Of a stretch of DNA of 64,000 bases, positions 1 through 64,000 are shown piece by piece. Source of the DNA: Alphaproteobacteria bacterium (GTDB lineage Bacteria; Pseudomonadota; Alphaproteobacteria; UBA828); contig CAXXVO010000005.1 of NCBI GenBank assembly GCA_963422645.2, positions 192,001 through 256,000 of the forward strand, read 5' to 3'. The first letter of the stretch is position 1; the number at the start of each line of letters is the position of its first letter. A program made the position numbers and the translations under genes. The notes under the pieces were generated by a model, which saw only the letters and a list, made by a program, of their open reading frames with translations, had not been told where the DNA came from and did not search any database.

Positions 1-226
1 CGGCCTCCCCACTGCGCCCCGCCTCGATGCCGGCAACGGCGGCCGCGAACTGCCGCCCCTCGGCCTCGCGGGCGCTTTCCTGGGCGTCGGCGAGCACCAC
101 GTAGACGACCGCGCCGCCGAGCGCCGCCACGCCCACGCCGAGCAGCCAATAGCGCCACCGCCGCCACAGCTTGAGATAGCGTTCGTGCCGAAGGTCCTCG
201 TCGACCTCTCGGAAGATATCCGCCAC
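1..226 (-). CDS. YfgM/DUF2659-like TPR membrane-anchored protein, 5' part (runs off the window)
   Basis: Manual translation from GTG at 226 gives MADIFREVDEDLRHERYLKLWRRWRYWLLGVGVAALGG, the typical alphaproteobacterial N-terminus; GGAGG RBS upstream. Confidence 0.75.
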   Translation of the reverse strand, partial: MADIFREVDEDLRHERYLKLWRRWRYWLLGVGVAALGGAVVYVVLADAQESAREAEGRQFAAAVAGIEAGRSGEA

Positions 227-283
227 GCGCGTGCCTCCGTCAGCGCCGCCGCCAAGCCATCCCGCGAGGCGCGGGAGCCCGGC

Positions 284-841
284 TCAGGCGGCCTCGCGCC
301 ACTTGATCGAGCAGCCCATGGACGGCAGCTGCTCCTCGGGCCCGCGCCCGGTCTTGGCAACCTGAAGCATGGCTTCGAGGAGCTCACGGCGCGCGTCGGG
401 CACTGGGTCCATCCGGGAGACGTCGAGCCGTCCCCGGTACTGCAGGCCAAGGTTGCTGTCGAAGCCGAAGAAGTCCGGCGTGCACGCTGCGTCGTAGGCG
501 CGCGCGATCTCCTGGGTCCGGTCGATGAGATAGGGGAAGCCGAACCCGTGCTGGGTGCCGAAAAGCCTCATGTTCTCGAATGAATCGGCGGGATAGGCTT
601 CGGTGTCGTTCGGCATGATGGCGACCGCGCCGATGCCCCGGTTCTTGAGTTCGTCCACGTCCCGCACGATTCGGTCGATGATGGCCTTCACGAAGGGGCA
701 ATGGTTGCACAGGAACATCACCAGCGTGCCGCGCTCGCCGGCGCAGTCCGCGAGCGTATAGGTCTTGCCGTCGGTGCCTTCCAGCCGGAAGTCGATCGCC
801 TTCCAGCCGAAATCGCAGACGGGCGTGGTCATCGCCGCCAT
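284..841 (-). CDS. Thioredoxin-family (AhpC/TSA-like) protein
   Basis: FLCNHCPFV, AACTPDFF and SMGCSIKW motifs; start trimmed to MAAMTT. Confidence 0.9.
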   Translation of the reverse strand: MAAMTTPVCDFGWKAIDFRLEGTDGKTYTLADCAGERGTLVMFLCNHCPFVKAIIDRIVRDVDELKNRGIGAVAIMPNDTEAYPADSFENMRLFGTQHGFGFPYLIDRTQEIARAYDAACTPDFFGFDSNLGLQYRGRLDVSRMDPVPDARRELLEAMLQVAKTGRGPEEQLPSMGCSIKWREAA

Positions 842-975
842 GGGCGCAGTCTCCTTGCCATCAGGCTCCGCCGCGTGGGCGCAAAGCGCGAACGGTGGTG
901 TAGAATCACAAACATCGCCCGAAAACGCAACGAAACGAACGAGGTGCCGGGCGACAATAGGGGAAGGCAGCGGCC

Positions 976-1329
976 ATGAGCGAGCGAATTCGAGGGTATC
1001 GAGCATTCTGGGCCTACTACGTATCCGAGCACAGCCTGCCGGGAACGCGCCAGATGCACTTCGTCGGCACGACGGGTTCCGTCGCCTTGGTCGTGGTGGC
1101 GGGGGTGATGAGCGAACCGCTATTGCTGATTGCTGCGGTGTTCTGCGGCTACTTCTTCGCCTGGCTCAGCCACCTCCTGATCGAACGCAACCGGCCGGCG
1201 ACCTTCACATACCCATTCTTAAGCCTGGCCGGCGACTTTCACATGTGGGCGCTGATGTGGCAGGGCCGTATGGACGGCGAGGTCAAGCGACTCGCAGCTA
1301 CAGGCGATCCTGGGCAGCCGGCTATGTAG
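976..1329 (+). CDS. DUF962/Mpo1-like membrane protein
   Basis: FWAYYVSEH...HFVGT...SHLLIERNRPATFTYP. Confidence 0.85.
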   Translation: MSERIRGYRAFWAYYVSEHSLPGTRQMHFVGTTGSVALVVVAGVMSEPLLLIAAVFCGYFFAWLSHLLIERNRPATFTYPFLSLAGDFHMWALMWQGRMDGEVKRLAATGDPGQPAM

Positions 1330-1379
1330 GAGCGCCGGCGCGAAGGCCCCGTTTGAGGCGAAGGCGGATCAGGATGGGA

Positions 1380-1823
1380 TCAGGCTGCGTCGGAGCGCGG
1401 CCTGATAGCCACGTAGGCCATGCGGTAGTGCTCAGGGCAGTAGGGCTTGTCGAGCAGCGCATGCTCGCCGCAGAAATGAAAGTCAGGCTCGCCCGGATGA
1501 CCGGTGGGCCATTTGCATGCCGCGTTGCCGACGGCGAGAGGCGGCTGCGGCGCCCGCGGCTTGATCTGGGTCACGATCCCCGCGGAGCCCGTCGCCGGCT
1601 TCCGCCCATTCGCGCTCTTGGTGCCGTTTGTCGGCCTCGGCGTGCTCGGATAGCTTTTACCGCGCCTGATCGGCGACGGACGCGGCGGCAGCTGCAGCCG
1701 ATGCGCCTTGCCGACAACGGCGTTCTTCGACATCCCGACAGCGCGCCCGATCTCGGCAGTCGTGAGTCCTTCGTTCCACAGCCGGGTCACGGTGGCGACC
1801 CGCTCCGGCGTCCAGGCTGTCAT
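1380..1823 (-). CDS. gcrA: GcrA cell-cycle regulator
   Basis: WTPERV..LWNEGLT..SKNAVVGKAHRL N-terminus; CKWPTGHP..FHFCG..YCPEH C-terminus. Confidence 0.92.
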   Translation of the reverse strand: MTAWTPERVATVTRLWNEGLTTAEIGRAVGMSKNAVVGKAHRLQLPPRPSPIRRGKSYPSTPRPTNGTKSANGRKPATGSAGIVTQIKPRAPQPPLAVGNAACKWPTGHPGEPDFHFCGEHALLDKPYCPEHYRMAYVAIRPRSDAA

Positions 1824-1871
1824 AACCGTCCCTCCGTCTGGTGCCGGGCCCACACCGGTCCAAATCTAGGA

Positions 1872-1886
1872 GTAATTTTGCCCTAA
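1872..1886. promoter_or_regulatory. Candidate CtrA box upstream of gcrA
   Basis: GTAA-N7-CTAA, a 3/4 match in each half to TTAA-N7-TTAA, in an AT-rich patch about 50 bp before gcrA. Confidence 0.4.
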
Positions 1887-2120
1887 ACGCCCAATATACA
1901 GTACCACACACAAAATGCAAGGCTCGCTCGCTCGGTGATTCGCACTGGGGCCGAGATGTGGACCGGTCGCGTGGGCGCGCCGGGTCTTGCACGACGACCC
2001 GATCTTTGGCTAACTCTGCGAATTAGGGAGGAAAAATAAGAAGGGCAGACCCGCGATAGGGAGGAACGCGATGAGACGGGTGGCGGCTCCTGACAGGCGC
2101 GGGCTGAGGCGAGGGCTGCC

Positions 2121-2804
2121 GTGAGCGTGTTTCGCCGCCGCGAGAAGCTGAGCCGACTGGCTCGGCTGCGCCGGTTCGTATGGCCGAGCATGGGCTGGGG
2201 CCGGGTCCTCCGCTACTGGACCTTCAAGCTCAAGCGCCTGCAGGGCTCGCCCTACGCCATCGCCTGCGGCTTCGCCTGCGGCGCGGCGGTCTCGTTCACG
2301 CCCTTGATTGGCTTCCATTTCATCCTCGCTGCGGTGCTCGCGTGGGCGCTGCGCGGCAACGTCATCGCGGCGGCGATCGGCACTGCGGTCGGCAATCCGT
2401 GGACCTTCCCCTTCATTTGGGCGGGCATCATCTGGCTCGGAACCTGGATCCTCGGCTACGAGCGCGGGCAGGAGCTACCCGCGGATATGACGATTGCCAC
2501 CATTTTCGAGGAGCCGGGCACGGTGCTGCTGCCCATGCTGGTGGGCGGCCTGCCGGCAGCGGTGGTGGTGTGGATCGTCTTCTACTTCCCGATCCGACGG
2601 GTGGTGGGCAACTATCAGCACCATCGCCAGGCAAGGCGCCTGCGGCGCCGGCGCATACTCGACGAGGAACGCGAAGCCAGATTGGCCGCCACGCGGCAGG
2701 CGGAGGACGACATCTCAATCCCTGAGGCAGTCCCGGGGGACGCCGAGCCGGCCGCCGCGAACGTAACCCATCTCGACCAGGTGTTGGTGGACCGCGGCCG
2801 CTGA
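2121..2804 (+). CDS. DUF2062 membrane protein
   Basis: [31 protein letters not shown]; DUF2062 commonly lies near acpS. Confidence 0.85.
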
Positions 2805-2850
2805 TGACGCGCGTGTGGTGAACGCCGCTGCCGATCCGCCGGCGTGGCCG

Positions 2851-3255
2851 ATGATCGTGGGCCTCGGCGCCGACATCGTCGATATTCGCCGGATTGCGGC
2901 CACGCTCGACCGCTTCGGCGCGCGCTTCACCCACCGCGTTTTTACCGCAGTCGAGCGTGCCCGCGCCGAACGCCGGCTGAGACCCGAAGAAACTTATGCC
3001 CGCAGATTCGCCGCCAAAGAAGCCTGCGCGAAGGCGCTCGGCACCGGGCTACGCAAGGGCGTCTTCTGGCGCGACATGGCGGTAGTCAACCTTCCCACCG
3101 GCCAGCCCACGATCGAGCTCAGCGGCGGCGCGCTCAAGCGCTTGCAATCGCTCACGCCTTCGGGCATGAGATGCCGGATCGATGTGACATTGACCGATGA
3201 GCCGCCGATCGCCCAGGCCATCGTGGTGATCACGGCAATCCCAACCATCGACTGA
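2851..3255 (+). CDS. acpS: Holo-ACP synthase
   Basis: [15 protein letters not shown]; [17 protein letters not shown]. Confidence 0.95.
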
Positions 3256-3313
3256 CGCAACAAGGGCAGCGGGCGGCCCGGGTCGCGATCAGCTGGAACC
3301 GAAGCGACCGGAC

Positions 3314-4081
3314 ATGGGGCGCGCCAAGACCGAAAGCAAGGGCTCGGCCAAGAGTAGATTCAGCGGCTTCTGGGACACCATCCGGACTCTGATCTACGCG
3401 GTGCTCGCGGCGCTGATCGTCCGCACCGCCGCCATCGAGCCCTTCAACATTCCATCCGGCTCGATGATCCCGACCCTGCTGGTCGGCGATTATCTGTTCG
3501 TGTCGAAGTACGCCTACGGCTACAGCACGCACTCGCTGCCGTGGAGTGTCGATCTGTTCGACGGGCGGATCATCGACAGCCCGCCCGATCGGGGCGACGT
3601 CGCGGTCTTCAAGCTGCCCCGCGACAACTCGACCGACTACATCAAGCGCATCGTCGGGCTCCCCGGCGACCGCATCCAGGTGCTCAAGGGGGTGCTCCAC
3701 ATCAACGGCACGCCGGTGATTCGCGAGCGCGTCGACGATTACAGCTACACGGACCGCTATGGCCGTGAGCGCGTGCTCCGCCAGTATCGCGAGACGCTGC
3801 CGAACGGCGTCTCCTACATGACACTCGACGCCACGCCCACGGGCGGCCTCGACAATACGCAGATTTACACCGTGCCCCCCGATCACTACTTCGCCATGGG
3901 CGACAACCGGGACAACTCGCTCGACAGCCGCGTGCCGTCGGTCGGGTTCATCCCGTCCAAAAACTTTGTGGGGCGGGCCGAGTTCATCTTCCACTCGCTG
4001 GAGGATGGAACCAGCATCGGGGAGGTCTGGAAGTGGCCCAGCGCAACACGCAGCGAGCGGGTATTCAAGGCGATCGACTAG
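3314..4081 (+). CDS. lepB: Signal peptidase I
   Basis: IPSGSMIPTL, DYIKRIVGLPGD, GDNRDNSLDSR. Confidence 0.97.
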   Translation: MGRAKTESKGSAKSRFSGFWDTIRTLIYAVLAALIVRTAAIEPFNIPSGSMIPTLLVGDYLFVSKYAYGYSTHSLPWSVDLFDGRIIDSPPDRGDVAVFKLPRDNSTDYIKRIVGLPGDRIQVLKGVLHINGTPVIRERVDDYSYTDRYGRERVLRQYRETLPNGVSYMTLDATPTGGLDNTQIYTVPPDHYFAMGDNRDNSLDSRVPSVGFIPSKNFVGRAEFIFHSLEDGTSIGEVWKWPSATRSERVFKAID

Positions 4082-4113
4082 CGCCCAAGGGCGGGGCAGG
4101 GAGGCCGAAGAGG

Positions 4114-4818
4114 GTGGTGGAAGACGCCGCCCGATCGGCGGAGTCCCTTGAAGGAGCTCTCGGTCATCGCTTCGAGCGCCCGGCGCTGCTCGCGCTCGCG
4201 CTCAGCCATCCGAGCGCGGGCACGCAAGCCGGCAGCAACCAGCGCTTGGAGTTCCTGGGCGACCGTGTGCTTGGCATGGTCGTGGCGGCGATGCTGTACG
4301 AGGCCTTCCCGCGCGAGGCCGAGGGGGCCCTTTCCCAACGCCATTCCGCGCTGGTCCGCCGCGAGGCGTTGGAGGGCGTGGCCCGCAGCCTGGAACTCGG
4401 CGACCGGCTCACTCTCAGCCGCAGCGAGGACGGCGCTGGCGGGCGCGACAATCCTGCCAACCTCGCGGATGCCTGCGAAGCGGTCATCGGCGCCCTCTAT
4501 ATCGACGGCGGTCTCGATGCCGCCGAGCGCTTCATCCGCCGCTATTGGGCGCGGGCGATGAATGCCGATCCCGAACCGCCGCGCGATGCCAAGACCCGGC
4601 TCCAGGAATGGACGCAATCGCGGGGGCTCGGGCTTCCGGCCTATCGCACGCTGTCGTCCACCGGCCCCGCCCATAGTCCGCTCTTCGAGGTCGAGGCGGA
4701 GGTCGCCGGGCTCGGCAAGGCAGTTGCCGCCGGCACCACCAAGCGCGCGGCAGAGCAAGGCGCGGCCGGCGCGCTGCTCGCGCGCATCGCCGGTCCAGGG
4801 AGAAAGGGCGATGGCTGA
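4114..4818 (+). CDS. rnc: Ribonuclease III
   Basis: NQRLEFLGDRVLG signature plus a dsRBD; start uncertain. Confidence 0.95.
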   Translation: MVEDAARSAESLEGALGHRFERPALLALALSHPSAGTQAGSNQRLEFLGDRVLGMVVAAMLYEAFPREAEGALSQRHSALVRREALEGVARSLELGDRLTLSRSEDGAGGRDNPANLADACEAVIGALYIDGGLDAAERFIRRYWARAMNADPEPPRDAKTRLQEWTQSRGLGLPAYRTLSSTGPAHSPLFEVEAEVAGLGKAVAAGTTKRAAEQGAAGALLARIAGPGRKGDG

Positions 4819-5713
4819 GACCGGCACCCGAGCGGGGTTCGTCGCCGTGCTGGGGGCGCCCAATGTCGGCAAGTCCACACTGGTTAACCGGCTCGTGGGC
4901 GCCAAGGTCGCCATCGTCTCGCCCAGGGTGCAGACCACGCGCAGCCGGTTGCGCGGCATTCGCGTGATCGACAACGTGCAGCTCGTCTTCGTCGATACGC
5001 CCGGAATCTTTGCTGCCAAGCACCGCTTCGAGCGCGCGATGGTCCACGCCGCCTGGAGCGGCGCGCACGACGCCGACGCCATCCTGCTGCTGGTGGACGC
5101 GCGGCGCGGGATGACCGGCGACACCAGGGCCATCATCGACCGGCTCAAGGAGACCGGGCGCGAGACCCTGGTGGCGCTCAACAAGATCGATCTGGTGCCC
5201 CGACACGCGCTGCTGCCGCTCGCCGCGGAGGTCGAGAGAACCGGGCTTGCGGCCGAAATCTTCATGGTCTCGGCGCTCGACGGCGACGGGGTCGAGGACC
5301 TGCTGGAGGTGCTCAAGGACCGGATGCCGCCGGGCCCCTGGCTCTATCCCGAAGACCAGCTCACCGACATTTCGGAGCGCCTGCTGGCGGCGGAGATCAC
5401 GCGTGAGCAGCTCTTCCTGCAGCTGCGCCAGGAGCTCCCCTATGCCATTGCGGTGGAGACCGAAGGCTGGACCAGCGCCCGAAACGGGGGCGCACGGGTC
5501 GAGCAGGTGATCTACGTGCAGCGGGAGACGCACAAGGGCATCGTCCTCGGCAAGGGCGGGCAGCGAATCAAGGCGATCGGCACGGCCGCGCGCACCGAGC
5601 TCTCTCAGATCCTCGGCCGCCCGATCGACCTGAAGCTCTTCGTGAAGGTGAGGCAACGCTGGCTCGAGGACCCCGAGCGCTACCGTGACATCGGACTCGA
5701 ATACGACGTCTGA
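4811..5713 (+). CDS. era: GTPase Era
   Basis: GAPNVGKS, DTPG, NKID and KH-domain GIVLGKGG. Confidence 0.97.
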   Translation: MAETGTRAGFVAVLGAPNVGKSTLVNRLVGAKVAIVSPRVQTTRSRLRGIRVIDNVQLVFVDTPGIFAAKHRFERAMVHAAWSGAHDADAILLLVDARRGMTGDTRAIIDRLKETGRETLVALNKIDLVPRHALLPLAAEVERTGLAAEIFMVSALDGDGVEDLLEVLKDRMPPGPWLYPEDQLTDISERLLAAEITREQLFLQLRQELPYAIAVETEGWTSARNGGARVEQVIYVQRETHKGIVLGKGGQRIKAIGTAARTELSQILGRPIDLKLFVKVRQRWLEDPERYRDIGLEYDV

Positions 5714-5806
5714 CAGCGCGCGAACACGGAGCGCCACACCCCGCTTAATCGCGGCACGCTCGTGTGCCACAGTAGGGCTCGCACTCTGGGACAGGGAGGG
5801 TGCGGG

Positions 5807-6682
5807 ATGACAACGGGCGGCACAGAGCGGCCCAGCGGCGTTCGTTACGAGCCCAATGATAGACCGCCGCCGGCGCTCGCCGGTGGGCTCGGCCTGCAGC
5901 TCGCTATCCTCTGCATCGCCGGCGTCGCACTGACGCCCGCAATCGTGGTCCGCGCCGCCGGCGGGACAGAGTCTTATCTCTCGTGGGCGGTCTTCGGCGC
6001 CGTCCTGGTCAGCGGCATCACCTCGGTCCTGCAAGCGGTCCGCGTCGGGCGGATCGGGGCCGGCTACGTCCTCGTCATGGGCACCTCCGGGGCTTTCATC
6101 GCGATTTGTGTGGGCGCGATTGCCCAAGGCGGGCCGGCGATGCTCGCCACGCTGGTGGTGATCTCCTCATTCTTCCAATTCCTGCTCGCGTGGCGGCTTT
6201 CGCTGCTCCGGCGAATCCTGACACCAACGGTCTCGGGCACTGTCATCATGCTGATACCGGTGACGGTGATGCCGATCGTCTTCGACATGCTGACCCACGT
6301 GCCTGAGGGCACGCCGGCGCTGGCCGCGCCGCTCTCGGCGCTTGTGACGGCGTTGGCGATCTGCGCTATCTCGCTGAAGGCGCAGGGTGTGCTGCGCCTC
6401 TGGGGGCCGGTGATCGGCATCGTCGCCGGCTGCGGGGTTGCCGGGTACTTCGGCCTTTACGATGTCCGCAGCATCGCTGCGGCAACATGGGTCGGCCTGC
6501 CGCAAGGCGGATGGCCGGGCTTCGACCTCGACTTCGGGCCGGTCTTCTGGGGACTGCTGCCGGGTTTCGTGTTCGTGACCCTGGTCGGCGCCATCGAGAC
6601 GGTGGGCGACGGCATCGCCATCCAGCGGGTCTCCTGGCGCAAGCCGCGGGCGGTGGACTTTCGCGCAGTGCAGGGCGCGGTC
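5807..6682 (+). pseudogene. NCS2 (xanthine/uracil) permease, 5' half, interrupted by the recombinase element
   Basis: Multi-TM protein with LQLA, MGTSGAFI and IETVGD motifs; breaks at ...RAVQGAV. Confidence 0.88.
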
Positions 6683-8335
6683 GGGACGCCCTGAACGCAA
6701 AAGGCAACCTTCGCCTTCGGTGCTGTGGTTGCCGGGTTTCGACGGGTCTGGACCGCCGCCTGGCGATCCCGAGATTGGGATTGAATGGCGAATGGTGATT
6801 TTGTCCTCGGTGACCAACACCTCCTTCACGATGAGCCGGACGATGCGCTGCCGTTCGGCGATGTCCAGGGTTTCGGCGGACGAGTGCAGCCGCGCCAGAA
6901 AGCCGGTCAGCGTCTCGGCGAGCCGGAGATAGGTCTCGCGATCCTTCGCCCGATCGACGGTGGATTGCAGTTCGCGATTCAGAGCCTGATCCTGACGACG
7001 GAGCTCGGGCGTTCTGTCGCGCAGTTCATCGATTGTAATCAACTCCTCCTGATAGGCGTTGACCAGGCGGTCGATGCTTTTTCGGACCCGGATCAGACGG
7101 TGCCGCAGGTCGTTCTCGCGCTGCTGGTTTGGATCGGAAGCGCGGGCCGCCTGTAGTCGCCGGTCGATCTCGGCGCCGATCAGTGCTGGATCCTCGAGCA
7201 GGCGGACCACTTCGCCCCAGACGACGTCATCGAGCAAGTCCTGGCGCACCGGCCGACTGTCGCACACCGGTCCGTTGAGATGGCGCCAAGAGTCAGAACC
7301 CAGGCAGCGATAATAGGAGATCTTGCGGGCACTCGTCTGGGCCGATGTGCGAGACAGCGCGTAGCCGCATTTGCCGCACGAGACCAGTCCCTGGAGCACG
7401 CTGGGCGTCTTCGTGCGACGCGGCGCGTGGATCTTGTTCATCTCCAGCCGCTCTTCGGCCAGGGCGAAGGTCTCTTCGCTGACGATCGCCGGCACCGGGA
7501 TCTCGATCCACTCCTCACGCGGTTTTTCGTGACCGCCGGTCGTGCCGCTGGCCACGCCGCGGCGCAGGCGCAGAGGACGTGTCACACATTTACGCGGCAT
7601 CTGGCGGGTCTTGCCGAAACAGGCTTTCCCCTTGTACGCCGGATTGCGGAGCATCGCCCACACCGTCGAGCGTTCCCAGCGCGAGCGCCCGGTGGAGGTG
7701 GGTACCGCGCGCTCATTGAGCCTGCAGGTGATCGCGCCGATGCTCATGTGATCGCAGGTGTAGCAGCGGTAAACCTCGCGAACCACCGACGCCTGCGGCT
7801 CGACGATTTCGTAGAACGCATCGCTGTCCGGGGTTTTCTTGTGGTAGCGGTAGCCATAGGGCGCGCCGCCGAGGACGGCGATTTCGCCGCGTCGCGCCCG
7901 ATGTCGCTTGCCGCGCCGGGAACGCTCCAGGATTTGCGCGCGCTCGTATTCCGCAATCATGCCCTGGAACTGGACGAGCAGATGATCTTCCGGGGTTTCC
8001 ATCGACGGCGCTCTCAAGAACACGGTCTCGACGCCCTGACGGGCCAGCTCCTCGATGATCAGAACCTGGTAGGCATAGCGCCGGCTCATACGGTCCGGGG
8101 CATGGACCAGCACCGTGTCGATGCGCCCTTCCGCGGCGAGATCCCTGACCCGCTCGAGCCCCGGGCGTTCGAGAACGGCGCCGGTATAGCCGTCATCTTC
8201 AATGATCATGTCGGGCGCGACGCTGTAACCGTGGTCCTCGGCGTAGGCGATCAGGGCCTCGGTCTGGCTCGCTATCGTGTTGTCATCTCTCTGCCGCTCG
8301 CCGGAGACCCGCGCGTAAATGGCTGCGATCTTCAT
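6167..8335 (-). CDS. Large serine recombinase; element-encoded part 8335-6685, ORF reads on into host DNA
   Basis: AIYARVS catalytic Ser, DRMSR, recombinase domain, CGKCG..YYRC..C zinc ribbon and coiled coil. Confidence 0.93.
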   Translation of the reverse strand: MKIAAIYARVSGERQRDDNTIASQTEALIAYAEDHGYSVAPDMIIEDDGYTGAVLERPGLERVRDLAAEGRIDTVLVHAPDRMSRRYAYQVLIIEELARQGVETVFLRAPSMETPEDHLLVQFQGMIAEYERAQILERSRRGKRHRARRGEIAVLGGAPYGYRYHKKTPDSDAFYEIVEPQASVVREVYRCYTCDHMSIGAITCRLNERAVPTSTGRSRWERSTVWAMLRNPAYKGKACFGKTRQMPRKCVTRPLRLRRGVASGTTGGHEKPREEWIEIPVPAIVSEETFALAEERLEMNKIHAPRRTKTPSVLQGLVSCGKCGYALSRTSAQTSARKISYYRCLGSDSWRHLNGPVCDSRPVRQDLLDDVVWGEVVRLLEDPALIGAEIDRRLQAARASDPNQQRENDLRHRLIRVRKSIDRLVNAYQEELITIDELRDRTPELRRQDQALNRELQSTVDRAKDRETYLRLAETLTGFLARLHSSAETLDIAERQRIVRLIVKEVLVTEDKITIRHSIPISGSPGGGPDPSKPGNHSTEGEGCLLRSGRPDRALHCAKVHRPRLAPGDPLDGDAVAHRLDGADQGHEHETRQQSPEDRPEVEVEARPSALRQADPCCRSDAADIVKAEVPGNPAAGDDADHRPPEAQHTLRLQRDSADRQRRHKRRERRGQRRRALRHVGQHVEDDRHHRHRYQHDDSARDRWCQDSPEQRKPPREQELEE
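6685..6704 (+). repeat. Left terminal inverted repeat (att half-site)
   Basis: GACGCCCTGAACGCAAAAGG is the reverse complement of 8899-8918. Confidence 0.95.
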
Positions 8336-8489
8336 GGTCGTCTCCTATGTCCTGCGCTCGGACCGGGATTTTGTGAGTTTGATCGGGCACCAGGATCGCG
8401 TAGGCGTTGTGGAGTTTGGCGTCGAGCAGACGATCGAAGGCATAAGCGAGGTGAACCGTGGGCCGAGCGCCCAAGCGACGTTCAGCCAT
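8283..8489 (-). CDS. Small accessory protein of the LSR element
   Basis: 68 aa ORF overlapping both the upstream ORF stop and the recombinase start; core VHLAYAFDRLLDAKLHNAYAILVP. Confidence 0.6.
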   Translation of the reverse strand: MAERRLGARPTVHLAYAFDRLLDAKLHNAYAILVPDQTHKIPVRAQDIGDDHEDRSHLRAGLRRAAER

Positions 8490-8811
8490 GCCGATCCGCG
8501 TCCGATAAAAAGCGTCTCAGCGCCCGCGCGACGATCTCCCCGATGGAGTGGCCGCTGCTCCTGGCGTGGGCTCGCAAGGTCTCCGCCAGAGTGCCTGGAA
8601 TCTTGATGGTGATCGGGATCAGCTCTTCGGTCGGCTCGGCCGGCTGGCCCATGGCGCGCGCGTCCTGGACGTAGCGATAGGACTGACGCTGCGACAGCCC
8701 GAAGCGCTGCGACAGCCGTGCCACGGCTTCGCTCGCCGTGGCGCCCTGGGCGAGCAGCGTGTAGGCGGCATTGAGCCGCTCGACCTTCTGGGATCTTGTT
8801 GACCGGATCAT
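8482..8811 (-). CDS. HTH plus ribbon-helix-helix DNA-binding protein of the LSR element
   Basis: LSQRFGLSQRQSYRYV is HTH-like; ITIKIPGTLAETLRAHA..SIGEIVARALRRFL is RHH-like. Confidence 0.75.
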   Translation of the reverse strand: MIRSTRSQKVERLNAAYTLLAQGATASEAVARLSQRFGLSQRQSYRYVQDARAMGQPAEPTEELIPITIKIPGTLAETLRAHARSSGHSIGEIVARALRRFLSDADRHG

Positions 8812-8822
8812 TTGCCATAAGA

Positions 8823-8852
8823 ATATTACCGTTTGCGGCGCAAGTCAGTCAA
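8823..8852 (-). promoter_or_regulatory. Sigma70-type promoter of the LSR operon
   Basis: TTGACT-N18-TAATAT on the minus strand just before the HTH/RHH gene. Confidence 0.55.
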
Positions 8853-8898
8853 GGGACGGTCTCGCCATTCCACAATCTGACGTTCGAAGCGGAAGTTA

Positions 8899-8918
8899 CC
8901 TTTTGCGTTCAGGGCGTC
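8899..8918 (-). repeat. Right terminal inverted repeat (att half-site)
   Basis: CCTTTTGCGTTCAGGGCGTC. Confidence 0.95.
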
Positions 8919-9809
8919 AGCGCGGACGGTGTTGGCAACCTGTTCTCCGGCCTGATGGGAACGGTGCCCAACACCACCTATTCCACCAGCATATCCGTCA
9001 CCGCGCTCACCGGCGTGGGCGCCCGCAGCGTGGGCGTTGCACTCGGAATCGCTTTCGTCGTGGTGGCGTTCATTCCCAAGGCGCTCGCCGTCGTGCTGGC
9101 GATACCGGGGCCGGTTGCGGCGGCCTACATCACCGTGCTGTTGGGGCTGCTCTTCGTGGTCGGCATGAGGATCGTCATCCAGGACGGGGTGGACTACCGC
9201 AAGGGCCTGATCGCCGGCGTGTCCTTCTGGATCGGGGTCGGCTTCCAGAACGGCGTGATCTTTCCCGAGCACGTCTCGGGCATCGCCGGCGGGCTCCTGG
9301 AGAACGGCATGACGGCCGGCGGCATGGCGGCGATTCTGCTCACGCTCTTCGTGGAGCTGACGGCACCCCGCCGACGCCGCATCCAGGCGCCCTTCGAGGT
9401 CGCGTCGCTGCCGAAGATCAGGGAGTTCCTGCAAACCTTCGCTTCCCGCAGCGGCTGGGGCGAGGCGATGGCCCATCGCCTGGATGCTGCCGCCGAGGAG
9501 GCGATCCTGACGCTGCTGCGGCACGAGGAAGAGGAAGAGGCGGAGGGAGCGCCGCACCGGAAGCGCCGCCTGCTACTCACCGCCCACAAGGAAGGCGGCG
9601 CTGCGGTGCTGGAATTCATTGCCGCACCCGGCGAGGAGAACGTGGAGGACCGGATCGCGCTGATGGGCGAGTCCTCCGACGATGCGCCCGAGCGGGAGGT
9701 GTCGCTACGCCTCCTGCGCCACCTCGCGTCCTCTGTCCACCACCAGCAGTATCACGACACGGATATCGTCACGATCCACGTGGAGGCCAGGGCGCCCCGC
9801 GCTAGCTGA
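8919..9809 (+). pseudogene. NCS2 permease, 3' half, with a C-terminal degenerate HATPase/RsbW-like domain
   Basis: ADGVGNLFSGLMGTVPNTTYS (NAT-motif region) and LLENGMTAG, followed by a soluble tail. Confidence 0.85.
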
Positions 9810-10629
9810 GGAACGCGTCGATCAGGCGATTAAATCGTTCTGGATTCTCCATGAACATGAAGTGATTGCCGCCGTCTGCCTCCTCGAAGATTTCGAGCTG
9901 CGAGCCGGCGATCTGCCCCTTCATCCAGACCTGTGAACGCCAGTCGATCAGGCTGACCCGGCCGCCGACGATCAGCGTCGGCAGCGCGATGCGGGGGATC
10001 AGGTCGCGCCAGTCCTGCGTCGAGTGATTGAGCAGCAGCGTGGCTGCGTGGCGGCGCGGCATCTTGCGGTTCTGCTCGATGACCCACGCCACCCGCTCGG
10101 CCGGAAAGCCGCCGGTGAACATGCTGCCTATGAGGCCCTTCGTGGTCCCCACGCCCTCCTTCCCGGCGAGGGCGGCGATGGTCTCGTAGAGGCTCGTGCC
10201 GTCGAAGATCGCACCGGCGTCCTGCTTCTCCTGCTCGGACCACTCGTTGCGCGCGGTAATGCCCGGCATCTGGTCGACGAGGACGAGCCGCTCCAGCCCC
10301 GCTTCGCCGAAGAGGTCGATGTAGCACCAGATCACGGAGCACCCCATGGAGTGGCCGAGCAGGCTCACCCGCTCCAGCCCGAGCGCCTCAATGGCATTGC
10401 GAAGGTCCATGGCGAGACGCTGGATCTTGTAGCCGTGCTCGGGCTTGTCTGATTCGCCGTGCCCGCGCATGTCGAAGGCGATGACCCGGCGCTTGGCCGA
10501 AAGCCCCTCCACCTGAGCCTCGAACTGCGCGGCGCTCTGCGACCAGCCGGGGATCATGACGAGGGGCGCGCCGCTGCCTTGCTCCACATAGTGAAGGCGG
10601 ATCCCGTCGTTCGTCGTGACATGCGGCAT
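9802..10629 (-). CDS. Alpha/beta hydrolase (non-heme haloperoxidase-like)
   Basis: DMRGHGES, GHSMG nucleophile elbow, C-terminal His (GNHF). Confidence 0.9.
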   Translation of the reverse strand: MPHVTTNDGIRLHYVEQGSGAPLVMIPGWSQSAAQFEAQVEGLSAKRRVIAFDMRGHGESDKPEHGYKIQRLAMDLRNAIEALGLERVSLLGHSMGCSVIWCYIDLFGEAGLERLVLVDQMPGITARNEWSEQEKQDAGAIFDGTSLYETIAALAGKEGVGTTKGLIGSMFTGGFPAERVAWVIEQNRKMPRRHAATLLLNHSTQDWRDLIPRIALPTLIVGGRVSLIDWRSQVWMKGQIAGSQLEIFEEADGGNHFMFMENPERFNRLIDAFLS

Positions 10630-10644
10630 GGTTCCGTCTCCCCC

Positions 10645-11850
10645 TCAAGCTGCCCTTCTTGCCGACACGCCGAGCCGCTCGCGGCGGGGCAGGCAGGCGT
10701 AGAATAGCGCGCCCACGAAGGCGAGCACGGCGATCAGGATAACCGCGGTGCCGTAGTGTTGCTCGGCATCGTAGATCGCACCTGCGCTGAACGGCCCGAG
10801 CAGGCCGCCGAGCCCATAGGCGATGGCAATGCGGCCGAAGACCCGCGGCAGCGCCGCCGCCCCGTAATAGCCCGCGATGGTCACGGGGTGAGCGCTTGCG
10901 AGAACGCCGAAGGCCAGCCCGACCGCAGTGATGGCGGTAAGCCCCATGATGACGCCGGGCGCGAAGAAGAGCGCCAGCAGAAACACGCCCATGACGAGCC
11001 CGACACCCACAAGCACGCGTCGGCCCGTCAGCGCATCGACGAGAAGACCGCCGACCAGCCCGCCGGCAGCGTAGCCTGCGCTGGAGAGCATCGGCGCGAA
11101 CTGGGTCTGGTCGGAAGATGCTCCCCAGGCGGCCATCATCGTCGCCGCGTGGCCGATGGCGGCGAGTGCGACGAAAGCGGTGCAGAGGAAGCCGAAAAAG
11201 ATCGCGATCACCACGCGAGGCCGGTGGGTCAGTATGTCCTGGAACAGCCCGGTCGTGCCGGCCGCCGGCGGTGTCTTGCCGGAGAGCGTGATGAGCGCAG
11301 CGGCAATCGCAATGGCCAGAAAAATCGCTGCTGCCGACACGCCAAAGGTCATCTCCGGCCCCGTCCCGGCGATCAGGGTGGCCAGACCGGGTGACCAGGC
11401 GATGCCGCCCACGGCGACCGCCGACATGTTGATGCTCATGGCGATGCTGGGTCTCACCGGCCCGTCGATGCTCGCCGCGGTCATAGCGACGAAATAGACG
11501 ATGCCGACGGCAAAGCCGAAGAGAAGGCCGTAGCCGACATAGAGTGCCGCGACCGATTGGCCGAAGCCCGCGAGCGCGAGCCCGGCCGCGGACAGCGCGC
11601 CCATGACCAGGGTGAGCTGCGGGAGCGTAAACCAGTGCAGCAGCCGGTGCATCACGAAGCAGCCGATCGTCGCGGTCAGCAGGCAAAGCGATTGTGCGCC
11701 GCTCACCGTCGCGCGGTCGGCGTCCAACTCGGTTTCGAGCGGCGCCACGAAGACGCTCCACGCGTAGAGGATCCCGGTCGAGAGATTGATCAGGACTCCC
11801 GCAGCGAGCGGAAAGTACGGGCGCAGCGCCGCCCCCAGTCGCGATTCCAT
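10645..11850 (-). CDS. MFS transporter (OFA-like)
   Basis: GILYAWSVF N-terminus; about 12 TM segments. Confidence 0.85.
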   Translation of the reverse strand: MESRLGAALRPYFPLAAGVLINLSTGILYAWSVFVAPLETELDADRATVSGAQSLCLLTATIGCFVMHRLLHWFTLPQLTLVMGALSAAGLALAGFGQSVAALYVGYGLLFGFAVGIVYFVAMTAASIDGPVRPSIAMSINMSAVAVGGIAWSPGLATLIAGTGPEMTFGVSAAAIFLAIAIAAALITLSGKTPPAAGTTGLFQDILTHRPRVVIAIFFGFLCTAFVALAAIGHAATMMAAWGASSDQTQFAPMLSSAGYAAGGLVGGLLVDALTGRRVLVGVGLVMGVFLLALFFAPGVIMGLTAITAVGLAFGVLASAHPVTIAGYYGAAALPRVFGRIAIAYGLGGLLGPFSAGAIYDAEQHYGTAVILIAVLAFVGALFYACLPRRERLGVSARRAA

Positions 11851-11906
11851 CGGCGCTCCACGGTCGGATGCGCCACGGTGGTCTAAGCGGGTGGCGCGCG
11901 GCCAGC

Positions 11907-12350
11907 CTATGGGCGGCGATCCGGCCCGTCCAGTGGTGGGCTCGCCGCATCGGCGTTCGCCCGCGCGCGCCGGCCAAGCCAGAACACGGCGATCCAGATC
12001 GGCAGGCTCAGCACCACGGCGACGATGGCGATGCCGGGCGGGCCGAACAGACCGGCGGGGAGCGACGCCGCCACCGTGGCGGCCCCGAGGACGACGCCCC
12101 CGATCCACGCCGCGCGCGCGTGCCCGAGCCGCCCCAGCCGCCGGCAGGCCAATGCCAGCGGCAGGCCGCAGACCGCGGCCACGATCAGCGACGGCAGGGC
12201 CATAAGCGCCGCCGTCGCCCCCTCGCCGGGCGCCATTGCAGTTGACCCGAAGCGGACCGCGGCCGACACCAGCAAGCCTGCCGGCAGCCATAGCAGCGCT
12301 GCGGCGTAGAAGGCGGCTTGCGAGCGCCGGCGCGGGGAGCGATCCGCCAT
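11907..12350 (-). CDS. Hypothetical membrane protein in the copA operon
   Basis: Four hydrophobic segments; starts 8 bp after the cytochrome c stop. Confidence 0.6.
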   Translation of the reverse strand: MADRSPRRRSQAAFYAAALLWLPAGLLVSAAVRFGSTAMAPGEGATAALMALPSLIVAAVCGLPLALACRRLGRLGHARAAWIGGVVLGAATVAASLPAGLFGPPGIAIVAVVLSLPIWIAVFWLGRRARANADAASPPLDGPDRRP

Positions 12351-12358
12351 GCTGCCGT

Positions 12359-12820
12359 CTACTCCTCCCCGTGGGACGTGGCTTCCTGCCGCGTCATGTC
12401 TTCCTGGTGGCTGCGCATGAGCTCGGGCCAGGTGCTCTTGATGAAGGCGAGGACATCGCGAATTTGATCGTCGGTGAGCAGATGACCGAAGCCCGGCATG
12501 CCGCTCTCGAAATCTGACACGCCACGCATGGCCAGCGTCGCCTCGCCGCCCAGCTTGGTGTAGTCGAAGAGCAGCCGGTCGCCGTGATGCCAGGTGTGGC
12601 CGGTCTCGTCGTGAGGCGGTGCCGGATAGAGGCCGTCGGCGCCTCGCCTGCGCCAGTCCGGCGCGCCTTCCAGCTCGGCGCCGTGGCACGAGGCGCAGTG
12701 TTCGGCATAAAGCGCGGCGCCCTGTGCGAGGTCGTCCGACGCCCCGGCGACCTGCCCGACCGACAGCCAGCCGGCGATGGCCGCCGTCGCCACGACGATT
12801 GCTGGTGCTGTCAACCGCAT
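12359..12820 (-). CDS. Monoheme cytochrome c
   Basis: Signal peptide, CASCH, APPHDETGHTWHH, MPGF. Confidence 0.9.
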   Translation of the reverse strand: MRLTAPAIVVATAAIAGWLSVGQVAGASDDLAQGAALYAEHCASCHGAELEGAPDWRRRGADGLYPAPPHDETGHTWHHGDRLLFDYTKLGGEATLAMRGVSDFESGMPGFGHLLTDDQIRDVLAFIKSTWPELMRSHQEDMTRQEATSHGEE

Positions 12821-12827
12821 GCCGCCC

Positions 12828-15134
12828 TCAAACCCGCGCCGCGCGGAGGCGGAGCGCATTGCCGATGACCGACACCGAGGAGAGGCTCATCACGGCGGCG
12901 GCGATCATCGGCGAAAGCAGGATGCCGAAGGGGGGGAAGAGCACGCCGGCGGCAATGGGGATGGCGGCGGCGTTGTAGACGAAGGCGAGGAAGAGGTTCT
13001 GGCGCACGTTGCCCATGGTCGCCCGCGCCAGCCTGCGGGCGCGCACGATACCGCGCAGGTCGCCCTTCACCAGGGTGATGCCGGCACTCTCCATCGCGAT
13101 ATCGGCGCCGGTACCGAGCGCGATACCGACATCGGCAAGGGCCAGAGCCGGCGCGTCGTTCACCCCGTCGCCGGCCATGGCGACGGCCCGGCCCTGTTGG
13201 CGGAAGTGCTCGACGAGCGCGCCTTTCTCCTCCGGCCCGAGCCCGGCGTGCACCTCGTCGATACCCAATGCGGCGGCGACGGTCTCGGCCACACGCGGGC
13301 TGTCGCCGCTCGCCATGACGATGGTGAGGCCCATCCCCTCGAGGGAGCGCAGGGCCTCGGGCGCGCTTTCCCGCACCCTGTCGGCAACCCCGATCACGCC
13401 TGCGAGGGCGCCGTTCACCGCGACATACATCGCAGTCTTGCCCGCATCTTCCAGCGCCTCGGCCTGGCGGGCGTGCTCCGCGAGCGGGATACCCTGTGCC
13501 TTCATCATGGCGGCGTTGCCGAGTGCGACCGCGTGGCCCTCGACCCGGCCGAGCACGCCCCGGCCGGCCACGGACTCCACGTCGCGCGCCGCGAGATACG
13601 GCGCGCTTGCGGCTTCCGCCGCTTCGACGACCGCCTCGGCGAGCGGGTGCTGCGCGCTTCGCTCCAGCGCCGCCGCCAGAGCGAGCAGCCGCGCCCTCTC
13701 GACGTCGCCCAAGGGGATGACGTCGGTCACGGCCGGCCGCCCTTCGGTGAGCGTGCCGGTCTTGTCGACGACCAGCAGGTCAGCCTTGGCGAGGCGCTCC
13801 AGCGCCTCGGCATCGCGCACCAGCACGCCGGCCTGCGCGCCGCGCCCAGCGGCCACCATGATCGACATCGGCGTTGCCAGCCCGAGCGCGCAGGGGCAGG
13901 CGATGATCAGCACGCTCACGGCCGCGCTCAGCGCGTAGGCCAGCGCGGGCGAGGGGCCCGCCACCAGCCAGCCGATGGCCGCCAGCAGAGCGACGGCGAC
14001 CACGGCCGGCACGAAGACGCCTGCGACCCGGTCCGCCAGCGCCTGGATCGGCGCGCGGCTGCGCTGCGCCTTCGCCACCAGCGCGACGATGCGGGCGAGC
14101 GTGGTTTCGGCCCCGACCCGCTCTGCCCGCATCACGAGGCTGCCGGACTTGGCGAGCGTGCCGCCGGTGAGCGGATCGCCCGGCTCTTTCTCCACCGGGA
14201 GCGGCTCGCCGCTGATCATGCTCTCGTCGAGGGTGGCGCGGCCCTCGGTCACGATGCCATCCACGGGCACGCTCTCGCCCGGGCGGACGCGGAGCCGGTC
14301 GCCGACGCGGACTTCGTCGAGCGGCACGTCGGCCTCGCGCCCTTCTTCCAATCGGCGTGCCGTCTTCGGCGCGAGGCCCATGAGCGCGCGGATGGCGTCG
14401 CCCGTCCGCTCTCGGGCAGCCGTCTCCATCACTTGCCCGGCCAGCACGAGCACGAGGATCACCGCTGCCGCCTCGAAGTAGGCCGGCGGCTGCCCGCTCG
14501 CGCCGAGCACTGCGGCAGGAAAGGCGCCGGGCGCGAGCAGGCCTGCGAGGCTGAAGAGCCATGCGGCGCCGGTGCCCAGCGCGATCAGCGTCCACATGTT
14601 GGGGGAGCGGTTGCGCACCGAGGCGAGGCCGCGCAGGAAGAACGCGCGCGCGATCCAGAGCACCGGCGTCGCGAGAAGGAACTGTAGGGCGATGAAGAGC
14701 CGCGGCCCGATCCAGGAATCGAAGGGAATGCCGGCGTGGCTCCCCATCTCCAGCGCGAAAACGGCGGCCGCGAGCGGCCCGGCAAGCCAGAGCCGGCGTT
14801 GCAGGTCGCGAAGCTCGGGCGAGGGCCCTGCGTCGGCCACCGGCATCATCGGCTCCAGCGCCATGCCGCAGATGGGGCAGTCGCCCGGTGAAGCCTGCAC
14901 GATCTCGGGGTCCATCGGGCAGGTGTAGAGGCTGCCCTCGGGCGCAGGCTCGGGCGCCGGGCGCTCGCCGAGGAATTCTTCAGGCGCTGCGGTGAATCGC
15001 TCCCGGCAGCGGGCGCAGCAGAAGTAGAAGGTCTGACCCCGGTGCCGGGCCGTGTGGCGGGCGCCGACGGGCTCCACGCTCATCCCGCAGACGGGATCGC
15101 GCGCCGTCGTCTCCACCGCTGCACCTGGTTCCAC
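12828..15134 (-). CDS. copA: Cu(I) P1B-type ATPase with YHS and heavy-metal-binding domains
   Basis: DPVCGM, YTCPMDP, CPCALGL, DKTGT, GDGVND, YN and MSLSS motifs. Confidence 0.95.
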   Translation of the reverse strand: MEPGAAVETTARDPVCGMSVEPVGARHTARHRGQTFYFCCARCRERFTAAPEEFLGERPAPEPAPEGSLYTCPMDPEIVQASPGDCPICGMALEPMMPVADAGPSPELRDLQRRLWLAGPLAAAVFALEMGSHAGIPFDSWIGPRLFIALQFLLATPVLWIARAFFLRGLASVRNRSPNMWTLIALGTGAAWLFSLAGLLAPGAFPAAVLGASGQPPAYFEAAAVILVLVLAGQVMETAARERTGDAIRALMGLAPKTARRLEEGREADVPLDEVRVGDRLRVRPGESVPVDGIVTEGRATLDESMISGEPLPVEKEPGDPLTGGTLAKSGSLVMRAERVGAETTLARIVALVAKAQRSRAPIQALADRVAGVFVPAVVAVALLAAIGWLVAGPSPALAYALSAAVSVLIIACPCALGLATPMSIMVAAGRGAQAGVLVRDAEALERLAKADLLVVDKTGTLTEGRPAVTDVIPLGDVERARLLALAAALERSAQHPLAEAVVEAAEAASAPYLAARDVESVAGRGVLGRVEGHAVALGNAAMMKAQGIPLAEHARQAEALEDAGKTAMYVAVNGALAGVIGVADRVRESAPEALRSLEGMGLTIVMASGDSPRVAETVAAALGIDEVHAGLGPEEKGALVEHFRQQGRAVAMAGDGVNDAPALALADVGIALGTGADIAMESAGITLVKGDLRGIVRARRLARATMGNVRQNLFLAFVYNAAAIPIAAGVLFPPFGILLSPMIAAAVMSLSSVSVIGNALRLRAARV

Positions 15135-15165
15135 TGCAAACCTCGTGTGGACTTCGCTTCCCGGG

Positions 15166-15196
15166 AATGTAGAGAGTCCAGTTGCTGGAAGGTCAA
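15166..15196 (-). promoter_or_regulatory. CueR-type promoter for copA
   Basis: TTGACC-N19-TACATT with an ACCTTCCAG..CTGGA dyad in the spacer. Confidence 0.8.
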
Positions 15197-15209
15197 GGAG
15201 ATGCGGCTC

Positions 15210-15240
15210 TTGACCTTCCCGCCACAGGAACCTTTATGAC
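15210..15240 (+). promoter_or_regulatory. CueR-type promoter for cueR
   Basis: TTGACC-N19-TATGAC with an ACCTTCC-N7-GGAA dyad. Confidence 0.75.
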
Positions 15241-15258
15241 CATGGAGCGGAGGTGGCC

Positions 15259-15663
15259 ATGAAGATAGCTGACGTGGCCGAAGCAAGCGGGCTCTCGGCA
15301 AAGACGATCCGCTACTACGAGGAAATCGGCCTCGTGCGACCGATGCGGGGCGAGAACGGGTACCGCGCGTTCGTCGAGACCGACGTGCACAAGCTGACCT
15401 TCCTCGCCCGCGCCCGCTCCCTCGGGTTCTCGATCAAGGAGTGCCGCACGCTGCTCTCGCTCTACGAGGACCGCGCGCGTGCCAGTTCGGACGTGAAGGC
15501 CCTGGCCGAGGCGCATCTGCGCCGCATCGACCACAAGATCGCCGAGCTCGAGGGGCTGCGCGGCACGCTCGCGACCCTGGTGGCACGCTGCCACGGCGAC
15601 GAGCGCCCGGACTGTCCCATTCTGGACGACCTCGCAGGCCCGTTTGTGGGAGACGGACAATGA
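15259..15663 (+). CDS. cueR: Cu(I)-responsive MerR regulator
   Basis: KTIRYYEEIGL; CHGDERPDCPIL metal loop. Confidence 0.95.
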   Translation: MKIADVAEASGLSAKTIRYYEEIGLVRPMRGENGYRAFVETDVHKLTFLARARSLGFSIKECRTLLSLYEDRARASSDVKALAEAHLRRIDHKIAELEGLRGTLATLVARCHGDERPDCPILDDLAGPFVGDGQ

Positions 15664-16142
15664 AGAAAAGACACAATACTCGCCGACCTCGCGGGTCCGC
15701 TTCCTCGAGCCGAACCAAGCGGAAGAAGCTGACGGACAGGCTTTACCTTGTCGCGATTGCGGCTGCGGTGGTTGTGGGCGTTGTGGGATGGCTGCAATGG
15801 TTCGACGACGACCACGACCAGCACGGCGATGTGGGTTCGGCGTTGACCATTCCTGCTTTCACGGCCGAGGCGGAGGCCGGCCAGGCGCTCTTCGAGGAGA
15901 ACTGCGTGACCTGTCACGGCCAGAACGCCACCGGCTCGGACCAGGGGCCTCCGCTGGTCCATCGGATATACGAGCCGAATCATCATGGCGATCTGTCATT
16001 CCGCCTCGCCGCACGGCAGGGCGTTCGCGCCCATCACTGGAAATTCGGCAACATGCCGCCGGTCGAGGGCGTCTCGGACGACGACGTCATCAAGATCACG
16101 CGCTACGTGCGCGAGCTGCAGAAGGCAAACGGCATCTATTGA
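15660..16142 (+). CDS. Membrane-anchored monoheme cytochrome c
   Basis: TM anchor, CVTCH, YEPNHHGD, AHHWKFGNMP; ATGA overlap with cueR. Confidence 0.88.
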   Translation: MKKRHNTRRPRGSASSSRTKRKKLTDRLYLVAIAAAVVVGVVGWLQWFDDDHDQHGDVGSALTIPAFTAEAEAGQALFEENCVTCHGQNATGSDQGPPLVHRIYEPNHHGDLSFRLAARQGVRAHHWKFGNMPPVEGVSDDDVIKITRYVRELQKANGIY

Positions 16143-16337
16143 GCCGGCGCTCATGCGTTCCATGTTCACGCGGTCGGCACGTGCGAGCCGCGCTTCAAGT
16201 CGGCAGGCGGTCACTTCAATCCGGGGGGCGCGAAGCACGGGATTGACAGTGCCGAGGGGATGCACGTCGGCGACATGCCCAACATTCACGTCCCTGACTC
16301 GGGCGCGCTGGAGATCGAGGTGCTGAACACGCAGCTG
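16143..16337 (+). pseudogene. sodC: Cu/Zn superoxide dismutase internal fragment
   Basis: HAFHVHAVGTCEPRFKSAGGHFNPGGAKHG..HVGDMPNI; no start codon, signal peptide or C-terminal third. Confidence 0.85.
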
Positions 16338-16455
16338 CATCACCCAATAGCACTGCCTAAGAGGCGTGGAGAGCCGGCGCACCGCCCCGACAGCCCGCCG
16401 TCGCGGCTCTCTGCGTGCTTGTGGTGCATGCGCCGGGTCCGCTAGGACTCGGGCC

Positions 16456-17532
16456 ATGAGCGAGCGTGGCAATCCGGCCTTCGGCTTCACCGTGGGTCCG
16501 GTGATGCCTGCGGAGCAGGATGGTGCCGCCGGCGACCGGCAGCGCTACCGCGAGATGCTGGACGACTGCCGGTTCGGGCAGGCACTGGGTTTCGGCAGCG
16601 TCTGGGTGCTCGAGCACCACTTTACCGACTACTACCCCTCGCCCTCGCCGCTGCTCTTCCTGAGCCACGTCGCGGCGGCCTGCCCCGGCTTGGGGTTGGG
16701 CACCGCGGTCATCGTGCTGCCCTGGTACGAGCCGGTGCGCTTCGCCGAAGAGGTGGCGATGCTGAGCCTGATGACCGACGCCGACCTGCATCTCGGCCTC
16801 GGGCGCGGCGTGGCCAGGATCGAGTACGACGCGCGCGCCATCGACATGGCGCACTCGCGCGAGCTCTTCCGCGAGCACTGCGAGATCGCCAAGGGGCTGC
16901 TGAGCGGCGCGCCCTTCCGCTACGAGGGCGCACACGCCACCATCCCGCGCGAGGTGTCGCTGCGGCCGGGGCCGGCCAGCGAGCGCATCCACCTCTATGG
17001 TGCCTGCAACAACCCGGGCACTGCTGAGCGCATGGCGGAGATGGGTCTCGGCCTGCTCTGCACCTCGGCCTCGCCCTTCCGGCAGAACGCCGAGTCAATC
17101 GCGGCGTGGAAGGCGATCGCCGCGTCCAAGGGCGGGGATGCCGACGCCAACATCCCGCTCTGGATCCACTGCTTCATCGCGGACAGCGAAGCGCGCGCCA
17201 AGGACGAGGCGATCGCTTTTCTCGCTGCCTTCTTCCGCGCGGTGGTCCAGCACTACGAGACCCACGCCAACCCGTGGAAGGACGTGCCCACCTACGAGCG
17301 CAACGTTCAGCAGATGGAGCGGATGGAGGCGATGGCGGACCCCGCCAACCTGCCGCCCTTCCTGGAGCACCAGCTGGTCGGCACGCCCGAGCAGGTGGCG
17401 GCCCAGGTGCGGCGCTATCGGGAGATTGGGATCACCCAGTTCGCGATCAACACGGCGCAGCCCAGCCGGCCCGCCGAAAGCCGCCACCGCTCCATGGAAC
17501 GCTTTGCCCGCGAGGTGATCCCGCTGGTCTGA
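16456..17532 (+). CDS. LLM-class flavin-dependent oxidoreductase
   Basis: WVLEHHF, PVRFAEEVAML, LGLGRG, LVGTPEQV. Confidence 0.9.
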   Translation: MSERGNPAFGFTVGPVMPAEQDGAAGDRQRYREMLDDCRFGQALGFGSVWVLEHHFTDYYPSPSPLLFLSHVAAACPGLGLGTAVIVLPWYEPVRFAEEVAMLSLMTDADLHLGLGRGVARIEYDARAIDMAHSRELFREHCEIAKGLLSGAPFRYEGAHATIPREVSLRPGPASERIHLYGACNNPGTAERMAEMGLGLLCTSASPFRQNAESIAAWKAIAASKGGDADANIPLWIHCFIADSEARAKDEAIAFLAAFFRAVVQHYETHANPWKDVPTYERNVQQMERMEAMADPANLPPFLEHQLVGTPEQVAAQVRRYREIGITQFAINTAQPSRPAESRHRSMERFAREVIPLV

Positions 17533-17546
17533 GCGTTCGGCTCCCT

Positions 17547-19637
17547 TCAGACCCGGCCGGCGATGGCGAGGATGAAGGCGTAGGTCATCGCCACTTCGAT
17601 TAGCCGGCGGAAGCGGCCGGAGGCGCCGCCGTGGCCGGCCTCCATGTTGGTGTGCAGCAGGAGGGGATGGGCGTCGGTCTTGAGCCGGCGCAGCTTCGCC
17701 ACCCACTTGGCCGCCTCCCAATAGGTCACGCGCGGATCGGTGAGACCTCCGGTCGCGAAGATCGCGGGGTATGCCTTAGCCGTCACGTTCTCGTAGGGCG
17801 CGTAAGCCGCGATGGTGCGGTAGGCATCTTCGTCGTCAATGGGGTTGCCCCATTCCGGCCATTCGGGCGGCGTCAGTGGAAGGTACACGTCGCACATGGT
17901 GTTGAGGACGTCGACGAAGGGCACCTCCGCCACGATGCTGGCGAAGAGCTCGGGTCGCAGGTTCGCAATCGCCCCCATCAGCATGCCGCCGGCGCTGCCG
18001 CCGTGAGCGGCGATCCGCCCCTTCGCCGTGTAGCGCTCGGCGATCAGGTGCTCGGCGGCGGCGATGAAGTCGGCGAAGGTGTTGATCTTCTTCGCGAGCT
18101 TGCCATTGAGATACCAGCCGTAGCCGCAGTCCGAGCCGCCCCGGATGTGAGCGATGGCGTAGACGAAGCCGCGATCCACGAGGCTCAAGCGGTTGGTCGA
18201 GAACGCGGCCGGGATCGCATGGCCGTAGGCGCCGTAGCCGTAAAGCAGGAGCGGCGCCGTGCCGTCGAGCGGGGTCGTGCGACGATAGAGCAGCGAGACC
18301 GGCACCTCGGCGCCGTCGTGGCTCACGGCGGTGAGCCGGCGGGTGACGTAATCGGCGGGGTCATGCCCGCTCGGCACCTCCTGGGTCTTTCGCAGGCTCC
18401 GGGTGCGGGTGCGCATGTCGTAGTCGAAGGTCTGCGTCGTCGTTGTCATCGAGCTGTAGACGAAGCGGACCGTCTCGGTCTCGAACTCGTAGCCGGGCAG
18501 GAGCGAGAGGTCGTAGGCTTCCTCCTCGAAGGCGACGGTGTGCGCCTCGCCGCTCTCCAGGTCGGTGATGACGATGCGGGGCAGGCCGCCCACACGCTCC
18601 AGCCGCACGTGATGGCCGACGAAGAGGAGTTGGGCGCGCACGTATGTGCCGGCCTCGTGGGGCAGCCAGTCGCGCCACGCCGCGCGTTCCGGCGCCTCCA
18701 GCGACGCGGTCATGATCTTGAAGTCGGTCGCACCGTCGGCGTTGGTCAAGATGTAGAGGCGGTCGCCCCGGAAGGCGACGTCGTACTCGATGCCGCGCTC
18801 GCGGGGGGCGATCCGGCGGGGCGCGCTCTCGGGCGCCGCGGCCTCGATCAGATGGACCTCGGAGGTGGTGTGGTCGTGGGCCGAGATCAGGACGAAGCGT
18901 CTGTTCTCGGACTCGCCGAGATCGACGAAGAAGCCGGGGTCGGACTCTTCGTAGACCACGGGGTCCGCCTCCGGTGTGCTGCCGATGCGGTGACGGCGCA
19001 CCTGGTAGGGGTGGTGGTTCTCGTCGAGCACGGTGTAGAAGACGGTCTCGCCGTCGGCCGCCCAGATGACTTCGCCGTGGGCGTCCTCGATCGGCCCGTC
19101 GATGACCGCGCCGGAGGCGATGTAGCGGACGAAGAGGCGGTAGCGCTCCGAGCCGTTGAGGTCGAGGGTGTAGGCGAGGCGGCGGTGATCGTGGCTGTGC
19201 TCGCAGTCCCCGATCCTGAAATAGGCCTGGCCCTCGGCCTCGCGGTTGCCGTCGAGCAGCAGCACCTCGGCTGCTTCGCCGTCCCGCGGAGTACGGCAGT
19301 AGAGCGGATGCTCGCCGCCCTCCACATAGCGGCGGTAGTAGGCCCAGTCCCCGTCGGGCGCCGGCACCGACGAATCGTCCTCCTTCATGCGCCCGCGCAT
19401 CTCGCTCACCAGCGTCTCCCTGAGCGCCTTGTGGGGAGCGAGGAAGGCGTCCGTGTAGACGTTCTCGGCCTCCAGGTAGGTGCGGATGTCGGGATCGAGC
19501 GTCTCGGGCTCGCGCATCACGCGCTGCCAGTCGGGATCCTTGAGCCAGGCATAGTCGTCGTTGCGCGCGATGCCGTGCAGCGTTGCCGTGAGGGGCTTTC
19601 GGGCGGCGACGGGGGGCTTGGGGTCGGGCGCGGTCAT
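17547..19637 (-). CDS. ptrB: Oligopeptidase B (S9A)
   Basis: GGSAGG, DPRVTYWE, AGHGGASGR. Confidence 0.93.
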   Translation of the reverse strand: MTAPDPKPPVAARKPLTATLHGIARNDDYAWLKDPDWQRVMREPETLDPDIRTYLEAENVYTDAFLAPHKALRETLVSEMRGRMKEDDSSVPAPDGDWAYYRRYVEGGEHPLYCRTPRDGEAAEVLLLDGNREAEGQAYFRIGDCEHSHDHRRLAYTLDLNGSERYRLFVRYIASGAVIDGPIEDAHGEVIWAADGETVFYTVLDENHHPYQVRRHRIGSTPEADPVVYEESDPGFFVDLGESENRRFVLISAHDHTTSEVHLIEAAAPESAPRRIAPRERGIEYDVAFRGDRLYILTNADGATDFKIMTASLEAPERAAWRDWLPHEAGTYVRAQLLFVGHHVRLERVGGLPRIVITDLESGEAHTVAFEEEAYDLSLLPGYEFETETVRFVYSSMTTTTQTFDYDMRTRTRSLRKTQEVPSGHDPADYVTRRLTAVSHDGAEVPVSLLYRRTTPLDGTAPLLLYGYGAYGHAIPAAFSTNRLSLVDRGFVYAIAHIRGGSDCGYGWYLNGKLAKKINTFADFIAAAEHLIAERYTAKGRIAAHGGSAGGMLMGAIANLRPELFASIVAEVPFVDVLNTMCDVYLPLTPPEWPEWGNPIDDEDAYRTIAAYAPYENVTAKAYPAIFATGGLTDPRVTYWEAAKWVAKLRRLKTDAHPLLLHTNMEAGHGGASGRFRRLIEVAMTYAFILAIAGRV

Positions 19638-19787
19638 GGAGGAGCTCTCAAGCGGGCGACCGAGGACTCCTAGTCCAACTCGCAAGCTGCAACCACCCTG
19701 CGGGTCGGTCGAGCCCGCGCGACGCCTTCGCGGCACGGTGGCAATCGATTATGGTCGGGCCGCGCCGCAGCAGGGACCGGCCGAGAC

Positions 19788-21080
19788 GTGAGTTCAGACC
19801 AGACCGCCATTTCGGTGCCCGAGGGATACCGCCCGCTCGACGTGGACACCCTCGCGCCCTATCTCGCGGAGCAGCCGGCGCTCTGCGCGCGCCTCGGCGG
19901 CGATCCTTCGAGTTGGCGGGTGGAAGAAGTCGGCGACGGCAACCTGAACCTGGTCTTCATCGTGCGCGGCCCGGGCGGTGGGCTCTGCGTGAAGCAGGCG
20001 CTGCCTTACGTGCGGCTGGTGGGGGAGAGCTGGCCGCTGCCGCTGGATCGCGCCTTCTTCGAGCACGAGGCGCTGGTGGAGCACGGCCGCCATGCACCGG
20101 GGCTCACACCCGAGATCTACCGCTTCGATCCCCTGCTCATGCTGACGGCGATGGAACTGCTGGAACCTCACATCGTCATGCGGCGGGGCATGATCCAGGG
20201 CATCCGCTACCCGCGCGCTGCCACCGACGTGGCCGAATACATGGCGCGGACGCTCTTCTTCACCTCCGATCTCGGGACGAGCGCGGCAGAGAAGAAGGCG
20301 CGCGTCGCTCTCTTCTGCGGCAACGCGGCGCTCTGCAAGCTCACCGAGGACGTGATCTTCACCGAGCCCTACATGGTCCACGAAAACAACCGCTGGACCT
20401 CGCCGCAGCTCGACGACCTCGCCGCGGCCTTCCGGGCCGATGCCGCGCTGAAGCGCGCCGTCTCCCGCCTCAAGTGCAAGTTCATGGGAAACGCCGAGGC
20501 GCTGATTCACGGCGACCTGCACACCGGCTCGATCATGGTGACGCAGGACGACACCCGCGTGATCGACCCCGAGTTCGCGTTCTACGGGCCGATGGGCTTC
20601 GATACCGGCGCCTTCGTCGGCAACCTGCTGCTCAACTACTTCAGCCAGGACGGCCACGCGACCGAGGCCGACGACCGCACCGCCTACAAGGCATGGGTGC
20701 TGGAGACGGCCGAGACCTTCTGGCGCACCTTCGCCGAGTGCTACGGCGCCCTCTGGGCCGAGCGTACGGGCGATGCGTACCCGGCTGCGCTTTTCGCCGG
20801 CGAAGAGGGTGCTGCTTCGCTTAGCCTCGCGCGCGACGCGGCCATCGCCGCGCTCTTCACCGACACGCTTCAGTTCGGCGCAGCCAAGATGATCCGGCGC
20901 ATCCTGGGGATCGCCCACAACATCGATTTCGAATGGATCGAGGATCCCGACCGCCGCGCCGCCTGCGAACGGCCGGCCCTCCTGCTCGGCCGGGAGCTGC
21001 TCGTGAACACCGCCGCGTATCGGACGATCCAGGCCGTCACTGGCGCAGCGCAGGATTTCCAGGCCCGCACCGGTGCGTGA
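19788..21080 (+). CDS. mtnK: S-methyl-5-thioribose kinase
   Basis: EVGDGNLNLVF, KQALPY, HGDLHTGS, DPEF. Confidence 0.95.
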   Translation: MSSDQTAISVPEGYRPLDVDTLAPYLAEQPALCARLGGDPSSWRVEEVGDGNLNLVFIVRGPGGGLCVKQALPYVRLVGESWPLPLDRAFFEHEALVEHGRHAPGLTPEIYRFDPLLMLTAMELLEPHIVMRRGMIQGIRYPRAATDVAEYMARTLFFTSDLGTSAAEKKARVALFCGNAALCKLTEDVIFTEPYMVHENNRWTSPQLDDLAAAFRADAALKRAVSRLKCKFMGNAEALIHGDLHTGSIMVTQDDTRVIDPEFAFYGPMGFDTGAFVGNLLLNYFSQDGHATEADDRTAYKAWVLETAETFWRTFAECYGALWAERTGDAYPAALFAGEEGAASLSLARDAAIAALFTDTLQFGAAKMIRRILGIAHNIDFEWIEDPDRRAACERPALLLGRELLVNTAAYRTIQAVTGAAQDFQARTGA

Positions 21081-21138
21081 CGGGACGTTGCCCGCTACCA
21101 TCACCCCAACGACAAACGACAGGAAAGGGAGACCAGCC

Positions 21139-21486
21139 ATGACCATCGAACGCCTCGACAAAGGCCCCCGCATGAGCCAGGCGGTTGTGCAGGGCGACCG
21201 CGTGTATCTCGCCGGCCAGGTGGCCGACGACACCAGTGAGGACGTCGCCGGCCAGACCCGGCAAGTCCTCGCCAAGATCGACGCCCTGCTGGCCAGGGCC
21301 GGCTCGTCGAAGGAGCAGATTCTCACCGCCAACGTCTGGCTCTCGGACATCCGGACCTTCGGCGAGATGAACAGCGTGTGGGACCCCTGGGTCTCCAAGG
21401 AGAACCCGCCCTGCCGCGCCTGCGTCGAGAGCAGGCTGGCGACGCCGGACTACACGGTCGAGATCATGGTGGTGGCCGCGCGCTAG
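21139..21486 (+). CDS. RidA family protein (YoaB-like)
   Basis: VYLAGQV, MNSVWD, PCRACVES. Confidence 0.9.
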   Translation: MTIERLDKGPRMSQAVVQGDRVYLAGQVADDTSEDVAGQTRQVLAKIDALLARAGSSKEQILTANVWLSDIRTFGEMNSVWDPWVSKENPPCRACVESRLATPDYTVEIMVVAAR

Positions 21487-21523
21487 CAGCCGCCGCCCCC
21501 GCTGAGGGGCGCAGGAGGGAGAC

Positions 21524-22849
21524 ATGAGCGAGGCGATGGCAACCGCCGGCGCGAACCGGCGCTACGACATCATCCCCTGGGCAGCGCAGAACGCGCTGGA
21601 CCCGGTGATCGAGATGGAGCGCGGCGAGGGCGCCTACATCTATGACACGGGAGGCAAGCGCTATCTCGATTTCTCGTCGCAGCTGGTGAACGTCAATCTC
21701 GGCTACCAGCACCCCAAGGTGATCGCGGCGATTCAGGAGCAGGCTGGCAGGCTTTGCTACATCGGCCCGCACCACACCACCGCCGCGCGCGAGAAGCTCG
21801 GCCGCAAGCTTGCGGAGATCGCGCCCGGCGATATCCAGACCGCCTTCTTCACCGGGAGCGGCAGCGAGGCGACCGAGATCGCCATGATGATCGCGCGCCT
21901 CGTCACGGGGCGGCGCAAGATCCTCGCGAAGTACCGCTCCTACCACGGCACCACCTCGGGCTCGATGTCGGCGAGTGGCGACCCCAGGCGGCTCGCCGTG
22001 GGCTACGACCACCCCAACATCGTCCGCTTCCTCGACCCCTACTGCCACCGCTGCCCCTTCTCGCTCTCCTACCCCGGCTGCGGGGTGCAGTGCGCGAAGA
22101 GCGTGGAAGAGGTGATCCAGCGCGAGGGGCCGGACCAGATCGCTGCGGTCATCGTCGAGCCGATGACGGCGGCGAGCGGCGGGATCAAGCCGCCGCCCGA
22201 GTACTTCCCAATCCTGCGCGAGATCTGCGACCGCTACGGCATCCTGATGATCGCGGACGAGGTGATCTGCGGCTTCGGCCGCACCGGGCGCTGGTTCGGC
22301 ATGGAGCATTGGGGCGTGGTGCCCGACCTGATGGCGGTCTCCAAGGGCATCACGTCCGGCTACATCCCGATGGGCGCGGTGCTGATGCGGCCCCACGTTG
22401 CCGCGCACTTCGACGACGACTGGTTCCCGCTCGGCTCGACCCAGACCGGCAACCCCATCGCCTGCGCCGCTGCCTGTGCCGCGCTCGATGCCTACGAGAA
22501 CGACGGGCTGATCGAGAACGCAGCGCGGATGGGCAAGGTGCTGGCGTCGGGGCTGGAGGACCTCAAGGAGGGGCATTCGTGCGTCTCCGACGTGCGCTCG
22601 CTCGGCCTGCTGGGCGCGATCGAGCTAACCGCCGATCCGGCGACCGACGCGCCTTTCTCAACCGCGCCGAACCACGCGGCGCTCAACGACCTGATGAAGC
22701 GCCGGATGGTCGAGCACGGCCTGGAGGCCAGGACCTGCCTCAACGGCCTCCTGATCGGCCCGCCGCTCTGTATCGACGCCGAGCAGATCGGGGACGCCAT
22801 CGGCATCTTCGACACGATCCTGGACGAGGTCGACGCCGCGCTCGGCTGA
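21524..22849 (+). CDS. Class III PLP aminotransferase
   Basis: SGSEA, SYHG, DEVICGFGRTG, SKGITSGY. Confidence 0.92.
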   Translation: MSEAMATAGANRRYDIIPWAAQNALDPVIEMERGEGAYIYDTGGKRYLDFSSQLVNVNLGYQHPKVIAAIQEQAGRLCYIGPHHTTAAREKLGRKLAEIAPGDIQTAFFTGSGSEATEIAMMIARLVTGRRKILAKYRSYHGTTSGSMSASGDPRRLAVGYDHPNIVRFLDPYCHRCPFSLSYPGCGVQCAKSVEEVIQREGPDQIAAVIVEPMTAASGGIKPPPEYFPILREICDRYGILMIADEVICGFGRTGRWFGMEHWGVVPDLMAVSKGITSGYIPMGAVLMRPHVAAHFDDDWFPLGSTQTGNPIACAAACAALDAYENDGLIENAARMGKVLASGLEDLKEGHSCVSDVRSLGLLGAIELTADPATDAPFSTAPNHAALNDLMKRRMVEHGLEARTCLNGLLIGPPLCIDAEQIGDAIGIFDTILDEVDAALG

Positions 22850-23181
22850 GGTAGCGCGAGTCTGTCCTTGACGGACTCGGGGCGACCCGTCGGCTGACGC
22901 CGCGCGGAGGGCGGCGGCCGGGTACGGCCGCTGAGTCCGTGCATTCCGCCTGCGGCGCAGCTGGCTAGGCAGAAGTACGAACCCAAGCTGTCGAGAGTCC
23001 CCTATGTTCTCCCGGTATGTGTGACGTCTTGCATTGTAAATTCTTAGGCTTCAACAGCAAAAATTGTATTGGAATTCACTTGTGAACGTTTGCAATTGTC
23101 TTGCGAGAGACAGGAAATGTCGCTCGCGAAGAAGATCACCGCAAATGCTGGCTCCTTCTCGACGCATTTCCAACGAAACAC

Positions 23182-23197
23182 TGGCAAGTGTGTCGCT
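23182..23197 (+). promoter_or_regulatory. Candidate sigma54 promoter
   Basis: TGGCAA-GTGTG-TCGCT (GG-N10-GC) about 27 bp before the small ORF. Confidence 0.4.
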
Positions 23198-23223
23198 ACT
23201 CGACCGATGAAGGAGGAGTACCC

Positions 23224-23325
23224 ATGTTCGATTTCGGCTTCAATGACCCGATAGTCCGCAGTGCCTTGACGGTTTTTGTCGGTGCAATCTCGTTTATGGC
23301 CCTGCTGTCATTTCTCCTCGTCTAA
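23224..23325 (+). CDS. 33-aa single-pass small membrane protein
   Basis: AAGGAGGAG RBS; MFDFGFNDPIVRSALTVFVGAISFMALLSFLLV. Confidence 0.6.
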   Translation: MFDFGFNDPIVRSALTVFVGAISFMALLSFLLV

Positions 23326-23458
23326 CGGCTGTCACAGACAAAGAGAATCCTCCGGAATCCGAATGGATAATGGTCGCCACTTCGGGAGAACTGTGCCTGC
23401 GCCGCATCGTGATCCGGTGCGGCAAGGGCGCGGGCTGCCCATCCGGCGGACGAGCCGG

Positions 23459-24295
23459 CTACTGCTTGATTGCGCCCAGCGTGAATGCGCGGGCGAGGTG
23501 CTTCTGAATCAGGAAGCCGAAGAGGACGATGGGGAGCGCGGCTGCGACCGCCAGCGCCGCCTGCACGCCGTAGACCCCGGTGTGATGGTGCAGATAGATC
23601 GGTACGGTGACGATCAGCTTGTCGCTCAGCGTGACCGTCAGCAGGAACTCGTTCCAGGTGAGGATGAAGATGAAGAGGCCGGTGACCACCATGCCGCCCC
23701 GGATCAGCGGCACGGTGACGACGAGGTGCGCGCGCAGGCGGCTCATGCCGTCCATCATGCCGGCCTCCTCGATGGCGGCCGGCACCTCGTCGATGAAGCT
23801 CTTCAGCATCCAGAACGAGAAGGGCACGCCGAAGGCGGTATGGACCAGGATGATGCCGATGTGGGTGTCGCGGAGACCCACCGAGGTGAAGAGGAAGAGC
23901 GCCGGGATCGCCAGCGTGATCGGCGGCACGGCGCGGACGGCGAGGATCCCGATGGCAAGCCGGTTGCTGCCCGCGCGGTAGCGTGAGAAGCCGATTGCCG
24001 CGAGCAGCCCGATGGCGAGCGCGAGCGCGGTGGTGCCGCCGGCGATGATGAAGGAATCGAGCATGGCGCTGAGCCCGGTGCCGCGCGCGGTGACGTAGTT
24101 CATCTCGAAGCGCTGGTAGAGGGGCGCGTAGTTCCCGAGCGTGAGATCGCGCGGCACCCAGGGCGGCGGCACCGCCGCCCACTCGCCGAAGGGCTTGAGC
24201 GACGTGGACACCATCCAGAAGACCGGGAAGAGCGCAAAGATGAGCGCCGCCGCGAGGCCGAGCGCGTGATAGGGCCGGAGGCGGGAAGAGGTCAC
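23459..24295 (-). CDS. Carbohydrate ABC transporter permease (MalG-like), orphan
   Basis: FPVFWMVSTSLK; EAA loop IEEAGMMDG; FILTWNEFL. Confidence 0.88.
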   Translation of the reverse strand: MTSSRLRPYHALGLAAALIFALFPVFWMVSTSLKPFGEWAAVPPPWVPRDLTLGNYAPLYQRFEMNYVTARGTGLSAMLDSFIIAGGTTALALAIGLLAAIGFSRYRAGSNRLAIGILAVRAVPPITLAIPALFLFTSVGLRDTHIGIILVHTAFGVPFSFWMLKSFIDEVPAAIEEAGMMDGMSRLRAHLVVTVPLIRGGMVVTGLFIFILTWNEFLLTVTLSDKLIVTVPIYLHHHTGVYGVQAALAVAAALPIVLFGFLIQKHLARAFTLGAIKQ

Positions 24296-24410
24296 GGACG
24301 GGTACCGGGTCGAAGCGTAAGCCAGAGTCCCTGCGGCCCCTGCCACTCGGCGATGGCCGCTCGCTCGGGCAGGCGCCGCCTGGGCGGCAAATGCGGCACA
24401 GAAATGCGAG

Positions 24411-25001
24411 CTACTGGTTTGCTGACTTCTTCTGCTTCTCGACGAGTTTCTCCTCCGGGGTCCGGCCCCGGCCGATGTGAAACTTATCCACGAAGAGCGG
24501 CCTCTTCGCGCCTTCCCGGTACCAGCTCATCACCATGGGGATCTTCGCCATTCTGAACAGGCCGATCTGCGGGCAGCGGCGATCGGTTTCGCGGGCAAGC
24601 TCCTTCACCCGCTCGGTCTTTTCCCGCGTCTTCACGTGGAGGTCGAAATTGATCTGCTCGTACTTGGGCTGCAGGTGCAGATCGAAAAAGAAGCCGCGGA
24701 TGTCGATGAGAGAGCGGATGTCCGTGCGCAGGTCCTGATACTTGAAGCCCTGGTCGCGGGCCACCACGGTGATGGTGATGGACGTGCACGAGGCCAGAGC
24801 AGAGAGCTGGGCATGGACCGGGGTCCAGCCCCGCGACTTCCCCTGCAGCTCGGGCGGGTCGCCGATGTCGAAGCCTTCGGGCTCGTCGAACATGATGGAG
24901 GGCTGGCCGTCGAAATAGCCCTCAACGCGCATCTGCTCGAAGGATTGCGTGCTCACATCCGAGATGCCGATGTAACCCGGATAGCGCGCCTCTCTCTCCA
25001 T
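24411..25001 (-). CDS. OsmC-family protein
   Basis: DEP..G..TP..ALASCT and RRCP, two conserved Cys. Confidence 0.75.
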   Translation of the reverse strand: MEREARYPGYIGISDVSTQSFEQMRVEGYFDGQPSIMFDEPEGFDIGDPPELQGKSRGWTPVHAQLSALASCTSITITVVARDQGFKYQDLRTDIRSLIDIRGFFFDLHLQPKYEQINFDLHVKTREKTERVKELARETDRRCPQIGLFRMAKIPMVMSWYREGAKRPLFVDKFHIGRGRTPEEKLVEKQKKSANQ

Positions 25002-25186
25002 CGGGTGCTCCCTTCCTGCGCTTCGTGCGGCCCGGGAGCTTACGCGCCGCCAACACGGGCGGCAAAGCCGGTTGGAGCGAGCCCGGAGGGAACGCACGCA
25101 ACGATTGGCGCCCGGTGGAAAGCGGCGTAACCATTGGTGCGGACGGTGCGTCACGACTGGGCGGCAGAGAGGGACCCGACATGGCC

Positions 25187-25645
25187 ATGGAACAAGCGAC
25201 CCCCGAGGCGACCGACGAGGAGTGGCAATACCAGCTTCGTGTCGACCTTGCCGAGGATGCGGCCGCAGCGGTGCGTGCCGGCGCGGAGCATCCGGGGCTC
25301 GGGCCGGTGCGGGACATCCTCGCCGCCCACGATGCGCGGCTCGTGTGCCAGTACGACGCCTTCGCCGGCTACTGCGCCGAGGCCGAGGCGCAGGGCGTCG
25401 AGCACTATCCCCTCTACGCCTGGACCAGGGCGGTGATCGCCGATCCCGCCAAGCAGGCGAAGTACGTGAAATCGTTCTCGATCCACATCGGCGGCGCGGA
25501 GGTCTACGCCAGGGAGAAGGCAGACCCGCTGGCGGCGGCGCTCAAGCCGCTGGTCGGCGCGGGCGTCGTGACCCGGCTCGCCAGGCACGACACCAATCCG
25601 GCCAACAGCCCGCAGATGCCGGAGAAGTACCGCCCCGGCTCGTGA
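25187..25645 (+). CDS. Hypothetical protein
   Basis: Host-like codon usage; WQYQLR, CQYDAFAGYC and HDTNPANSPQ segments. Confidence 0.7.
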   Translation: MEQATPEATDEEWQYQLRVDLAEDAAAAVRAGAEHPGLGPVRDILAAHDARLVCQYDAFAGYCAEAEAQGVEHYPLYAWTRAVIADPAKQAKYVKSFSIHIGGAEVYAREKADPLAAALKPLVGAGVVTRLARHDTNPANSPQMPEKYRPGS

Positions 25646-25651
25646 CGGGAC

Positions 25652-25967
25652 TCAGCCGTCCGCGGCGAGTTTCTCACGCAGGTAGGGGATCAGGCCGCCG
25701 GCCTGGAGCATGCCGCGCTCGGCGGTGGAGTAGGGGGCGATGGGGAGCGCCCCGCCCCGGCTCAGGTTGCGGACCTCCGCAGTCTCCCAGTCGATCTCGA
25801 TCTCGTCCCAGCGCTGGGCGAGGCCGGTGATGCCGGGGCAGGCGATCTGGGGGAAGCCCTCGGCGATCTCCTCCCGCCAGTAGCCGGTGGCGAAGGAGTC
25901 CGCGATCACGGCGCGGACACCCAAGCGGCGCAGCCCGATCATCGGCGCGAAGTGAGGGTGGCCGTAA
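25652..25967 (-). pseudogene. LeuD-like dehydratase small subunit, 3' part
   Basis: GHPH..GVRAVIADSFA..LQAGGLI; joins 28127-28330 across IS1634 to give ENFGYGHPH. Confidence 0.85.
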
Positions 25968-28126
25968 CCCAGGTTGGCACTTTTTGTGTTCTGCTGTCGT
26001 TTATCGCTTTGATATGGCGCAATATTTTTCTCTGCCGATTCCAACATGGCACTACATTTTGTGAGATTCTGTCAGCTCGTCAGGCGGGTCCTCGTGCGGT
26101 GGATGGCGGGGTCAACACCCGCCGCCGAGGAGATTTGGGCGACCTCGGCGGCCGGGCGCGTGTCCTGGCGGTTGACGATCAAGGTGCCGTCGGTCTGGCG
26201 CAGTCGCGTGGTGATCCGCACCCAGGTCCGCATGCCCTCGCGGATCGATGCCCAGCACTTGTGGATGCCCCGCGCGGCCAGTCGGGTACGGATCAGATGC
26301 ACGGCGTGATAGGCCAGCACGGCGATCAGCAGGTGGGCCGCGATGCGACGGTCGAGCTGGTGCCAGATCGGGCGAAGGCCGAGCTCGGATTTCAGGCTGC
26401 GGAAGGTGGCCTCGATGTCGGTGATGCGCCAGTAGGTCCGCAGGATCGTCTCGATATCCCAGTCGACGTGGCTGGTGCGCAGCACATAGGCGCCGGCGCC
26501 CTCGTCGGCCTCGTCGTATTGCGGCCTGCGCTTGAAGCGCACGGCGGCGGCGTTGGGGCCGGTTTTCGCCTTCTCGACCGTGACCTCGTAGTGTCTGGCG
26601 ACGGTGGAGAAGCGCTGCTTGAGACGGCCAATGCTCTCCAGCACCCTGTCGTAGCGCTTGAGGCGGCCCTTGACCGGCAGGCCGCTATGGAGCCTTTCCA
26701 GCGCCGCCTCGAAGCGGTTCCGCCTGAGGCCGATGATCGCGTTCTCGGCCTTCTTCTTGCCCTCGCTGACGACGTAGAGCCGCGCCTCGCCGTCCTCGCT
26801 GGCAAGCCGCCAGGCGCGCACCTCGTGCCGCGCGCTGGTGATCAGCAGAGCCTCGGGCCCGCCCTCGGGCAGCGGCGGCCTGGCGCCGCGGCTGACCGCG
26901 ATCCAGTCGTAGCCCTGCTCGCCCAGCCACGCGACGTTCTCCTCGGTGGCGATGCCCGCGTCCATGACCACCGTGGGCTTCGGCGCCGTGCCGCCGCACA
27001 CCGCCTCGAGCCTGACCAGCGCGTCCTCCAGCGTGCCCGGCTCGCTCACGTTGCCCGGCAGGATCTCGCAACTGCGCGGGAAGCCTGCGCCGTCGAGCGC
27101 CAGCGCCAGCGTGATCAGCGGACAGTCGTCGCGCTTCTGCTTGGAGCGCCCGAACCTGGGAAGCTGGCCGTGGGTGTGGCCGTGGTAGTGGACATTGGTG
27201 AGATCGTAAAAGGCGATCGTTTCGGGCAGGTCGAGCAGCGCGCGCTCGCGGTTGAACAGCTCCCGCTGAATGGCGGCCCGGTGGCGCCAGAGCAGGTCGC
27301 CGATGCGGTAGAGCGTCTTGCGCCGCAGCGCCTTGCGGTCGCCCTCCAGCCCCAGGAGCTCGGCGGTCGCGCTGTCGCGGCGCAGCCAGCGGCTGGTGTC
27401 ACGCTCGCTGGCGGGATGGACCATCCTGGCGACGATCAGCGCGCTGGCGATGCGCCCGTCGCGGCCCTTGATATCGAGGCCGTGGAGGATGTCGGCGAAG
27501 CCGAGGTCGTCGAGGGCCTTGAGGCACAGGCGCTCGCAGCCGACCGTGCGCGGGTTCTCGTGCTCCAGGGTATCGAGGTCGACGGTGGCGATGTCGGGCT
27601 TGCGCGCCTCTTCCTGTATCGCCTCGGGGCGGAACCCCCTGGCCCTGAGCTTGGCGACGATGTCCTCGGCTGCGGCCTGCACGTCCGGCGCGGCTTCGAG
27701 CAGCGGCGGGCGGCCGTTGAGCAGCGCCTCGGCGAGTCCGGCAACTTCGCGCCATTTCTCCTTCGGCACCGGATAGTCGGTGCCGAGGTTGAGAAGCGTG
27801 CGCTGCCTGACCTTGTCGCCGATGCGCTGCGAGAGCACGAGGCGATGGCTGCGGACCGGCTTGCCTTCGGTAGTGTGGGTCTTGGTTGCCCTGATGAACA
27901 TGTCGCCCGGCACGTTTTGGTCGTGGCGGGTTCAGATATGTCGGCTTTGGTGGTGGGGTCAAGGGAAATCCTGCAAACCCACCATTCCCTGGCACTACAA
28001 AGGGAGTTCGAGACGGCAATCGCAAATGTAGGGGCGTGCCCTTCTCGTCAACGCTATATCTGGTGTGTCAGCCGGAAAAACCTGGCCAATTCGGCCCCGA
28101 ACAAACGGAAAAAGTGCCAACTTGGG
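25968..28126 (-). mobile_element. IS1634-family insertion sequence
   Basis: 18-bp inverted repeats CCCAGGTTGGCACTTTTT / CCCAAGTTGGCACTTTTT; GTAA duplicated at 25964-67 and 28127-30. Confidence 0.9.
26072..27901 (-). CDS. IS1634-family DDE transposase
   Basis: YDLTN, FGRSKQKRDD, VVMDAGI, IEATFRSLKSELGLRPIWH. Confidence 0.93.
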   Translation of the reverse strand: MFIRATKTHTTEGKPVRSHRLVLSQRIGDKVRQRTLLNLGTDYPVPKEKWREVAGLAEALLNGRPPLLEAAPDVQAAAEDIVAKLRARGFRPEAIQEEARKPDIATVDLDTLEHENPRTVGCERLCLKALDDLGFADILHGLDIKGRDGRIASALIVARMVHPASERDTSRWLRRDSATAELLGLEGDRKALRRKTLYRIGDLLWRHRAAIQRELFNRERALLDLPETIAFYDLTNVHYHGHTHGQLPRFGRSKQKRDDCPLITLALALDGAGFPRSCEILPGNVSEPGTLEDALVRLEAVCGGTAPKPTVVMDAGIATEENVAWLGEQGYDWIAVSRGARPPLPEGGPEALLITSARHEVRAWRLASEDGEARLYVVSEGKKKAENAIIGLRRNRFEAALERLHSGLPVKGRLKRYDRVLESIGRLKQRFSTVARHYEVTVEKAKTGPNAAAVRFKRRPQYDEADEGAGAYVLRTSHVDWDIETILRTYWRITDIEATFRSLKSELGLRPIWHQLDRRIAAHLLIAVLAYHAVHLIRTRLAARGIHKCWASIREGMRTWVRITTRLRQTDGTLIVNRQDTRPAAEVAQISSAAGVDPAIHRTRTRLTS

Positions 28127-28330
28127 GTAACCGAAATTCTCGGCGCCGACGACCACGTCGCCGGGCTCGACCTTCTCCGCGAAGCCGGGATCGAAGCGGC
28201 GCATAGCGCAGGCGGCGAGCGCGTCAGGGTCGGTGAGGCGGATGTTCTCGACGCCCACGATCTGGTCGACGTCGAAGTCGGCCTCCTCGAAGACGTAGGC
28301 AACGCGGCCGCGAAGGGGCGCGAGGCTCAT
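28127..28330 (-). pseudogene. LeuD-like small subunit, 5' part
   Basis: MSLAPLRGRV..FDVDQI..PGDVVVGAENFGY. Confidence 0.85.
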
Positions 28331-29601
28331 GCGCCCGCTTGCGTGAAGTAGGGGCGGGGGTCGGCGATCCGCCCCTCCAGCGCCGATGCCGCCACCGCCG
28401 CGGCATTGCAGAGATAGATTTCCGAGTCCGGGCTCCCCATGCGCCCGGTGACGTTGAGCGTGCCGGTAGAGACCGCGCGCTGGCCTGCGGTCATGGTGGC
28501 GATGCGACCGTAACAGTAGTCGCAGGACGACGAGGTGACGAAGGCGCCGGCCTCGATCAGCGTGGTCAGCAGGCCTTCGCGGGCAGCGTTCGCCATGATC
28601 GCCTGGCTGGTGGGCACGATGTGGAGCTGGAAGCCCGGCGCGATGCGGCGGCCCTTGAGCACCGCCGCGGCGGCGCGCAGGTCCTCCAGCCGGCCGGAAG
28701 CGCAGGAGCCGAGGTAGCCGGCCTGGACCTCGAGCCCGGCATGGTCCGCGAGGTCGGCGGTGGCGGCCGGGTTGGGCGGCACCACGACAATGGGGGCGAG
28801 ATCGGTGAGGTCGACCTCGTGCAGCGCGGCGTAGGTGGCGTCCTCGTCGCTCGCCTGCGGCTCGAAGGACCCGGGCACGTGGACGCGGGCGTAGTCGAGC
28901 GCGAGCCGGTCGGGGTTGCAAATCGCGGTCAGCGCGCCGGTGAACATGGCGAGCCCGGTGATGGTCTGGCGCCCTTCCAGCGAGATGTCGCCGAGCGCCG
29001 GGCCGCCCAGCTCCAGCACCTGAAAGCGGCAGGAGCGGGGGCCGAGCACGCGCACCAGATGGTGGAACACGTCGCGCGCCATCACGCCGGGGGCGAGCCG
29101 GCCGGTGAGGTTGACCCGCGTGGTCTCCGGCACGGTGAAGTCGATCCGCTCGCGGACGAAGGCCTCCAACAGCTGCGTGTGGATGCCGATGGCAAGCGTG
29201 CCGAAGGCGCCGAGCTGCGCGATGTGGCCGTCGAAGTGGACGACGAAGCCGCCGGGCACCGCGTAGCCCGCCTCCGCCGCCACCTGATGGCCGATGCCCT
29301 CGCGCTCGTGGAGCTTCACCCCGTTCTCGGCGCACCAGGTGCGGGTGACGATGTGCAGCTCTTCTTCCTCGGGTGTGTTCGCCGGCACCATGTGATCGAT
29401 GAAGAGGGCGTAGCGCTCCGGCTCGGCCACGCGTTCGATGCCGAACTCCTCCTTCATCTGCTTGAAGATGAGGTCGAGATAACCGGGGAAGTCGTAGCCC
29501 AGCACGTGGTCGGGCTTGACCTCGACTTCCGTGCCGGCCGGCACCGGCGCACCCGCCCTGCTCGCGCGCCCCATGATCTTTTCGGCGATCGTATAGCCCA
29601 T
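28327..29601 (-). CDS. LeuC/HacA/DmdA-like dehydratase large subunit
   Basis: MGYTIAEKI, DH, GIGHQ, GSCASGR, CDYC, GRMG. Confidence 0.9.
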   Translation of the reverse strand: MGYTIAEKIMGRASRAGAPVPAGTEVEVKPDHVLGYDFPGYLDLIFKQMKEEFGIERVAEPERYALFIDHMVPANTPEEEELHIVTRTWCAENGVKLHEREGIGHQVAAEAGYAVPGGFVVHFDGHIAQLGAFGTLAIGIHTQLLEAFVRERIDFTVPETTRVNLTGRLAPGVMARDVFHHLVRVLGPRSCRFQVLELGGPALGDISLEGRQTITGLAMFTGALTAICNPDRLALDYARVHVPGSFEPQASDEDATYAALHEVDLTDLAPIVVVPPNPAATADLADHAGLEVQAGYLGSCASGRLEDLRAAAAVLKGRRIAPGFQLHIVPTSQAIMANAAREGLLTTLIEAGAFVTSSSCDYCYGRIATMTAGQRAVSTGTLNVTGRMGSPDSEIYLCNAAAVAASALEGRIADPRPYFTQAGA

Positions 29602-29673
29602 CGCTCCCCGCCCGTGCCGCTCTGCGTAGCGGATGGTAGCACCATCGGGCGGCGCCGCGCAGAGATGCGCCCG

Positions 29674-30663
29674 TCAGGACTTATCCAGGCGGAAGAGGAG
29701 CAGGAGCGTGCGCTGGAGGAAATTGAAGTTGTCGTCGGAGAGGATGTAGACGAGCGTTGCGCCGTCCACGTCGCGGGTCACGGCCAGGCCTTCGTAGTTG
29801 TCCACGGTGAGCGGCGGTGCGAAGCGGGCGAGGAGCTCGCCCTTCAGCACGGCACCGCCTCCGATGGCGCTGGCGGGAATCCGCTCGAGCCGCGCCTTGA
29901 ACCCGCCGAGCAGCTTGAAGTAGCGCGACAGCACGAGCACGTCGCCGTTCGGTAGTAGAGCCGCATCGGTCGGCTTGAAATCGCGCGCGGTGCGATAGCC
30001 AAGCGGCTCGATTTCCTGGCCGACGAGCCAGCCGGCGCGGGAGCCGCCGGTGCGGTTCAGGCTCTCCGCCAGCATGAGGATGCGTCCGTCGGGAAGCGGC
30101 GTCAGCGCTTCCAGCCCGCCGTTGGGCGGGGCGGCCGCGATGCCCTTCGGCGTCGGGAAGGGCGCGGGGCGACCCTGCAGGCCGCCGGTCTCCGCCGCAT
30201 AGCGCCAGACGCGGTGACGTCCTTCGAAGCTCACCAGCCAGTCGCCGCCCGGCAGGCGCTCCAGCGCCTCGGCGTCGCGCCACTCGCCCGCGGCCGGGCG
30301 GCCCTTCGTGTCGAGGAGCGGTCCCAGCGCGGCGTCTACCAGGTCCACGAGGCGGCCGTTGCGGTCGCGCACGATACGGGCGGTGAACCAATGGCCGCGG
30401 TCGGTGACGGCGGTGAGCCGCCCGTCTGCCGTGGCGCTGAGGCCGGAGAGGCCGCCGAACGCCGCTTCGTCGCTCCGCAGATCCAAGCCGCCGAGGAAGT
30501 GCAGGCGGCCAACGTCCTGCACGGCGCGGTCGGTCGTGTCGAGGGCGATCGGGCGCGTGGAGAGCGAGATCGAAGCAGCGAATGCGTCGCCGAACGCCAG
30601 CGCGAAGGCGCTGACGATGACGGCGGCGACGAGGGCGCGCGCCAGCGAGCGGCAGCTCGTCAT
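29674..30663 (-). CDS. Exported esterase-like/phytase-family protein
   Basis: FGGLSGL, DAEAL, NGGLEAL, DNYEG, SDDNF..QRTLL. Confidence 0.85.
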   Translation of the reverse strand: MTSCRSLARALVAAVIVSAFALAFGDAFAASISLSTRPIALDTTDRAVQDVGRLHFLGGLDLRSDEAAFGGLSGLSATADGRLTAVTDRGHWFTARIVRDRNGRLVDLVDAALGPLLDTKGRPAAGEWRDAEALERLPGGDWLVSFEGRHRVWRYAAETGGLQGRPAPFPTPKGIAAAPPNGGLEALTPLPDGRILMLAESLNRTGGSRAGWLVGQEIEPLGYRTARDFKPTDAALLPNGDVLVLSRYFKLLGGFKARLERIPASAIGGGAVLKGELLARFAPPLTVDNYEGLAVTRDVDGATLVYILSDDNFNFLQRTLLLLFRLDKS

Positions 30664-31922
30664 GCCGTGGCCTTCGCCCGTGCGAGACGCGCGTCGGCAC
30701 GCCATACGCCGACGACGGCTGCCAAGCCGATGCCTGGGCAGACCAGCATGGTCCACCACGCGGATGCCCAGTCGCCGACCGCCTCGGTCACTGCGGCCAG
30801 CAGAGGCGGGCCGAGCATGCTGCCGAGTGCGGCTCCCTGCGCCACGAAGCCGCTCGCCGTGGCGACCTGCTCCTGACCGGGCGCATGCGCCGCGCCGCCT
30901 TCGAGGCAGGCGGCAGGCAAGAGGCCGCCAACCAGGGCGAAGCAGAGCGCGAGCGGGATCTTGGCGACGTCGGGCGTGAATGACGCGAAGAGCGCTGCCG
31001 CGCACACTCCCATCGCGACGTAGGCGGTGCCGATCAGCAGCCAGCGCGCGGCGCCGCGGTGCATGAGCGCCGCGCCGGCGACGGCACCGAGCGCGGTCAT
31101 GGAGACGATGAGCGCGGTGAAGAGCGCGGCACCGGCGAGCGAGCGGCCCTGGGTCTCGATCAGGAAGGTCGGCAGCCAGGTCATCAATGCCAGCCACTGG
31201 ATCGAGAACAGCACGAAGCACGTGCCGAACAACCAGGGCCCCGGCCGCGCCAGCGTCGCGCGCACGCCTGCACCGAACCGCCAGGGCCCCGGCCGCGGGC
31301 GTGTCACTCGCCCACCCGCGTCGTCGATGGCCGCGCCGACGACCGTCAGTGGACGCCAGCGCCGCGGCGCCGTCCTCCAACCGAAGACGAGCAAGAAGAG
31401 AAGAACGAGCCCGGCGTTCAGGAACCAGAGGCCGCGCCAGCCGATCGAGGCCAGCAGCGCCGTCGCGATCACCAGGGAGAGGGCCATGCCGATCGGCATG
31501 TAGGTGCCCCAGGCGCCGAGGGCGAAGCGGCGCACGTCGGTGCGCGTCGCGGCGACGATCAGCTTGGGCGCGGCCACCGTCAGGGCGACGAAGCCGAAGC
31601 CCTCGGCCACGCGGGTCACGAGCAGCAGCGTCCCGTTTCCGGCGAACCCGCCGGCAAGGCTCGCGAGCGCCATCACCGCGCCCCCTGCGAGCACCATCCG
31701 CCGGGCGCCCAAGCGGTCGATCAGCAGCCCGCCGGCGACGCCGAACGCGGCGCCGATACCGTAGAACGACGACGCGATCAGCCCGGCAATGACGCGGGGC
31801 AGCCCGAGTTCGGCCTGTAACAAGGGCAGCGCGGGCGGCACCTTGCCGACCTGCAGGCCCACGATGTAGCCGGCCGCGAGCGCAAGCGCCACGATGTCCC
31901 AGCGGGTGCGCTCGGACGTCAT
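30660..31922 (-). CDS. MFS transporter (CynX/NimT-like), paralog 1
   Basis: GKVPPALP, WGTYMPIG; about 12 TM segments. Confidence 0.88.
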   Translation of the reverse strand: MTSERTRWDIVALALAAGYIVGLQVGKVPPALPLLQAELGLPRVIAGLIASSFYGIGAAFGVAGGLLIDRLGARRMVLAGGAVMALASLAGGFAGNGTLLLVTRVAEGFGFVALTVAAPKLIVAATRTDVRRFALGAWGTYMPIGMALSLVIATALLASIGWRGLWFLNAGLVLLFLLVFGWRTAPRRWRPLTVVGAAIDDAGGRVTRPRPGPWRFGAGVRATLARPGPWLFGTCFVLFSIQWLALMTWLPTFLIETQGRSLAGAALFTALIVSMTALGAVAGAALMHRGAARWLLIGTAYVAMGVCAAALFASFTPDVAKIPLALCFALVGGLLPAACLEGGAAHAPGQEQVATASGFVAQGAALGSMLGPPLLAAVTEAVGDWASAWWTMLVCPGIGLAAVVGVWRADARLARAKATA

Positions 31923-32056
31923 GCGTGCGTGGGCCTATGGCGCGGGACCAAGGGTCGATGACAATTGCGGCTCCGGTCTCCCGCTAAGAGAGCGACGCCG
32001 GGCGGGTCGCCCCGATGCCGGAGCGGCAGGTATCGGCAAGGCGCCGGGCCCCGCCA

Positions 32057-33571
32057 TCACGCGAGCGCGTCGCCCTTCGACAGTGCCTCTCCCCCGAAGC
32101 GCTCGATCGCCTCCAGGGTCTCGCGCACGTCGTTCCAGGTGGTGGCGTGATTGATGATGCACATCCTGAGCGCGAACGTTCCGCGCAGCAGCGTCGACGA
32201 CATGAACGCGGGGTCGTCCCAGAACATGCGGGCGAGCACGGTCCTGTTGACCTTGTCCAGTGTCTCCTCGTCGAGCCCGCCGTCCGCCGGATTGACCCGA
32301 AAGCAGACGATCCCCAGCTTCGGCGTGTTCAGGGACTGAAGGACCGGACTCGCACGGACATAGTCATTGGCCTGAGCGGCCAATTCCATTCCCTTCGCGA
32401 CCGCACTGCGGAACGCCGCCATTCCGAAGGTCTGGATCGACATCCAGACCTTGAGCGCGCGAACCGAGCGGCTCAGTTGCAGGCCGAGGTTGGAGAAGTT
32501 GGGATGATTCGCCCCCCAGACCGTGTCCTGAAGGATGTCGGGCCGGACCGCGAAGGCGTCCGTGAGCGTGCTCTCGTCCTTCACCAGCAGGCAGCCCGCC
32601 TCGTAGGGCTGGAACAGCCACTTGTGGGCGTCCAACCCGATTGAGTCGGCGCGCTCGATCCCGCGCAGGAGCTGCTTGCCCCGCTCCGTCACGACCGCGA
32701 AGCCGCCGTAAGCGGCATCGACATGCAGCCAGAGCCCTTCCGCCGCGCAGAAGTCGGCCATCTCCTCGAGCCGGTCGATGGCGCCTGTGCCCGACGTGCC
32801 GGCGTTGGCGGCGACCGCGATGGGAGTGAGGCCGTCGTCGCGGTCGGCGGCCACGGCGCGAGCGAGAGCATCCATGTCCATGCGGAAGTGCGCGTCGCTC
32901 GCGATCATGCGGATGCGGTCGCGCCTGACGCCCACGATCATCGCCGCGCGGAAGAGCGCGCTGTGGCTCTGGTCGCTCATGTAGACGGTCGCGCGATCGG
33001 GGTGACCCGCTGACTCGCGCGCCGCCACGAAGGCGTCGACGCTGGCCGCCGAGCCGCCGCTGGTGAAGAGCCCGCCCGCGCCTTCCGGATAGCCGATCCA
33101 GCGCCTGAACCAGTCGATGACGACCAGCTCCAGCTGGCTAGGACCGCTTGCGACCAGCCAGGTGCATTGGTTGATGTGGTAGCCGGCGGCCATGAAGTCG
33201 GCCACCACGCCGGGCCAGGTGGGCGACGACGGAATGAACCCGAAGAAGCGGGGGTGATCGTTGCGCGCCGTGAGCGGGAGGATCTCGCGCGCAGCCCTCT
33301 CGATCACCTCCGCTGCAGGCCTGCCGTCCTCGGGCGCATCCTCCAGCAGCTGGTCTTCGAGCACCTGCCGAAACTCGCCCTCCCAGGCATTCTCTCCGGG
33401 CAGGCTCTCGATCCGCTCCACCAAGAGCTCGAGCGCCTTCTGCCCGAGGTCGAGCATCTGTTCGCGCGACATCTGCAGATCGCCGCTGACTCGGGCGTCC
33501 GGATCTGCCTCGCGCTCGCGATTGTCTCTCAAGGAGGCATCATCCCTGCCGATCACCGGTCGATCCGCCAC
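32057..33571 (-). CDS. Group II PLP-dependent (aromatic amino acid-like) decarboxylase
   Basis: HPRFFGFIP, LHVDAAYGG, DAHKWLFQPY. Confidence 0.9.
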   Translation of the reverse strand: MADRPVIGRDDASLRDNREREADPDARVSGDLQMSREQMLDLGQKALELLVERIESLPGENAWEGEFRQVLEDQLLEDAPEDGRPAAEVIERAAREILPLTARNDHPRFFGFIPSSPTWPGVVADFMAAGYHINQCTWLVASGPSQLELVVIDWFRRWIGYPEGAGGLFTSGGSAASVDAFVAARESAGHPDRATVYMSDQSHSALFRAAMIVGVRRDRIRMIASDAHFRMDMDALARAVAADRDDGLTPIAVAANAGTSGTGAIDRLEEMADFCAAEGLWLHVDAAYGGFAVVTERGKQLLRGIERADSIGLDAHKWLFQPYEAGCLLVKDESTLTDAFAVRPDILQDTVWGANHPNFSNLGLQLSRSVRALKVWMSIQTFGMAAFRSAVAKGMELAAQANDYVRASPVLQSLNTPKLGIVCFRVNPADGGLDEETLDKVNRTVLARMFWDDPAFMSSTLLRGTFALRMCIINHATTWNDVRETLEAIERFGGEALSKGDALA

Positions 33572-33661
33572 GTCAGCCTCCTCCCCTGACCGGCGATCCC
33601 AACACAAGTGCCGCGGGAGGGAAACCCCGCGTAGGGTCACGGGCACGCGGGCGAGCATCCC

Positions 33662-34873
33662 TTATGCTGCGGCGACCAGGCGCCCGAGACGCGCGTCGGC
33701 CCGCCATACGCCGGCGACCACCGCGAGGCCGAGAGAGGACCAGACCAGCATGGTCCACCACGCGGCGTCCCAACCGCCGAGAGCCTCGGTCACCGCGGCG
33801 AGCAGCGGCGGGCCGAGCACGGCGCCGAGCGCGGCCCCCTGCGCGACGAAGCCGCCCGCCATCGCCACCTGCGCCTGGCTCGGCGCATGTGCGACACCGC
33901 CTTCGAAGCACGCGGCGGGCAGCGGGCCGCTGGCCAGGGCGAAGCAGACGGCAAGCGGGATCTTGGCCGCAACGGGCGTGAAGGGTGCGAAGAGCGTCGC
34001 CGCGCAGACGCCCATGCCCGTGAAGGTGAGTCCGAGCAGCAGCCAGCGCGCGACGCCCCGGAGCATGAGCCAGGCACTGGCCACGGAGCCCACGGTGGTG
34101 GCGAGGACGAAGAGCGCGGTGAAGAGCGCGGCAGCGGCGAGCGAGCGGCCCTGGGTCTCGATCAAGAAGGTGGGCAGCCACGCCATCAGCGCCTGCCACT
34201 GCACGGCGAAAATCGCGAAGCAGAGGCCGAAGAGCCAGGGCCCCGGCCGCGCCAGCGTCACGCGCACGCCTGCACGATCGAACGTGCTGCCCGCCGCCGG
34301 CATGCTCAAGCGCCCCGGCGCCGCGCCCCATGCGAAGGCAAGCAGGAAGAGCACAATCAGCCCGGTGTTGATGAACCAGAGGGCGCGCCAGCCGAGAGGC
34401 TCCAGCAGCACCGTCGCGATCACCAGCGAGAGCGCGATGCCGACCGGCATGTAGGTGCCCCAGATGCCGAGGACGAAGCGGCGCACGGAGCCATCGGCCG
34501 CGGCGACGAGCATCTTGGGCCCGGCAACCGTAAGCGTGGCGAAGCCGAAGCCTTCGACGATGCGGGCCGCCAGCAGCTGTGCCCCGCTCTCCGCAAATCC
34601 GCCGGCAAGGCTCGAGAGCGCCATCACGGCACCCCCGACAAAGACCATCTGCCTGATGCCAAGCCGGTCGACCAGCAGCCCGCCGGCAACGCCCAGGACC
34701 GCGCCCATGCCGTAGAAGGACGACGCGATCAGTCCGGCGATGACGCGGGGCAGGCCAAGCTCCGCCTCCAGCATCGGGAGCGCCGGCGGCACCTTGCCGA
34801 CCTGCATGCCAACCATATAGCCGGCCGCGAAGGCCAGGGCCACGATGTCCCAGCGCGTGCGGGCCGGGGACAC
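33662..34873 (-). CDS. MFS transporter, paralog 2
   Basis: Visibly homologous end to end with 30660-31922. Confidence 0.88.
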   Translation of the reverse strand: MSPARTRWDIVALAFAAGYMVGMQVGKVPPALPMLEAELGLPRVIAGLIASSFYGMGAVLGVAGGLLVDRLGIRQMVFVGGAVMALSSLAGGFAESGAQLLAARIVEGFGFATLTVAGPKMLVAAADGSVRRFVLGIWGTYMPVGIALSLVIATVLLEPLGWRALWFINTGLIVLFLLAFAWGAAPGRLSMPAAGSTFDRAGVRVTLARPGPWLFGLCFAIFAVQWQALMAWLPTFLIETQGRSLAAAALFTALFVLATTVGSVASAWLMLRGVARWLLLGLTFTGMGVCAATLFAPFTPVAAKIPLAVCFALASGPLPAACFEGGVAHAPSQAQVAMAGGFVAQGAALGAVLGPPLLAAVTEALGGWDAAWWTMLVWSSLGLAVVAGVWRADARLGRLVAAA

Positions 34874-34875
34874 GA

Positions 34876-37077
34876 TCAGCGTCGTCGCGGCCTGCCGCGC
34901 CGCCTCCCGTCGCGGTCCGTCATCGAGTTCCAGGGCTCGCACTTTGCGGCCGAGAGGGAAAAGACGAGGCTGCCGGCAACGGGATCGGCCTCCTTGAGTG
35001 TCACGACCACGGGATCGCCCAGGCGGAGTGTGCGCCCATCGACTGCGAGTGTGTGCCGGCGGGCGTCGAAACGCGGGCGGGCGGCACCGAGGGAGCGCCC
35101 CGGCACCAGGCCTTCGGCGCCGGTCTCGTCGAGGGAGACGAAGATCCCGAAGCGGGTGACGCCGGCGATGCGGCCCTGAAATTCAGCGTCCAGGCGATCC
35201 GCCAGATAGGCGGCGCAGTAGCGATCTCCGGCAGCGCGCTCGGCGGCCTGCGCGCGCCGCTCGGTGGACGAGATGTGCGTGCCCAGATGTTCCAACGCCT
35301 CTGCCTCCGTGCGCCCGAAGCCGCCCGCCCCGAGACCGTAGGCGTCGATCAAGGCGCGATGCACCAGCAGGTCGGCGTAGCGGCGGATCGGTGAGGTGAA
35401 GTGGGCGTAGCGCACGAGGCCGAGCCCGTAGTGGCCGATGTTGCGCGGGCTGTAGACGGCCTGCGCCTGGGTGCGCAGGATCATCAGGCTGGCGATGCCG
35501 ACATCGCGCGGGTTCTCGAGCAGGGCGAGGAAGCGGTTGAAGGCATCGGGACGCATCGCGCCGCTGCGCGGCATGGCGATCCCGCGGCTGCGGAGAAACT
35601 CACGCAGCACCTCGAGCTTCGCGGAATCGGGCAGGTCGTGGACGCGGTACATGCAAGGCGCGCGCTTGGCTTCGAGGGCGCTGGCGGCGGCGACATTGGC
35701 CGCGATCATCAGCTCCTCAATCAAGCGGTGGCTGTCGTGGCGGCGGACGAAGCCGATGCGCGCCACCCTGCCGTCCTCGGCCACCGTCACCTCGCGCTCC
35801 GGCAGCTCCAGGTCGAGCGCGCCGCGGCGCTCGCGCGCCGCCCGGAGCGCGCCGTAGACGCCGTAGAGCGCGGTGATCGCGGCCCGGACCGGCGCCGCCA
35901 GGCCGTCGCAGTCGCGCTCCGCCGCGGTCTGAACTTCGTCATAGGTGAGCCGTGCCGCCGAGCGCATGAGCGCGCGCTCGAAGCGCCAGTTGAGCAGTTC
36001 GCCCGCGGCGTCGATGCGGAGATGCGCGGCGAGGCAGGCGCGGTCCACGTCGGGCTTCAACGAGCAGAGGTCGGCGGAGAGCGCCTCCGGCAGCATCGGC
36101 ACAACGCGGTCGGGGAAGTAGGCGGAGTTTCCGCGCTCGCGCGCCGCCTTGTCGAGGGCGCTGCCGGGCAGGACGAAATGCGCCACGTCGGCGATGGCGA
36201 CGAGCGCGCGCCAGCCTCCCGGATTGTCCGGCGCGGGATCGGCCTCAGCCCAGACCGCGTCGTCGAAATCGCGGGCGTCGGCGCCGTCGATGGTGACCAA
36301 AGGGAACGCCCGCAGATCGGTGCGGCCTTCAGGTCCCGGCGGCACCGCGCGCTCGGCCTCCGCCAGTGCCGCGTCGGGGAAGCGCATCGGCAAGCCGTGA
36401 GCGTGAATTGCGGCGAGGCTGATCGCGCCTGGCGAGTCCGCATCGCCCAGCCGCTCGACCACCCTGGCGTCGGTCAGGCCGAGGCGGCTGCCGGGCTCGG
36501 TTTCGCCGACCACCAGCTCGCCCGACCGGGCGCCGGCGGTCTTGCCCGCCGGTACTGCGAGATCGCGGCGGGAGCGGCGCTCCGCCGGCTCGATCACGCC
36601 CCCGCCATTGCCCGTGGCGTGGAAGACCCCGACCACCCGGCGGGGGCCGGCATCGAGCACGCGCAAGGGCCGCGCCAGATAGCCGCCATCGGGCGCGCGC
36701 CTGAGCCGCGCGAGCACGCGATCGCCCTCACCCGGTTCAGGAACGCCGCGGGGTGCCGGGTCGAGGGTGATCGGAGGCGGCGGATCGGGCTCCTCCCAAC
36801 GCGCCGGCCGTGCTCTGAGCGCGCCGTCGGCATCGAGGCCGTCGACCTCCAGCACGGTAACTGAGGGCAGTGTGCCGGCGGGGCGGCGCCGCTTGCGACG
36901 GCCATCGAGCGCGCCTTCCTCCTCCAGCGAGCGCAGGAGCTCGGTCAGCGCGGCCCGGTCGTTGCCGCGAATTCCGAAGGCCCGCGCGATCTCGCGCCGA
37001 CCGACCTTGCCCGGGCTCTCCCGAACAAAGCGCAGAACTTCATCCTTGGTCGGAAAGGGAGCCGGCTTGCCCGCCAA
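34876..37077 (-). CDS. rnr: Ribonuclease R
   Basis: TIDGADARDFDDAV, HFTSPIRRYADL, S1 domain. Confidence 0.95.
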   Translation of the reverse strand: MAGKPAPFPTKDEVLRFVRESPGKVGRREIARAFGIRGNDRAALTELLRSLEEEGALDGRRKRRRPAGTLPSVTVLEVDGLDADGALRARPARWEEPDPPPPITLDPAPRGVPEPGEGDRVLARLRRAPDGGYLARPLRVLDAGPRRVVGVFHATGNGGGVIEPAERRSRRDLAVPAGKTAGARSGELVVGETEPGSRLGLTDARVVERLGDADSPGAISLAAIHAHGLPMRFPDAALAEAERAVPPGPEGRTDLRAFPLVTIDGADARDFDDAVWAEADPAPDNPGGWRALVAIADVAHFVLPGSALDKAARERGNSAYFPDRVVPMLPEALSADLCSLKPDVDRACLAAHLRIDAAGELLNWRFERALMRSAARLTYDEVQTAAERDCDGLAAPVRAAITALYGVYGALRAARERRGALDLELPEREVTVAEDGRVARIGFVRRHDSHRLIEELMIAANVAAASALEAKRAPCMYRVHDLPDSAKLEVLREFLRSRGIAMPRSGAMRPDAFNRFLALLENPRDVGIASLMILRTQAQAVYSPRNIGHYGLGLVRYAHFTSPIRRYADLLVHRALIDAYGLGAGGFGRTEAEALEHLGTHISSTERRAQAAERAAGDRYCAAYLADRLDAEFQGRIAGVTRFGIFVSLDETGAEGLVPGRSLGAARPRFDARRHTLAVDGRTLRLGDPVVVTLKEADPVAGSLVFSLSAAKCEPWNSMTDRDGRRRGRPRRR

Positions 37078-37092
37078 GAGCGTCGCGCGCCG

Positions 37093-39675
37093 CTAGGGCG
37101 CGCCGTCGGCGGGCGTGCCCGCTTGCCGGCGCGACGCGCGCTTCGCCTTGGGCCGCCCTCGCCCCGATGTCTTCTTCTTGGTGCCGCCCTTGGCCGCCTT
37201 GGCGGCGAGCAGCTTGACGGCGTCATCCAGGGTGAGCTCGTCGGCGGACGCGCCCTTGGGCAGCGACGCACGCACGCGGCGATGCTGGACATAGGGCCCG
37301 TAGCGGCCGCTGCGGAGACTCACCGGCTCGCCGCCATCCGGGTGGGCGCCGAGCTCCCGCAGCACCTGCGCCCCACCCTTCTTCTCGGCGATCAGCACCA
37401 CCGCCCGGTTCAGGCCCACCTCCAGCACGCTCTCGCCGCGTGGCAGCGAGCGATAGGCGCCGTCGTGCTTGACGTAGGCGCCGAAGCGGCCGATGCCGGC
37501 GGTGACCGGCTTGCCGGACTCGGGGTGGATGCCGATCTCGCGCGGGAGCGCGAGCAGGCCGAGCGCCGTCCGCAGATCGACCAGGTCCGGCGCCAGGTCC
37601 TGGGGCAGGGAGACGCGCTTGGGCTTCTCCTTTGATGTCTCCTCGACAGCCTGCTCGATGTAGAGGCCGTAGGGGCCGCGCTTGAGCATGATCGGCAGAC
37701 CGGTCTCCGGGTCGTTGCCGAGCGTGCGCGGCTCCGACGCATTGTCCCCGTTCTCGGCGAGCGGGCGCGTGTACTTGCAGTCGGGATAGTTGGCGCAGCC
37801 GACGAAGGGGCCGTAGCGCCCGAGCTTGAGCCCGAGCCGCCCGTCCTCGCAGGAGGGGCAGCGGCGGTCCTCGCTGCCATCCTCGGCCGGGAACAGGTGC
37901 AGCCCGAGCGTCGCGTCGAGGGCATCGAGCACATGCTTGACCCGGAGCCCCTTGGTCTCCTCCACCGCGCCGGCGAAGTCCCGCCAGAAGTCGCTGAGCA
38001 CCTGCCGCCAGTCGATCTCGCCGGCGGAGATGGTATCGAGCTGGCCTTCGAGCGAAGCCGTGAAGTCGTACTCGACGTAGCGGCTGAAGAAGCTTTCGAG
38101 GAACACCGTGACGATGCGCCCGCGATCCTCCGGCACGAAGCGGCGCTTCTCCAGGCGCACGTAGTCGCGGTCCTGCAGCACCGAGATGATCGACGCGTAG
38201 GTGGAGGGACGGCCGATGCCGAGCTCCTCCAGCCGCCTGACCAGGCTCGCTTCGGAGAAGCGCGGCGGCGGTTCGGTCACGTGCTTGTTCGGGGTGACGC
38301 CGGCGACCGCCATCGCCTCGCCCACGCTAACCGCCGGCAGCCGGCGCTCGTCGTCGGCATCGCCGTTGTCGCGCTGGGCGTCGTCCCGGCCCTCCTGATA
38401 GACGCGGAGGAAGCCGTCGAAGGCGACGGTCGACCCGGTGGCGCGCAGACCGATGCGGCCATCGTCCGAGGCGATGTCCACGCTCACCCGGTCGATCTCG
38501 GCGCTCGCCATCTGGCTGGCGAGCGCGCGCTTCCAGATCAGCTCGTAGAGCCGCGCCTGATCCTTCTTCAGTGCCGACGAGAGCGACTGCGGCGTGCGGG
38601 CGAGATCGGTGGGGCGGATCGCCTCGTGCGCCTCCTGCGCGTTCTTCGCCTTGGTGCGGTAGCGGCGGGGCTTCTCCGGCACGTAAGCCTTGCCGTAGCG
38701 CTGGCCGATCACGTCCCGCGCCTGGCGCATCGCCTGCTCCGCGATCTGGACGCCGTCGGTCCGCATGTAGGTGATGAGGCCCACCTGCTCGCCACCCACC
38801 GCAATGCCTTCGTAGAGCTGCTGGGCCACCTGCATGGTGCGCCGCGCGGCGAAACCCAGCTTGCGCGAGGCCTCCTGCTGCAGGGTCGACGTGGTGAAGG
38901 GAGGCGCCGGATTGCGCTTGACCCGCTTGGGCTCGACGGCGCCAATGCTGTAGCGGCCGGAGCGGACGAGTTCGGCTGCCTGCTCGGCCGCTTCCTGGTC
39001 TCCGAGCGCGTACTTGCCGAGCTTCTCGCCATCGAGGGCGGCGAGGCGGGCGATGATGCGCTCGCCCCGAGGCGTGTCCAGGTCAACCTCGATCGACCAG
39101 TATTCGCGCGGCTTGAAGGCCTCGATCTCGAGCTCGCGTGCGCAGATCAGGCGGAGCGCGACCGATTGCACGCGGCCGGCCGAGCGCGAGCCCGGGAGCT
39201 TGCGCCAGAGCACCGGCGAGAGCGTGAAGCCCACCAGATAATCGAGCGCGCGGCGCGCCCTGTAGGCATCGATCAGGTCGTCGTCGAGGTCGCGAGGGGC
39301 GGCCATGGCGTCGAGCACGGCGGACTTGGTGACCTCGGTGAAGACCACGCGCTTGACGGCGACGCCGTCCAACAGCCCGCGCCGGCCGAGCTCGTCCCGC
39401 ACATGCCAGGAGATCGCCTCGCCCTCGCGGTCGGGGTCAGTGGCGAGATAGAGATGGTCCGCGCCCTTGAGCGCCTTGCGGATGGTACCGATGTGCTTCT
39501 CGGCACCGTCGGCGACGGTCCAGTCCATGGCGAAGGCATCGTTCGGCCGCACCGAGCCGTCCTTGGGCAGGAGATCGCGCACGTGGCCGTAGGAGGCCAC
39601 GACCGTGTAGTCCGGGCCCAGATATCGACCGATGGTGGACGCCTTGGTAGGCGATTCGACGACGACGACGTTCAT
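37093..39675 (-). CDS. topA: DNA topoisomerase I
   Basis: VVESPTKA, ATDPDREGE, SAGRVQS, ITYMRTD. Confidence 0.97.
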   Translation of the reverse strand: MNVVVVESPTKASTIGRYLGPDYTVVASYGHVRDLLPKDGSVRPNDAFAMDWTVADGAEKHIGTIRKALKGADHLYLATDPDREGEAISWHVRDELGRRGLLDGVAVKRVVFTEVTKSAVLDAMAAPRDLDDDLIDAYRARRALDYLVGFTLSPVLWRKLPGSRSAGRVQSVALRLICARELEIEAFKPREYWSIEVDLDTPRGERIIARLAALDGEKLGKYALGDQEAAEQAAELVRSGRYSIGAVEPKRVKRNPAPPFTTSTLQQEASRKLGFAARRTMQVAQQLYEGIAVGGEQVGLITYMRTDGVQIAEQAMRQARDVIGQRYGKAYVPEKPRRYRTKAKNAQEAHEAIRPTDLARTPQSLSSALKKDQARLYELIWKRALASQMASAEIDRVSVDIASDDGRIGLRATGSTVAFDGFLRVYQEGRDDAQRDNGDADDERRLPAVSVGEAMAVAGVTPNKHVTEPPPRFSEASLVRRLEELGIGRPSTYASIISVLQDRDYVRLEKRRFVPEDRGRIVTVFLESFFSRYVEYDFTASLEGQLDTISAGEIDWRQVLSDFWRDFAGAVEETKGLRVKHVLDALDATLGLHLFPAEDGSEDRRCPSCEDGRLGLKLGRYGPFVGCANYPDCKYTRPLAENGDNASEPRTLGNDPETGLPIMLKRGPYGLYIEQAVEETSKEKPKRVSLPQDLAPDLVDLRTALGLLALPREIGIHPESGKPVTAGIGRFGAYVKHDGAYRSLPRGESVLEVGLNRAVVLIAEKKGGAQVLRELGAHPDGGEPVSLRSGRYGPYVQHRRVRASLPKGASADELTLDDAVKLLAAKAAKGGTKKKTSGRGRPKAKRASRRQAGTPADGAP

Positions 39676-39710
39676 CCTGAAACGCTTGCTGGTAGCGCCA
39701 TCGGGCGGTG

Positions 39711-40859
39711 CTACGCCGCCGGCTGGGAGAGTGAAACACGGTTGCCGGGCTGGCGTTCCAAGTGCCCCGCCAGCTCAAGCTCAAGCAAAATGGTCGCCAC
39801 CGTCGCGGGAGTCAACCGGCTCTGCCTGACCAGCATGTCCACCGGCACCGGGCTCGAACCGAGCAAAGCGATGACGGACTCGCGTGCATTGGCGGGCGCG
39901 TCGTCGTCCTTTGGCGTGCCGAGAGCGGCGGCATCCGGCCAAAATTGCCGGGGTTCGTTGAGCACCTGGCGGCCGCCTTCGGCCAGCGCTTCGAGCACGT
40001 GGTCGGCGTTCTCCACCAGCGTGGCGCCTTGGCGAATCAGGCGGTTTGGGCCGCTGGCGCGCGGGTCGAGGGGCGAGCCGGGCACCGCCATCACCTCGCG
40101 TCCCTGCTCCAGCGCGAGGCGCGCCGTGATCAGCGAGCCCGAGCGCGCCGCGCCCTCGACGATCACGACGCCGCGGGCGAGCCCCGATATGATTCGATTG
40201 CGGCGCGGGAAGTGGCGCCCCATGGGCACCGTGCCGAGCGGCGCCTCCGCGGCGACCGTGCCCTCCTCCAGCAGACGCTCGAAGAGCGACCGGTTCTCCT
40301 TGGGATAAAGAACGTCGATTCCGCCGCCCATGATCGCGACCGTGCCGGTAGGCAGCGCGCCGGCGTGGGCGCGGGCGTCGATGCCGCGGGCCATGCCGGA
40401 GACCACGGTGAGACCTGCGGCGCCCAAGTCCGCCGCCAGCCGCTCGGCGAAGTGGAGCCCGTTCGCTGACGCGTTCCGCGCGCCCACCACGGCGACGGAG
40501 TCGCCCGCGAGCAGGTCCGCGCGCCCGCGCAGGGCGATCACCGGCGGCGGGTCGTCGATGGCGGCGAGCGCCTGCGGATATGCAGGCTCGCCCAGTGCGA
40601 TCAGGCGTCCGCCAAGCGCGGTGAGGTCCTTGAGCTCACGCTCGGCTATTGCGCGCGAGCAGACCTTGATGGGGCGCCGCCTGCCGCCGCGCCGCGCGAG
40701 CGCGGGCAGCGCGTCGAGCACGGCGGCGGGCGTGCCGAAGCGGTCCAGCAGCGCGAAGAAGGTGATCGGCCCGACGTTCTCGCTGCGGGCGAGGCGCAGC
40801 CAGTCGAGCCGTTCGGCCTCGCTAAGCGTGCGCGTCTCGCTGGAGTCAGAAACGTTCAT
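39711..40859 (-). CDS. dprA: DNA-processing protein DprA
   Basis: VVSGMARGID, FPRRNRIISG, SGSLITA. Confidence 0.95.
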   Translation of the reverse strand: MNVSDSSETRTLSEAERLDWLRLARSENVGPITFFALLDRFGTPAAVLDALPALARRGGRRRPIKVCSRAIAERELKDLTALGGRLIALGEPAYPQALAAIDDPPPVIALRGRADLLAGDSVAVVGARNASANGLHFAERLAADLGAAGLTVVSGMARGIDARAHAGALPTGTVAIMGGGIDVLYPKENRSLFERLLEEGTVAAEAPLGTVPMGRHFPRRNRIISGLARGVVIVEGAARSGSLITARLALEQGREVMAVPGSPLDPRASGPNRLIRQGATLVENADHVLEALAEGGRQVLNEPRQFWPDAAALGTPKDDDAPANARESVIALLGSSPVPVDMLVRQSRLTPATVATILLELELAGHLERQPGNRVSLSQPAA

Positions 40860-41505
40860 TGGTCGCCGGAGGGTTGGCTTCGGGGGCGGCCGGGTTACTC
40901 CAGCCGATGCGGGGCTCGCGGCCCCGCGCGAGGCGCACGATGTTCGCCCCATGGCGGAGCGTCACGATGACCGCGAGGAAGCCCGCGAGCCACGCGATCT
41001 GCGGCATGTCGAAGAGGATCGCGAACCCCGGCGCGGCGCAGATCGCGATCAAGGCGGCGAGGGAGGAATAGCGGAAGAGCCCGGCGACGGCGAGCCAGAG
41101 CCCGCAGGCGATGAGCCCGACAGGCCACGCGATCGCGAGCAGGACGCCCAAGGTCGTGGCCACGCCCTTGCCACCCTTGAAGAGCAGCCAGACCGGCGCG
41201 ATGTGGCCCACGACCACGCAGCCTGCGGCGATCACCGCCATGTCGGGGCCGAAGCGCTGGGCGATGACCACGGCGACGGCGCCCTTGCCGCCGTCGAGCA
41301 GCAGGGTGAGCGCGGCGGCCGCCTTGTTGCCGGTGCGTAGCACGTTGGTGGCGCCGATGTTGCCGGAGCCGATGCGCCGCAGGTCGCCGAGCTTGAAGAG
41401 GCGCGCCACGATCAGCCCCATGGGCAGCGCGCCGATCAGATAGGCGATGACCCCGCCGAGATAGAAGGGCCAGATAAAGGCGAAGTTGCCGAGCGGATCG
41501 GGCAC
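40846..41505 (-). CDS. plsY: Glycerol-3-phosphate acyltransferase
   Basis: GSGNIGATN, FKGGKGVAT, RHGANI. Confidence 0.95.
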   Translation of the reverse strand: MPDPLGNFAFIWPFYLGGVIAYLIGALPMGLIVARLFKLGDLRRIGSGNIGATNVLRTGNKAAAALTLLLDGGKGAVAVVIAQRFGPDMAVIAAGCVVVGHIAPVWLLFKGGKGVATTLGVLLAIAWPVGLIACGLWLAVAGLFRYSSLAALIAICAAPGFAILFDMPQIAWLAGFLAVIVTLRHGANIVRLARGREPRIGWSNPAAPEANPPATNERF

Positions 41506-41520
41506 CGCGACTGGCTCTGC

Positions 41521-42552
41521 TCAAGGCCGCATGATCATGCGGCCGAAGAAGTTGCGGCTCTCCATCAGCGCGTGGGCCGCCGGCGCGTCACTCAGGGGGA
41601 AGACCTGGTGGATCACCGGCGCGAGATGGCCCTCCGCCATCAGCCCGAGCACGCGCTCGACATGGGCTTTGGTCGAGCGCCCGCAGCCGTGCACTGCGAT
41701 GTGCTTGCGGAAGAACTCGACGAAGTCGATCTCCACCCGCTCGCCGCCGTGAGCGCCGATGGTGGCGAGCCGGGCACCGGGCGCGAGCGCGTCGATGGCG
41801 CCCACCAGAATTGCGCCGCCGGTCATCTCCAGCGCCGCATCGACGCCGCGGCCATCGGTGAGCCGCCGCGCCGCGCCGCCGATGTCCTCACGCGCGTAGT
41901 CGATCGCCGCATCGGCGCCGAGGGTGAGGGCCTTCTCCAGCTTCTCCCCGGAGCCTGCGGCGGCGATCACCCGCGCGCCCGCGAGCTTGGCGACCTGGAC
42001 CGCGGCGGAGCCCACGCCGCCGCATGCCGCGGTGATCAGCACCGTCTCGCCTGCACGAAGGCCGATCTCCTCGATCAGCGCCTCCCAGGCGGTGGCGAAG
42101 GGAATCTGGCCGGCCACCGCATCCTCGTAAGAGAGCGAGTCGGGGATACGGACGACGTGGTCGTGGCGCACCTTTACGTACTCGGCATAACCGCCCCAAT
42201 GGGTGACGCCGAGCACGCCCGCGTTCATGCAGAGGTTCTCCTGGCCGTCGCGGCAGTCGACGCAGGTGCCGCAGCTCAGCATGAAGTGCGGCGCGACCCG
42301 GTCGCCTTCGCTGAACCCGGTCACGCCGGCGCCGACATCGGCGACAGCGCCAGCCGCGTCGACGCCCATGACGTGCGGCATCGGGCTCTCCACGCCGAAG
42401 AGCCCCTTGCGCAGGTCGGTGTCGCAATGGTTCACGCCCGAGGCATGGACCTTGATCAGGAGCTCGCCGGGGCCCGCCGCCGGGGTCTGAACATCCTCGT
42501 AGACAATCGTGTCGAAGGCCTCGCCGTAGCCGTGGATCACCGCCGCCTTCAT
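41521..42552 (-). CDS. Zinc-binding alcohol dehydrogenase-family protein
   Basis: [15 protein letters not shown] structural Zn site; AACGGVG. Confidence 0.88.
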
Positions 42553-43499
42553 GCTCTCCCTCCTGCGACCCGCACCCGTGCCCGCCCGTCCGCCGAAGCC
42601 GCCACCAGGGCTGCGGCCCGATGGAGGCTCGTGTGCCGGCGCGCCAGGCGGTCGAGATCGTCGGCGTAACCGCCGCCCACCACGCAGGCGGTGGGCACGC
42701 CGGCCTCGCGGCAGGTCTCGATCACATAGCGATCGCGCCTGGCAAGCCCCCCGTCGCCGAGGGCGAGCCGGCCGAGCTTGTCCTCCACATGAGGATCGAC
42801 GCCGGCATTGTAGAACACGATATCCGGCCGATGACCCGCGAGCAGCGCCGGGAGGTGGGTCGCCAGCACGGAGGAATAGACGTCATCGCCGGTGCCGGGG
42901 GGCACGCCGATATCGAGATCGCCGGTCTCCTTCGAGGGCGGATAGTTAGCCTCGCAATGGAGCGAGAAGGTGAAGACCTCCGGCTCGTCCTGGAAGATCG
43001 CCGCCGTGCCGTCGCCCTGATGGACGTCGAGATCGACCACCAGAGCCCGCTCGATCAGCCCCTCGCTGCGCAGCACGCGGATTGCGACGGCGACGTCGTT
43101 GAAGAGGCAGAAGCCCGCGCCGTGGTCGGCGAAGGCATGGTGACTGCCACCCGCCGTGTTGCAGGCGAGCCCGTGCTCCAGCGCGAGGCGGCCGGTGAGC
43201 ACGGTCCCGCCCACGGCGGCGCAGCCGCGGCGCACCAGCGCGTCGGAAAGCGGCAGCCCGAGGCGGCGGATGGCGCGGCGGTCGAGGGCGAGGGTCAGCA
43301 CCGCGTCGACGTAGGCCTCTTCGTGAGCGAGCGTCAGCCACTCCCGCGGCGCGGGCGTGGGCCGGGCGAGGCTCGCCGGCGTAATCACGCCGTCCTCCAG
43401 CAACACGTCCTTGATCCGGCCGAACTTCCCGATGGGGAAGCGATGCCCGGGCGGCAGCGGGACCGTGTAGTCCGGGTGAAAGACGACCGGGAGGGTCAC
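42549..43499 (-). CDS. Histone deacetylase-family protein
   Basis: [27 protein letters not shown]; GTG start at 43499. Confidence 0.92.
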
Positions 43500-43516
43500 A
43501 GGCGCGAGACGCGCGG

Positions 43517-43864
43517 CTAAAGGATCGACAGCACGCTCTCGGCCGGCCGGCCGAGGGCCGCGCGGGCGCCGTTCACGACGATGGGCCGCTCGATGACGAT
43601 GGGATTGGCCACCATGAGGTCGATCAGCTGGCGGCGCGAGAGTTTCTCGTCGGCCATGCCGGCCTCGCGGTAAGCGGCCTCCTTGGTGCGCATCAGCGTG
43701 CGCGGCTCGATCCCGAGCTTGGCGAGCACTGCGTCCATCTCGTTGGCCGAGGGCGGAGTCTTCAAATACTCCACGATCTCCGGCTCGATGCCCCGGTCCT
43801 GCAACAACTGCAATGTTTGACGGGACTTGGAGCAGCGCGGGTTGTGGTAAATAGTCACCGCCAT
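43517..43864 (-). CDS. arsC: Arsenate reductase (glutaredoxin type)
   Basis: [21 protein letters not shown]. Confidence 0.9.
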
Positions 43865-46307
43865 GTCGTCTCTCCCGGTGCATCGCGCGGCGGCGGCACT
43901 CTGGCACGCGCTCACGCGGGGTGTCCAGCGGCCTGCGATTCGTGCCCCGCAAGCGTGCTTCGCGGGGGCTGCGGCGCTGCTGCTGGTGACCCTGTGGCTT
44001 GCCGCGAGCGCGCCGGCGCTCGCCCAGGAAGGCACGCCCGCCGCCGACGCGGCCGACGCCCAGGCCCTCGAAGGCCTGGTCGAGACCCTCGAATCGCCGG
44101 AGCAGCGCGAGCGCTTCATCGCCGACCTGAAGACTGCGCTCGAGGCCCAGCAGGCGGCGGAAGCGAGCGAGGATGCGGAGAGCGCGTCCGCCATGCGCGC
44201 GTTCTCCGACGGGATCGCCACCCTCGGCGGGCATATCGTCGATCTCGCGGGCGCGATCGCCGACATTCCTGAGGCCATCGATTGGTTGATCGAGCACTGG
44301 GGCGAGCGGGAGCAGCGCGACGCCTGGCTGGTTTCCTTCGGCAAGCTGGTCGCGATCATCGTTGCCGGGGTCGTCATCGGCCTGGTCGTCTTCCGCGCTC
44401 TGCGGAGACCGCGCCGCTGGGTCGAGGGGCTGGAAAAGCCATCCCCGTGGCTCCAGCCCGCGCTGCTGCTCTACAACGCGCTGCTGAGGGCCTTGCCCAA
44501 TCTGATCGCGGCCGGCGCGGGCTACGGCGTGCTCACCGTCATCGAGCCGGCGGACGCGCTGCGCGTGGTCGCGCTCGCGATCATCAGCGCCCACCTGATT
44601 GCGAGCGTGGTCAAAGCCGCGGGCACCCTGGTGCTGGCGCCCTACGCGCCGCAGCTCAGGCTCGTGCCGATTACCAACGTGAACGCGGCCTATTGCTCGA
44701 TCTGGTGGCGGCGGCTCGTGAACATCGGTGCCTACGGCTACGTCTTCTGCTACGCGGCACTGCTGCTCGGCCTGCCCGAAAGCGGCCATGCGGCCTTGAT
44801 CCGGCTGCTCGGCGTCCTGCTGGTCGGGCTCCTCGTCACCTTCATCCTGCAGAACCGCGTATCGTTCGCGCGCTGGCTGCACGAGACCGGGCGGACCAGC
44901 GGCACGCGGGCTCACCTCCGGGTCTTCGCCTTTCTGGGCAAGCTCGCGGACTTCTGGCACATCCCGGCGATCCTTTACGTGGTCGCGGGCGGGCTGCTGG
45001 CTGCGGCGGAAGGGCTGGAGGGCTTCCTCTTCCTGGTCAAGGGGAGTGCTGCCACGATCGTGATCGCCTGGGCCACGGGCTTCGGCTTTGCCGGGGTCCG
45101 GCGCGGCTTCGAGCGGGGCTTCCGCATCCGTGCCGAGCTGCACGAGCGCTACCCGGGGCTGCAGGTGCGGGTCAGCCGCTACCTGCCGGTGGCGCGCCGG
45201 GCGGCGCAGACGGTGATCCTGCTGCTGGGGCTCTGCCTCGTCCTCGAAGCGTGGAGCGCCGACATCTTCACCTGGCTCGCGAGCGAGACGGGCACCGCCG
45301 TGATTGCCACGCTCGCCTCGATCGTCGCCATCGCCCTGATCGCTACGATCGTGCTCGAGGTGGCGACGAGCCTCATCGACCGCTACCTCACCCAGGTCGA
45401 CGAGCAGGGCGAGCTGGTGGAGCGGAGCCAGCGCGCGCGCACCCTGCTGCCGCTCGCGCGCAACGCGCTCCGCGTCGTCGTGGGCGTGATCGCGATGCTG
45501 ATGATCCTCTCGGAGATCGGCCTCGACATCGCGCCGGTGCTGGCGGGCGTCGGCGTCGCGGGCCTCGCCATCGGCTTCGGCGCGCAGACGCTGGTGAAGG
45601 ACATCATCACCGGGCTCTTCATCCTGCTGGAGGATAGCGTCGCCGTGGGCGATGTCGTGACTGCTGGCGGCCATACCGGCACCGTGGAGGCGATGACGAT
45701 CCGCACCATCCGCCTGCGCGACCTGCAGGGGCACGTGCATACCGTGCCCTTCAGCGGCGTCGACACGATCTCCAACATGACCAAGGAGTTCTCCTACTAC
45801 CTGATCGACATGGGCGTGGCCTACCGCGAGGATTACGACGAGGTGGTCGACGTCATGCGCGAGGTCGGCGCTGAGCTGCAGCAGGACCCCGAGTTCGGGC
45901 CCAACATGCTGGAGCCGCTGGAAATCATGGGCCTCAACAGCTTCGGCGATTCCGCCGTCATCGTTCGCGCCCGGCTCAAGACCAAGCCGCTCACGCAATG
46001 GTCGACGGGGCGGGAGTACAACCGCAGGCTCAAGGCCGCGTTCGACCAACACGGCATCGAGATTCCCTTCCCTCACACGCAGATCTACTTCGGCGAGGAC
46101 AAGCAGGGCCGCGCGCCAGCCGCCCGGGTTGTCATCGAGGACGCGCGGGCGGGCGACGACGACGCTCCCGCGCCGCTCGAGGCTTCTGCCGACGACGACG
46201 AGAAGCGGGGTCGACGGGTGCGGCAGCGCGAGCGCCCGCCGCGCGAGCGGACCGGTGACGGGCCGGAAGACGCAGGCAGCAGCTCAGGCGACGACGCGCC
46301 GGGTTAG
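43863..46307 (+). CDS. Large MscS-family mechanosensitive channel (YbiO-like)
   Basis: [25 protein letters not shown]; start uncertain. Confidence 0.9.
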
Positions 46308-46403
46308 GAGTACTTCATTTCCCTCAGGCGCCGGGCGCTCGCTCCGAGCCTGCGGCCCGGTGCCGTTAAGCCTTCATACCGTGCCGTCCGCCGGGAGAAT
46401 GCG

Positions 46404-46432
46404 TTGACACAGGTAGGCCATTGGCCTACATC
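46404..46432 (+). promoter_or_regulatory. TA promoter with operator palindrome
   Basis: TTGACA-N17-TACATC; GTAGGCCA-T-TGGCCTAC at 46413-46429. Confidence 0.75.
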
Positions 46433-46437
46433 ATGTC

Positions 46438-46584
46438 ATGGAATTCGAGTGGGACGATGCCAAGAGCGACGCCTGTTTCGCGCAGCGCGGCTTCGATTTC
46501 GCCTACGTCATCCGCATCATTTCGGCGCGCAAGGCTAAGCGCAAGGAGGTTCGGGACTATGAGCAGAACACGCGTCAGGATTGA
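46438..46584 (+). pseudogene. brnT: BrnT toxin with an in-frame internal deletion (48 aa)
   Basis: MEFEWDDAKSDACFAQRGFDFAYV joined directly to IRIISARKAKRKEVRDY. Confidence 0.8.
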
Positions 46585-46894
46585 CCCGGACGATCTGCGC
46601 AGCCTTCCTCGGGGACGGGTCGATCATGCGGTGCTGGATGCGACGAGCGAGGAGGTTATCGCGCAGCAGGCGCGCGATGACGACGCCGAGGCGATGCAGG
46701 ATATGGCGCGGTTTGCCCGACGGGTGCGCAGGCGCGTGGGGCTAACGCAGGTAGAGTTCGCGCGCCGCATCGGCGTGCCGCACGAGACCATCCGCAACTG
46801 GGAGCAAGGCAAACGCGGGCCCACGGGCGCCGCCAGGGCCCTGCTCAGGATTCTCGACAAGGCGCCCGAGACGGCCCTGCGCGTGCTCGACTGA
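46559..46894 (+). CDS. Xre-HTH antitoxin
   Basis: GLTQVEFARRIGVPHETIRNWEQGKRGP; overlaps the toxin end. Confidence 0.85.
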   Translation: MSRTRVRIDPDDLRSLPRGRVDHAVLDATSEEVIAQQARDDDAEAMQDMARFARRVRRRVGLTQVEFARRIGVPHETIRNWEQGKRGPTGAARALLRILDKAPETALRVLD

Positions 46895-47049
46895 CATCCT
46901 GGCCTGCGGCCCGGCACGATCCTTCAACAATTCAAACGGTGACGTGATCCGCGCCGCGGGCGCGTTGACTCGGCCGCGGCCGGGTCGCATCGTGCGCCGC
47001 GAACTCAGGCGGGCGCGGCGGCAGGGATCGCGCCCTGGAAAGGGACTCC

Positions 47050-48717
47050 ATGAAAGCGTCCGATCTTCTGGTCAAATGCCTCGAAACCGAGGGCGTGACC
47101 CACATCTTCGGGATTCCCGGCGAAGAGAACGCCGACGTGATGATGTCGCTGATGGACAGCGACATCGATTTCGTCCTCTGCCGGCACGAGCAGGCGGCGG
47201 CGTTCATGGCCGACGTCTATGGCCGGCTGACGGGCAAGGCGGGCGTCTGCCTCGGTACTCTCGGCCCCGGCGCCACCAACCTCGTGACCGGCGTCGCCGA
47301 CGCCAACATGGACCGCGCGCCGCTGGTCTGCCTCATCGGCCAGGCCGGCACCCAGCGCCTCCACAAAGAAAGCCACCAGAACATGGATTCGGTCTCCATG
47401 TTCCGCCCGATTACCAAGTGGGCGCAGACGGTGCACCAGGCGGACAACATCCCCGAGATCGTGCGCAAGGCCTTCAAGGTTGCCGAGGCCGAGAAGCCGG
47501 GCGCGGTGCTGATCGAGCTGCCGGAGGACATCGCCGAGCACGACGCGAGGGGCGCGCCGATCGCCCCGATCAAGACGCGGCGCCCCGGCGCCGACTACAA
47601 GGCTGTGGCGCGGGCGGTTGACGCGATCATGGGCGCCAAGAACCCGCTGATCCTCGCTGGCAACGGCGCCATCCGTAAGCGCGCCTCCACCCAGCTCCGG
47701 CGGCTCGCGGACCTCACCGGCATCGGTGTCGTCAACACCTTCATGGGCAAGGGGGCCGTGCCAAGGAGCGACGAGCACTGCCTCTTCACCGTGGGCTTGC
47801 AGGGCAAGGACCACATCATCGCGGCGCTGCGCGAGGCCGACGTGATCGTCTCCGTCGGCTACGACCTGGTGGAATATTCGCCGGCCTTCTGGAACCGCGG
47901 CGTGGAGAAGACCATCGTCCATATCGACTTTTTGCCGGCCGAGGTGGACGGCGACTACGAGGTGGAGGTCGATGTCGCCGGCGACATCGCCGATGCGCTC
48001 TGGCAGATCAACGAGGAGATCGAGCGGCGCAGCGCGGACGGCGGCGCCAGCCTGCCGCTCTTCGATATCGGCGAGCGGCAGGCGCTCCGCACGACCATCC
48101 ACGACGACCTCACCGCCGAGCGGGGCAGCAGCCACTTCCCCATGCGCCCGCAAAAGGTGCTCCACGACGTGCGGAACTTCATGGGGCCGGAGGATGTTCT
48201 GCTCTCCGACGTGGGCGCGCACAAGATGTGGATCTCCCGCTACTACCAGTGCGACGAGGCGAACACCTGCCTGATCTCCAACGGCTTCTGCACCATGGGC
48301 TTCGCCTTTCCCGGCTCGATCGGAGCCAAGATCGCCATGCCGGAACGGCGGATCCTCTCGATCAACGGCGATGCCGGTTTCTTCATGAACGCGCAGGACA
48401 TGGAGACTGCGGTCAGGCGCAAGCTCAACGTCGTCGCCGTGATCTGGATGGACGGCGCCTACGGGCTGATCGAGTGGAAGCAGCGCAACGCCTTCGACGG
48501 CCGGCACTTCGACCTCTCGTTCACCAATCCCGACCTCGCGCTCTGGGCCCAGTCCTACGGTGCCTGGGGGCGCACCATCGAGAAGGCCGATGAGCTTGTG
48601 CCTGCGCTGGAGGAGGCCTTCCAGCAGCCGGGGCCGGCGGTGATCGGCGTGCCCATCGACTACGGCGAGAACATGAAGCTGTCCGCGCGCCTCGGGAAGA
48701 TCGAATACACGATTTGA
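47050..48717 (+). CDS. Acetolactate synthase large subunit-like TPP enzyme
   Basis: GIPGEEN, RHEQ, TLGPGATN, GDAGF. Confidence 0.9.
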   Translation: MKASDLLVKCLETEGVTHIFGIPGEENADVMMSLMDSDIDFVLCRHEQAAAFMADVYGRLTGKAGVCLGTLGPGATNLVTGVADANMDRAPLVCLIGQAGTQRLHKESHQNMDSVSMFRPITKWAQTVHQADNIPEIVRKAFKVAEAEKPGAVLIELPEDIAEHDARGAPIAPIKTRRPGADYKAVARAVDAIMGAKNPLILAGNGAIRKRASTQLRRLADLTGIGVVNTFMGKGAVPRSDEHCLFTVGLQGKDHIIAALREADVIVSVGYDLVEYSPAFWNRGVEKTIVHIDFLPAEVDGDYEVEVDVAGDIADALWQINEEIERRSADGGASLPLFDIGERQALRTTIHDDLTAERGSSHFPMRPQKVLHDVRNFMGPEDVLLSDVGAHKMWISRYYQCDEANTCLISNGFCTMGFAFPGSIGAKIAMPERRILSINGDAGFFMNAQDMETAVRRKLNVVAVIWMDGAYGLIEWKQRNAFDGRHFDLSFTNPDLALWAQSYGAWGRTIEKADELVPALEEAFQQPGPAVIGVPIDYGENMKLSARLGKIEYTI

Positions 48718-48813
48718 TTCCACTGAGGTCTTGGCCCGAAGCGCCCGCTCACGTTGACTTAGAGGCGCCGTGAACGGATAGTGCGCGCTTTCCAAATCTT
48801 GGGAGGCGCTGCC

Positions 48814-49983
48814 GTGTCCACTTCAGTGATGGCCAACTATGGCCGCTTCGACCTCACCTTCGAGCGGGGTGAGGGGTCGTACCTCTATGCGGCTGACGGC
48901 GCGCGCTACCTGGATTTCGGCTGCGGCATCGGCGTGACCAGCCTGGGCCATGCGCATCCGCACGTGGTCGCCGCGCTTGAGGCCCAGAGCAAGGAGCTCT
49001 GGCACGTCTCGAACCTCTACCATATTCCGCCGCAGGCACGCCTCGCCGAGCGGCTCACCGCCGCGTCCTTCGCCGACCGCGTACTCTTCTGCAATTCCGG
49101 CGCGGAGGCGATGGAGTGCGCGATCAAGCTCGCGCGCATCTATCAGACCAGCCGCGGCGCGCCGGAGCGTTATCGCGTGGTTACCTTCCGCAACGCTTTC
49201 CACGGGCGGACGCTCGCGACCATCGCGGCGGGCGCCCAGGCCAAGCACCTCAAGGGATTCGAGCCTGCCGTCGATGCCTTCGACCAGGTGGATCTGAACG
49301 ACCTGGATGCGACCCGTGCTGCCATCGGCGACGAGACCGCGGCACTGCTGGTCGAGCCGATCCAGGGCGAGGGCGGAATTCATCCAGCGACCGACGCGTT
49401 CCTGCAGGGCTTACGCGCCTTGGCGGACGAAGCGGGCCTGGTTCTCATCTTCGACGAGGTGCAGTGCGGCGTGGGGCGCACCGGCCGGCTCTTCGCCCAC
49501 GAGTGGGCGGGCGTCGCGCCCGACATCATGGCGGTCGCCAAGGCGCTGGGGAACGGCTTCCCCATCGGCGCATGCCTCGCGCGGGAGGATGTGGCAGCGG
49601 CGATGGTTCCCGGCAGCCACGGCACCACCTTCGGCGGCAACCCGCTGGCGACCGCAGTGGCCAACGCCGTGCTCGACGTGGTGCTTGCCGATGGCTTCCT
49701 CGATAGCGTGCAGAAGAAGGGCGCGCTGCTCGCCGAGCGGCTGACCGCGCTTGCCGGCAACAAGAGCGTTTACACCGGCGTGCGCGGCCGAGGCATGATG
49801 CTGGGGCTCGAGTGCGTCGTGCCCAACATGGAGCTGCTCGGCGCGCTGCGCGAGAACAAGGTGCTGGCGCTGCCGGCGGACAGCAACGTGCTTCGCATGC
49901 TGCCCCCGCTCAATATCGGCGAGGCCGAGATCGACGAGGCCTGCGATGCGCTGGAGCGGGCCTTGGCCCAGGTAGGGTCGTGA
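48814..49983 (+). CDS. argD: Acetylornithine aminotransferase
   Basis: NSGAEA, FHGRT, EPIQGEGG, DEVQCG; adjacent to argF. Confidence 0.93.
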   Translation: MSTSVMANYGRFDLTFERGEGSYLYAADGARYLDFGCGIGVTSLGHAHPHVVAALEAQSKELWHVSNLYHIPPQARLAERLTAASFADRVLFCNSGAEAMECAIKLARIYQTSRGAPERYRVVTFRNAFHGRTLATIAAGAQAKHLKGFEPAVDAFDQVDLNDLDATRAAIGDETAALLVEPIQGEGGIHPATDAFLQGLRALADEAGLVLIFDEVQCGVGRTGRLFAHEWAGVAPDIMAVAKALGNGFPIGACLAREDVAAAMVPGSHGTTFGGNPLATAVANAVLDVVLADGFLDSVQKKGALLAERLTALAGNKSVYTGVRGRGMMLGLECVVPNMELLGALRENKVLALPADSNVLRMLPPLNIGEAEIDEACDALERALAQVGS

Positions 49984-50885
49984 CCCGGCCGCGCCACTTC
50001 CTCGATTTCGACGGGATCAACGCCGCCACGCTGCGCGCCACCATCGACCGGGCGCGCACGCTCAAGGGGCGGAACGGCGCCGCGCCGCTCGCCGGCAAGA
50101 CGCTGGCCGCGATCTTCGAGAGCCCGTCGACACGGACGCGGGTCTCGTTCGAGGTCGCCATGGACGAGCTCGGCGGCAAGACCATCACCATGACGGCGTC
50201 CGACATGCAGCTCGGGCGCGGCGAGACCATCGAGGACACCGCGCGCGTGCTCTCGCGCTACGTCGACGCGATCGCGCTGCGCACCCGCTCCCACGAGACG
50301 CTGCTGGCGCTGGCGGAGGGTGCGAGCGTGCCGGTTATCAACGCGCTCTCCGACCGCAGCCATCCCTGCCAACTCGTGGCCGACGTGATGACCTACGAGG
50401 AGCACCGGGGCCCCATCGCAGGCCGCACGGTCGCCTGGCTGGGCGACGGCAACAACATGGCCGCGACCTGGGTGCAGACCGCCGCGCACTGCGGCTTCAG
50501 CCTGCGCGTCGCCTGCCCGGCGGCCTACCCGCCGCCGCCCGGGATCGTCGCCTGGGCGAAGGGGCGGGGGGCAGACATCAGGGTGGGTACCGATGTGGCC
50601 GGCGCGGTGACCGGTGCCGACTGCGTGGTGACCGACACCTGGGTGTCGCTGCACGACGACCCCGCGCGCAAGGGCAACGTGTCGTTCGAGCCCTTCCGGG
50701 TCGACGAGGCGGTGATGGCGATGGCGGCGCCCGATGCGATCTTCATGCACTGCCTGCCGGCGAAGCGAGGCTGCGAGGTGACCGACGCGGTGCTCGACGG
50801 CCCGCAGTCCGTGGTGTTGGACGAGGCGGCCAACCGCGTGCCCGCGCAGAAGGCGATCCTACTCTGGTGCCTCGAGGGCGGCTGA
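49980..50885 (+). CDS. argF: Ornithine carbamoyltransferase
   Basis: STRTRVSF, HPCQ, HCLP. Confidence 0.92.
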   Translation: MTRPRHFLDFDGINAATLRATIDRARTLKGRNGAAPLAGKTLAAIFESPSTRTRVSFEVAMDELGGKTITMTASDMQLGRGETIEDTARVLSRYVDAIALRTRSHETLLALAEGASVPVINALSDRSHPCQLVADVMTYEEHRGPIAGRTVAWLGDGNNMAATWVQTAAHCGFSLRVACPAAYPPPPGIVAWAKGRGADIRVGTDVAGAVTGADCVVTDTWVSLHDDPARKGNVSFEPFRVDEAVMAMAAPDAIFMHCLPAKRGCEVTDAVLDGPQSVVLDEAANRVPAQKAILLWCLEGG

Positions 50886-50945
50886 GTATTTCAGCCCTGC
50901 CACCCATCCTCTGACGGACGATACCGATCCATGCTGGATTCGGTA

Positions 50946-50974
50946 TTGACACTTTAAGTGAGTCGTAACATTAT
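50946..50974 (+). promoter_or_regulatory. Sigma70-type promoter
   Basis: TTGACA-N17-CATTAT in an AT-rich intergenic stretch. Confidence 0.6.
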
Positions 50975-51018
50975 CACACTCCAATAAGATCACATCGTCG
51001 CGTTCGGGGAATGGTGCC

Positions 51019-51581
51019 GTGCCGACAATCCGCATTTCTGACCAATCGATGCAGCGACTGAAGGCGTGGGCGGAGCCGCTCGTGGACTCGGCGGACTCGG
51101 CCCTTGCGAAGGCGCTGGACGCCGCCGAACGCTATCGTGAAACACACGACCCAACGGCCACAGGCCCCGTCCAAGGGAGCGGCGATCATGCTCCGGGGCT
51201 ACCGGAGGAGACGGTTAGAGAGCCCCTCATGGACGTCATCTATGAGCGAGGTGGCCGCGCGAGCGGGCGCGATCTTTATCCGGCCCTGAGAGAGCGCATG
51301 AAACGTTACATGACGCCCGGCGATTTCGACCGAATCAGCTCGGGCGACGACAGATGGAGAAGTACCGTGAAGTCGGCACGCGAAGACCTGGTTCAAGAGG
51401 GATATCTCCGCGACGATTCGCCACGGGGGGTCTGGGCGCTCTCCGACGCGGGCGTCGCATTGGTCGAGAGCCGTCGTGTGGCTTCCTCGGGAAGCTTCGT
51501 CGATCACCTTCTCGCGTTCCCGGACGTGGGTGAGGATTCCGACTTCGATCAGCCGCGCTCGGGCCCGCGGCCGGTGGACCT

Positions 51582-51585
<4 letters not shown>
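51019..51585 (+). CDS. Putative antitoxin: RHH-like N-terminus, Mrr_N-like winged helix, VapB-like acidic tail
   Basis: MPTIRISD..; RWRSTVKSAREDLVQEGYL..SPRGVWALS; SFVDHLLAFP..DFDQPR; GTGA overlap with the PIN gene. Confidence 0.65.
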
Positions 51586-53514
<1,929 letters not shown>

Positions 53515-53537
53515 GAGAGACGAGGGGAGGCAGAGCG

Positions 53538-53776
53538 ATGAGTGACGACATCATCTCGGTGGACGAGTTCGAGAAGACGCGGGTGGCGCGCTTCAACCAG
53601 CTCGAAGGCAGCACGCTGCCCATGCTGGACGCGGTGATTCCCGGCTGCGAGCGCGAGATCTACCAGATCATCGGCCGCGGTGTCGGCGAGGACGCGACTC
53701 AGAAGGCCGCGATCACCGACAATCGGGATTTCAACGTCGCCGTGGTGCGCTGCGCGCCCGGCAAGGGCACGCTGCA
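53538..53776 (+). pseudogene. Cupin-like protein truncated by a prophage end
   Basis: RBS and MSDDII start; FNVAVVRCAPGKGTLH then an abrupt switch to repeat sequence. Confidence 0.6.
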
Positions 53777-53782
53777 TGTAGC

Positions 53783-53826
53783 CGGCCGAAAGTCTTTGCG
53801 AATCGCGGCCGGAAGTCTTTGCGAAT
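53783..53826 (+). repeat. Two 21-bp direct repeats (candidate transposase-binding sites)
   Basis: CGGCCGAAAGTCTTTGCGAAT (53783-803) and CGGCCGGAAGTCTTTGCGAAT (53806-826). Confidence 0.9.
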
Positions 53827-53948
53827 GGCCTGGAAAATCGTCTGGTTTTCGGGGCTGAATCGGGCTGGAAAAACCGGCCTGTGCATGGGCCGTGAAGGAG
53901 CGCTGCGCGGGGGGTTCAGGGCCCGTGCACGGGCGGTGCGTGAGGGTT

Positions 53949-54833
53949 TCAGGCGCGGTCGGGACCGGGGCGGGCGCCGGGGCGGCACGGGCGTTCGAGT
54001 TCGGCCTTCCACCATTCGGGGTCTTCGACGGCGCGTTCTGCGGCGTCGTATCCGTCGTGACCGGTCCATCTTCCGGGGTCGGCGTCGGCGTACCATCGGC
54101 CTGCGCCGCGGTGTCGTTCGAGGGCGTCGTCGATGCGGGCGATCCCGTCCGCCGGGCGTCCCCGGCAGAAGCGCTCGAAGAAGGCGTTGAGGCGGCATCG
54201 GGGGCAGCGTCCGCAGGGCTCTGCCGCGACGGTGCATCGCCAGGTGAGCGCCTCCAGCCCGGGCGGGAGCAGGGCCTGGAGCATGAAGCGCCCGGCGACG
54301 GGTCCGAAGGGGTCGTCCCGCGACGGCGGCCACTGCGCGCCGTCCTCCCAGCCGGGGAAGAAGGGGAGTTCCATGGGGACGGCGGTGCGCGCGCGGTAGG
54401 CCGGATGCCAGTACATGCGGTGCATGTCGTCGGCGGTGTCCCACGAGGTGATGCCGAGCATCACCCGGTCGGCGCGGTGGCGCTCGGCCTCGTCGGCGTG
54501 GGTTGCGTACCGGTCGAGGCCCCAGGGGCCGAATGTGGGGTCGCAGACGCCCTCCCACCCTCTCCCGTCCCTGATCGGGTATCCGGCGCCGGCATCGAGG
54601 TCGAGGCGCAGGGCGTCGCGCGACACGTGGCGCACGGGCCGGACGTTCCGGGAGAGCCAGTCTGCGACGGCCTCGCTTGCGGCCTGCTCGCGGGCGATGC
54701 GCGCGGGCAGTTCGCGGGCCGGCTCGCGGTAGTAGGAGAGGACGACCTCGTCTTCGGTCTCGCGCAGGACGAGGAGGGCGAGGGCGGTGCTGTCGATGCC
54801 GCCGCCTGCGGGGACGAGGGTGCGTCTTGGCAT
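53949..54833 (-). CDS. QueC-like PP-loop ATP pyrophosphatase
   Basis: N-terminal AGGGIDST; C-terminal TWRCTVAAEPCGRCPRC Zn motif. Confidence 0.7.
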   Translation of the reverse strand: MPRRTLVPAGGGIDSTALALLVLRETEDEVVLSYYREPARELPARIAREQAASEAVADWLSRNVRPVRHVSRDALRLDLDAGAGYPIRDGRGWEGVCDPTFGPWGLDRYATHADEAERHRADRVMLGITSWDTADDMHRMYWHPAYRARTAVPMELPFFPGWEDGAQWPPSRDDPFGPVAGRFMLQALLPPGLEALTWRCTVAAEPCGRCPRCRLNAFFERFCRGRPADGIARIDDALERHRGAGRWYADADPGRWTGHDGYDAAERAVEDPEWWKAELERPCRPGARPGPDRA

Positions 54834-54834
54834 C

Positions 54835-55647
54835 CTAGCCCCACTCGATGACGATATAGCCGGCGGAGACCGGGGAGGGCACGGTGAGCTGGGTGTGTCG
54901 GCTGACGCCGCTTGCGCCGGCGGGGGCGGAGGAGGTTCCGTCTGCGCCGTCTGCGCCGTTGCGTCCGTAGACCGCTCTCTTGCCGCCCTTGCCGCCGCGC
55001 GCCGTGCCGCCGAGGACGGCGGTGTTGCTGCCGTCGCCGCCGTCGGTGCCGGGGCGCGCCGTGCTGGTAAGGAGGGTGGGCGGTCCGTCCGTGCCGTCCA
55101 CGCCGTTGCTTCCCACGGACCACCAGTAGGAGCTGCCCGGCGAGACCGCGATCTCGAAGTAGATGAAGCCGCCGCCGCCGCCGTCGCCGCCACGCCAGGT
55201 GGTGCGCCTGTCGGGGCCCCTGCCGCCGGAGGTGATGCGGGTATAGCTGCCGCCGTCGCCGGCGGCGCCGCCCCGCAACTGCACGCGCACGCGGGTCACG
55301 CCCGTGGGCGCGACCCAGTACCCGGAGTCGGGCGTGGTGAAGGTCTTGCGCCCGCGCGGCGTGGGCCGGGGCGCCGGCTCGGGCGCGGGACGCGGCGGCG
55401 CCGTGCGCTCGCTGAGGTTGGCCAGCCGCGTGCGCTCGGCCGCGCTGAACACCTCGCCCCGCATCTGGCGGAAGGGGTGCAGGCCGGAGCCGTCGAGGGT
55501 GGCGACGCCGCCCGGATCGCCGAAGGCGTCGATCATGGCGTTGATTGTGTCGGCCATGGCCTTTATGGCGACGCGGGCGTGGGCGGGCGAATCGCTGCCC
55601 TGGTCGAGGTGGGTGGTGTCGATCTTCCGGGTGGGCCATGCGGTCAT
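54835..55647 (-). CDS. Glycine-rich phage tail fibre/spike protein
   Basis: TFTTPDSGYWVAPTGVTRVRVQLRGG..GGGGG..GYIVIEW. Confidence 0.7.
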   Translation of the reverse strand: MTAWPTRKIDTTHLDQGSDSPAHARVAIKAMADTINAMIDAFGDPGGVATLDGSGLHPFRQMRGEVFSAAERTRLANLSERTAPPRPAPEPAPRPTPRGRKTFTTPDSGYWVAPTGVTRVRVQLRGGAAGDGGSYTRITSGGRGPDRRTTWRGGDGGGGGFIYFEIAVSPGSSYWWSVGSNGVDGTDGPPTLLTSTARPGTDGGDGSNTAVLGGTARGGKGGKRAVYGRNGADGADGTSSAPAGASGVSRHTQLTVPSPVSAGYIVIEWG

Positions 55648-55668
55648 TGGGTTTCCTTTCGCGCCCAC

Positions 55669-57498
55669 TCAGCTCGCCGGCGCGGCGATATGGGCGCGGG
55701 CGAGGCCGAAGCAGAGGTACTTGACGGTGGGGAGTTGCCCGCGCTCCCAGGTCCAGGTCCACTCGACCTGGACGATGCGTCCTGCAATCCTGTCCCCGGC
55801 GGCGTAGCCGGTCCAGGCGGCGGAGGCGAGGTCGTCTCGGAAGTCGGCGGCGCGCACGCGCACCGTCGGCTGGACGGCGGCGTCGGAGTCCCAGGCGAGC
55901 ACCGAGACGACGCCGTCCTGGCCGAGGTCTGCCGGCATGGAGGTGTAGACGGTGGGCTCGGCCGCCCAGGCCGCGCCGGGGAGCGCCCATCCGGTCCAGG
56001 CGTCCCAGGTGGTGAGGCCGCGCCAGGCGTAGTCGGCGGCGCCGGTGGCGGGATCGGCCCAGGAGAAGTCGAGGGCCGCGCCGGCGAGCGTGCCGCGGGT
56101 CCATCCCTCGGCGCTGGGGCAGGCCCAGAACAGGCTCTCGCCCCGGCGCTGGGCGCCGAGGCGCGCGGTGACGCGGCTCTCGGGGCCGTAGCGCCCGCCG
56201 GTGTCGAGGGCGCGGAAGGAGAATACCCAGTCGCCGGCGGCGGGCTCGACGGCCTCCCACGGGCTTGCGGTGAGCCACCCCCGGTGGATCGCGCGCAGCT
56301 CTTCCCACGGCGTGCCCGGATCTGCGGGCCAGCCGGGCGCGGGTCCGTATCTGATGCGGACGCCGAGCAGGTCGGGGTCGGGCGGCTCGGCCCAGCGGAA
56401 GCGCCGGGTTCCGTCGCCGAGGCGCTCGACGTGGGCCTCGCCGACGGCGCCGGGGGGCGTGCGCAGGCCGCGGATCGTATATGCGATGCGGTGCCGCGGG
56501 CCGCCGCCGCGGGGCAGGACGACGATCTCGATCCAGCCCTCGGGCGGGCTGGTCCAGCGCGCCTCCGTGTCGCCGCCGTCGAGGCTGGCGACGGTGCGCA
56601 TGGGCCGGCGCTCCCACGACGCGCGGACCTCGGCGCCGCGCCAGTCGCCGGCGACGGTGAGGGAGAGCGCGATCTCGACGAGGAAGGCGGCGCCGACGCG
56701 GATCAGGGTCTCGGTGACGGTGGCGTGCAGGACCCGCGGCAGATTGCGCCGTATCTGCGGCAGATCGACCGAGAGGTCGGCGGTGGCGGCAGCGTAGTAG
56801 GCGCCGAGCTCGTCGACGGCCTCGAGGCGCACCCGGTCCCCGGATCTGGGGCTGACGCCCACGACCTTCACCCTCGCCGGCCCGGCGCCTGCGGGATAGA
56901 GGCGCCAGAGCGTGTCGACGGGCTCGCCGATTCCGTCCTCCGGCGCGGGTGTCGTCCACACGCGGGCGGTTTCGGCGCCGTTCGCGCGCGCGCCGGAGCC
57001 GGGCGGGCCGGCATGGGCGCGCACGGTCTCGAGCGCCCCTTCGGGCCGGCGCAGCATCAGCCAGTCGGTCCCCGCCGCGCCGGCGATCCGCACGGCGCGG
57101 TCGAGGGTGCATCCGTCGTCGTGCAGGGCGACGAGCCGGCCCGTGCGGCCCCCGTCGAGCAGGCCGTGGCTGAGGTGGACCACGTCGCCGCGCCTGATGG
57201 AGAGGCCTTCCGGCCCCGTCTCCCAGGCGATCCGCCGCCGGTGGTAGCGCTGGCGCGCGGCCTGGAGGTTGCACTCCAGGGCGGCCTGTTCGCGCGTCGT
57301 GACCCCGGCGAGCGTGAGCGTGGCGGTGGACGCGGGCGGGTATTCCGCGTCCGGCACGGTGCGGCGCACGGTGTTCCACTGCCAGTCGAGATCGGGGTCG
57401 ATATAGCGACAGGCGATCTCGTCCGCGCCGCGGCCTGCGGCCCAGTCCACCTCGAGGGAGCCTGCGACGATGTTGCCGGGGGTTATCATGGCCGTCGC
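55669..57498 (-). pseudogene. Tail tip/host-specificity J-like protein, C-terminal part
   Basis: NIVAGSLEVDW, YIDPDLDWQ, RRGDVVHLSH, FN3-like region; N-terminus missing. Confidence 0.7.
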
Positions 57499-57925
57499 TG
57501 AGCGCGCCGAGCGCGCGGAAGGTCAGCAGCAGCGACTGCATCTCCAGGATCGCCTCGTCGCCGAAGGTCGTGACCTGCTGAAGCTCCGCCGCCATCCGGC
57601 GCAGGTCCCCGGTCGTGAGCTCCGTGGCCTCGCCGAGGTTGCGGATGCCGCGCTCCACCTGCGCGATCGCCTGCTCCTGGCGCACCGTGGCGCGCACGAC
57701 GCCGCGGATCGCGCCCGCGAGGCCCAGGCCCGCCAGCACGCCGCGCAGGCTGAAGACGCTCCGCCGCGCGCGCTCGGCGGCGGCGCCCATCGCACGCATG
57801 CTCGCAGCCGCGCGGCCGCCCTGGCGGGCAGTCCCGCCGAGACGGCCCTCCAGCCGCTTCATGCCGCGTACCGCCTGCTCCAGGTCGGCCCGGACCCGGA
57901 GCGCAAGCTCGAGATCGCGCGCCAT
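57499..57925 (-). pseudogene. Tape measure protein, N-terminal fragment
   Basis: MARDLELALRVRAD..LQQVTTFGDEAILEMQSLLLTF, then fused out of frame to J. Confidence 0.75.
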
Positions 57926-58081
57926 CTAGCGGGCCGCCGTCATGATGTTGTCCGTGCGCCGCGCGCGTCTCATACTCGCGGCCATGAGATGCACCGGCGG
58001 GATCGACGCCCTGATCGGGCGCGTCGCAGGGGACTGCGCCGCGGCGGCCTGCTGGCTCGCCGTCCTGTTCGCAGTGCTCAT
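57926..58081 (-). CDS. Small phage hypothetical protein
   Basis: 51-aa ORF exactly filling the gap; ATGA overlap upstream, abuts the tape measure start. Confidence 0.35.
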   Translation of the reverse strand: MSTANRTASQQAAAAQSPATRPIRASIPPVHLMAASMRRARRTDNIMTAAR

Positions 58082-58310
58082 CCTGACAGCCTGACCCCGA
58101 GGCCGGCGGCGAGCGCCTCCAGCTCCTCCGCGCGCCGTTCCCCGGCGCGCCGCCAGAACAGCTCCATCTGCCGCCATGTCAGTGTCTCGCAGAGCTCCCG
58201 GTGCCCGCGCCCGTGGCCGGCGGCGGCGAGGTCGCCAAGGACGCGGGAGAGCGGAACAGGCGCGCCGTCTCCGCCCGCGCCGCGACGGCGCCCACGACGC
58301 GGCGCATGAA
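58078..58310 (-). CDS. Tail assembly chaperone T-like segment (-1 frame)
   Basis: LAAAGHG..LTWRQMELF..ERRAE; lies in the -1 frame relative to the chaperone ORF. Confidence 0.55.
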
Positions 58311-58715
58311 AAAACCCCCGTTCGCCCCCCACATCGCCATGGTGAGAGCATGAGCGTCGCCGTCGCCGAGCCGCGCGAGCCAGGCCGCATCGCGCCCGCA
58401 CGCGCGGGCCACCAGATCGAGCCAGAGATCGGCATGCGCGCCCAGCGCGGCATCGAGCGCCATGAGGTCGGGCAGCGCCGCCTCCGCGTCCTCCGGCGCC
58501 AGCTCCACAAGCGCCGCGATCAGCGGCCGCGCCAGCGCGCCCGCCTCCAGCCCCTCGCGGAAGCGGAACTCGCGCACCGTGAGCGTGACCGGCCGGCCCG
58601 TGTCCGGGTCGCGGACCTCGATATCGACATCGGGAAAGAGGATGCCGAGCTCGGCCGCCGTGTCCGGGGCCTCCGCCTTCGCGGCGGCCTTCGCCTCGCC
58701 CTTGCGCGCCGCCAT
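58179..58715 (-). CDS. Tail assembly chaperone (G-like)
   Basis: LGILFPD..LTVREFRFREGL..MWGANGGFF; located between tube and tape measure genes. Confidence 0.7.
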   Translation of the reverse strand: MAARKGEAKAAAKAEAPDTAAELGILFPDVDIEVRDPDTGRPVTLTVREFRFREGLEAGALARPLIAALVELAPEDAEAALPDLMALDAALGAHADLWLDLVARACGRDAAWLARLGDGDAHALTMAMWGANGGFFMRRVVGAVAARAETARLFRSPASLATSPPPATGAGTGSSARH

Positions 58716-59095
58716 CACGCCGCCTCCCCGTCGATCCAGAGCGCCGCCCTGGCGCCGCCCGGATCGAGGATCGAGCAGACCAGCGAGATCTGCTGCTCGG
58801 TGTCCCGGCTCTTCAGCGCGAACTCGCCGGACGGCCCGATCGAGCACTTCGGCGCGTAGTAGTCCCGCCCCTCGCCGGTATCCGCGTCCTCGATGTAGCG
58901 CACCGCGGCCAGAACCTCGCGCGGAGAGGACGAGGCCTTGACGATCCCGCGCTTCGGCCGGCCCTTGGCAGGCGTGTAGCTCACCCGGCAGCCGTCGTCG
59001 CCCGACACCGCCTCGCTCTTCAGGTAGATGCGCCCGCGCGCCTCGTCGATCTCGTAGTCCGTGCCCTTCACGGCGGCCGTGCTCCCCTTGGCTGT
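58715..59095 (-). pseudogene. Major tail tube protein, C-terminal part, truncated by IS21
   Basis: GTDYEIDEARGRIY..RDYYAPKCSIGPSGEFALK. Confidence 0.7.
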
Positions 59096-59211
59096 TGTTA
59101 AGCGTGGAAAAGTGACCCCCTATTGGGGGTGATCGGCGTCCAAAATTGACCCCCTTGGATTTGTGTCCATGAACACACCTCGTCGTTTGGACGGACGGGG
59201 TGGTGGGGGAG

Positions 59212-60726
59212 ATGCTGGTTGTGGAAACGATCGCGAAGATCCGTCGGGATCATCTGGTGAAGGGCGTTCCGATCAAGAAGCTCGCCCGGGATTTGAGGGT
59301 TTCCAAGAACACGATACGCAAGGTGGTGCGGGGCGATGCGACCTCGCACAGCTACGAGCGCAAGATCCAGCCGATGCCGAAGCTTGGGCTGTGGGTGGAG
59401 GAGCTTGAGCGCCAGCTGAAGGCCAACGAGAAGAAGGCACGCAAGGATCGGCTGTCTCTTCTGCGGATTCATGAAGACCTTGTGTCGCTGGGCTACAAGG
59501 GCGGCTATGACGCGGTTCGCCGCTATGCCAGGGCCTGGCGGCGCCGGTGGCGGCTGTTGTCGCCGGCGCAGGCCTATGTGCCGCTGATCTTCGATCCCGG
59601 CGAGGCCTACCAGTTCGACTGGAGCCACGAGTACGCGCGTCTGTCGGGCGCGACGACCAGGGTGAAGGCGGCGCACATGCGGCTGTGCCACAGCCGGATG
59701 TATCTGGTCCAGATCTTTCCCCGCGAGAGCCAGGAGATGGTCTTCGAGGCGCACGAGCGTGCCTTCCGCTTCTTCGGCGGGGTCTGCCGGCGGGGCATCT
59801 ACGACAACATGAAGACGGCGGTGAGCACGATCTTCGTGGGCAAGAAGCGGGACTACAACCGCCGCTTCCAGGAGCTGTGCTCGCACCATCTGGTGGAGCC
59901 TGTGGCGTGCACGCCAGGGGCTGGCTGGGAGAAGGGGCAGGTCGAGAAGCAGGTGGGTGACCTTCGCGGCCGCCTGTTCGTGCCCATCCCGCGGGGCCGC
60001 TCCTACGCCGAGATCAACGAGTGGCTGATGGATCGGTGCATCGAGGACGCCAAGAAGCATCCGCATCCGACAATCCCGGGCAAGACGGTGTGGCAGGTGT
60101 TCGAGGAGGAGCAGCCCTTCCTGATGGCGTATCGCGGCCCCTTCGACGGCTTCCATGCCAGCGAGGTGTCGGTCTCGAAGACCTGTCTGGTGCGCTTCGA
60201 CAACAACCAGTACAGCGTCGCGGCCCGCGCCGTCGGCCGGCCGGTGGACGTGCGGGCCTATGCCGATCGGATCGTCATCCGCCAGGACGGCGAGACCGTT
60301 GCCGAGCACCCCCGCAGCTTCGGGCGCGGCCGGTTCGTCTACGATCCGTGGCATTACGTGCCGATCCTGACGCGGAAGCCCGGCGCGCTACGCAATGGCG
60401 CGCCCTTCAAGGACTGGCAGTTGCCCAACGCGCTCGGCCGCCTGCGAACCCGGCTCGCGGGCCACGACGACGGCGACCGGCAGTTCGTCAAGGTGCTCGC
60501 GGCGGTGCTGGAGGACGGACTGGAGGCGGTTGAGGCGGCCTGTGCCGAGACGCTCGACTGCGGTGCCTGCAGCGCCGACGTGGTGCTCAACATCCTCGCC
60601 CGGCAGCGCCAGCCGGCACCGCCGGCAATCATCCCGACGCCCGAGGGCCTGCAGCTTCGCCACAAGCCGGTAGCCGACTGTCAGCGCTACGACAGCCTGA
60701 GGGAGGCCGGTCATGGAGCGTCATGA
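59212..60726 (+). CDS. istA: IS21 transposase
   Basis: [25 protein letters not shown]. Confidence 0.95.
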
Positions 60727-61441
60727 TGTGCTGGAGATGATGACCCAGCTGAAGCTCGCAGGTATGCGCGCCGCTTACGACGACATCCTTGCCGACGGGC
60801 TCAAGCGCCGCCATCCGGTGCAACAGATCATCGGTACGCTGCTGCAGGTCGAGATCGCCGACAAGAGGGCCCGCTCGATCAAGTACCAGATGGCCTCCGC
60901 CAAGCTGCCGACGGTCAAGGAGCTGGCCGACTTCGACTTCGCCGCCTCGCCGGTCAACGAGCCCCTGATCCAGGAGCTCGCCGGCGGCGGCTTCCTCGAG
61001 GGCAAACGCAACATCGTGCTGGTCGGCGGCACCGGTACCGGCAAGACCCATCTCGCCGTCGCCATCGCGCGGTCCTGCATCCGCAAGGGCGCGCGCGGCC
61101 GGTGCTACAACGTCGTCGACCTGGTCAACCTCCTCGAGGCCGAGCTTCGCGCCGGACGCCAGGGCCGCACTGCAGACCAGCTCGTCCGCCGCGACTTCGT
61201 CATCCTCGACGAGCTCGGCTACCTGCCCTTCGCCCAGGCCGGTGGGCAGCTGCTCTTCCATCTGATGAGCCGGCTCTACGAGCGCACCTCGATCGTCATC
61301 ACCACAAACCTCGCCTTCGGCGAATGGCCATCCGTCTTCGGCGACCCCAAGATGACCACAGCGCTGCTCGATCGCCTCACCCATCATTGCGAGATCATCG
61401 AGACCGGCAACGAGAGCTGGCGCTTCAAGAACCGCTCCTGA
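60713..61441 (+). CDS. istB: IS21 helper ATPase
   Basis: [23 protein letters not shown]. Confidence 0.95.
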
Positions 61442-61643
61442 CCCGCCGCCGGCCTCCCTTGCGGCCCGGTTGCCCCGGTGGGCCAACAGGGACCCCCCAC
61501 GCGGCTTCGCTCCGCGTAGCGCAGGGCGCCACACGAAGCCGCGCGGGTCCCCCCTATTGGCTACCGGGACAACCTCCGCCGTGCCACTCAGGGGGGTCAA
61601 TTTTGCACGCCGATCGGGGGTCAGTATTGAAAGCCGATTGACA

Positions 61644-62305
61644 ACCAGGCCCCAGAAGGCGAGGTAGGGGTCGTCCCAGCCGGGGTCGGCCTCCTCCACG
61701 GTGCAGCCGAGCTCGCTCTCGAACACGCGGGCGGCATCGCCCACGATCTGGCGCACCTCGGGATCGACAGCGGCGTAGCCCCAGTCCGCGCTGTAGGCGA
61801 CGCGGCAGCCCTTGAGGTCGGTGCCCACGTCGGTCCAGTCGAAGTCGGCGGCCGGGAGCGAGTGGCGGTCGCGGTCGTCGGGGCCGGCCATGACCGAGAG
61901 CATGAGTGCCGAATCGGCCACCGTCCGCGACAAGGGGCCGATATGTTCGATCCCCTCCCAGCTGGAGACGCCGGGGTAGCGCTCGTCCCGGCACCCGGGG
62001 TAGAGCGGCACTCGCCCCATCGACGCCTTGACCCCCACCAGCCCGCAGAAGGAGGCCGGGATGCGCACCGACCCGCCGCCGTCGCTGCCGACCGCGAGCG
62101 GCCCCATGCCTGAGGCCACCGCCGCGCCGGAGCCCGCGCTGGAGCCGCCGGGCGAGCGCTCCAGGTTCCATGGGTTGCGCGTCGACTCGAACACGGGGTT
62201 GTGGCTCGCGCCGCTGTAGCCGAACTCCGGCACGTTGGTCTTGCCCAGGATCACCGCGCCCGCGTCCCGCAGGCGCTCGACCACCACGTCGTCCTCCTCC
62301 GCCAC
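61644..62305 (-). pseudogene. Amidase-signature enzyme, internal fragment
   Basis: GKTNVPEFG, PGGSSAGS, GSDGGGSVRIPAS; cut at both ends by IS elements. Confidence 0.88.
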
Positions 62306-64000
62306 AAAACAGTCATGGTCCCCGCGGTTCTGAGCCACCCCGTGGCATGAAACAGGAGCGGTTCGGCTGACGTTTTCCTTGCGCTTGCACCCATTTGCCG
62401 TGTCAGGATGGGTATTGGCGGAGGTGGGGACGTGTGAGCGTCGTTATATCGGTGACGTAGTTCCCGATGACAAAACTGCTTCCGGCGGCCGGCTCCGCAC
62501 CCCGTATTGTACCCGGCCCGTGGCCGTGGACGCGCGGCAAATTGCACCGCACCCGCTCGTCGGATGCGTGTTCTTCCGACCGCTGTCCCCGCCTCCACCG
62601 TGGCGATGCCACGGCGTGATCGTACGCCGCCGTGGCGAGAGCGCAAATGAGGAGGAAGGCGATGAAGACGGAAGGCTTGCACGTCGTCCGGCCGCGCGCG
62701 GCGGGTCTGGACGTGCACAAGATGGAGATCACCGCGACGGTTCGCCTCTGTGAGGGCGAGGGTGAGCCGGTGGTGGAGACGCGCTGCTTCGGCACGCTGC
62801 CGAGCGGTCTGGAGGAGATGGTCGCGTGGCTGACCGGTCACGGCGTCGAGGCTGCGGTGATGGAAGGGACCGGGGTCTACTGGCAGGCGCCCTTCGCGGC
62901 CCTGGAGGCGGCCGGGCTCGAGGCGATCCTGGTGCATGCGCGTCAGGTGAAGCAGTTGAAGGGGCGCAAGACCGACGTGGCGGACAGCGTGTGGCTGGCC
63001 TGCGTGTGCCAGTTCGGGCTCTGCACGCCTTCCCACGTTCCGCCTGAGCCGTTCCGGGAGCTGCGCGCACTGAGCCGCCAGCGCCGCGTCCTGGTCAGGC
63101 AGCGCTCCGCCGTGCGCAACCGCGTGCAGAAGATCATCGACCGCGCCGGTGCGCGCATCGGCGGCATCCTCTCCGACGTCTTCGGCGTCAACGGCCGGAA
63201 GATCCTCGACGGCCTGGCGCAGGGGACGGCGCGCGAGGTCATCCTCGCCTCGCTCACCAGCCACGTTGCGAACAAGCTGGAGGGGCTCGGCGAGGCGCTC
63301 ACCCTGAGCCTGGGCGACAACGACCGCTTCATGCTCAACGACCTGCTGGAGGAGCATGACGCGCTTGAGGCGCGCATCGCGTCCTACACCAGGAAGATCG
63401 ACGGGCAGATGACACCGTGGGAGGAGCAGCTCCGTCTGCTGACCACCATCCCCGGCATCGACCGCACCGCCGCCTCGACCATCCTCATCGAGATCGGCCC
63501 CGACATCGGCGTGTTCGCCTCCAAGGAGCACTTCGCCGCCTGGGCCGGGCTCTGCCCCGGCAACAACGAGAGCGGGGGCAAGCGCCGCAACGCACGCACC
63601 CGCATGGGCTCCAAGACCCTGCGCGCCTGCCTCGTCGAGTGTGCCCACGGCGCGGCCCGAACCAAGGGGTGCCAGTTCGAGGCTCATCACCGCGCCCTCG
63701 CCGCCCGGCGCGGCTACAAGCGCGCCATCGTCGCCGGCGCTCACAAGATGCTGCGCATCATCTATGTGGTGCTCAAGACCGGCAGGCCCTACTACGACCG
63801 CACGGCCGACTACGACGCTCTGATGGTCAAGCGCAACGCTCCTCGGTGGATCCGCATGCTCCGCCGCTACGGCTACATCGAGCCCGTAGGCGCGGAACTC
63901 AAGGCCGCCTGAGCGGCCCGCATCTCGTCAGCCGGCTACGCGGGACCGCTTCGGACCACATCGGGGAAGTCCACCGCTCGTCTCCGCCGCGCCGACCCTG
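62306..64000 (+). mobile_element. IS110-family element (right end not resolved in the window)
   Basis: About 355-bp non-coding left end plus a DEDD recombinase; left boundary inferred from where amidase similarity stops. Confidence 0.8.
62662..63912 (+). CDS. IS110-family DEDD transposase/recombinase
   Basis: GLDVHK, MEGTGVYW, KTDVAD, IPGID, AGLCPGNNESGG. Confidence 0.95.
   Translation: MKTEGLHVVRPRAAGLDVHKMEITATVRLCEGEGEPVVETRCFGTLPSGLEEMVAWLTGHGVEAAVMEGTGVYWQAPFAALEAAGLEAILVHARQVKQLKGRKTDVADSVWLACVCQFGLCTPSHVPPEPFRELRALSRQRRVLVRQRSAVRNRVQKIIDRAGARIGGILSDVFGVNGRKILDGLAQGTAREVILASLTSHVANKLEGLGEALTLSLGDNDRFMLNDLLEEHDALEARIASYTRKIDGQMTPWEEQLRLLTTIPGIDRTAASTILIEIGPDIGVFASKEHFAAWAGLCPGNNESGGKRRNARTRMGSKTLRACLVECAHGAARTKGCQFEAHHRALAARRGYKRAIVAGAHKMLRIIYVVLKTGRPYYDRTADYDALMVKRNAPRWIRMLRRYGYIEPVGAELKAA

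What the first reader, a model, noticed from the sequence alone, without database searches (positions are those of the whole stretch)
6167..8918. Recombinase has no stop before the element boundary, so its C-terminus depends on integration state
Seen: the LSR frame runs through the left inverted repeat (..GCLLRSGRP) into antisense host DNA, giving 722 aa of which 171 are host-derived. In the reconstructed circle the same frame continues through the right end as P-DALNAKGNFRFERQIVEWRDRPLTDLRRKR and stops at TAA 8828-8826, giving 581 aa. That tail crosses the element's own -35, and the stop lies in the -10. The junction codon is Pro with either core (CCC or CCT). Inference: recombination switches the enzyme's tail, which could control directionality or stability. 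Mycobacteriophage integration-dependent immunity is an analogy, but here the recombinase itself is affected.
Basis: partly seen in the sequence, partly recalled or inferred. Interest (0 to 1): 0.78.

Follow-up and report, generated by a model that had tools for sequence, protein, structure and literature searches.

The report
Recombinase gene completed only in circle
A small jumping gene carries a recombinase gene with no stop codon of its own, so the enzyme gets a random tail when the element sits in the chromosome and a conserved 30-residue tail only when the element's two ends are joined.

Summary
Window 6685-8918 is a 2,234-bp IS-like element with 30-nt terminal inverted repeats (IRs), a ribbon-helix-helix gene and a large serine recombinase (LSR). 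It sits in a xanthine/uracil-permease gene.

The LSR frame has no stop inside the element. The same holds in all 5 identical copies in this genome, where the tails are 6, 53, 112, 172 and more than 500 residues. It also holds in 68 of 80 related loci from many phyla; none of the 80 has a natural stop before the IR.

The far end of the element continues the frame for 29-31 codons and stops at the TAA of the -10 box in 49 of 50 elements. That frame alone shows third-position wobble. Its pN/pS is 0.39-0.52, against 1.1-1.5 in the two other frames. So the tail is almost certainly translated, which is possible only across a joined-ends (circle) junction.

No circle junction was seen directly, and the tail's function is untested. 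The usual target of the family is a conserved reverse-transcriptase motif; the window copy sits in a look-alike site.

This scan noted the same family and the same reading earlier on other DNA. I found no published description.

The parts
6685..8918 (-). Whole IS-like element, 2,234 bp; both genes are on the minus strand.
   Evidence: There are 5 copies at 100% identity in the own genome with different flanks. Related elements of 2,216-2,303 bp occur in 49 other loci.
6685..6714 (.). Terminal inverted repeat at the LSR end. It encodes the last conserved LSR residues (C/Y-LLRSGR).
   Evidence: pair I1; the IR is conserved across phyla.
8889..8918 (.). Terminal inverted repeat at the head (promoter) end. 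It encodes tail residues 1-10 in the joined frame.
6686..8335 (-). Large serine recombinase, codons 1-550. Residues 522-550 are a poorly conserved, low-confidence linker plus the IR-encoded motif.
   Evidence: Pfam PF00239, PF07508 and PF13408. Alignment A1 has S11 and R9 invariant. The AlphaFold model has pLDDT below 50 for residues 522-550.
6167..6685 (-). Junction codon (6685-6683) plus 171 host-derived codons and the stop: the tail of the integrated form in this copy.
   Evidence: The other four copies have tails of 6, 53, 112 and more than 500 aa.
8826..8918 (-). Thirty codons plus TAA that continue the LSR frame if the two ends are joined through a 2-bp core: the conserved tail.
   Evidence: open and stopping at the -10 box in 49 of 50 elements. 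(codon alignment, wobble, CGN/AGA switches for Arg). (pN/pS 0.39-0.52 in this frame against 1.14-1.47 in the other two). (position 3 most variable in 13 of 20 and 15 of 21 codons).
8823..8852 (-). Promoter-like site: TTGACT, 18-nt spacer, TAATAT. It lies upstream of the RHH gene, and its -10 holds the stop of the joined frame.
   Evidence: The TAATAT box is conserved.
8482..8811 (-). 109-aa protein with a C-terminal ribbon-helix-helix; a putative regulator or accessory factor.
   Evidence: Pfam RHH_1, E 6e-4, just under the curated cut-off.
6683..6684 (.). Left flanking dinucleotide GG (the crossover core as seen at attL).
   Evidence: Uninterrupted orthologous genes fit a 2-bp overlap.
8919..8920 (.). 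Right flanking dinucleotide AG (the crossover core as seen at attR). It differs from the left one.
   Evidence: The same AG lies at the right end of copies 3 and 4.
5762..6684 (+). 5' part of the interrupted host permease gene.
   Evidence: Pfam Xan_ur_permease, profile positions 6-263.
8919..9809 (+). 3' part of the interrupted host gene: the rest of the permease plus a HATPase_c_2-like region.
   Evidence: Pfam Xan_ur_permease, profile positions 270-383; HATPase_c_2 just under its cut-off.

Best explanation
Window 6685-8918 is one copy of a recently active, IS-sized transposon. Its only enzyme is a large serine recombinase (LSR).

The recombination site lies inside the 3' end of the LSR gene. 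The element's last 22 bases (part of the terminal inverted repeat) encode the last conserved residues. One base of the next codon is the element's last base, and the 2-bp crossover core supplies the other two.

In an integrated copy the frame runs on into whatever DNA flanks the element, which gives an arbitrary tail.

When the ends are joined (excised circle, or any head-to-tail junction), the frame continues into the other inverted repeat. It then runs through 29-31 conserved codons and stops at the TAA inside the -10 box of the element's own promoter. The complete 581-aa enzyme can therefore be made only from the joined form.

Shown:
- the stop-less gene;
- the variable tails;
- the conserved, frame-specific, protein-like evolution of the far-end tail;
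- the 2-bp overlap at empty sites.

Inferred:
- a circle is the joined form;
- the tail is translated;
- the tail changes the enzyme's behaviour.

My preferred reading of the last point is that the full-length form serves the insertion step. The tail-swapped form made from integrated copies would be a weaker or differently directed enzyme that still excises.
For: (1) Mobility. The own genome holds 5 copies at 100% identity with different flanks. The empty site of the window copy is found in 11 orthologous genes of relatives, and the empty site of copy 3 in two uninterrupted copies of its repeat read in the own genome. Both fit a 2-bp overlap.

(2) No stop inside the element.
- All 5 own copies lack one.
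- Of 80 related loci (61-88% identity, many phyla), 68 are open through the element end and 2 have early nonsense codons. In 10 my motif search failed: 6 are cut by a contig end, and 2 (L085, L087) are seen to be open.
- Among the 120 best database proteins, no full-coverage hit is shorter than 553 aa and the lengths reach 829 aa.

(3) The joined-frame tail.
- It is open for 29-31 codons and stops in the TAATAT-like box in 49 of 50 elements, and in 37 of 38 distinct sequences.
- The distance from the element end to the box is 87, 90 or 93 nt in those 37, so all indels are whole codons, and they lie at different places.

(4) Protein-level selection only in that frame.
- pN/pS is 0.52 (22 sequences) and 0.39 (14 sequences), against 1.14-1.47 in the two other sense frames.
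- The third position is the most variable in 13 of 20 and 15 of 21 codons (p 0.004 and 0.0004).
- Arg codons switch between CGN and AGA at conserved sites.
- The two other sense frames carry stops in 35 and 38 of 38 distinct sequences.

(5) The element's last base is never T (G 28, C 11, A 10 of 49), so no core can make the junction codon a stop.

(6) The model has LSR residues 522-550 at pLDDT below 50, consistent with a flexible tether before the tail.
Against: - No joined ends were seen. There were none in 80 related loci or in the small contigs. None of the 14 proteins that share the tail peptide carries an LSR domain. There were no joints in one isolate DNA run or two metatranscriptome runs, all held only as contigs; the one raw-read run laid no reads.
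- The first 30 nt of the tail are the inverted repeat, and the last 30 nt overlap the promoter. Part of the conservation is therefore DNA-level.
- Pairs of related sequences are not independent, so the p-values are rough.
- One element (L076) has a 92-nt spacing that breaks the frame.
- Integrated copies must still excise, so the conserved tail cannot be essential for every reaction.
Confidence: 0.72

Rival explanations
1. The missing stop is incidental. Many insertion sequences have transposase frames that end in or beyond the terminal repeat. On this view the far-end 'tail' is conserved only as DNA (recombinase binding site, operator, promoter) and is never translated. The enzyme works the same with any tail.
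For: Tail codons 1-10 are the inverted repeat, and codons 23-31 overlap the -35, the spacer and the -10. No junction and no junction-spanning protein was found. Integrated tails vary from 1 to 373 aa in 61 loci, so the enzyme evidently tolerates junk.
Against: DNA-level constraint does not predict several observations. Variability peaks at every third base in one frame only. pN/pS is 0.39-0.52 there against more than 1.1 in the other two frames. Arg codons switch between CGN and AGA. Indels come in whole codons at different places. The element's last base is never T.
Confidence: 0.12
2. Suicidal design, as in SSV-type integrases. The tail would be essential for all catalysis, so integrated copies encode a dead enzyme. 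The element then moves only when full-length enzyme is supplied from a rare joined form or from another copy.
For: The tail is conserved across phyla. Long junk tails (172 aa here, more than 500 aa in copy 3) could well cripple the protein. There is a precedent in tyrosine recombinases (PMC7253208, abstract read).
Against: Serine-recombinase elements move by cut and paste, so the first joined form needs an active enzyme made from an integrated copy. All catalytic, recombinase, zinc-ribbon and coiled-coil parts lie within residues 1-520. Five identical copies show recent, repeated movement.
Confidence: 0.1
3. The conserved far-end frame is translated, but as a separate small peptide or as a fusion read in from the target gene, not as the end of the recombinase.
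For: Two database proteins with a reverse-transcriptase domain (PF00078) run into the tail peptide. The window itself has a 243-aa ORF (8826..9557) that enters the head from host DNA.
Against: Elements lie in either orientation in their usual target (22 same sense, 13 opposite) and also in unrelated genes, so no flank can supply a constant upstream frame. Codon-like conservation begins directly after the repeat (F11, E/D12, R13). The LSR frame leaves exactly one base, which with a 2-bp core puts it in phase with the tail.
Confidence: 0.04

Closest known systems
Tn4451/Tn4453 (TnpX) and Tn5397 (TndX), clostridial transposons moved by a large serine recombinase
   Same: A large serine recombinase acts as the transposase. 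Recombination occurs at a 2-bp sequence. There are several target sites, and no separate directionality factor is needed. (PMC5704250, passages read. Circular intermediate: a cited title seen in its reference list. A promoter formed on the Tn4451 circle: recalled, not checked.)
   Different: This element is only 2.2 kb, with no cargo or mobilisation gene. It has long, near-perfect terminal inverted repeats. Its usual core is AT rather than GA (GA from Table 1 of PMC5704250). It has one preferred target, a reverse-transcriptase motif. Its recombinase gene has no stop of its own.
Myxophage Mx8 integrase (IntP/IntX)
   Same: attP lies inside the integrase coding sequence, so integration gives the gene a new 3' end and an enzyme with altered properties (PMC6070905, passages read).
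   Different: Mx8 Int is a tyrosine recombinase of a phage with fixed attB sites. Here the enzyme is a serine recombinase of an IS-like transposon with many sites, so the integrated tail is arbitrary.
SSV-type 'suicidal' integrases of archaeal viruses and plasmids
   Same: The recombination site lies within the recombinase ORF, and the gene is whole only in the free circular element (PMC7253208, abstract read).
   Different: Those are tyrosine recombinases split into two inactive halves. Here only the last 31 of 581 codons are separated, and all recognisable domains stay together.
Integration-dependent immunity of mycobacteriophages (BPs and relatives)
   Same: attP lies inside a gene, so integration changes a protein's C-terminus and thereby its behaviour (PMC4557955, start of the abstract seen in a search listing; details recalled).
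   Different: There the affected gene is the repressor. Here it is the recombinase itself.
Insertion sequences whose expression depends on the circle or on the target (junction promoters of IS911/IS30-type; IS870, whose stop codon is supplied by the target)
   Same: The state of the element decides what transposase is made.
   Different: Those are DDE transposases. The effect there is on transcription, or on a stop created at insertion, not a conserved coding tail at the far end.

Membership tests
Large serine recombinases | N-terminal resolvase catalytic domain with the nucleophilic serine | tested here: met
   PF00239, E 1e-31, residues 4-151. S11 and R9 are invariant in 35 aligned sequences.
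Large serine recombinases | Recombinase domain, zinc ribbon and long coiled-coil C-terminal to the catalytic domain | tested here: met
   PF07508 and PF13408. C320, C323, C344 and C358 are invariant. The model has long helices at 365-489.
Large serine recombinases | Crossover at a 2-bp core that is identical in the two partner sites | tested here: inconclusive
   Empty sites fit a 2-bp overlap. However, the two flanking dinucleotides differ in 22 of 46 elements, and in 3 of the 5 own copies.
LSR transposons of the Tn4451/Tn5397 kind | Several insertion sites in one genome, moved by the LSR alone | tested here: met
   Five identical copies lie at five different sites, and the only other gene is a 109-aa RHH protein. 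That the LSR alone suffices is inferred.
LSR transposons of the Tn4451/Tn5397 kind | Excised circular intermediate | tested here: inconclusive
   No junction was found in loci, proteins or laid runs. The isolate runs were available only as contigs, which drop rare forms.
LSR transposons of the Tn4451/Tn5397 kind | GA core dinucleotide | tested here: not met
   Flanks are mostly AT, with GC, GT, AC and others also seen.
Recombinases with the att site inside their own ORF (Mx8, SSV type) | The crossover point lies within the recombinase coding sequence | tested here: met
   Codon 551 straddles the element end in all 5 own copies and in 68 of 80 related loci.
Recombinases with the att site inside their own ORF (Mx8, SSV type) | Tyrosine recombinase chemistry | tested here: not met
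   The domains are those of a serine recombinase.
Insertion sequence (general definition, recalled) | Under about 2.5 kb, terminal inverted repeats, only mobility functions, multiple copies | tested here: met
   NCBIfam places the LSR in no curated IS family; the best match is CcrB at 118 bits against a cut-off of 900.

The most novel reading that the evidence does not exclude
The tail switch is a built-in directionality device that replaces a recombination directionality factor. The full-length 581-aa enzyme, made only from the excised circle, would be tuned for capturing the target and inserting. The tail-less, junk-tailed enzyme made from integrated copies would be tuned for rare excision. 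The enzyme would thus 'know' the state of its own element through its C-terminus. The weak in-silico docking of the tail onto the enzyme body would fit an intramolecular regulator (score 0.42, best control 0.00; that mark was reached by 58 of 80 solved complexes and 2 of 110 mismatched pairs, but a pass at 0.60 or under is weak; runs agree in at least 53% of contacts, partner pLDDT at least 50).
Probability: 0.25. Interest if true: 0.9.

Novelty: new variant of a known kind. Interest (0 to 1): 0.78.

Why it matters
Large serine recombinases are major genome-engineering tools, and how they choose between insertion and excision is a central question. In the known cases a separate directionality factor decides.

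This widespread family appears to encode the enzyme's last 31 residues on the far side of its own recombination site, so the protein differs between the free and the integrated state. If so, it offers a natural, minimal, single-protein system in which directionality or activity is set by DNA topology. It can be tested directly with three constructs (550, 581 and junk-tailed forms).

It also extends the 'att site inside the recombinase gene' principle, known for tyrosine recombinases, to serine recombinases and to transposon-like elements with many targets.

There is a practical consequence for annotation. Every database protein of this family carries a meaningless C-terminal extension, and the true C-terminus is missed.

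Tried and rejected
1. Search for an assembled junction.
- A degenerate end-to-end pattern and a test for terminal overlap found nothing in any locus held at that point. Contigs of 2.3-2.6 kb that looked like possible circles carry ordinary flanks.
It gave 14 hits, none with LSR domains.

2. Reads.
- Four runs were laid. The raw-read Hi-C run laid 0 reads, so it is no test.
- The isolate run and the two RNA runs are contigs only and show no joints.
- The RNA contigs hold 95-99% relatives of the element, but by the tool's own caveat this does not show transcription.

3. Complex prediction of the LSR body with the tail: weak support only. Score 0.42, best control 0.00. That mark was reached by 58 of 80 solved complexes and 2 of 110 mismatched pairs, but a pass at 0.60 or under is weak. 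The runs agree in at least 53% of contacts and the partner's pLDDT is at least 50. I use it only as a lead.

4. An off-centre crossover at the TC that lies 2 nt left of the left end in the window copy would remove the GG/AG mismatch. I rejected it because the other four copies have no TC there.

5. A 10-bp imperfect direct repeat flanks the window copy, which could suggest a target-site duplication. I rejected this because the orthologous empty sites fit a 2-bp overlap.

6. An antisense ORF as the source of the periodicity. In the window the one antisense frame that would share the tail's wobble position is closed by three stops just inside the head end (read directly from the sequence). The antisense frame that is most often open, 28 of 38 heads, would put its wobble position on the tail frame's first codon position, which is not the most variable.

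7. Literature. Searches found no description of an LSR whose ORF spans its own att site, nor of this family. The library lacks most subscription journals, and supplements were closed.

8. Earlier notes of this scan report the same family and the same reading. They are leads, not evidence.
Full report
WHAT IS THERE

The minus-strand ORF 8335..6167 (722 aa) is a large serine recombinase (LSR) with Resolvase, Recombinase and Zn_ribbon_recom domains. It lies in a 2,234-bp element, 6685-8918, bounded by 30-nt inverted repeats (IRs) that are 90% complementary. The element's only other gene is a 109-aa ribbon-helix-helix (RHH) protein, 8811-8482.

The element interrupts a xanthine/uracil-permease gene. 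Profile positions 6-263 lie to the left and 270-383 to the right.

Eleven uninterrupted orthologous genes from relatives show that the host sequence is restored if the two bases next to each end are counted once. This is the 2-bp overlap expected of a serine recombinase. Eight of them read GG at that place and three read AG.

THE ELEMENT IS MOBILE AND RECENTLY ACTIVE

The genome holds five copies at 100% identity with five different pairs of flanks. Three copies carry one, two or three tandem copies of an IS110-family insertion sequence (PF01548 and PF02371). It sits at the same point between the RHH and LSR genes, window 8369-8371.

In an isolate DNA run the element has about 78x contig depth against 12-23x for its flanks.

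THE OBSERVATION

The LSR frame has no stop inside the element. Codon 550 ends at 6686. Codon 551 takes the element's last base plus the two flanking bases. The frame then runs on into antisense host DNA.

In the five copies the tail beyond codon 550 is 172, 6, 53 and 112 aa, and in copy 3 it is still open after more than 500 aa.

Read in the LSR direction from the first base of the other end (8918 downwards), the sequence gives 30 codons and then TAA at 8828-8826. That TAA is the start of a TAATAT box which, with TTGACT 18 nt upstream, forms the promoter-like site in front of the RHH gene.

IS THE MISSING STOP A FAMILY TRAIT?

The 120 best database proteins are 65-100% identical to the LSR.
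- No hit covering the whole query is shorter than 553 aa, and lengths reach 829 aa.
- 95 of the 120 match the strict motif L-[LVIM]-R-[ST]-G near residue 545. What follows is unrelated sequence of 2-281 aa.
- Most of the other 25 show close variants of the motif in the stretch I printed.

The search for related loci returned 80 loci (61-88% identity) from Alpha- and Gammaproteobacteria, Acidobacteriota, Binatia, Gemmatimonadota, Verrucomicrobiota and others. Of the 80:
- 68 are open through the element end.
- 2 have early nonsense codons, at residues 161 and 89.
- In 10 my motif search failed. Six of these are cut by a contig end. L085 and L087 are open.

Integrated tails in 61 loci range from 1 to 373 aa, with a median of 35.

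IS THE JOINED-FRAME TAIL REAL?

Both ends were found for 50 elements, the window included. They are 2,216-2,303 bp long, with a conserved repeat. For 8 further loci no partner end was found within 5 mismatches.

Frame and spacing:
- In 49 of the 50 the head continues the frame for 29-31 codons and stops in the TAATAT-like box. L076 is the exception.
- Among 38 distinct head sequences, the distance from the element end to the box is 87 nt (1), 90 nt (22), 93 nt (14) or 92 nt (1, L076).
- The extra or missing codons lie at different places in the alignment. Indels are therefore whole codons, and there was more than one event.

Selection:
- Conserved residues are F11, E/D12, R13, I/V15, R20, D27, L28, R29 and K31 in the alignment columns (F11, E12, R13, I15, R19, D25, L26, R27 and K29 in the window's 30-residue tail). 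They vary almost only at the third base, and Arg switches between CGN and AGA.
- For codons 11 to the end, pN/pS is 0.52 (22 sequences of the 90-nt class) and 0.39 (14 of the 93-nt class) in this frame. In the two shifted frames it is 1.14-1.47.
- The third position is the most variable in 13 of 20 and 15 of 21 codons (binomial p 0.004 and 0.0004). The sequences are related, so these p-values are rough.

Other frames:
- The two other sense frames carry stops in 35 and 38 of the 38 heads.
- The antisense frame that is most often open would put its wobble on the least fitting position.

Frames at the junction:
- The LSR frame leaves exactly one base at the element end. With a 2-bp core this is in phase with the tail.
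- The element's last base is G, C or A in 49 of 49 elements and never T. No core can therefore turn the junction codon into a stop.

Taken together, a stretch that begins at the very end of the element evolves like coding sequence in the one frame that continues the recombinase. I see no way to translate it except across joined ends.

WHAT IS NOT SHOWN

I found no joined ends.
- There are none in the stored loci or the small contigs.
- The 14 proteins that share the tail peptide have no LSR domain. Two are reverse transcriptases read into the head.
- The laid runs show no joints. The only raw-read run laid nothing, and contigs drop rare forms.

Two metatranscriptome runs hold contigs that are 95-99% like the element. 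This does not prove transcription.

What the tail does is unknown.
- An AlphaFold model of residues 1-550 (mean pLDDT 70.5) shows the usual LSR parts. Residues 522-550 have no structure and pLDDT below 50, so the tail would hang on a flexible tether.
- Docking the tail onto the body gave only weak support: score 0.42, best control 0.00. That mark was reached by 58 of 80 solved complexes and 2 of 110 mismatched pairs, but a pass at 0.60 or under is weak. The runs agree in at least 53% of contacts, and the partner's pLDDT is at least 50.

MECHANISM I THINK MOST LIKELY

1. An integrated copy is transcribed from the head promoter through the RHH and LSR genes into the flank. It yields an enzyme with all domains but an arbitrary C-terminus.
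2. This form excises the element at low frequency.
3. In the joined form the same transcript now encodes the complete 581-aa enzyme. Its conserved basic tail serves the insertion step or otherwise changes activity.

Steps 1 and 3 follow from the sequence. Step 2 and the role of the tail are inference. The rival explanations (pure DNA-level conservation, a suicidal design, a separate peptide) are weighed in their own section.

TARGET

Of 46 elements with both flanks of at least 32 nt, 35 lie in a reverse-transcriptase gene. They sit exactly between the codons for GTPQGG(V) and SP(L)L(A/S)N, in either orientation: 22 in the same sense as the LSR and 13 opposite. Four more have the first motif on one side only, and several of the remaining seven show degenerate versions.

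In the own genome, copy 2 has both of its flanks from such a motif and copy 5 has its left flank from one. I read these flanks by eye.

The window copy sits in a look-alike site. The permease reads AVQGAV where the usual target reads TPQGGV.

COMPARISON WITH WHAT IS KNOWN

As a transposon driven by an LSR it works like Tn4451/Tn5397 (PMC5704250, passages). It is far smaller, has long inverted repeats, a different core and one preferred target.

An att site inside the recombinase gene is known for tyrosine recombinases. In Mx8, integration gives int a new 3' end and changes the enzyme's properties (PMC6070905, passages). The SSV-type integrases are split by integration (PMC7253208, abstract).

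Seven full-text searches found no serine recombinase with this layout and no description of this family. Most subscription journals and all supplements were out of reach.

Earlier notes of this scan on other genomes describe the same family, the same target and the same 'complete only when joined' reading. One of them is marked as partly fallen on a later check, with no detail given. I reached my reading before seeing them and tested it here independently.

VERDICT

I class it as a new variant of a known kind.

Noticed in passing
window 6683-6684 and 8919-8920; L003/L007, L106, L113; elements in L013-L090: The two dinucleotides that flank an element often differ. In the five own copies they are GG/AG, AA/AG, TG/AG and AT/AT twice, and they are unequal in 22 of 46 family members. 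For copy 3 the two uninterrupted copies of the target repeat that I read in the same genome (of at least 24 identical matches to its left flank) show AA. The AG on the right therefore came with the element. Serine recombinases are held to need identical cores (recalled). One possible explanation is a mismatched overhang that is ligated and then segregates at replication; this is not tested.
   Followed up: partly
window 8369-8371; L103 1970-3734, L104, L105: Three of the five copies carry 1, 2 or 3 tandem units (1,765, 3,534 and 5,302 nt) of an IS110-family insertion sequence at exactly the same point between the RHH and LSR genes. This separates the recombinase from the head promoter. The tandem arrays of a site-specific IS inside another mobile element are unexplained.
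   Followed up: partly
L004 (copy 4, left flank) and L008/L105 (copy 5, right flank); L115-L117: In three relatives the DNA that follows the left flank of copy 4 is the sequence found at the right flank of copy 5 on another contig. The copies have therefore exchanged flanks, a rearrangement between element copies.
   Followed up: no
elements in L013-L090; own copies 2 and 5: The family's usual target is the DNA encoding the GTPQGGV / SPLLAN motif of reverse-transcriptase genes. It is used in both orientations, mostly with the self-complementary core AT. The element is thus a parasite of other retro-elements.
   Followed up: yes
window 8796-9809 (+) and 8799-8827 (+): A TTG-initiated ORF starts inside the element's head and reads through the right repeat, in frame, into the 3' part of the permease gene. 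An outward-facing promoter-like site (TTGACC, 17-nt spacer, AATATT) lies at its start. This may be chance, or it may allow expression of the downstream gene fragment.
   Followed up: no
window 8919-9809 (+): The C-terminal part of the interrupted permease carries a region resembling a histidine-kinase-like ATPase domain (HATPase_c_2, 25.7 bits, just under the cut-off of 27.4). This is an unusual partner for a xanthine/uracil permease.
   Followed up: no
L003 1201-1500 and at least 24 places in G000: Copy 3 sits in a repeat present at 100% identity in at least 24 places of the genome, probably another insertion sequence. Its insertion point resembles the reverse-transcriptase target on the left side.
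   Followed up: no
L048 about 2450-2490: A second element head begins about 210 nt after the end of the first element in this 2.9-kb contig, again next to a reverse-transcriptase-like motif.
   Followed up: no

What the first reader, a model, noticed from the sequence alone, without database searches (positions are those of the whole stretch)
6683..8920. Compact three-gene serine-recombinase mobile element with a palindromic attP and mismatched crossover dinucleotide
Seen: a 2.2-kb unit (HTH/RHH protein, 68-aa protein, LSR) is bounded by perfect 20-bp inverted repeats and sits inside a permease gene with no target duplication. Joining the ends gives CCTTTTGCGTTCAGGGCGTC-NN-GACGCCCTGAACGCAAAAGG, a perfect palindrome around 2 bp. 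That dinucleotide is GG on the left (6683-84) and AG on the right (8919-20). Known: LSRs exchange strands at a 2-bp core, and TndX/TnpX-type enzymes transpose through circles. Inference: this is a minimal cargo-free, IS-like LSR element with relaxed target choice that tolerates a core mismatch. The host arms resemble attP only weakly.
Basis: partly seen in the sequence, partly recalled or inferred. Interest (0 to 1): 0.82.

Follow-up and report, generated by a model that had tools for sequence, protein, structure and literature searches.

The report
Serine-recombinase jumping gene, mismatched junctions
A 2.2-kb jumping gene driven by a large serine recombinase has landed in a permease gene at a look-alike of its usual target, and the two bases at its two junctions differ, which the textbook mechanism for this enzyme class does not allow.

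Summary
A 2234-bp element (6685-8918) with 30-nt terminal inverted repeats (inner 20 perfect) splits a permease gene. It carries an HTH/RHH gene, a conserved small gene and a large serine recombinase (LSR) gene that has no stop codon inside the element. The genome holds five copies at different sites. Another strain's contig joins 6683 to 8920 with identical flanks, so the empty site has one GG. The AG on the right therefore came in with the element. A second copy sits in an IS66 transposase gene whose 101 uninterrupted copies read AA, while its right junction reads AG. So the core mismatch is real and is not a later mutation.

"Relaxed target choice" is only partly right. In all 46 related loci with both ends, at least one flank is the group II intron reverse-transcriptase motif PQG-x-x|x-SP. 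This genome has no free canonical target, and the permease site is a weak look-alike. The 1.8-5.3-kb inserts in three copies are nested IS110 elements, not cargo.

My reading is that strands are exchanged without matching overlaps, so one junction keeps the previous site's dinucleotide, as Tn916 coupling sequences do. This scan met the family before on other DNA. I found no published description.

The parts
5762..6684 (+). 5' part of the interrupted permease gene (target, left arm). It ends with the target's own GG at 6683-6684.
   Evidence: Pfam Xan_ur_permease, profile 6-263. Contiguous with the right arm in 11 of 11 congeners and in a contig of run X4.
6683..6684 (.). Junction dinucleotide GG at the LSR end. 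It is target-derived.
   Evidence: The empty-site contig of run X4 joins 6683 to 8920 (skips 2236, 'both' = 1), so the empty site reads ...GGTC-GG-CGCGG.
6685..6714 (.). Left terminal inverted repeat (the arm at the LSR end). It also encodes the last conserved LSR residues (..LLRSG).
6686..8335 (-). LSR gene, 550 element-encoded codons with no stop codon inside the element. In this copy the frame runs on to 6167 (722 aa).
   Evidence: Pfam Resolvase 4-151, Recombinase 181-298, Zn_ribbon_recom 314-376. Open frame in all five copies. Homologues are conserved up to YLLRSG and then diverge.
8283..8489 (-). Small conserved gene (68 aa here, 90-106 aa in most relatives). Candidate recombination directionality factor.
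   Evidence: Conserved core FDRLL..KL.Q.Y.ILVP. Codon-position entropy 0.85/0.91/1.38 across 47 sequences. The predicted complex with the LSR scores 0.74, best of 3 controls 0.00.
8369..8371 (.). TTT, the insertion point of the nested IS110 element in copies C, D and E. It is empty in this copy.
8482..8811 (-). 109-aa protein with a helix-rich N-terminal half and a C-terminal ribbon-helix-helix. Probable regulator or DNA-binding accessory factor.
   Evidence: Pfam RHH_1, E 6e-4, 20.1 bits against a 20.5 cut-off. Same position and length in nearly all relatives. Annotated 'ribbon-helix-helix protein, CopG family' in a RefSeq plasmid.
8823..8852 (-). Sigma-70-like promoter TTGACT-18-TAATAT reading into the RHH gene. 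In the circular form the LSR frame would stop inside its second hexamer.
   Evidence: 2 sites found against 0.1 expected. The GTAATAT box is conserved and holds the stop codon in 43 of 46 relatives.
8889..8918 (.). Right terminal inverted repeat (the arm at the RHH end).
8919..8920 (.). Junction dinucleotide AG at the RHH end. It was brought in with the element and is not part of the target.
   Evidence: the empty site has only GG. The same AG lies at the RHH end of copies C and D.
8921..9809 (+). 3' part of the interrupted permease gene (target, right arm), fused to an HATPase_c_2-like domain.
   Evidence: Pfam Xan_ur_permease, profile 270-383, and HATPase_c_2 at 1.3e-5, 25.7 bits, just under the 27.4 cut-off.

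Best explanation
The feature is an intact copy of a 2.2-kb IS-like transposon whose transposase is a large serine recombinase.

Shown:
- The element has five copies at five sites in this genome.
- It is absent from the permease site in another strain.
- It belongs to a very large family with conserved ends and the same three genes.
- The family's normal target is the DNA encoding the PQG-x-x|x-SP motif of group II intron reverse transcriptases, used in either orientation.
- This genome has no free canonical target. Copies sit at weak look-alikes: the permease, an IS66 transposase gene, an intergenic or membrane-protein site, and the 3' end of an amidase gene.
- At two sites where the empty site is seen directly (A and C), and at a third reconstructed from relatives (T1), the target has one dinucleotide. 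That dinucleotide stays at the LSR-end junction, and a different one appears at the RHH-end junction.

Inferred:
- The element excises as a circle whose joined ends form a palindromic attP around a 2-bp core.
- The LSR cuts attP and the target with the usual 2-nt stagger but rejoins them even when the overhangs are not complementary.
- Each junction is then a heteroduplex. After replication one junction keeps the target's dinucleotide and the other keeps the donor's.
- The dinucleotide of an earlier site is thus carried along, here AG, which is the native core of the amidase site.
- This tolerance fits a target whose two half-sites are fixed by conserved amino acids while the core falls on a variable codon (AT, GT, CT or GC).
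- The LSR gene gets its conserved stop, and a conserved 31-32-residue tail, only when the ends are joined.
- The small protein probably binds the base of the LSR coiled coil as a directionality factor.
- The RHH protein probably regulates the promoter at the right end.
For: Copies and activity:
- There are five copies with 0-2 differences over the 2234 bp, at five different flanks.
- Run X4 (same species label, other sample and study) has the empty permease site on a contig with 0 other letters. Its element depth is about 51 against about 5.6 for the flank.

Mismatch:
- Copy C lies in an IS66-family transposase gene. 101 of 102 occurrences of its left flank continue ...GAGAA|CTTCGCC, while copy C reads ...GAGAA-[element]-AG-CTTCGCC. 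The inserted DNA is therefore unambiguous, with no shared base at its boundaries.
- Copy A: the empty site has GG, and the occupied site has GG on the left and AG on the right.
- Copy D's left flank continues, in 3 of 3 congeners that cover it, as ...CCGTT-TG-CGGCGCTC.... That continuation is copy E's right flank. The original site therefore had TG, and its two junctions now read TG and AT.
- The amidase site reads AG in 6 of 7 congeners. It is a plausible source of the AG carried to A and C. A and C share the haplotype at element positions 277 and 325.

Family:
- The genome-contig scan confirmed 541 relatives.
- 46 of the best 80 loci had both ends under my filter. They span 2216-2303 bp and have conserved terminal repeats.
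- Of these 46, 34 have proper RT left and right halves, 18 in one orientation and 16 in the other. 5 have the same half on both sides. 7 have one RT half only. None has no RT half.

Target matrix from those 34 sites:
- Training scores are 26.8-45.2.
- The best contiguous position in this genome scores 15.9.
- Copy B's site, with its flanks rejoined, scores 40.2.
- Site A scores -9.6 (top 7.5e-4 of positions), C scores -2.6 (1.1e-4) and T1 scores -7.7 (4.6e-4). The genome mean is -49.5 with sd 12.2.

Open-ended gene:
- No copy has a stop inside the element, and the tails differ.
- Homologues of 553-829 aa are alike up to YLLRSG and then diverge.
- In 43 of 46 loci and in this copy, the joined form stops at nt 91 or 94 inside the GTAATAT box.

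Small protein:
- The core is conserved, with the third codon position most variable.
- The complex model scores 0.74, best of 3 controls 0.00. That mark was reached by 58 of 80 solved complexes and 2 of 110 mismatched pairs. The runs agree in at least 65% of contacts and the partner's pLDDT is at least 56.
- Contacts are LSR 371-393 and 479-521 with small-protein residues 8-36.

Catalytic motif: R9 and S11 in YARVS are invariant in 14 of 14 aligned sequences.
Against: - No circle junction was seen in the assembly, in the 80 related loci or in the laid contigs. The circular intermediate is therefore inferred from the enzyme class and from the frame that closes across the joined ends.
- Joining of non-complementary overhangs goes against what is established for phiC31, Bxb1 and the resolvases. 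The passage read in PMC1904298 says a mismatch 'severely inhibits' joining.
- IS607 shows an invariant GG at its targets (PMC6188088, passage read). Tn4451 is described as recombining at 2-bp identical sequences (PMC5704250, passage read).
- Only three natural events support the mismatch, all in one genome.
- The family-wide count of unlike junction dinucleotides, 16 of 34 proper RT sites, is inflated by flank exchange between copies. L021's two flanks belong to different introns. The 34 also include near-identical elements from related MAGs.
- Which end keeps the donor's dinucleotide is the RHH end in 3 of 3 testable sites here. Four related loci point the other way when judged only by which codon is plausible (my reading of the rows). 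No polarity rule is established.
- A similar LSR-RDF complex has been solved (SPbeta), so the complex pass could partly reflect that likeness.
- Copies C, D and E carry IS110 insertions 34 nt upstream of the LSR start and may be inactive.
Confidence: 0.8

Rival explanations
1. Integration used matching cores as in canonical LSRs, and one junction base mutated afterwards.
For: In copies A and C the two dinucleotides differ by a single base, GG/AG and AA/AG.
Against: The copies differ at 0-2 positions in 2234 bp. Yet 3 of 4 reconstructed sites have unlike junction dinucleotides, and the odd one is the same AG at the same end in A and C. Site T1 differs at both bases, TG/AT. Independent mutations to the same dinucleotide at a two-base position are very unlikely.
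Confidence: 0.03
2. All integrations were core-matched. The unlike dinucleotides arose when copies at different sites recombined with each other and swapped flanks.
For: Flank exchange does happen. Copy D's left flank and copy E's right flank are one locus in congeners. 5 of 46 related loci carry the same RT half on both sides. L021's flanks belong to two different introns.
Against: For copies A and C both flanks belong to one and the same target. They are contiguous in run X4, in 11 of 11 congeners and in 101 paralogues. No exchange took place there, yet the dinucleotides differ. Exchange keeps each dinucleotide with its own flank, so the reconstructed site T1 (TG on the left, AT on the right) is also unmatched.
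Confidence: 0.06
3. The crossover is not at the centre of the palindrome, or another enzyme moves the element. The AG or AT is then simply the element's last two bases, inserted blunt without duplication.
For: All five right junctions begin with A, and all five right flanks begin with C after the dinucleotide. The inserted DNA in copy C is exactly element plus AG.
Against: The right-end dinucleotide is not constant. It is AG three times and AT twice here, and GT, GC, AC, AA and others occur in relatives. In 18 of 34 proper RT sites the same dinucleotide flanks both ends, as expected for a 2-bp overlap. An off-centre TC core fits copy A but not copy B (my reading of the junctions). The only enzyme conserved in the element is the LSR.
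Confidence: 0.05
4. The element is a dead relic, and the copies spread by duplication of larger segments rather than by transposition.
For: Three of five copies are interrupted by IS110 elements just upstream of the LSR gene. The related copy in congener G004 lacks its right end.
Against: The homology between copies ends exactly at the terminal repeats. The permease site is empty in another strain with identical flanks, and that strain has other junctions and about nine-fold element depth. Copies A and B have all three genes intact.
Confidence: 0.03

Closest known systems
Tn4451/Tn4453 (TnpX) and Tn5397 (TndX), clostridial transposons moved by a large serine recombinase
   Same: An LSR acts as transposase. 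The element uses several target sites, makes no classical target duplication, and has a 2-bp crossover at its ends. A circular intermediate is established for those transposons and inferred here.
   Different: - Those elements are 6-21 kb and carry cargo and mobilisation genes. This one is 2.2 kb with no cargo.
- They are described as recombining at 2-bp identical sequences (GA) present at both ends, in the circle and in the target (PMC5704250 and PMC3158075, passages read). Here the cores differ at three sites (A, C and the reconstructed T1).
- The TndX-like multi-targeting clade commonly carries DUF4368 (PMC10083194, passage read). Pfam finds none here.
- Sequence likeness to TnpX is limited to the catalytic domain (E 3.2e-5).
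- I recall, but could not read, Crellin and Rood 1997 (searches found it not held). As I remember it, Tn4451 derivatives with one mutated GA still excised. If so, that is a partial precedent for mismatch tolerance.
IS607 family (small serine transposase TnpA)
   Same: An IS-sized element moved by a serine recombinase through a presumed circle, with a 2-bp overlap and no target duplication.
   Different: [quoted passage not shown] IS607 has no terminal inverted repeats, shows almost no target specificity, and has an invariant GG at its target (PMC4058570 and PMC6188088, passages read). Here the enzyme is a 550-aa LSR, the ends are 30-nt inverted repeats, the target motif is about 38 bp long, and the core varies. 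The NCBIfam IS607 model scores 34.7 bits against a cut-off of 110.
Tn916/Tn1545 coupling sequences and CTnDOT (tyrosine recombinases)
   Same: The behaviour is the same. Recombination needs no homology in the overlap, heteroduplex junctions form, and the flank of the previous site is carried to the next (PMC5812530, passages read).
   Different: Those enzymes are tyrosine recombinases with 5-7-bp overlaps, and the elements are large conjugative ones. This element has a serine recombinase and a 2-bp overlap. It is an analogy of mechanism only, not membership.
Serine integrases of phages and islands (phiC31, Bxb1, A118, SPbeta SprA)
   Same: The domain set is the same: resolvase, recombinase and zinc-ribbon domains, followed by a region the complex model places as paired helices. 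The nearest solved chain is SPbeta SprA (E 5.6e-12). Like them it has a palindrome-like attP and a preferred attB inside a conserved gene. It may also have a small directionality factor at the coiled-coil base.
   Different: In those systems a mismatch at the crossover severely inhibits joining (PMC1904298, passage read). They carry whole phages or islands, are single-copy, and have complete genes. Here the element is multi-copy, carries nothing, and its recombinase gene is closed only by joining the ends.

Membership tests
Large serine recombinases | N-terminal resolvase catalytic domain with the serine nucleophile | tested here: met
   Pfam Resolvase 1.2e-31, residues 4-151. R9 and S11 of YARVS are invariant in 14 of 14 sequences.
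Large serine recombinases | Recombinase domain plus zinc-ribbon domain after the catalytic domain | tested here: met
   PF07508 at 5.9e-20 and PF13408 at 7e-10. PHROG 95 'integrase' at 7e-97.
Large serine recombinases | Recombination stops when the crossover dinucleotides do not match | tested here: not met
   Three natural insertions have unlike junction dinucleotides and known empty sites. This is genomic evidence, not a biochemical test.
LSR transposons of the TnpX/TndX kind | Identical 2-bp sequence at both ends, in the circle and in the target | tested here: not met
   GG/AG, AA/AG and TG/AT at sites A, C and T1. Only copy B, in an RT gene, has AT/AT.
LSR transposons of the TnpX/TndX kind | Circular intermediate | tested here: inconclusive
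   No circle junction in the assembly, the related loci or the laid contigs. Contigs cannot show rare forms. The conserved frame that closes only across joined ends argues for a circle or tandem form.
LSR transposons of the TnpX/TndX kind | DUF4368 domain common in the multi-targeting clade | tested here: not met
   No such Pfam hit at E up to 0.01.
IS607 family | Small serine transposase with an N-terminal HTH, no terminal inverted repeats, GG overlap | tested here: not met
   The enzyme is a 550-aa LSR with its catalytic domain at the N-terminus. The ends are 30-nt inverted repeats. The NCBIfam IS607 model scores 34.7 against a cut-off of 110.
RT-motif-targeting minimal LSR elements (family met earlier in this scan, no published name found) | 2.2-2.3 kb with conserved terminal repeats ..AC[GT]CCC..ACGCAAAAGGTAA, and gene order RHH, small ORF, LSR | tested here: met
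RT-motif-targeting minimal LSR elements (family met earlier in this scan, no published name found) | LSR frame open at the element's end and closed at a conserved stop when the ends are joined | tested here: met
   (43 of 46 loci and this copy).
RT-motif-targeting minimal LSR elements (family met earlier in this scan, no published name found) | Insertion at the PQG-x-x|x-SP coding motif of a group II intron RT | tested here: not met
   This copy is in a permease gene. In the genome only copy B, and the left flank of copy E, are in RT genes. The family rule holds in the relatives.

The most novel reading that the evidence does not exclude
This family's large serine recombinase does not need complementary crossover dinucleotides at all. 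It rejoins unlike 2-nt overhangs, so the element carries a 2-bp 'coupling sequence' from its last site to the next. This would be the first serine-recombinase counterpart of Tn916. In addition, the recombinase would exist in two forms. The native C-terminal tail would be made only from the circle, and junk tails would be made from integrated copies. Together with the small coiled-coil-binding protein, that would set the direction of the reaction.
Probability: 0.45. Interest if true: 0.85.

Novelty: new variant of a known kind. Interest (0 to 1): 0.72.

Why it matters
Serine integrases are prized genome-engineering tools. Part of the reason is that the central dinucleotide must match, which sets orientation and allows orthogonal landing pads. 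A natural LSR family that joins unlike cores would qualify that rule and give an enzyme with a long recognition motif but a free core.

Biologically, the element is a parasite of another mobile element, the group II intron. This genome shows what happens when that niche is exhausted: the element spills over into host genes (here a permease) at look-alike sites, and copies recombine with each other and rearrange the chromosome.

The family is abundant. The genome scan confirmed 541 relatives across many phyla. Public records that I looked at annotate it only as 'recombinase family protein', so genome annotation misses it.

Tried and rejected
- Cargo. I first took the 1768, 3537 and 5305-bp inserts in copies C, E and D for variable cargo. 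They are one, two and three tandem copies of a separate IS110-family element.
- Off-centre crossover (TC). It fits copy A but not copy B, so I rejected it.
- Circle junctions. A pattern search for head-to-tail ends in all loci and in the genome found none. There are no solo ends either. The laid runs were all contigs, which cannot show rare forms.
- Empty-site checks in other genomes. The flanks of L046 and L073 have no second copy in their genomes. L021's left flank has 12 copies, but its right flank belongs to another intron that has no second copy. I therefore obtained no independent verified mismatch outside this genome.
- Polarity. In 3 of 3 testable sites here the donor's dinucleotide is at the RHH end. 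Four related loci, judged only by codon plausibility, suggest the opposite. I claim no rule.
- Named families. NCBIfam and PHROGs give nothing above a curated cut-off for the three proteins.
- Literature. Searches found no description of an LSR element that targets intron RT genes, and none of mismatch-tolerant LSR transposition. Subscription journals, ISfinder and paper supplements were not searchable. The supplements of PMC10083194 list target motifs and could bear on this.
- Crellin and Rood 1997 could not be read.
- Run X5 holds a contig that joins only the last 29 nt of the element plus AG and the permease right arm to 187 unaligned letters (record 22). I did not resolve what that is.


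Full report
**1. What is there**

Window 6685-8918 is a 2234-bp unit bounded by inverted repeats at 6685-6714 and 8889-8918. The repeats are 30 nt and 90% complementary, and the inner 20 nt are perfect. Three genes lie on the minus strand.
- A 109-aa protein at 8482-8811 has a C-terminal ribbon-helix-helix (Pfam RHH_1, E 6e-4, 20.1 bits against a 20.5 cut-off).
- A 68-aa ORF lies at 8283-8489.
- A large serine recombinase (LSR) starts at 8335, with Resolvase, Recombinase and Zn_ribbon_recom domains.

The unit splits a xanthine/uracil-permease-family gene between profile positions 263 and 270. It reads through the left repeat and on into the antisense of the permease, to 6167.

**2. It is a multi-copy mobile element**

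The window's own genome holds five copies:
- A, in the window.
- B, on contig 8.
- C, on contig 19.
- D, on contig 10.
- E, on contig 8.

They differ at 0-2 positions, and homology ends exactly at the repeats. The terminal 20-mer occurs 10 times and no more, even with 3 mismatches allowed.

Copies C, E and D are longer by 1768, 3537 and 5305 bp. This is not cargo. It is one, two and three tandem copies of a separate IS110-family element (Pfam DEDD_Tnp_IS110 and Transposase_20). That element has 47 full-length identical copies in the genome. In all three LSR-element copies it is inserted at the same TTT (window 8369-8371), 34 nt upstream of the LSR start.

**3. Empty sites show the mismatch is real**

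- Site C. Copy C lies near the end of an IS66-family transposase gene. Of 102 occurrences of its 24-nt left flank in the genome, 101 continue ...GAGAA|CTTCGCC and one continues into the element. The occupied site reads ...GAGAA-[element]-AG-CTTCGCC. The inserted DNA is therefore element plus AG, with no base shared at either boundary. AA belongs to the target and AG came in.
- Site A, the finding itself. In 11 of 11 congeners the two permease arms are contiguous with one dinucleotide between them, AG in the five closest and GG in six. That alone did not settle which was the target's. Laying Logan contigs did settle it. Run X4 has the same species label but another sample and study. It has a 618-nt contig with 0 other letters that joins 6683 to 8920 and skips 2236 bases. 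The empty site in this species therefore reads ...GGTC-GG-CGCGG. GG is the target's and the right-hand AG is foreign.
- Activity. In X4 the element itself has depth about 51 against about 5.6 for the flank, and it has other right-hand junctions. The element is therefore polymorphic and recently active. Contigs of run X3 bridge both occupied junctions with no differences.
- Site T1. In 3 of 3 congeners that cover it, copy D's left flank continues ...CCGTT-TG-CGGCGCTC.... That continuation is copy E's right flank. D's left arm and E's right arm were thus one site with core TG. Its two junctions now read TG and AT.
- Site T3. Copy D's right flank is the 3' end of an amidase gene. In 7 congeners it is uninterrupted and reads ...CCGCAGGGGAGCGTC-AG-CGCGCAGCA, with AG in 6 of 7. 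AG is therefore the native core of that site. It is a plausible origin of the AG that copies A and C carry at the same (RHH) end. A and C also share the haplotype at element positions 277 and 325.
- Copy B sits in a group II intron RT gene with AT on both sides.

**4. The family and its real target**

The LSR has thousands of close relatives of 553-829 aa. They are alike up to ...YLLRSG, which the terminal repeat encodes, and then diverge completely. A scan of one genome per species confirmed 541 relatives. The best 80 loci come from Alpha- and Gammaproteobacteria, Acidobacteriota, Binatia, Gemmatimonadota, Verrucomicrobiota and others.

With my end patterns and an inverted-repeat filter, 46 of the 80 had both ends. 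The other 34 lacked an end in the DNA held or failed the filter. Among those that failed are five copies from one Pseudomonadales MAG, whose arms are more diverged.

The flanks of the 46 break down as follows:
- 34 have a proper left half (..PQG-x-x) and right half (SP-x-L..) of a reverse-transcriptase gene on either side, 18 in one orientation and 16 in the other.
- 5 have the same half on both sides.
- 7 have one RT half only.
- None has no RT half.

Copy B's target is RVT_1 split at profile positions 124/125, with the GIIM maturase domain downstream. So the family homes into the DNA that encodes the most conserved motif of group II intron RTs. The core dinucleotide is the first two bases of the variable codon after QG-x-x. 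It is most often AT, but GT, CT, GC and their complements also occur.

**5. Why this genome has off-target copies**

I built a position matrix from the 34 sites. Its consensus is ACnCCGCAAGGnGnnGTn-NN-nTCnCCnnTGCTnnCnAA, and the training sites score 26.8-45.2. Copy B's site with its flanks rejoined scores 40.2. The best contiguous position anywhere in the genome scores only 15.9. No free canonical target is left.

Sites A, C and T1 score -9.6, -2.6 and -7.7 against a genome mean of -49.5 (sd 12.2). That puts them in the top 7.5e-4, 1.1e-4 and 4.6e-4 of positions. They share mainly the left half-site..GCAGGGnGnnGnn next to the core, and so does the amidase site. 'Relaxed target choice' is therefore better put as a strong preference with spill-over to look-alikes.

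**6. How it most likely works**

Shown:
- The enzyme class and its intact catalytic motif (R9 and S11 invariant).
- The palindromic ends.
- Insertion without loss or gain of target bases other than two added bases.
- Unlike dinucleotides at the two junctions of one and the same insertion, seen directly at A and C and reconstructed for T1.

Inferred: the element excises as a circle and the LSR makes the usual 2-nt staggered cuts at the centre of attP and of the target. It then rejoins the half-sites although the overhangs are not complementary. Each junction is then a heteroduplex. After replication one daughter has the target's dinucleotide at one junction and the donor's at the other. On the next hop the dinucleotide at one end travels on.

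This explains the recurring AG at the RHH end of A, C and D, and the AT at the RHH end of T1. It also explains why many relatives have matched non-AT cores: two hops within one intron family would make the junctions converge.

The behaviour parallels the coupling sequences of Tn916, whose tyrosine integrase needs no homology and makes heteroduplexes (PMC5812530, passages read). It runs against the rule for serine recombinases:
- A mismatch 'severely inhibits' joining (PMC1904298, passage read).
- IS607 has an invariant GG at its targets (PMC6188088, passage read).
- Tn4451 recombines at 2-bp identical sequences (PMC5704250, passage read).

I recall that Crellin and Rood 1997 saw excision of Tn4451 with one mutated GA. 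I could not read that paper.

**7. Other working parts**

- Joining the ends closes the LSR frame after 31-32 more codons. The stop is a TAA inside a conserved GTAATAT box at nt 91 or 94, in 43 of 46 loci and in this copy.
- That box is the second hexamer of a sigma-70-like promoter, TTGACT-18-TAATAT, at window 8852-8823 on the minus strand. The promoter reads into the RHH gene.
- Integrated copies thus make LSRs with arbitrary tails. The ORF is 556 to 722 aa in four copies here, and in copy C no stop occurs within the 1500 nt of flank read. Whether the tail matters for direction is my speculation.
- The small ORF is a real gene. Its first 40 or so residues are conserved (FDRLL..KL.Q.Y.ILVP), and the third codon position is the most variable (0.85/0.91/1.38).
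- A complex model places residues 8-36 of the small protein on LSR residues 371-393 and 479-521, the paired helices after the zinc ribbon. The score is 0.74 and the best of 3 controls is 0.00. That mark was reached by 58 of 80 solved complexes and 2 of 110 mismatched pairs. The runs agree in at least 65% of contacts and the partner's pLDDT is at least 56. This supports binding but does not show it. A like LSR-RDF complex is solved (SPbeta), so memory may help the score. I read the small protein as a candidate directionality factor.

**8. Caveats**

- The mismatch rests on three natural events in one genome.
- The family-wide figure, 16 of 34 proper RT sites with unlike dinucleotides, cannot be taken at face value. 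Copies exchange flanks, as D and E do here. L021's two flanks come from different introns, and five loci have like halves on both sides. Some of the 34 are also near-identical elements from related MAGs.
- My attempts to verify a mismatch with an empty site in another genome failed for lack of second copies.
- No circle junction was seen.

**9. Known or new**

- Public plasmid records call the genes 'recombinase family protein' and 'ribbon-helix-helix protein, CopG family', lying between two 'reverse transcriptase domain-containing protein' fragments. No mobile element is annotated.
- No NCBIfam or PHROG model names the family.
- Five literature searches found no description.
- Durrant et al. 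2022 describe multi-targeting LSRs with conserved cores and do not mention reverse transcriptase in the main text.
- This scan had already met the family on other DNA in at least seven windows. Those notes gave the same reading of RT homing and of a gene completed in the circle. One note says the family 'always' inserts at the RT spot, which this genome contradicts.
- What this window adds is verified off-target insertions, verified unlike crossover dinucleotides, exchange of flanks between copies, and a candidate partner protein.

**Verdict**

This is a real, recently active member of an apparently undescribed family of minimal LSR transposons, caught at an off-target site.

Noticed in passing
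window 62307-64000 (runs off the window's end); also inside copies C, D, E of the LSR element and 40-odd other places in the genome: A 1768-bp IS110-family element (DEDD_Tnp_IS110 and Transposase_20; ORF at window 62632-63912) has 47 full-length, 100% identical copies. Many are in head-to-tail tandem arrays with 0-1 bp between units, up to 5 in a row on contig 11. It hit the same TTT in three copies of the LSR element. The tandem arrays of an IS110 element are unexplained.
   Followed up: partly
own genome, e.g. C19:31682-32281 and about 100 other places (locus L003:95-1498): An IS66-family element is present in more than 100 near-identical copies (101 uninterrupted at the site tested). The genome is extremely rich in insertion sequences. 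One further repeat family flanks copy E.
   Followed up: partly
own genome C10:43074-50612 (copy D) and C8:727381-733151 (copy E); contig C23 end: Copies D and E have exchanged flanks. D-left plus E-right form one locus in congeners. E-left is the 5' half of an RT gene whose 3' half is nowhere in the assembly. The sequence that precedes D-right in congeners ends 287 nt short, at the end of contig 23. This implies at least two recombination events between element copies, with loss or non-assembly of one product.
   Followed up: partly
window 8890-9120, run X5 record 22: In run X5 a contig joins only the last 29 nt of the element, plus AG and the permease right arm, to 187 letters that do not lie on the window. 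It could be a diverged relative of the element at the same site, or a rearranged copy.
   Followed up: no
window 8796-9809: The permease's C-terminal part is fused to a histidine-kinase-like ATPase domain (HATPase_c_2, 1.3e-5, 25.7 bits, just under Pfam's 27.4 cut-off). That is an unusual partner for an NCS2-type permease.
   Followed up: no
locus L009 (congener G004, C1:380709-382664): A 95% identical copy of the element lies in an RT gene of a congener. It matches only positions 1-1961, and no right terminal repeat is found in the DNA held. It is a truncated copy.
   Followed up: partly
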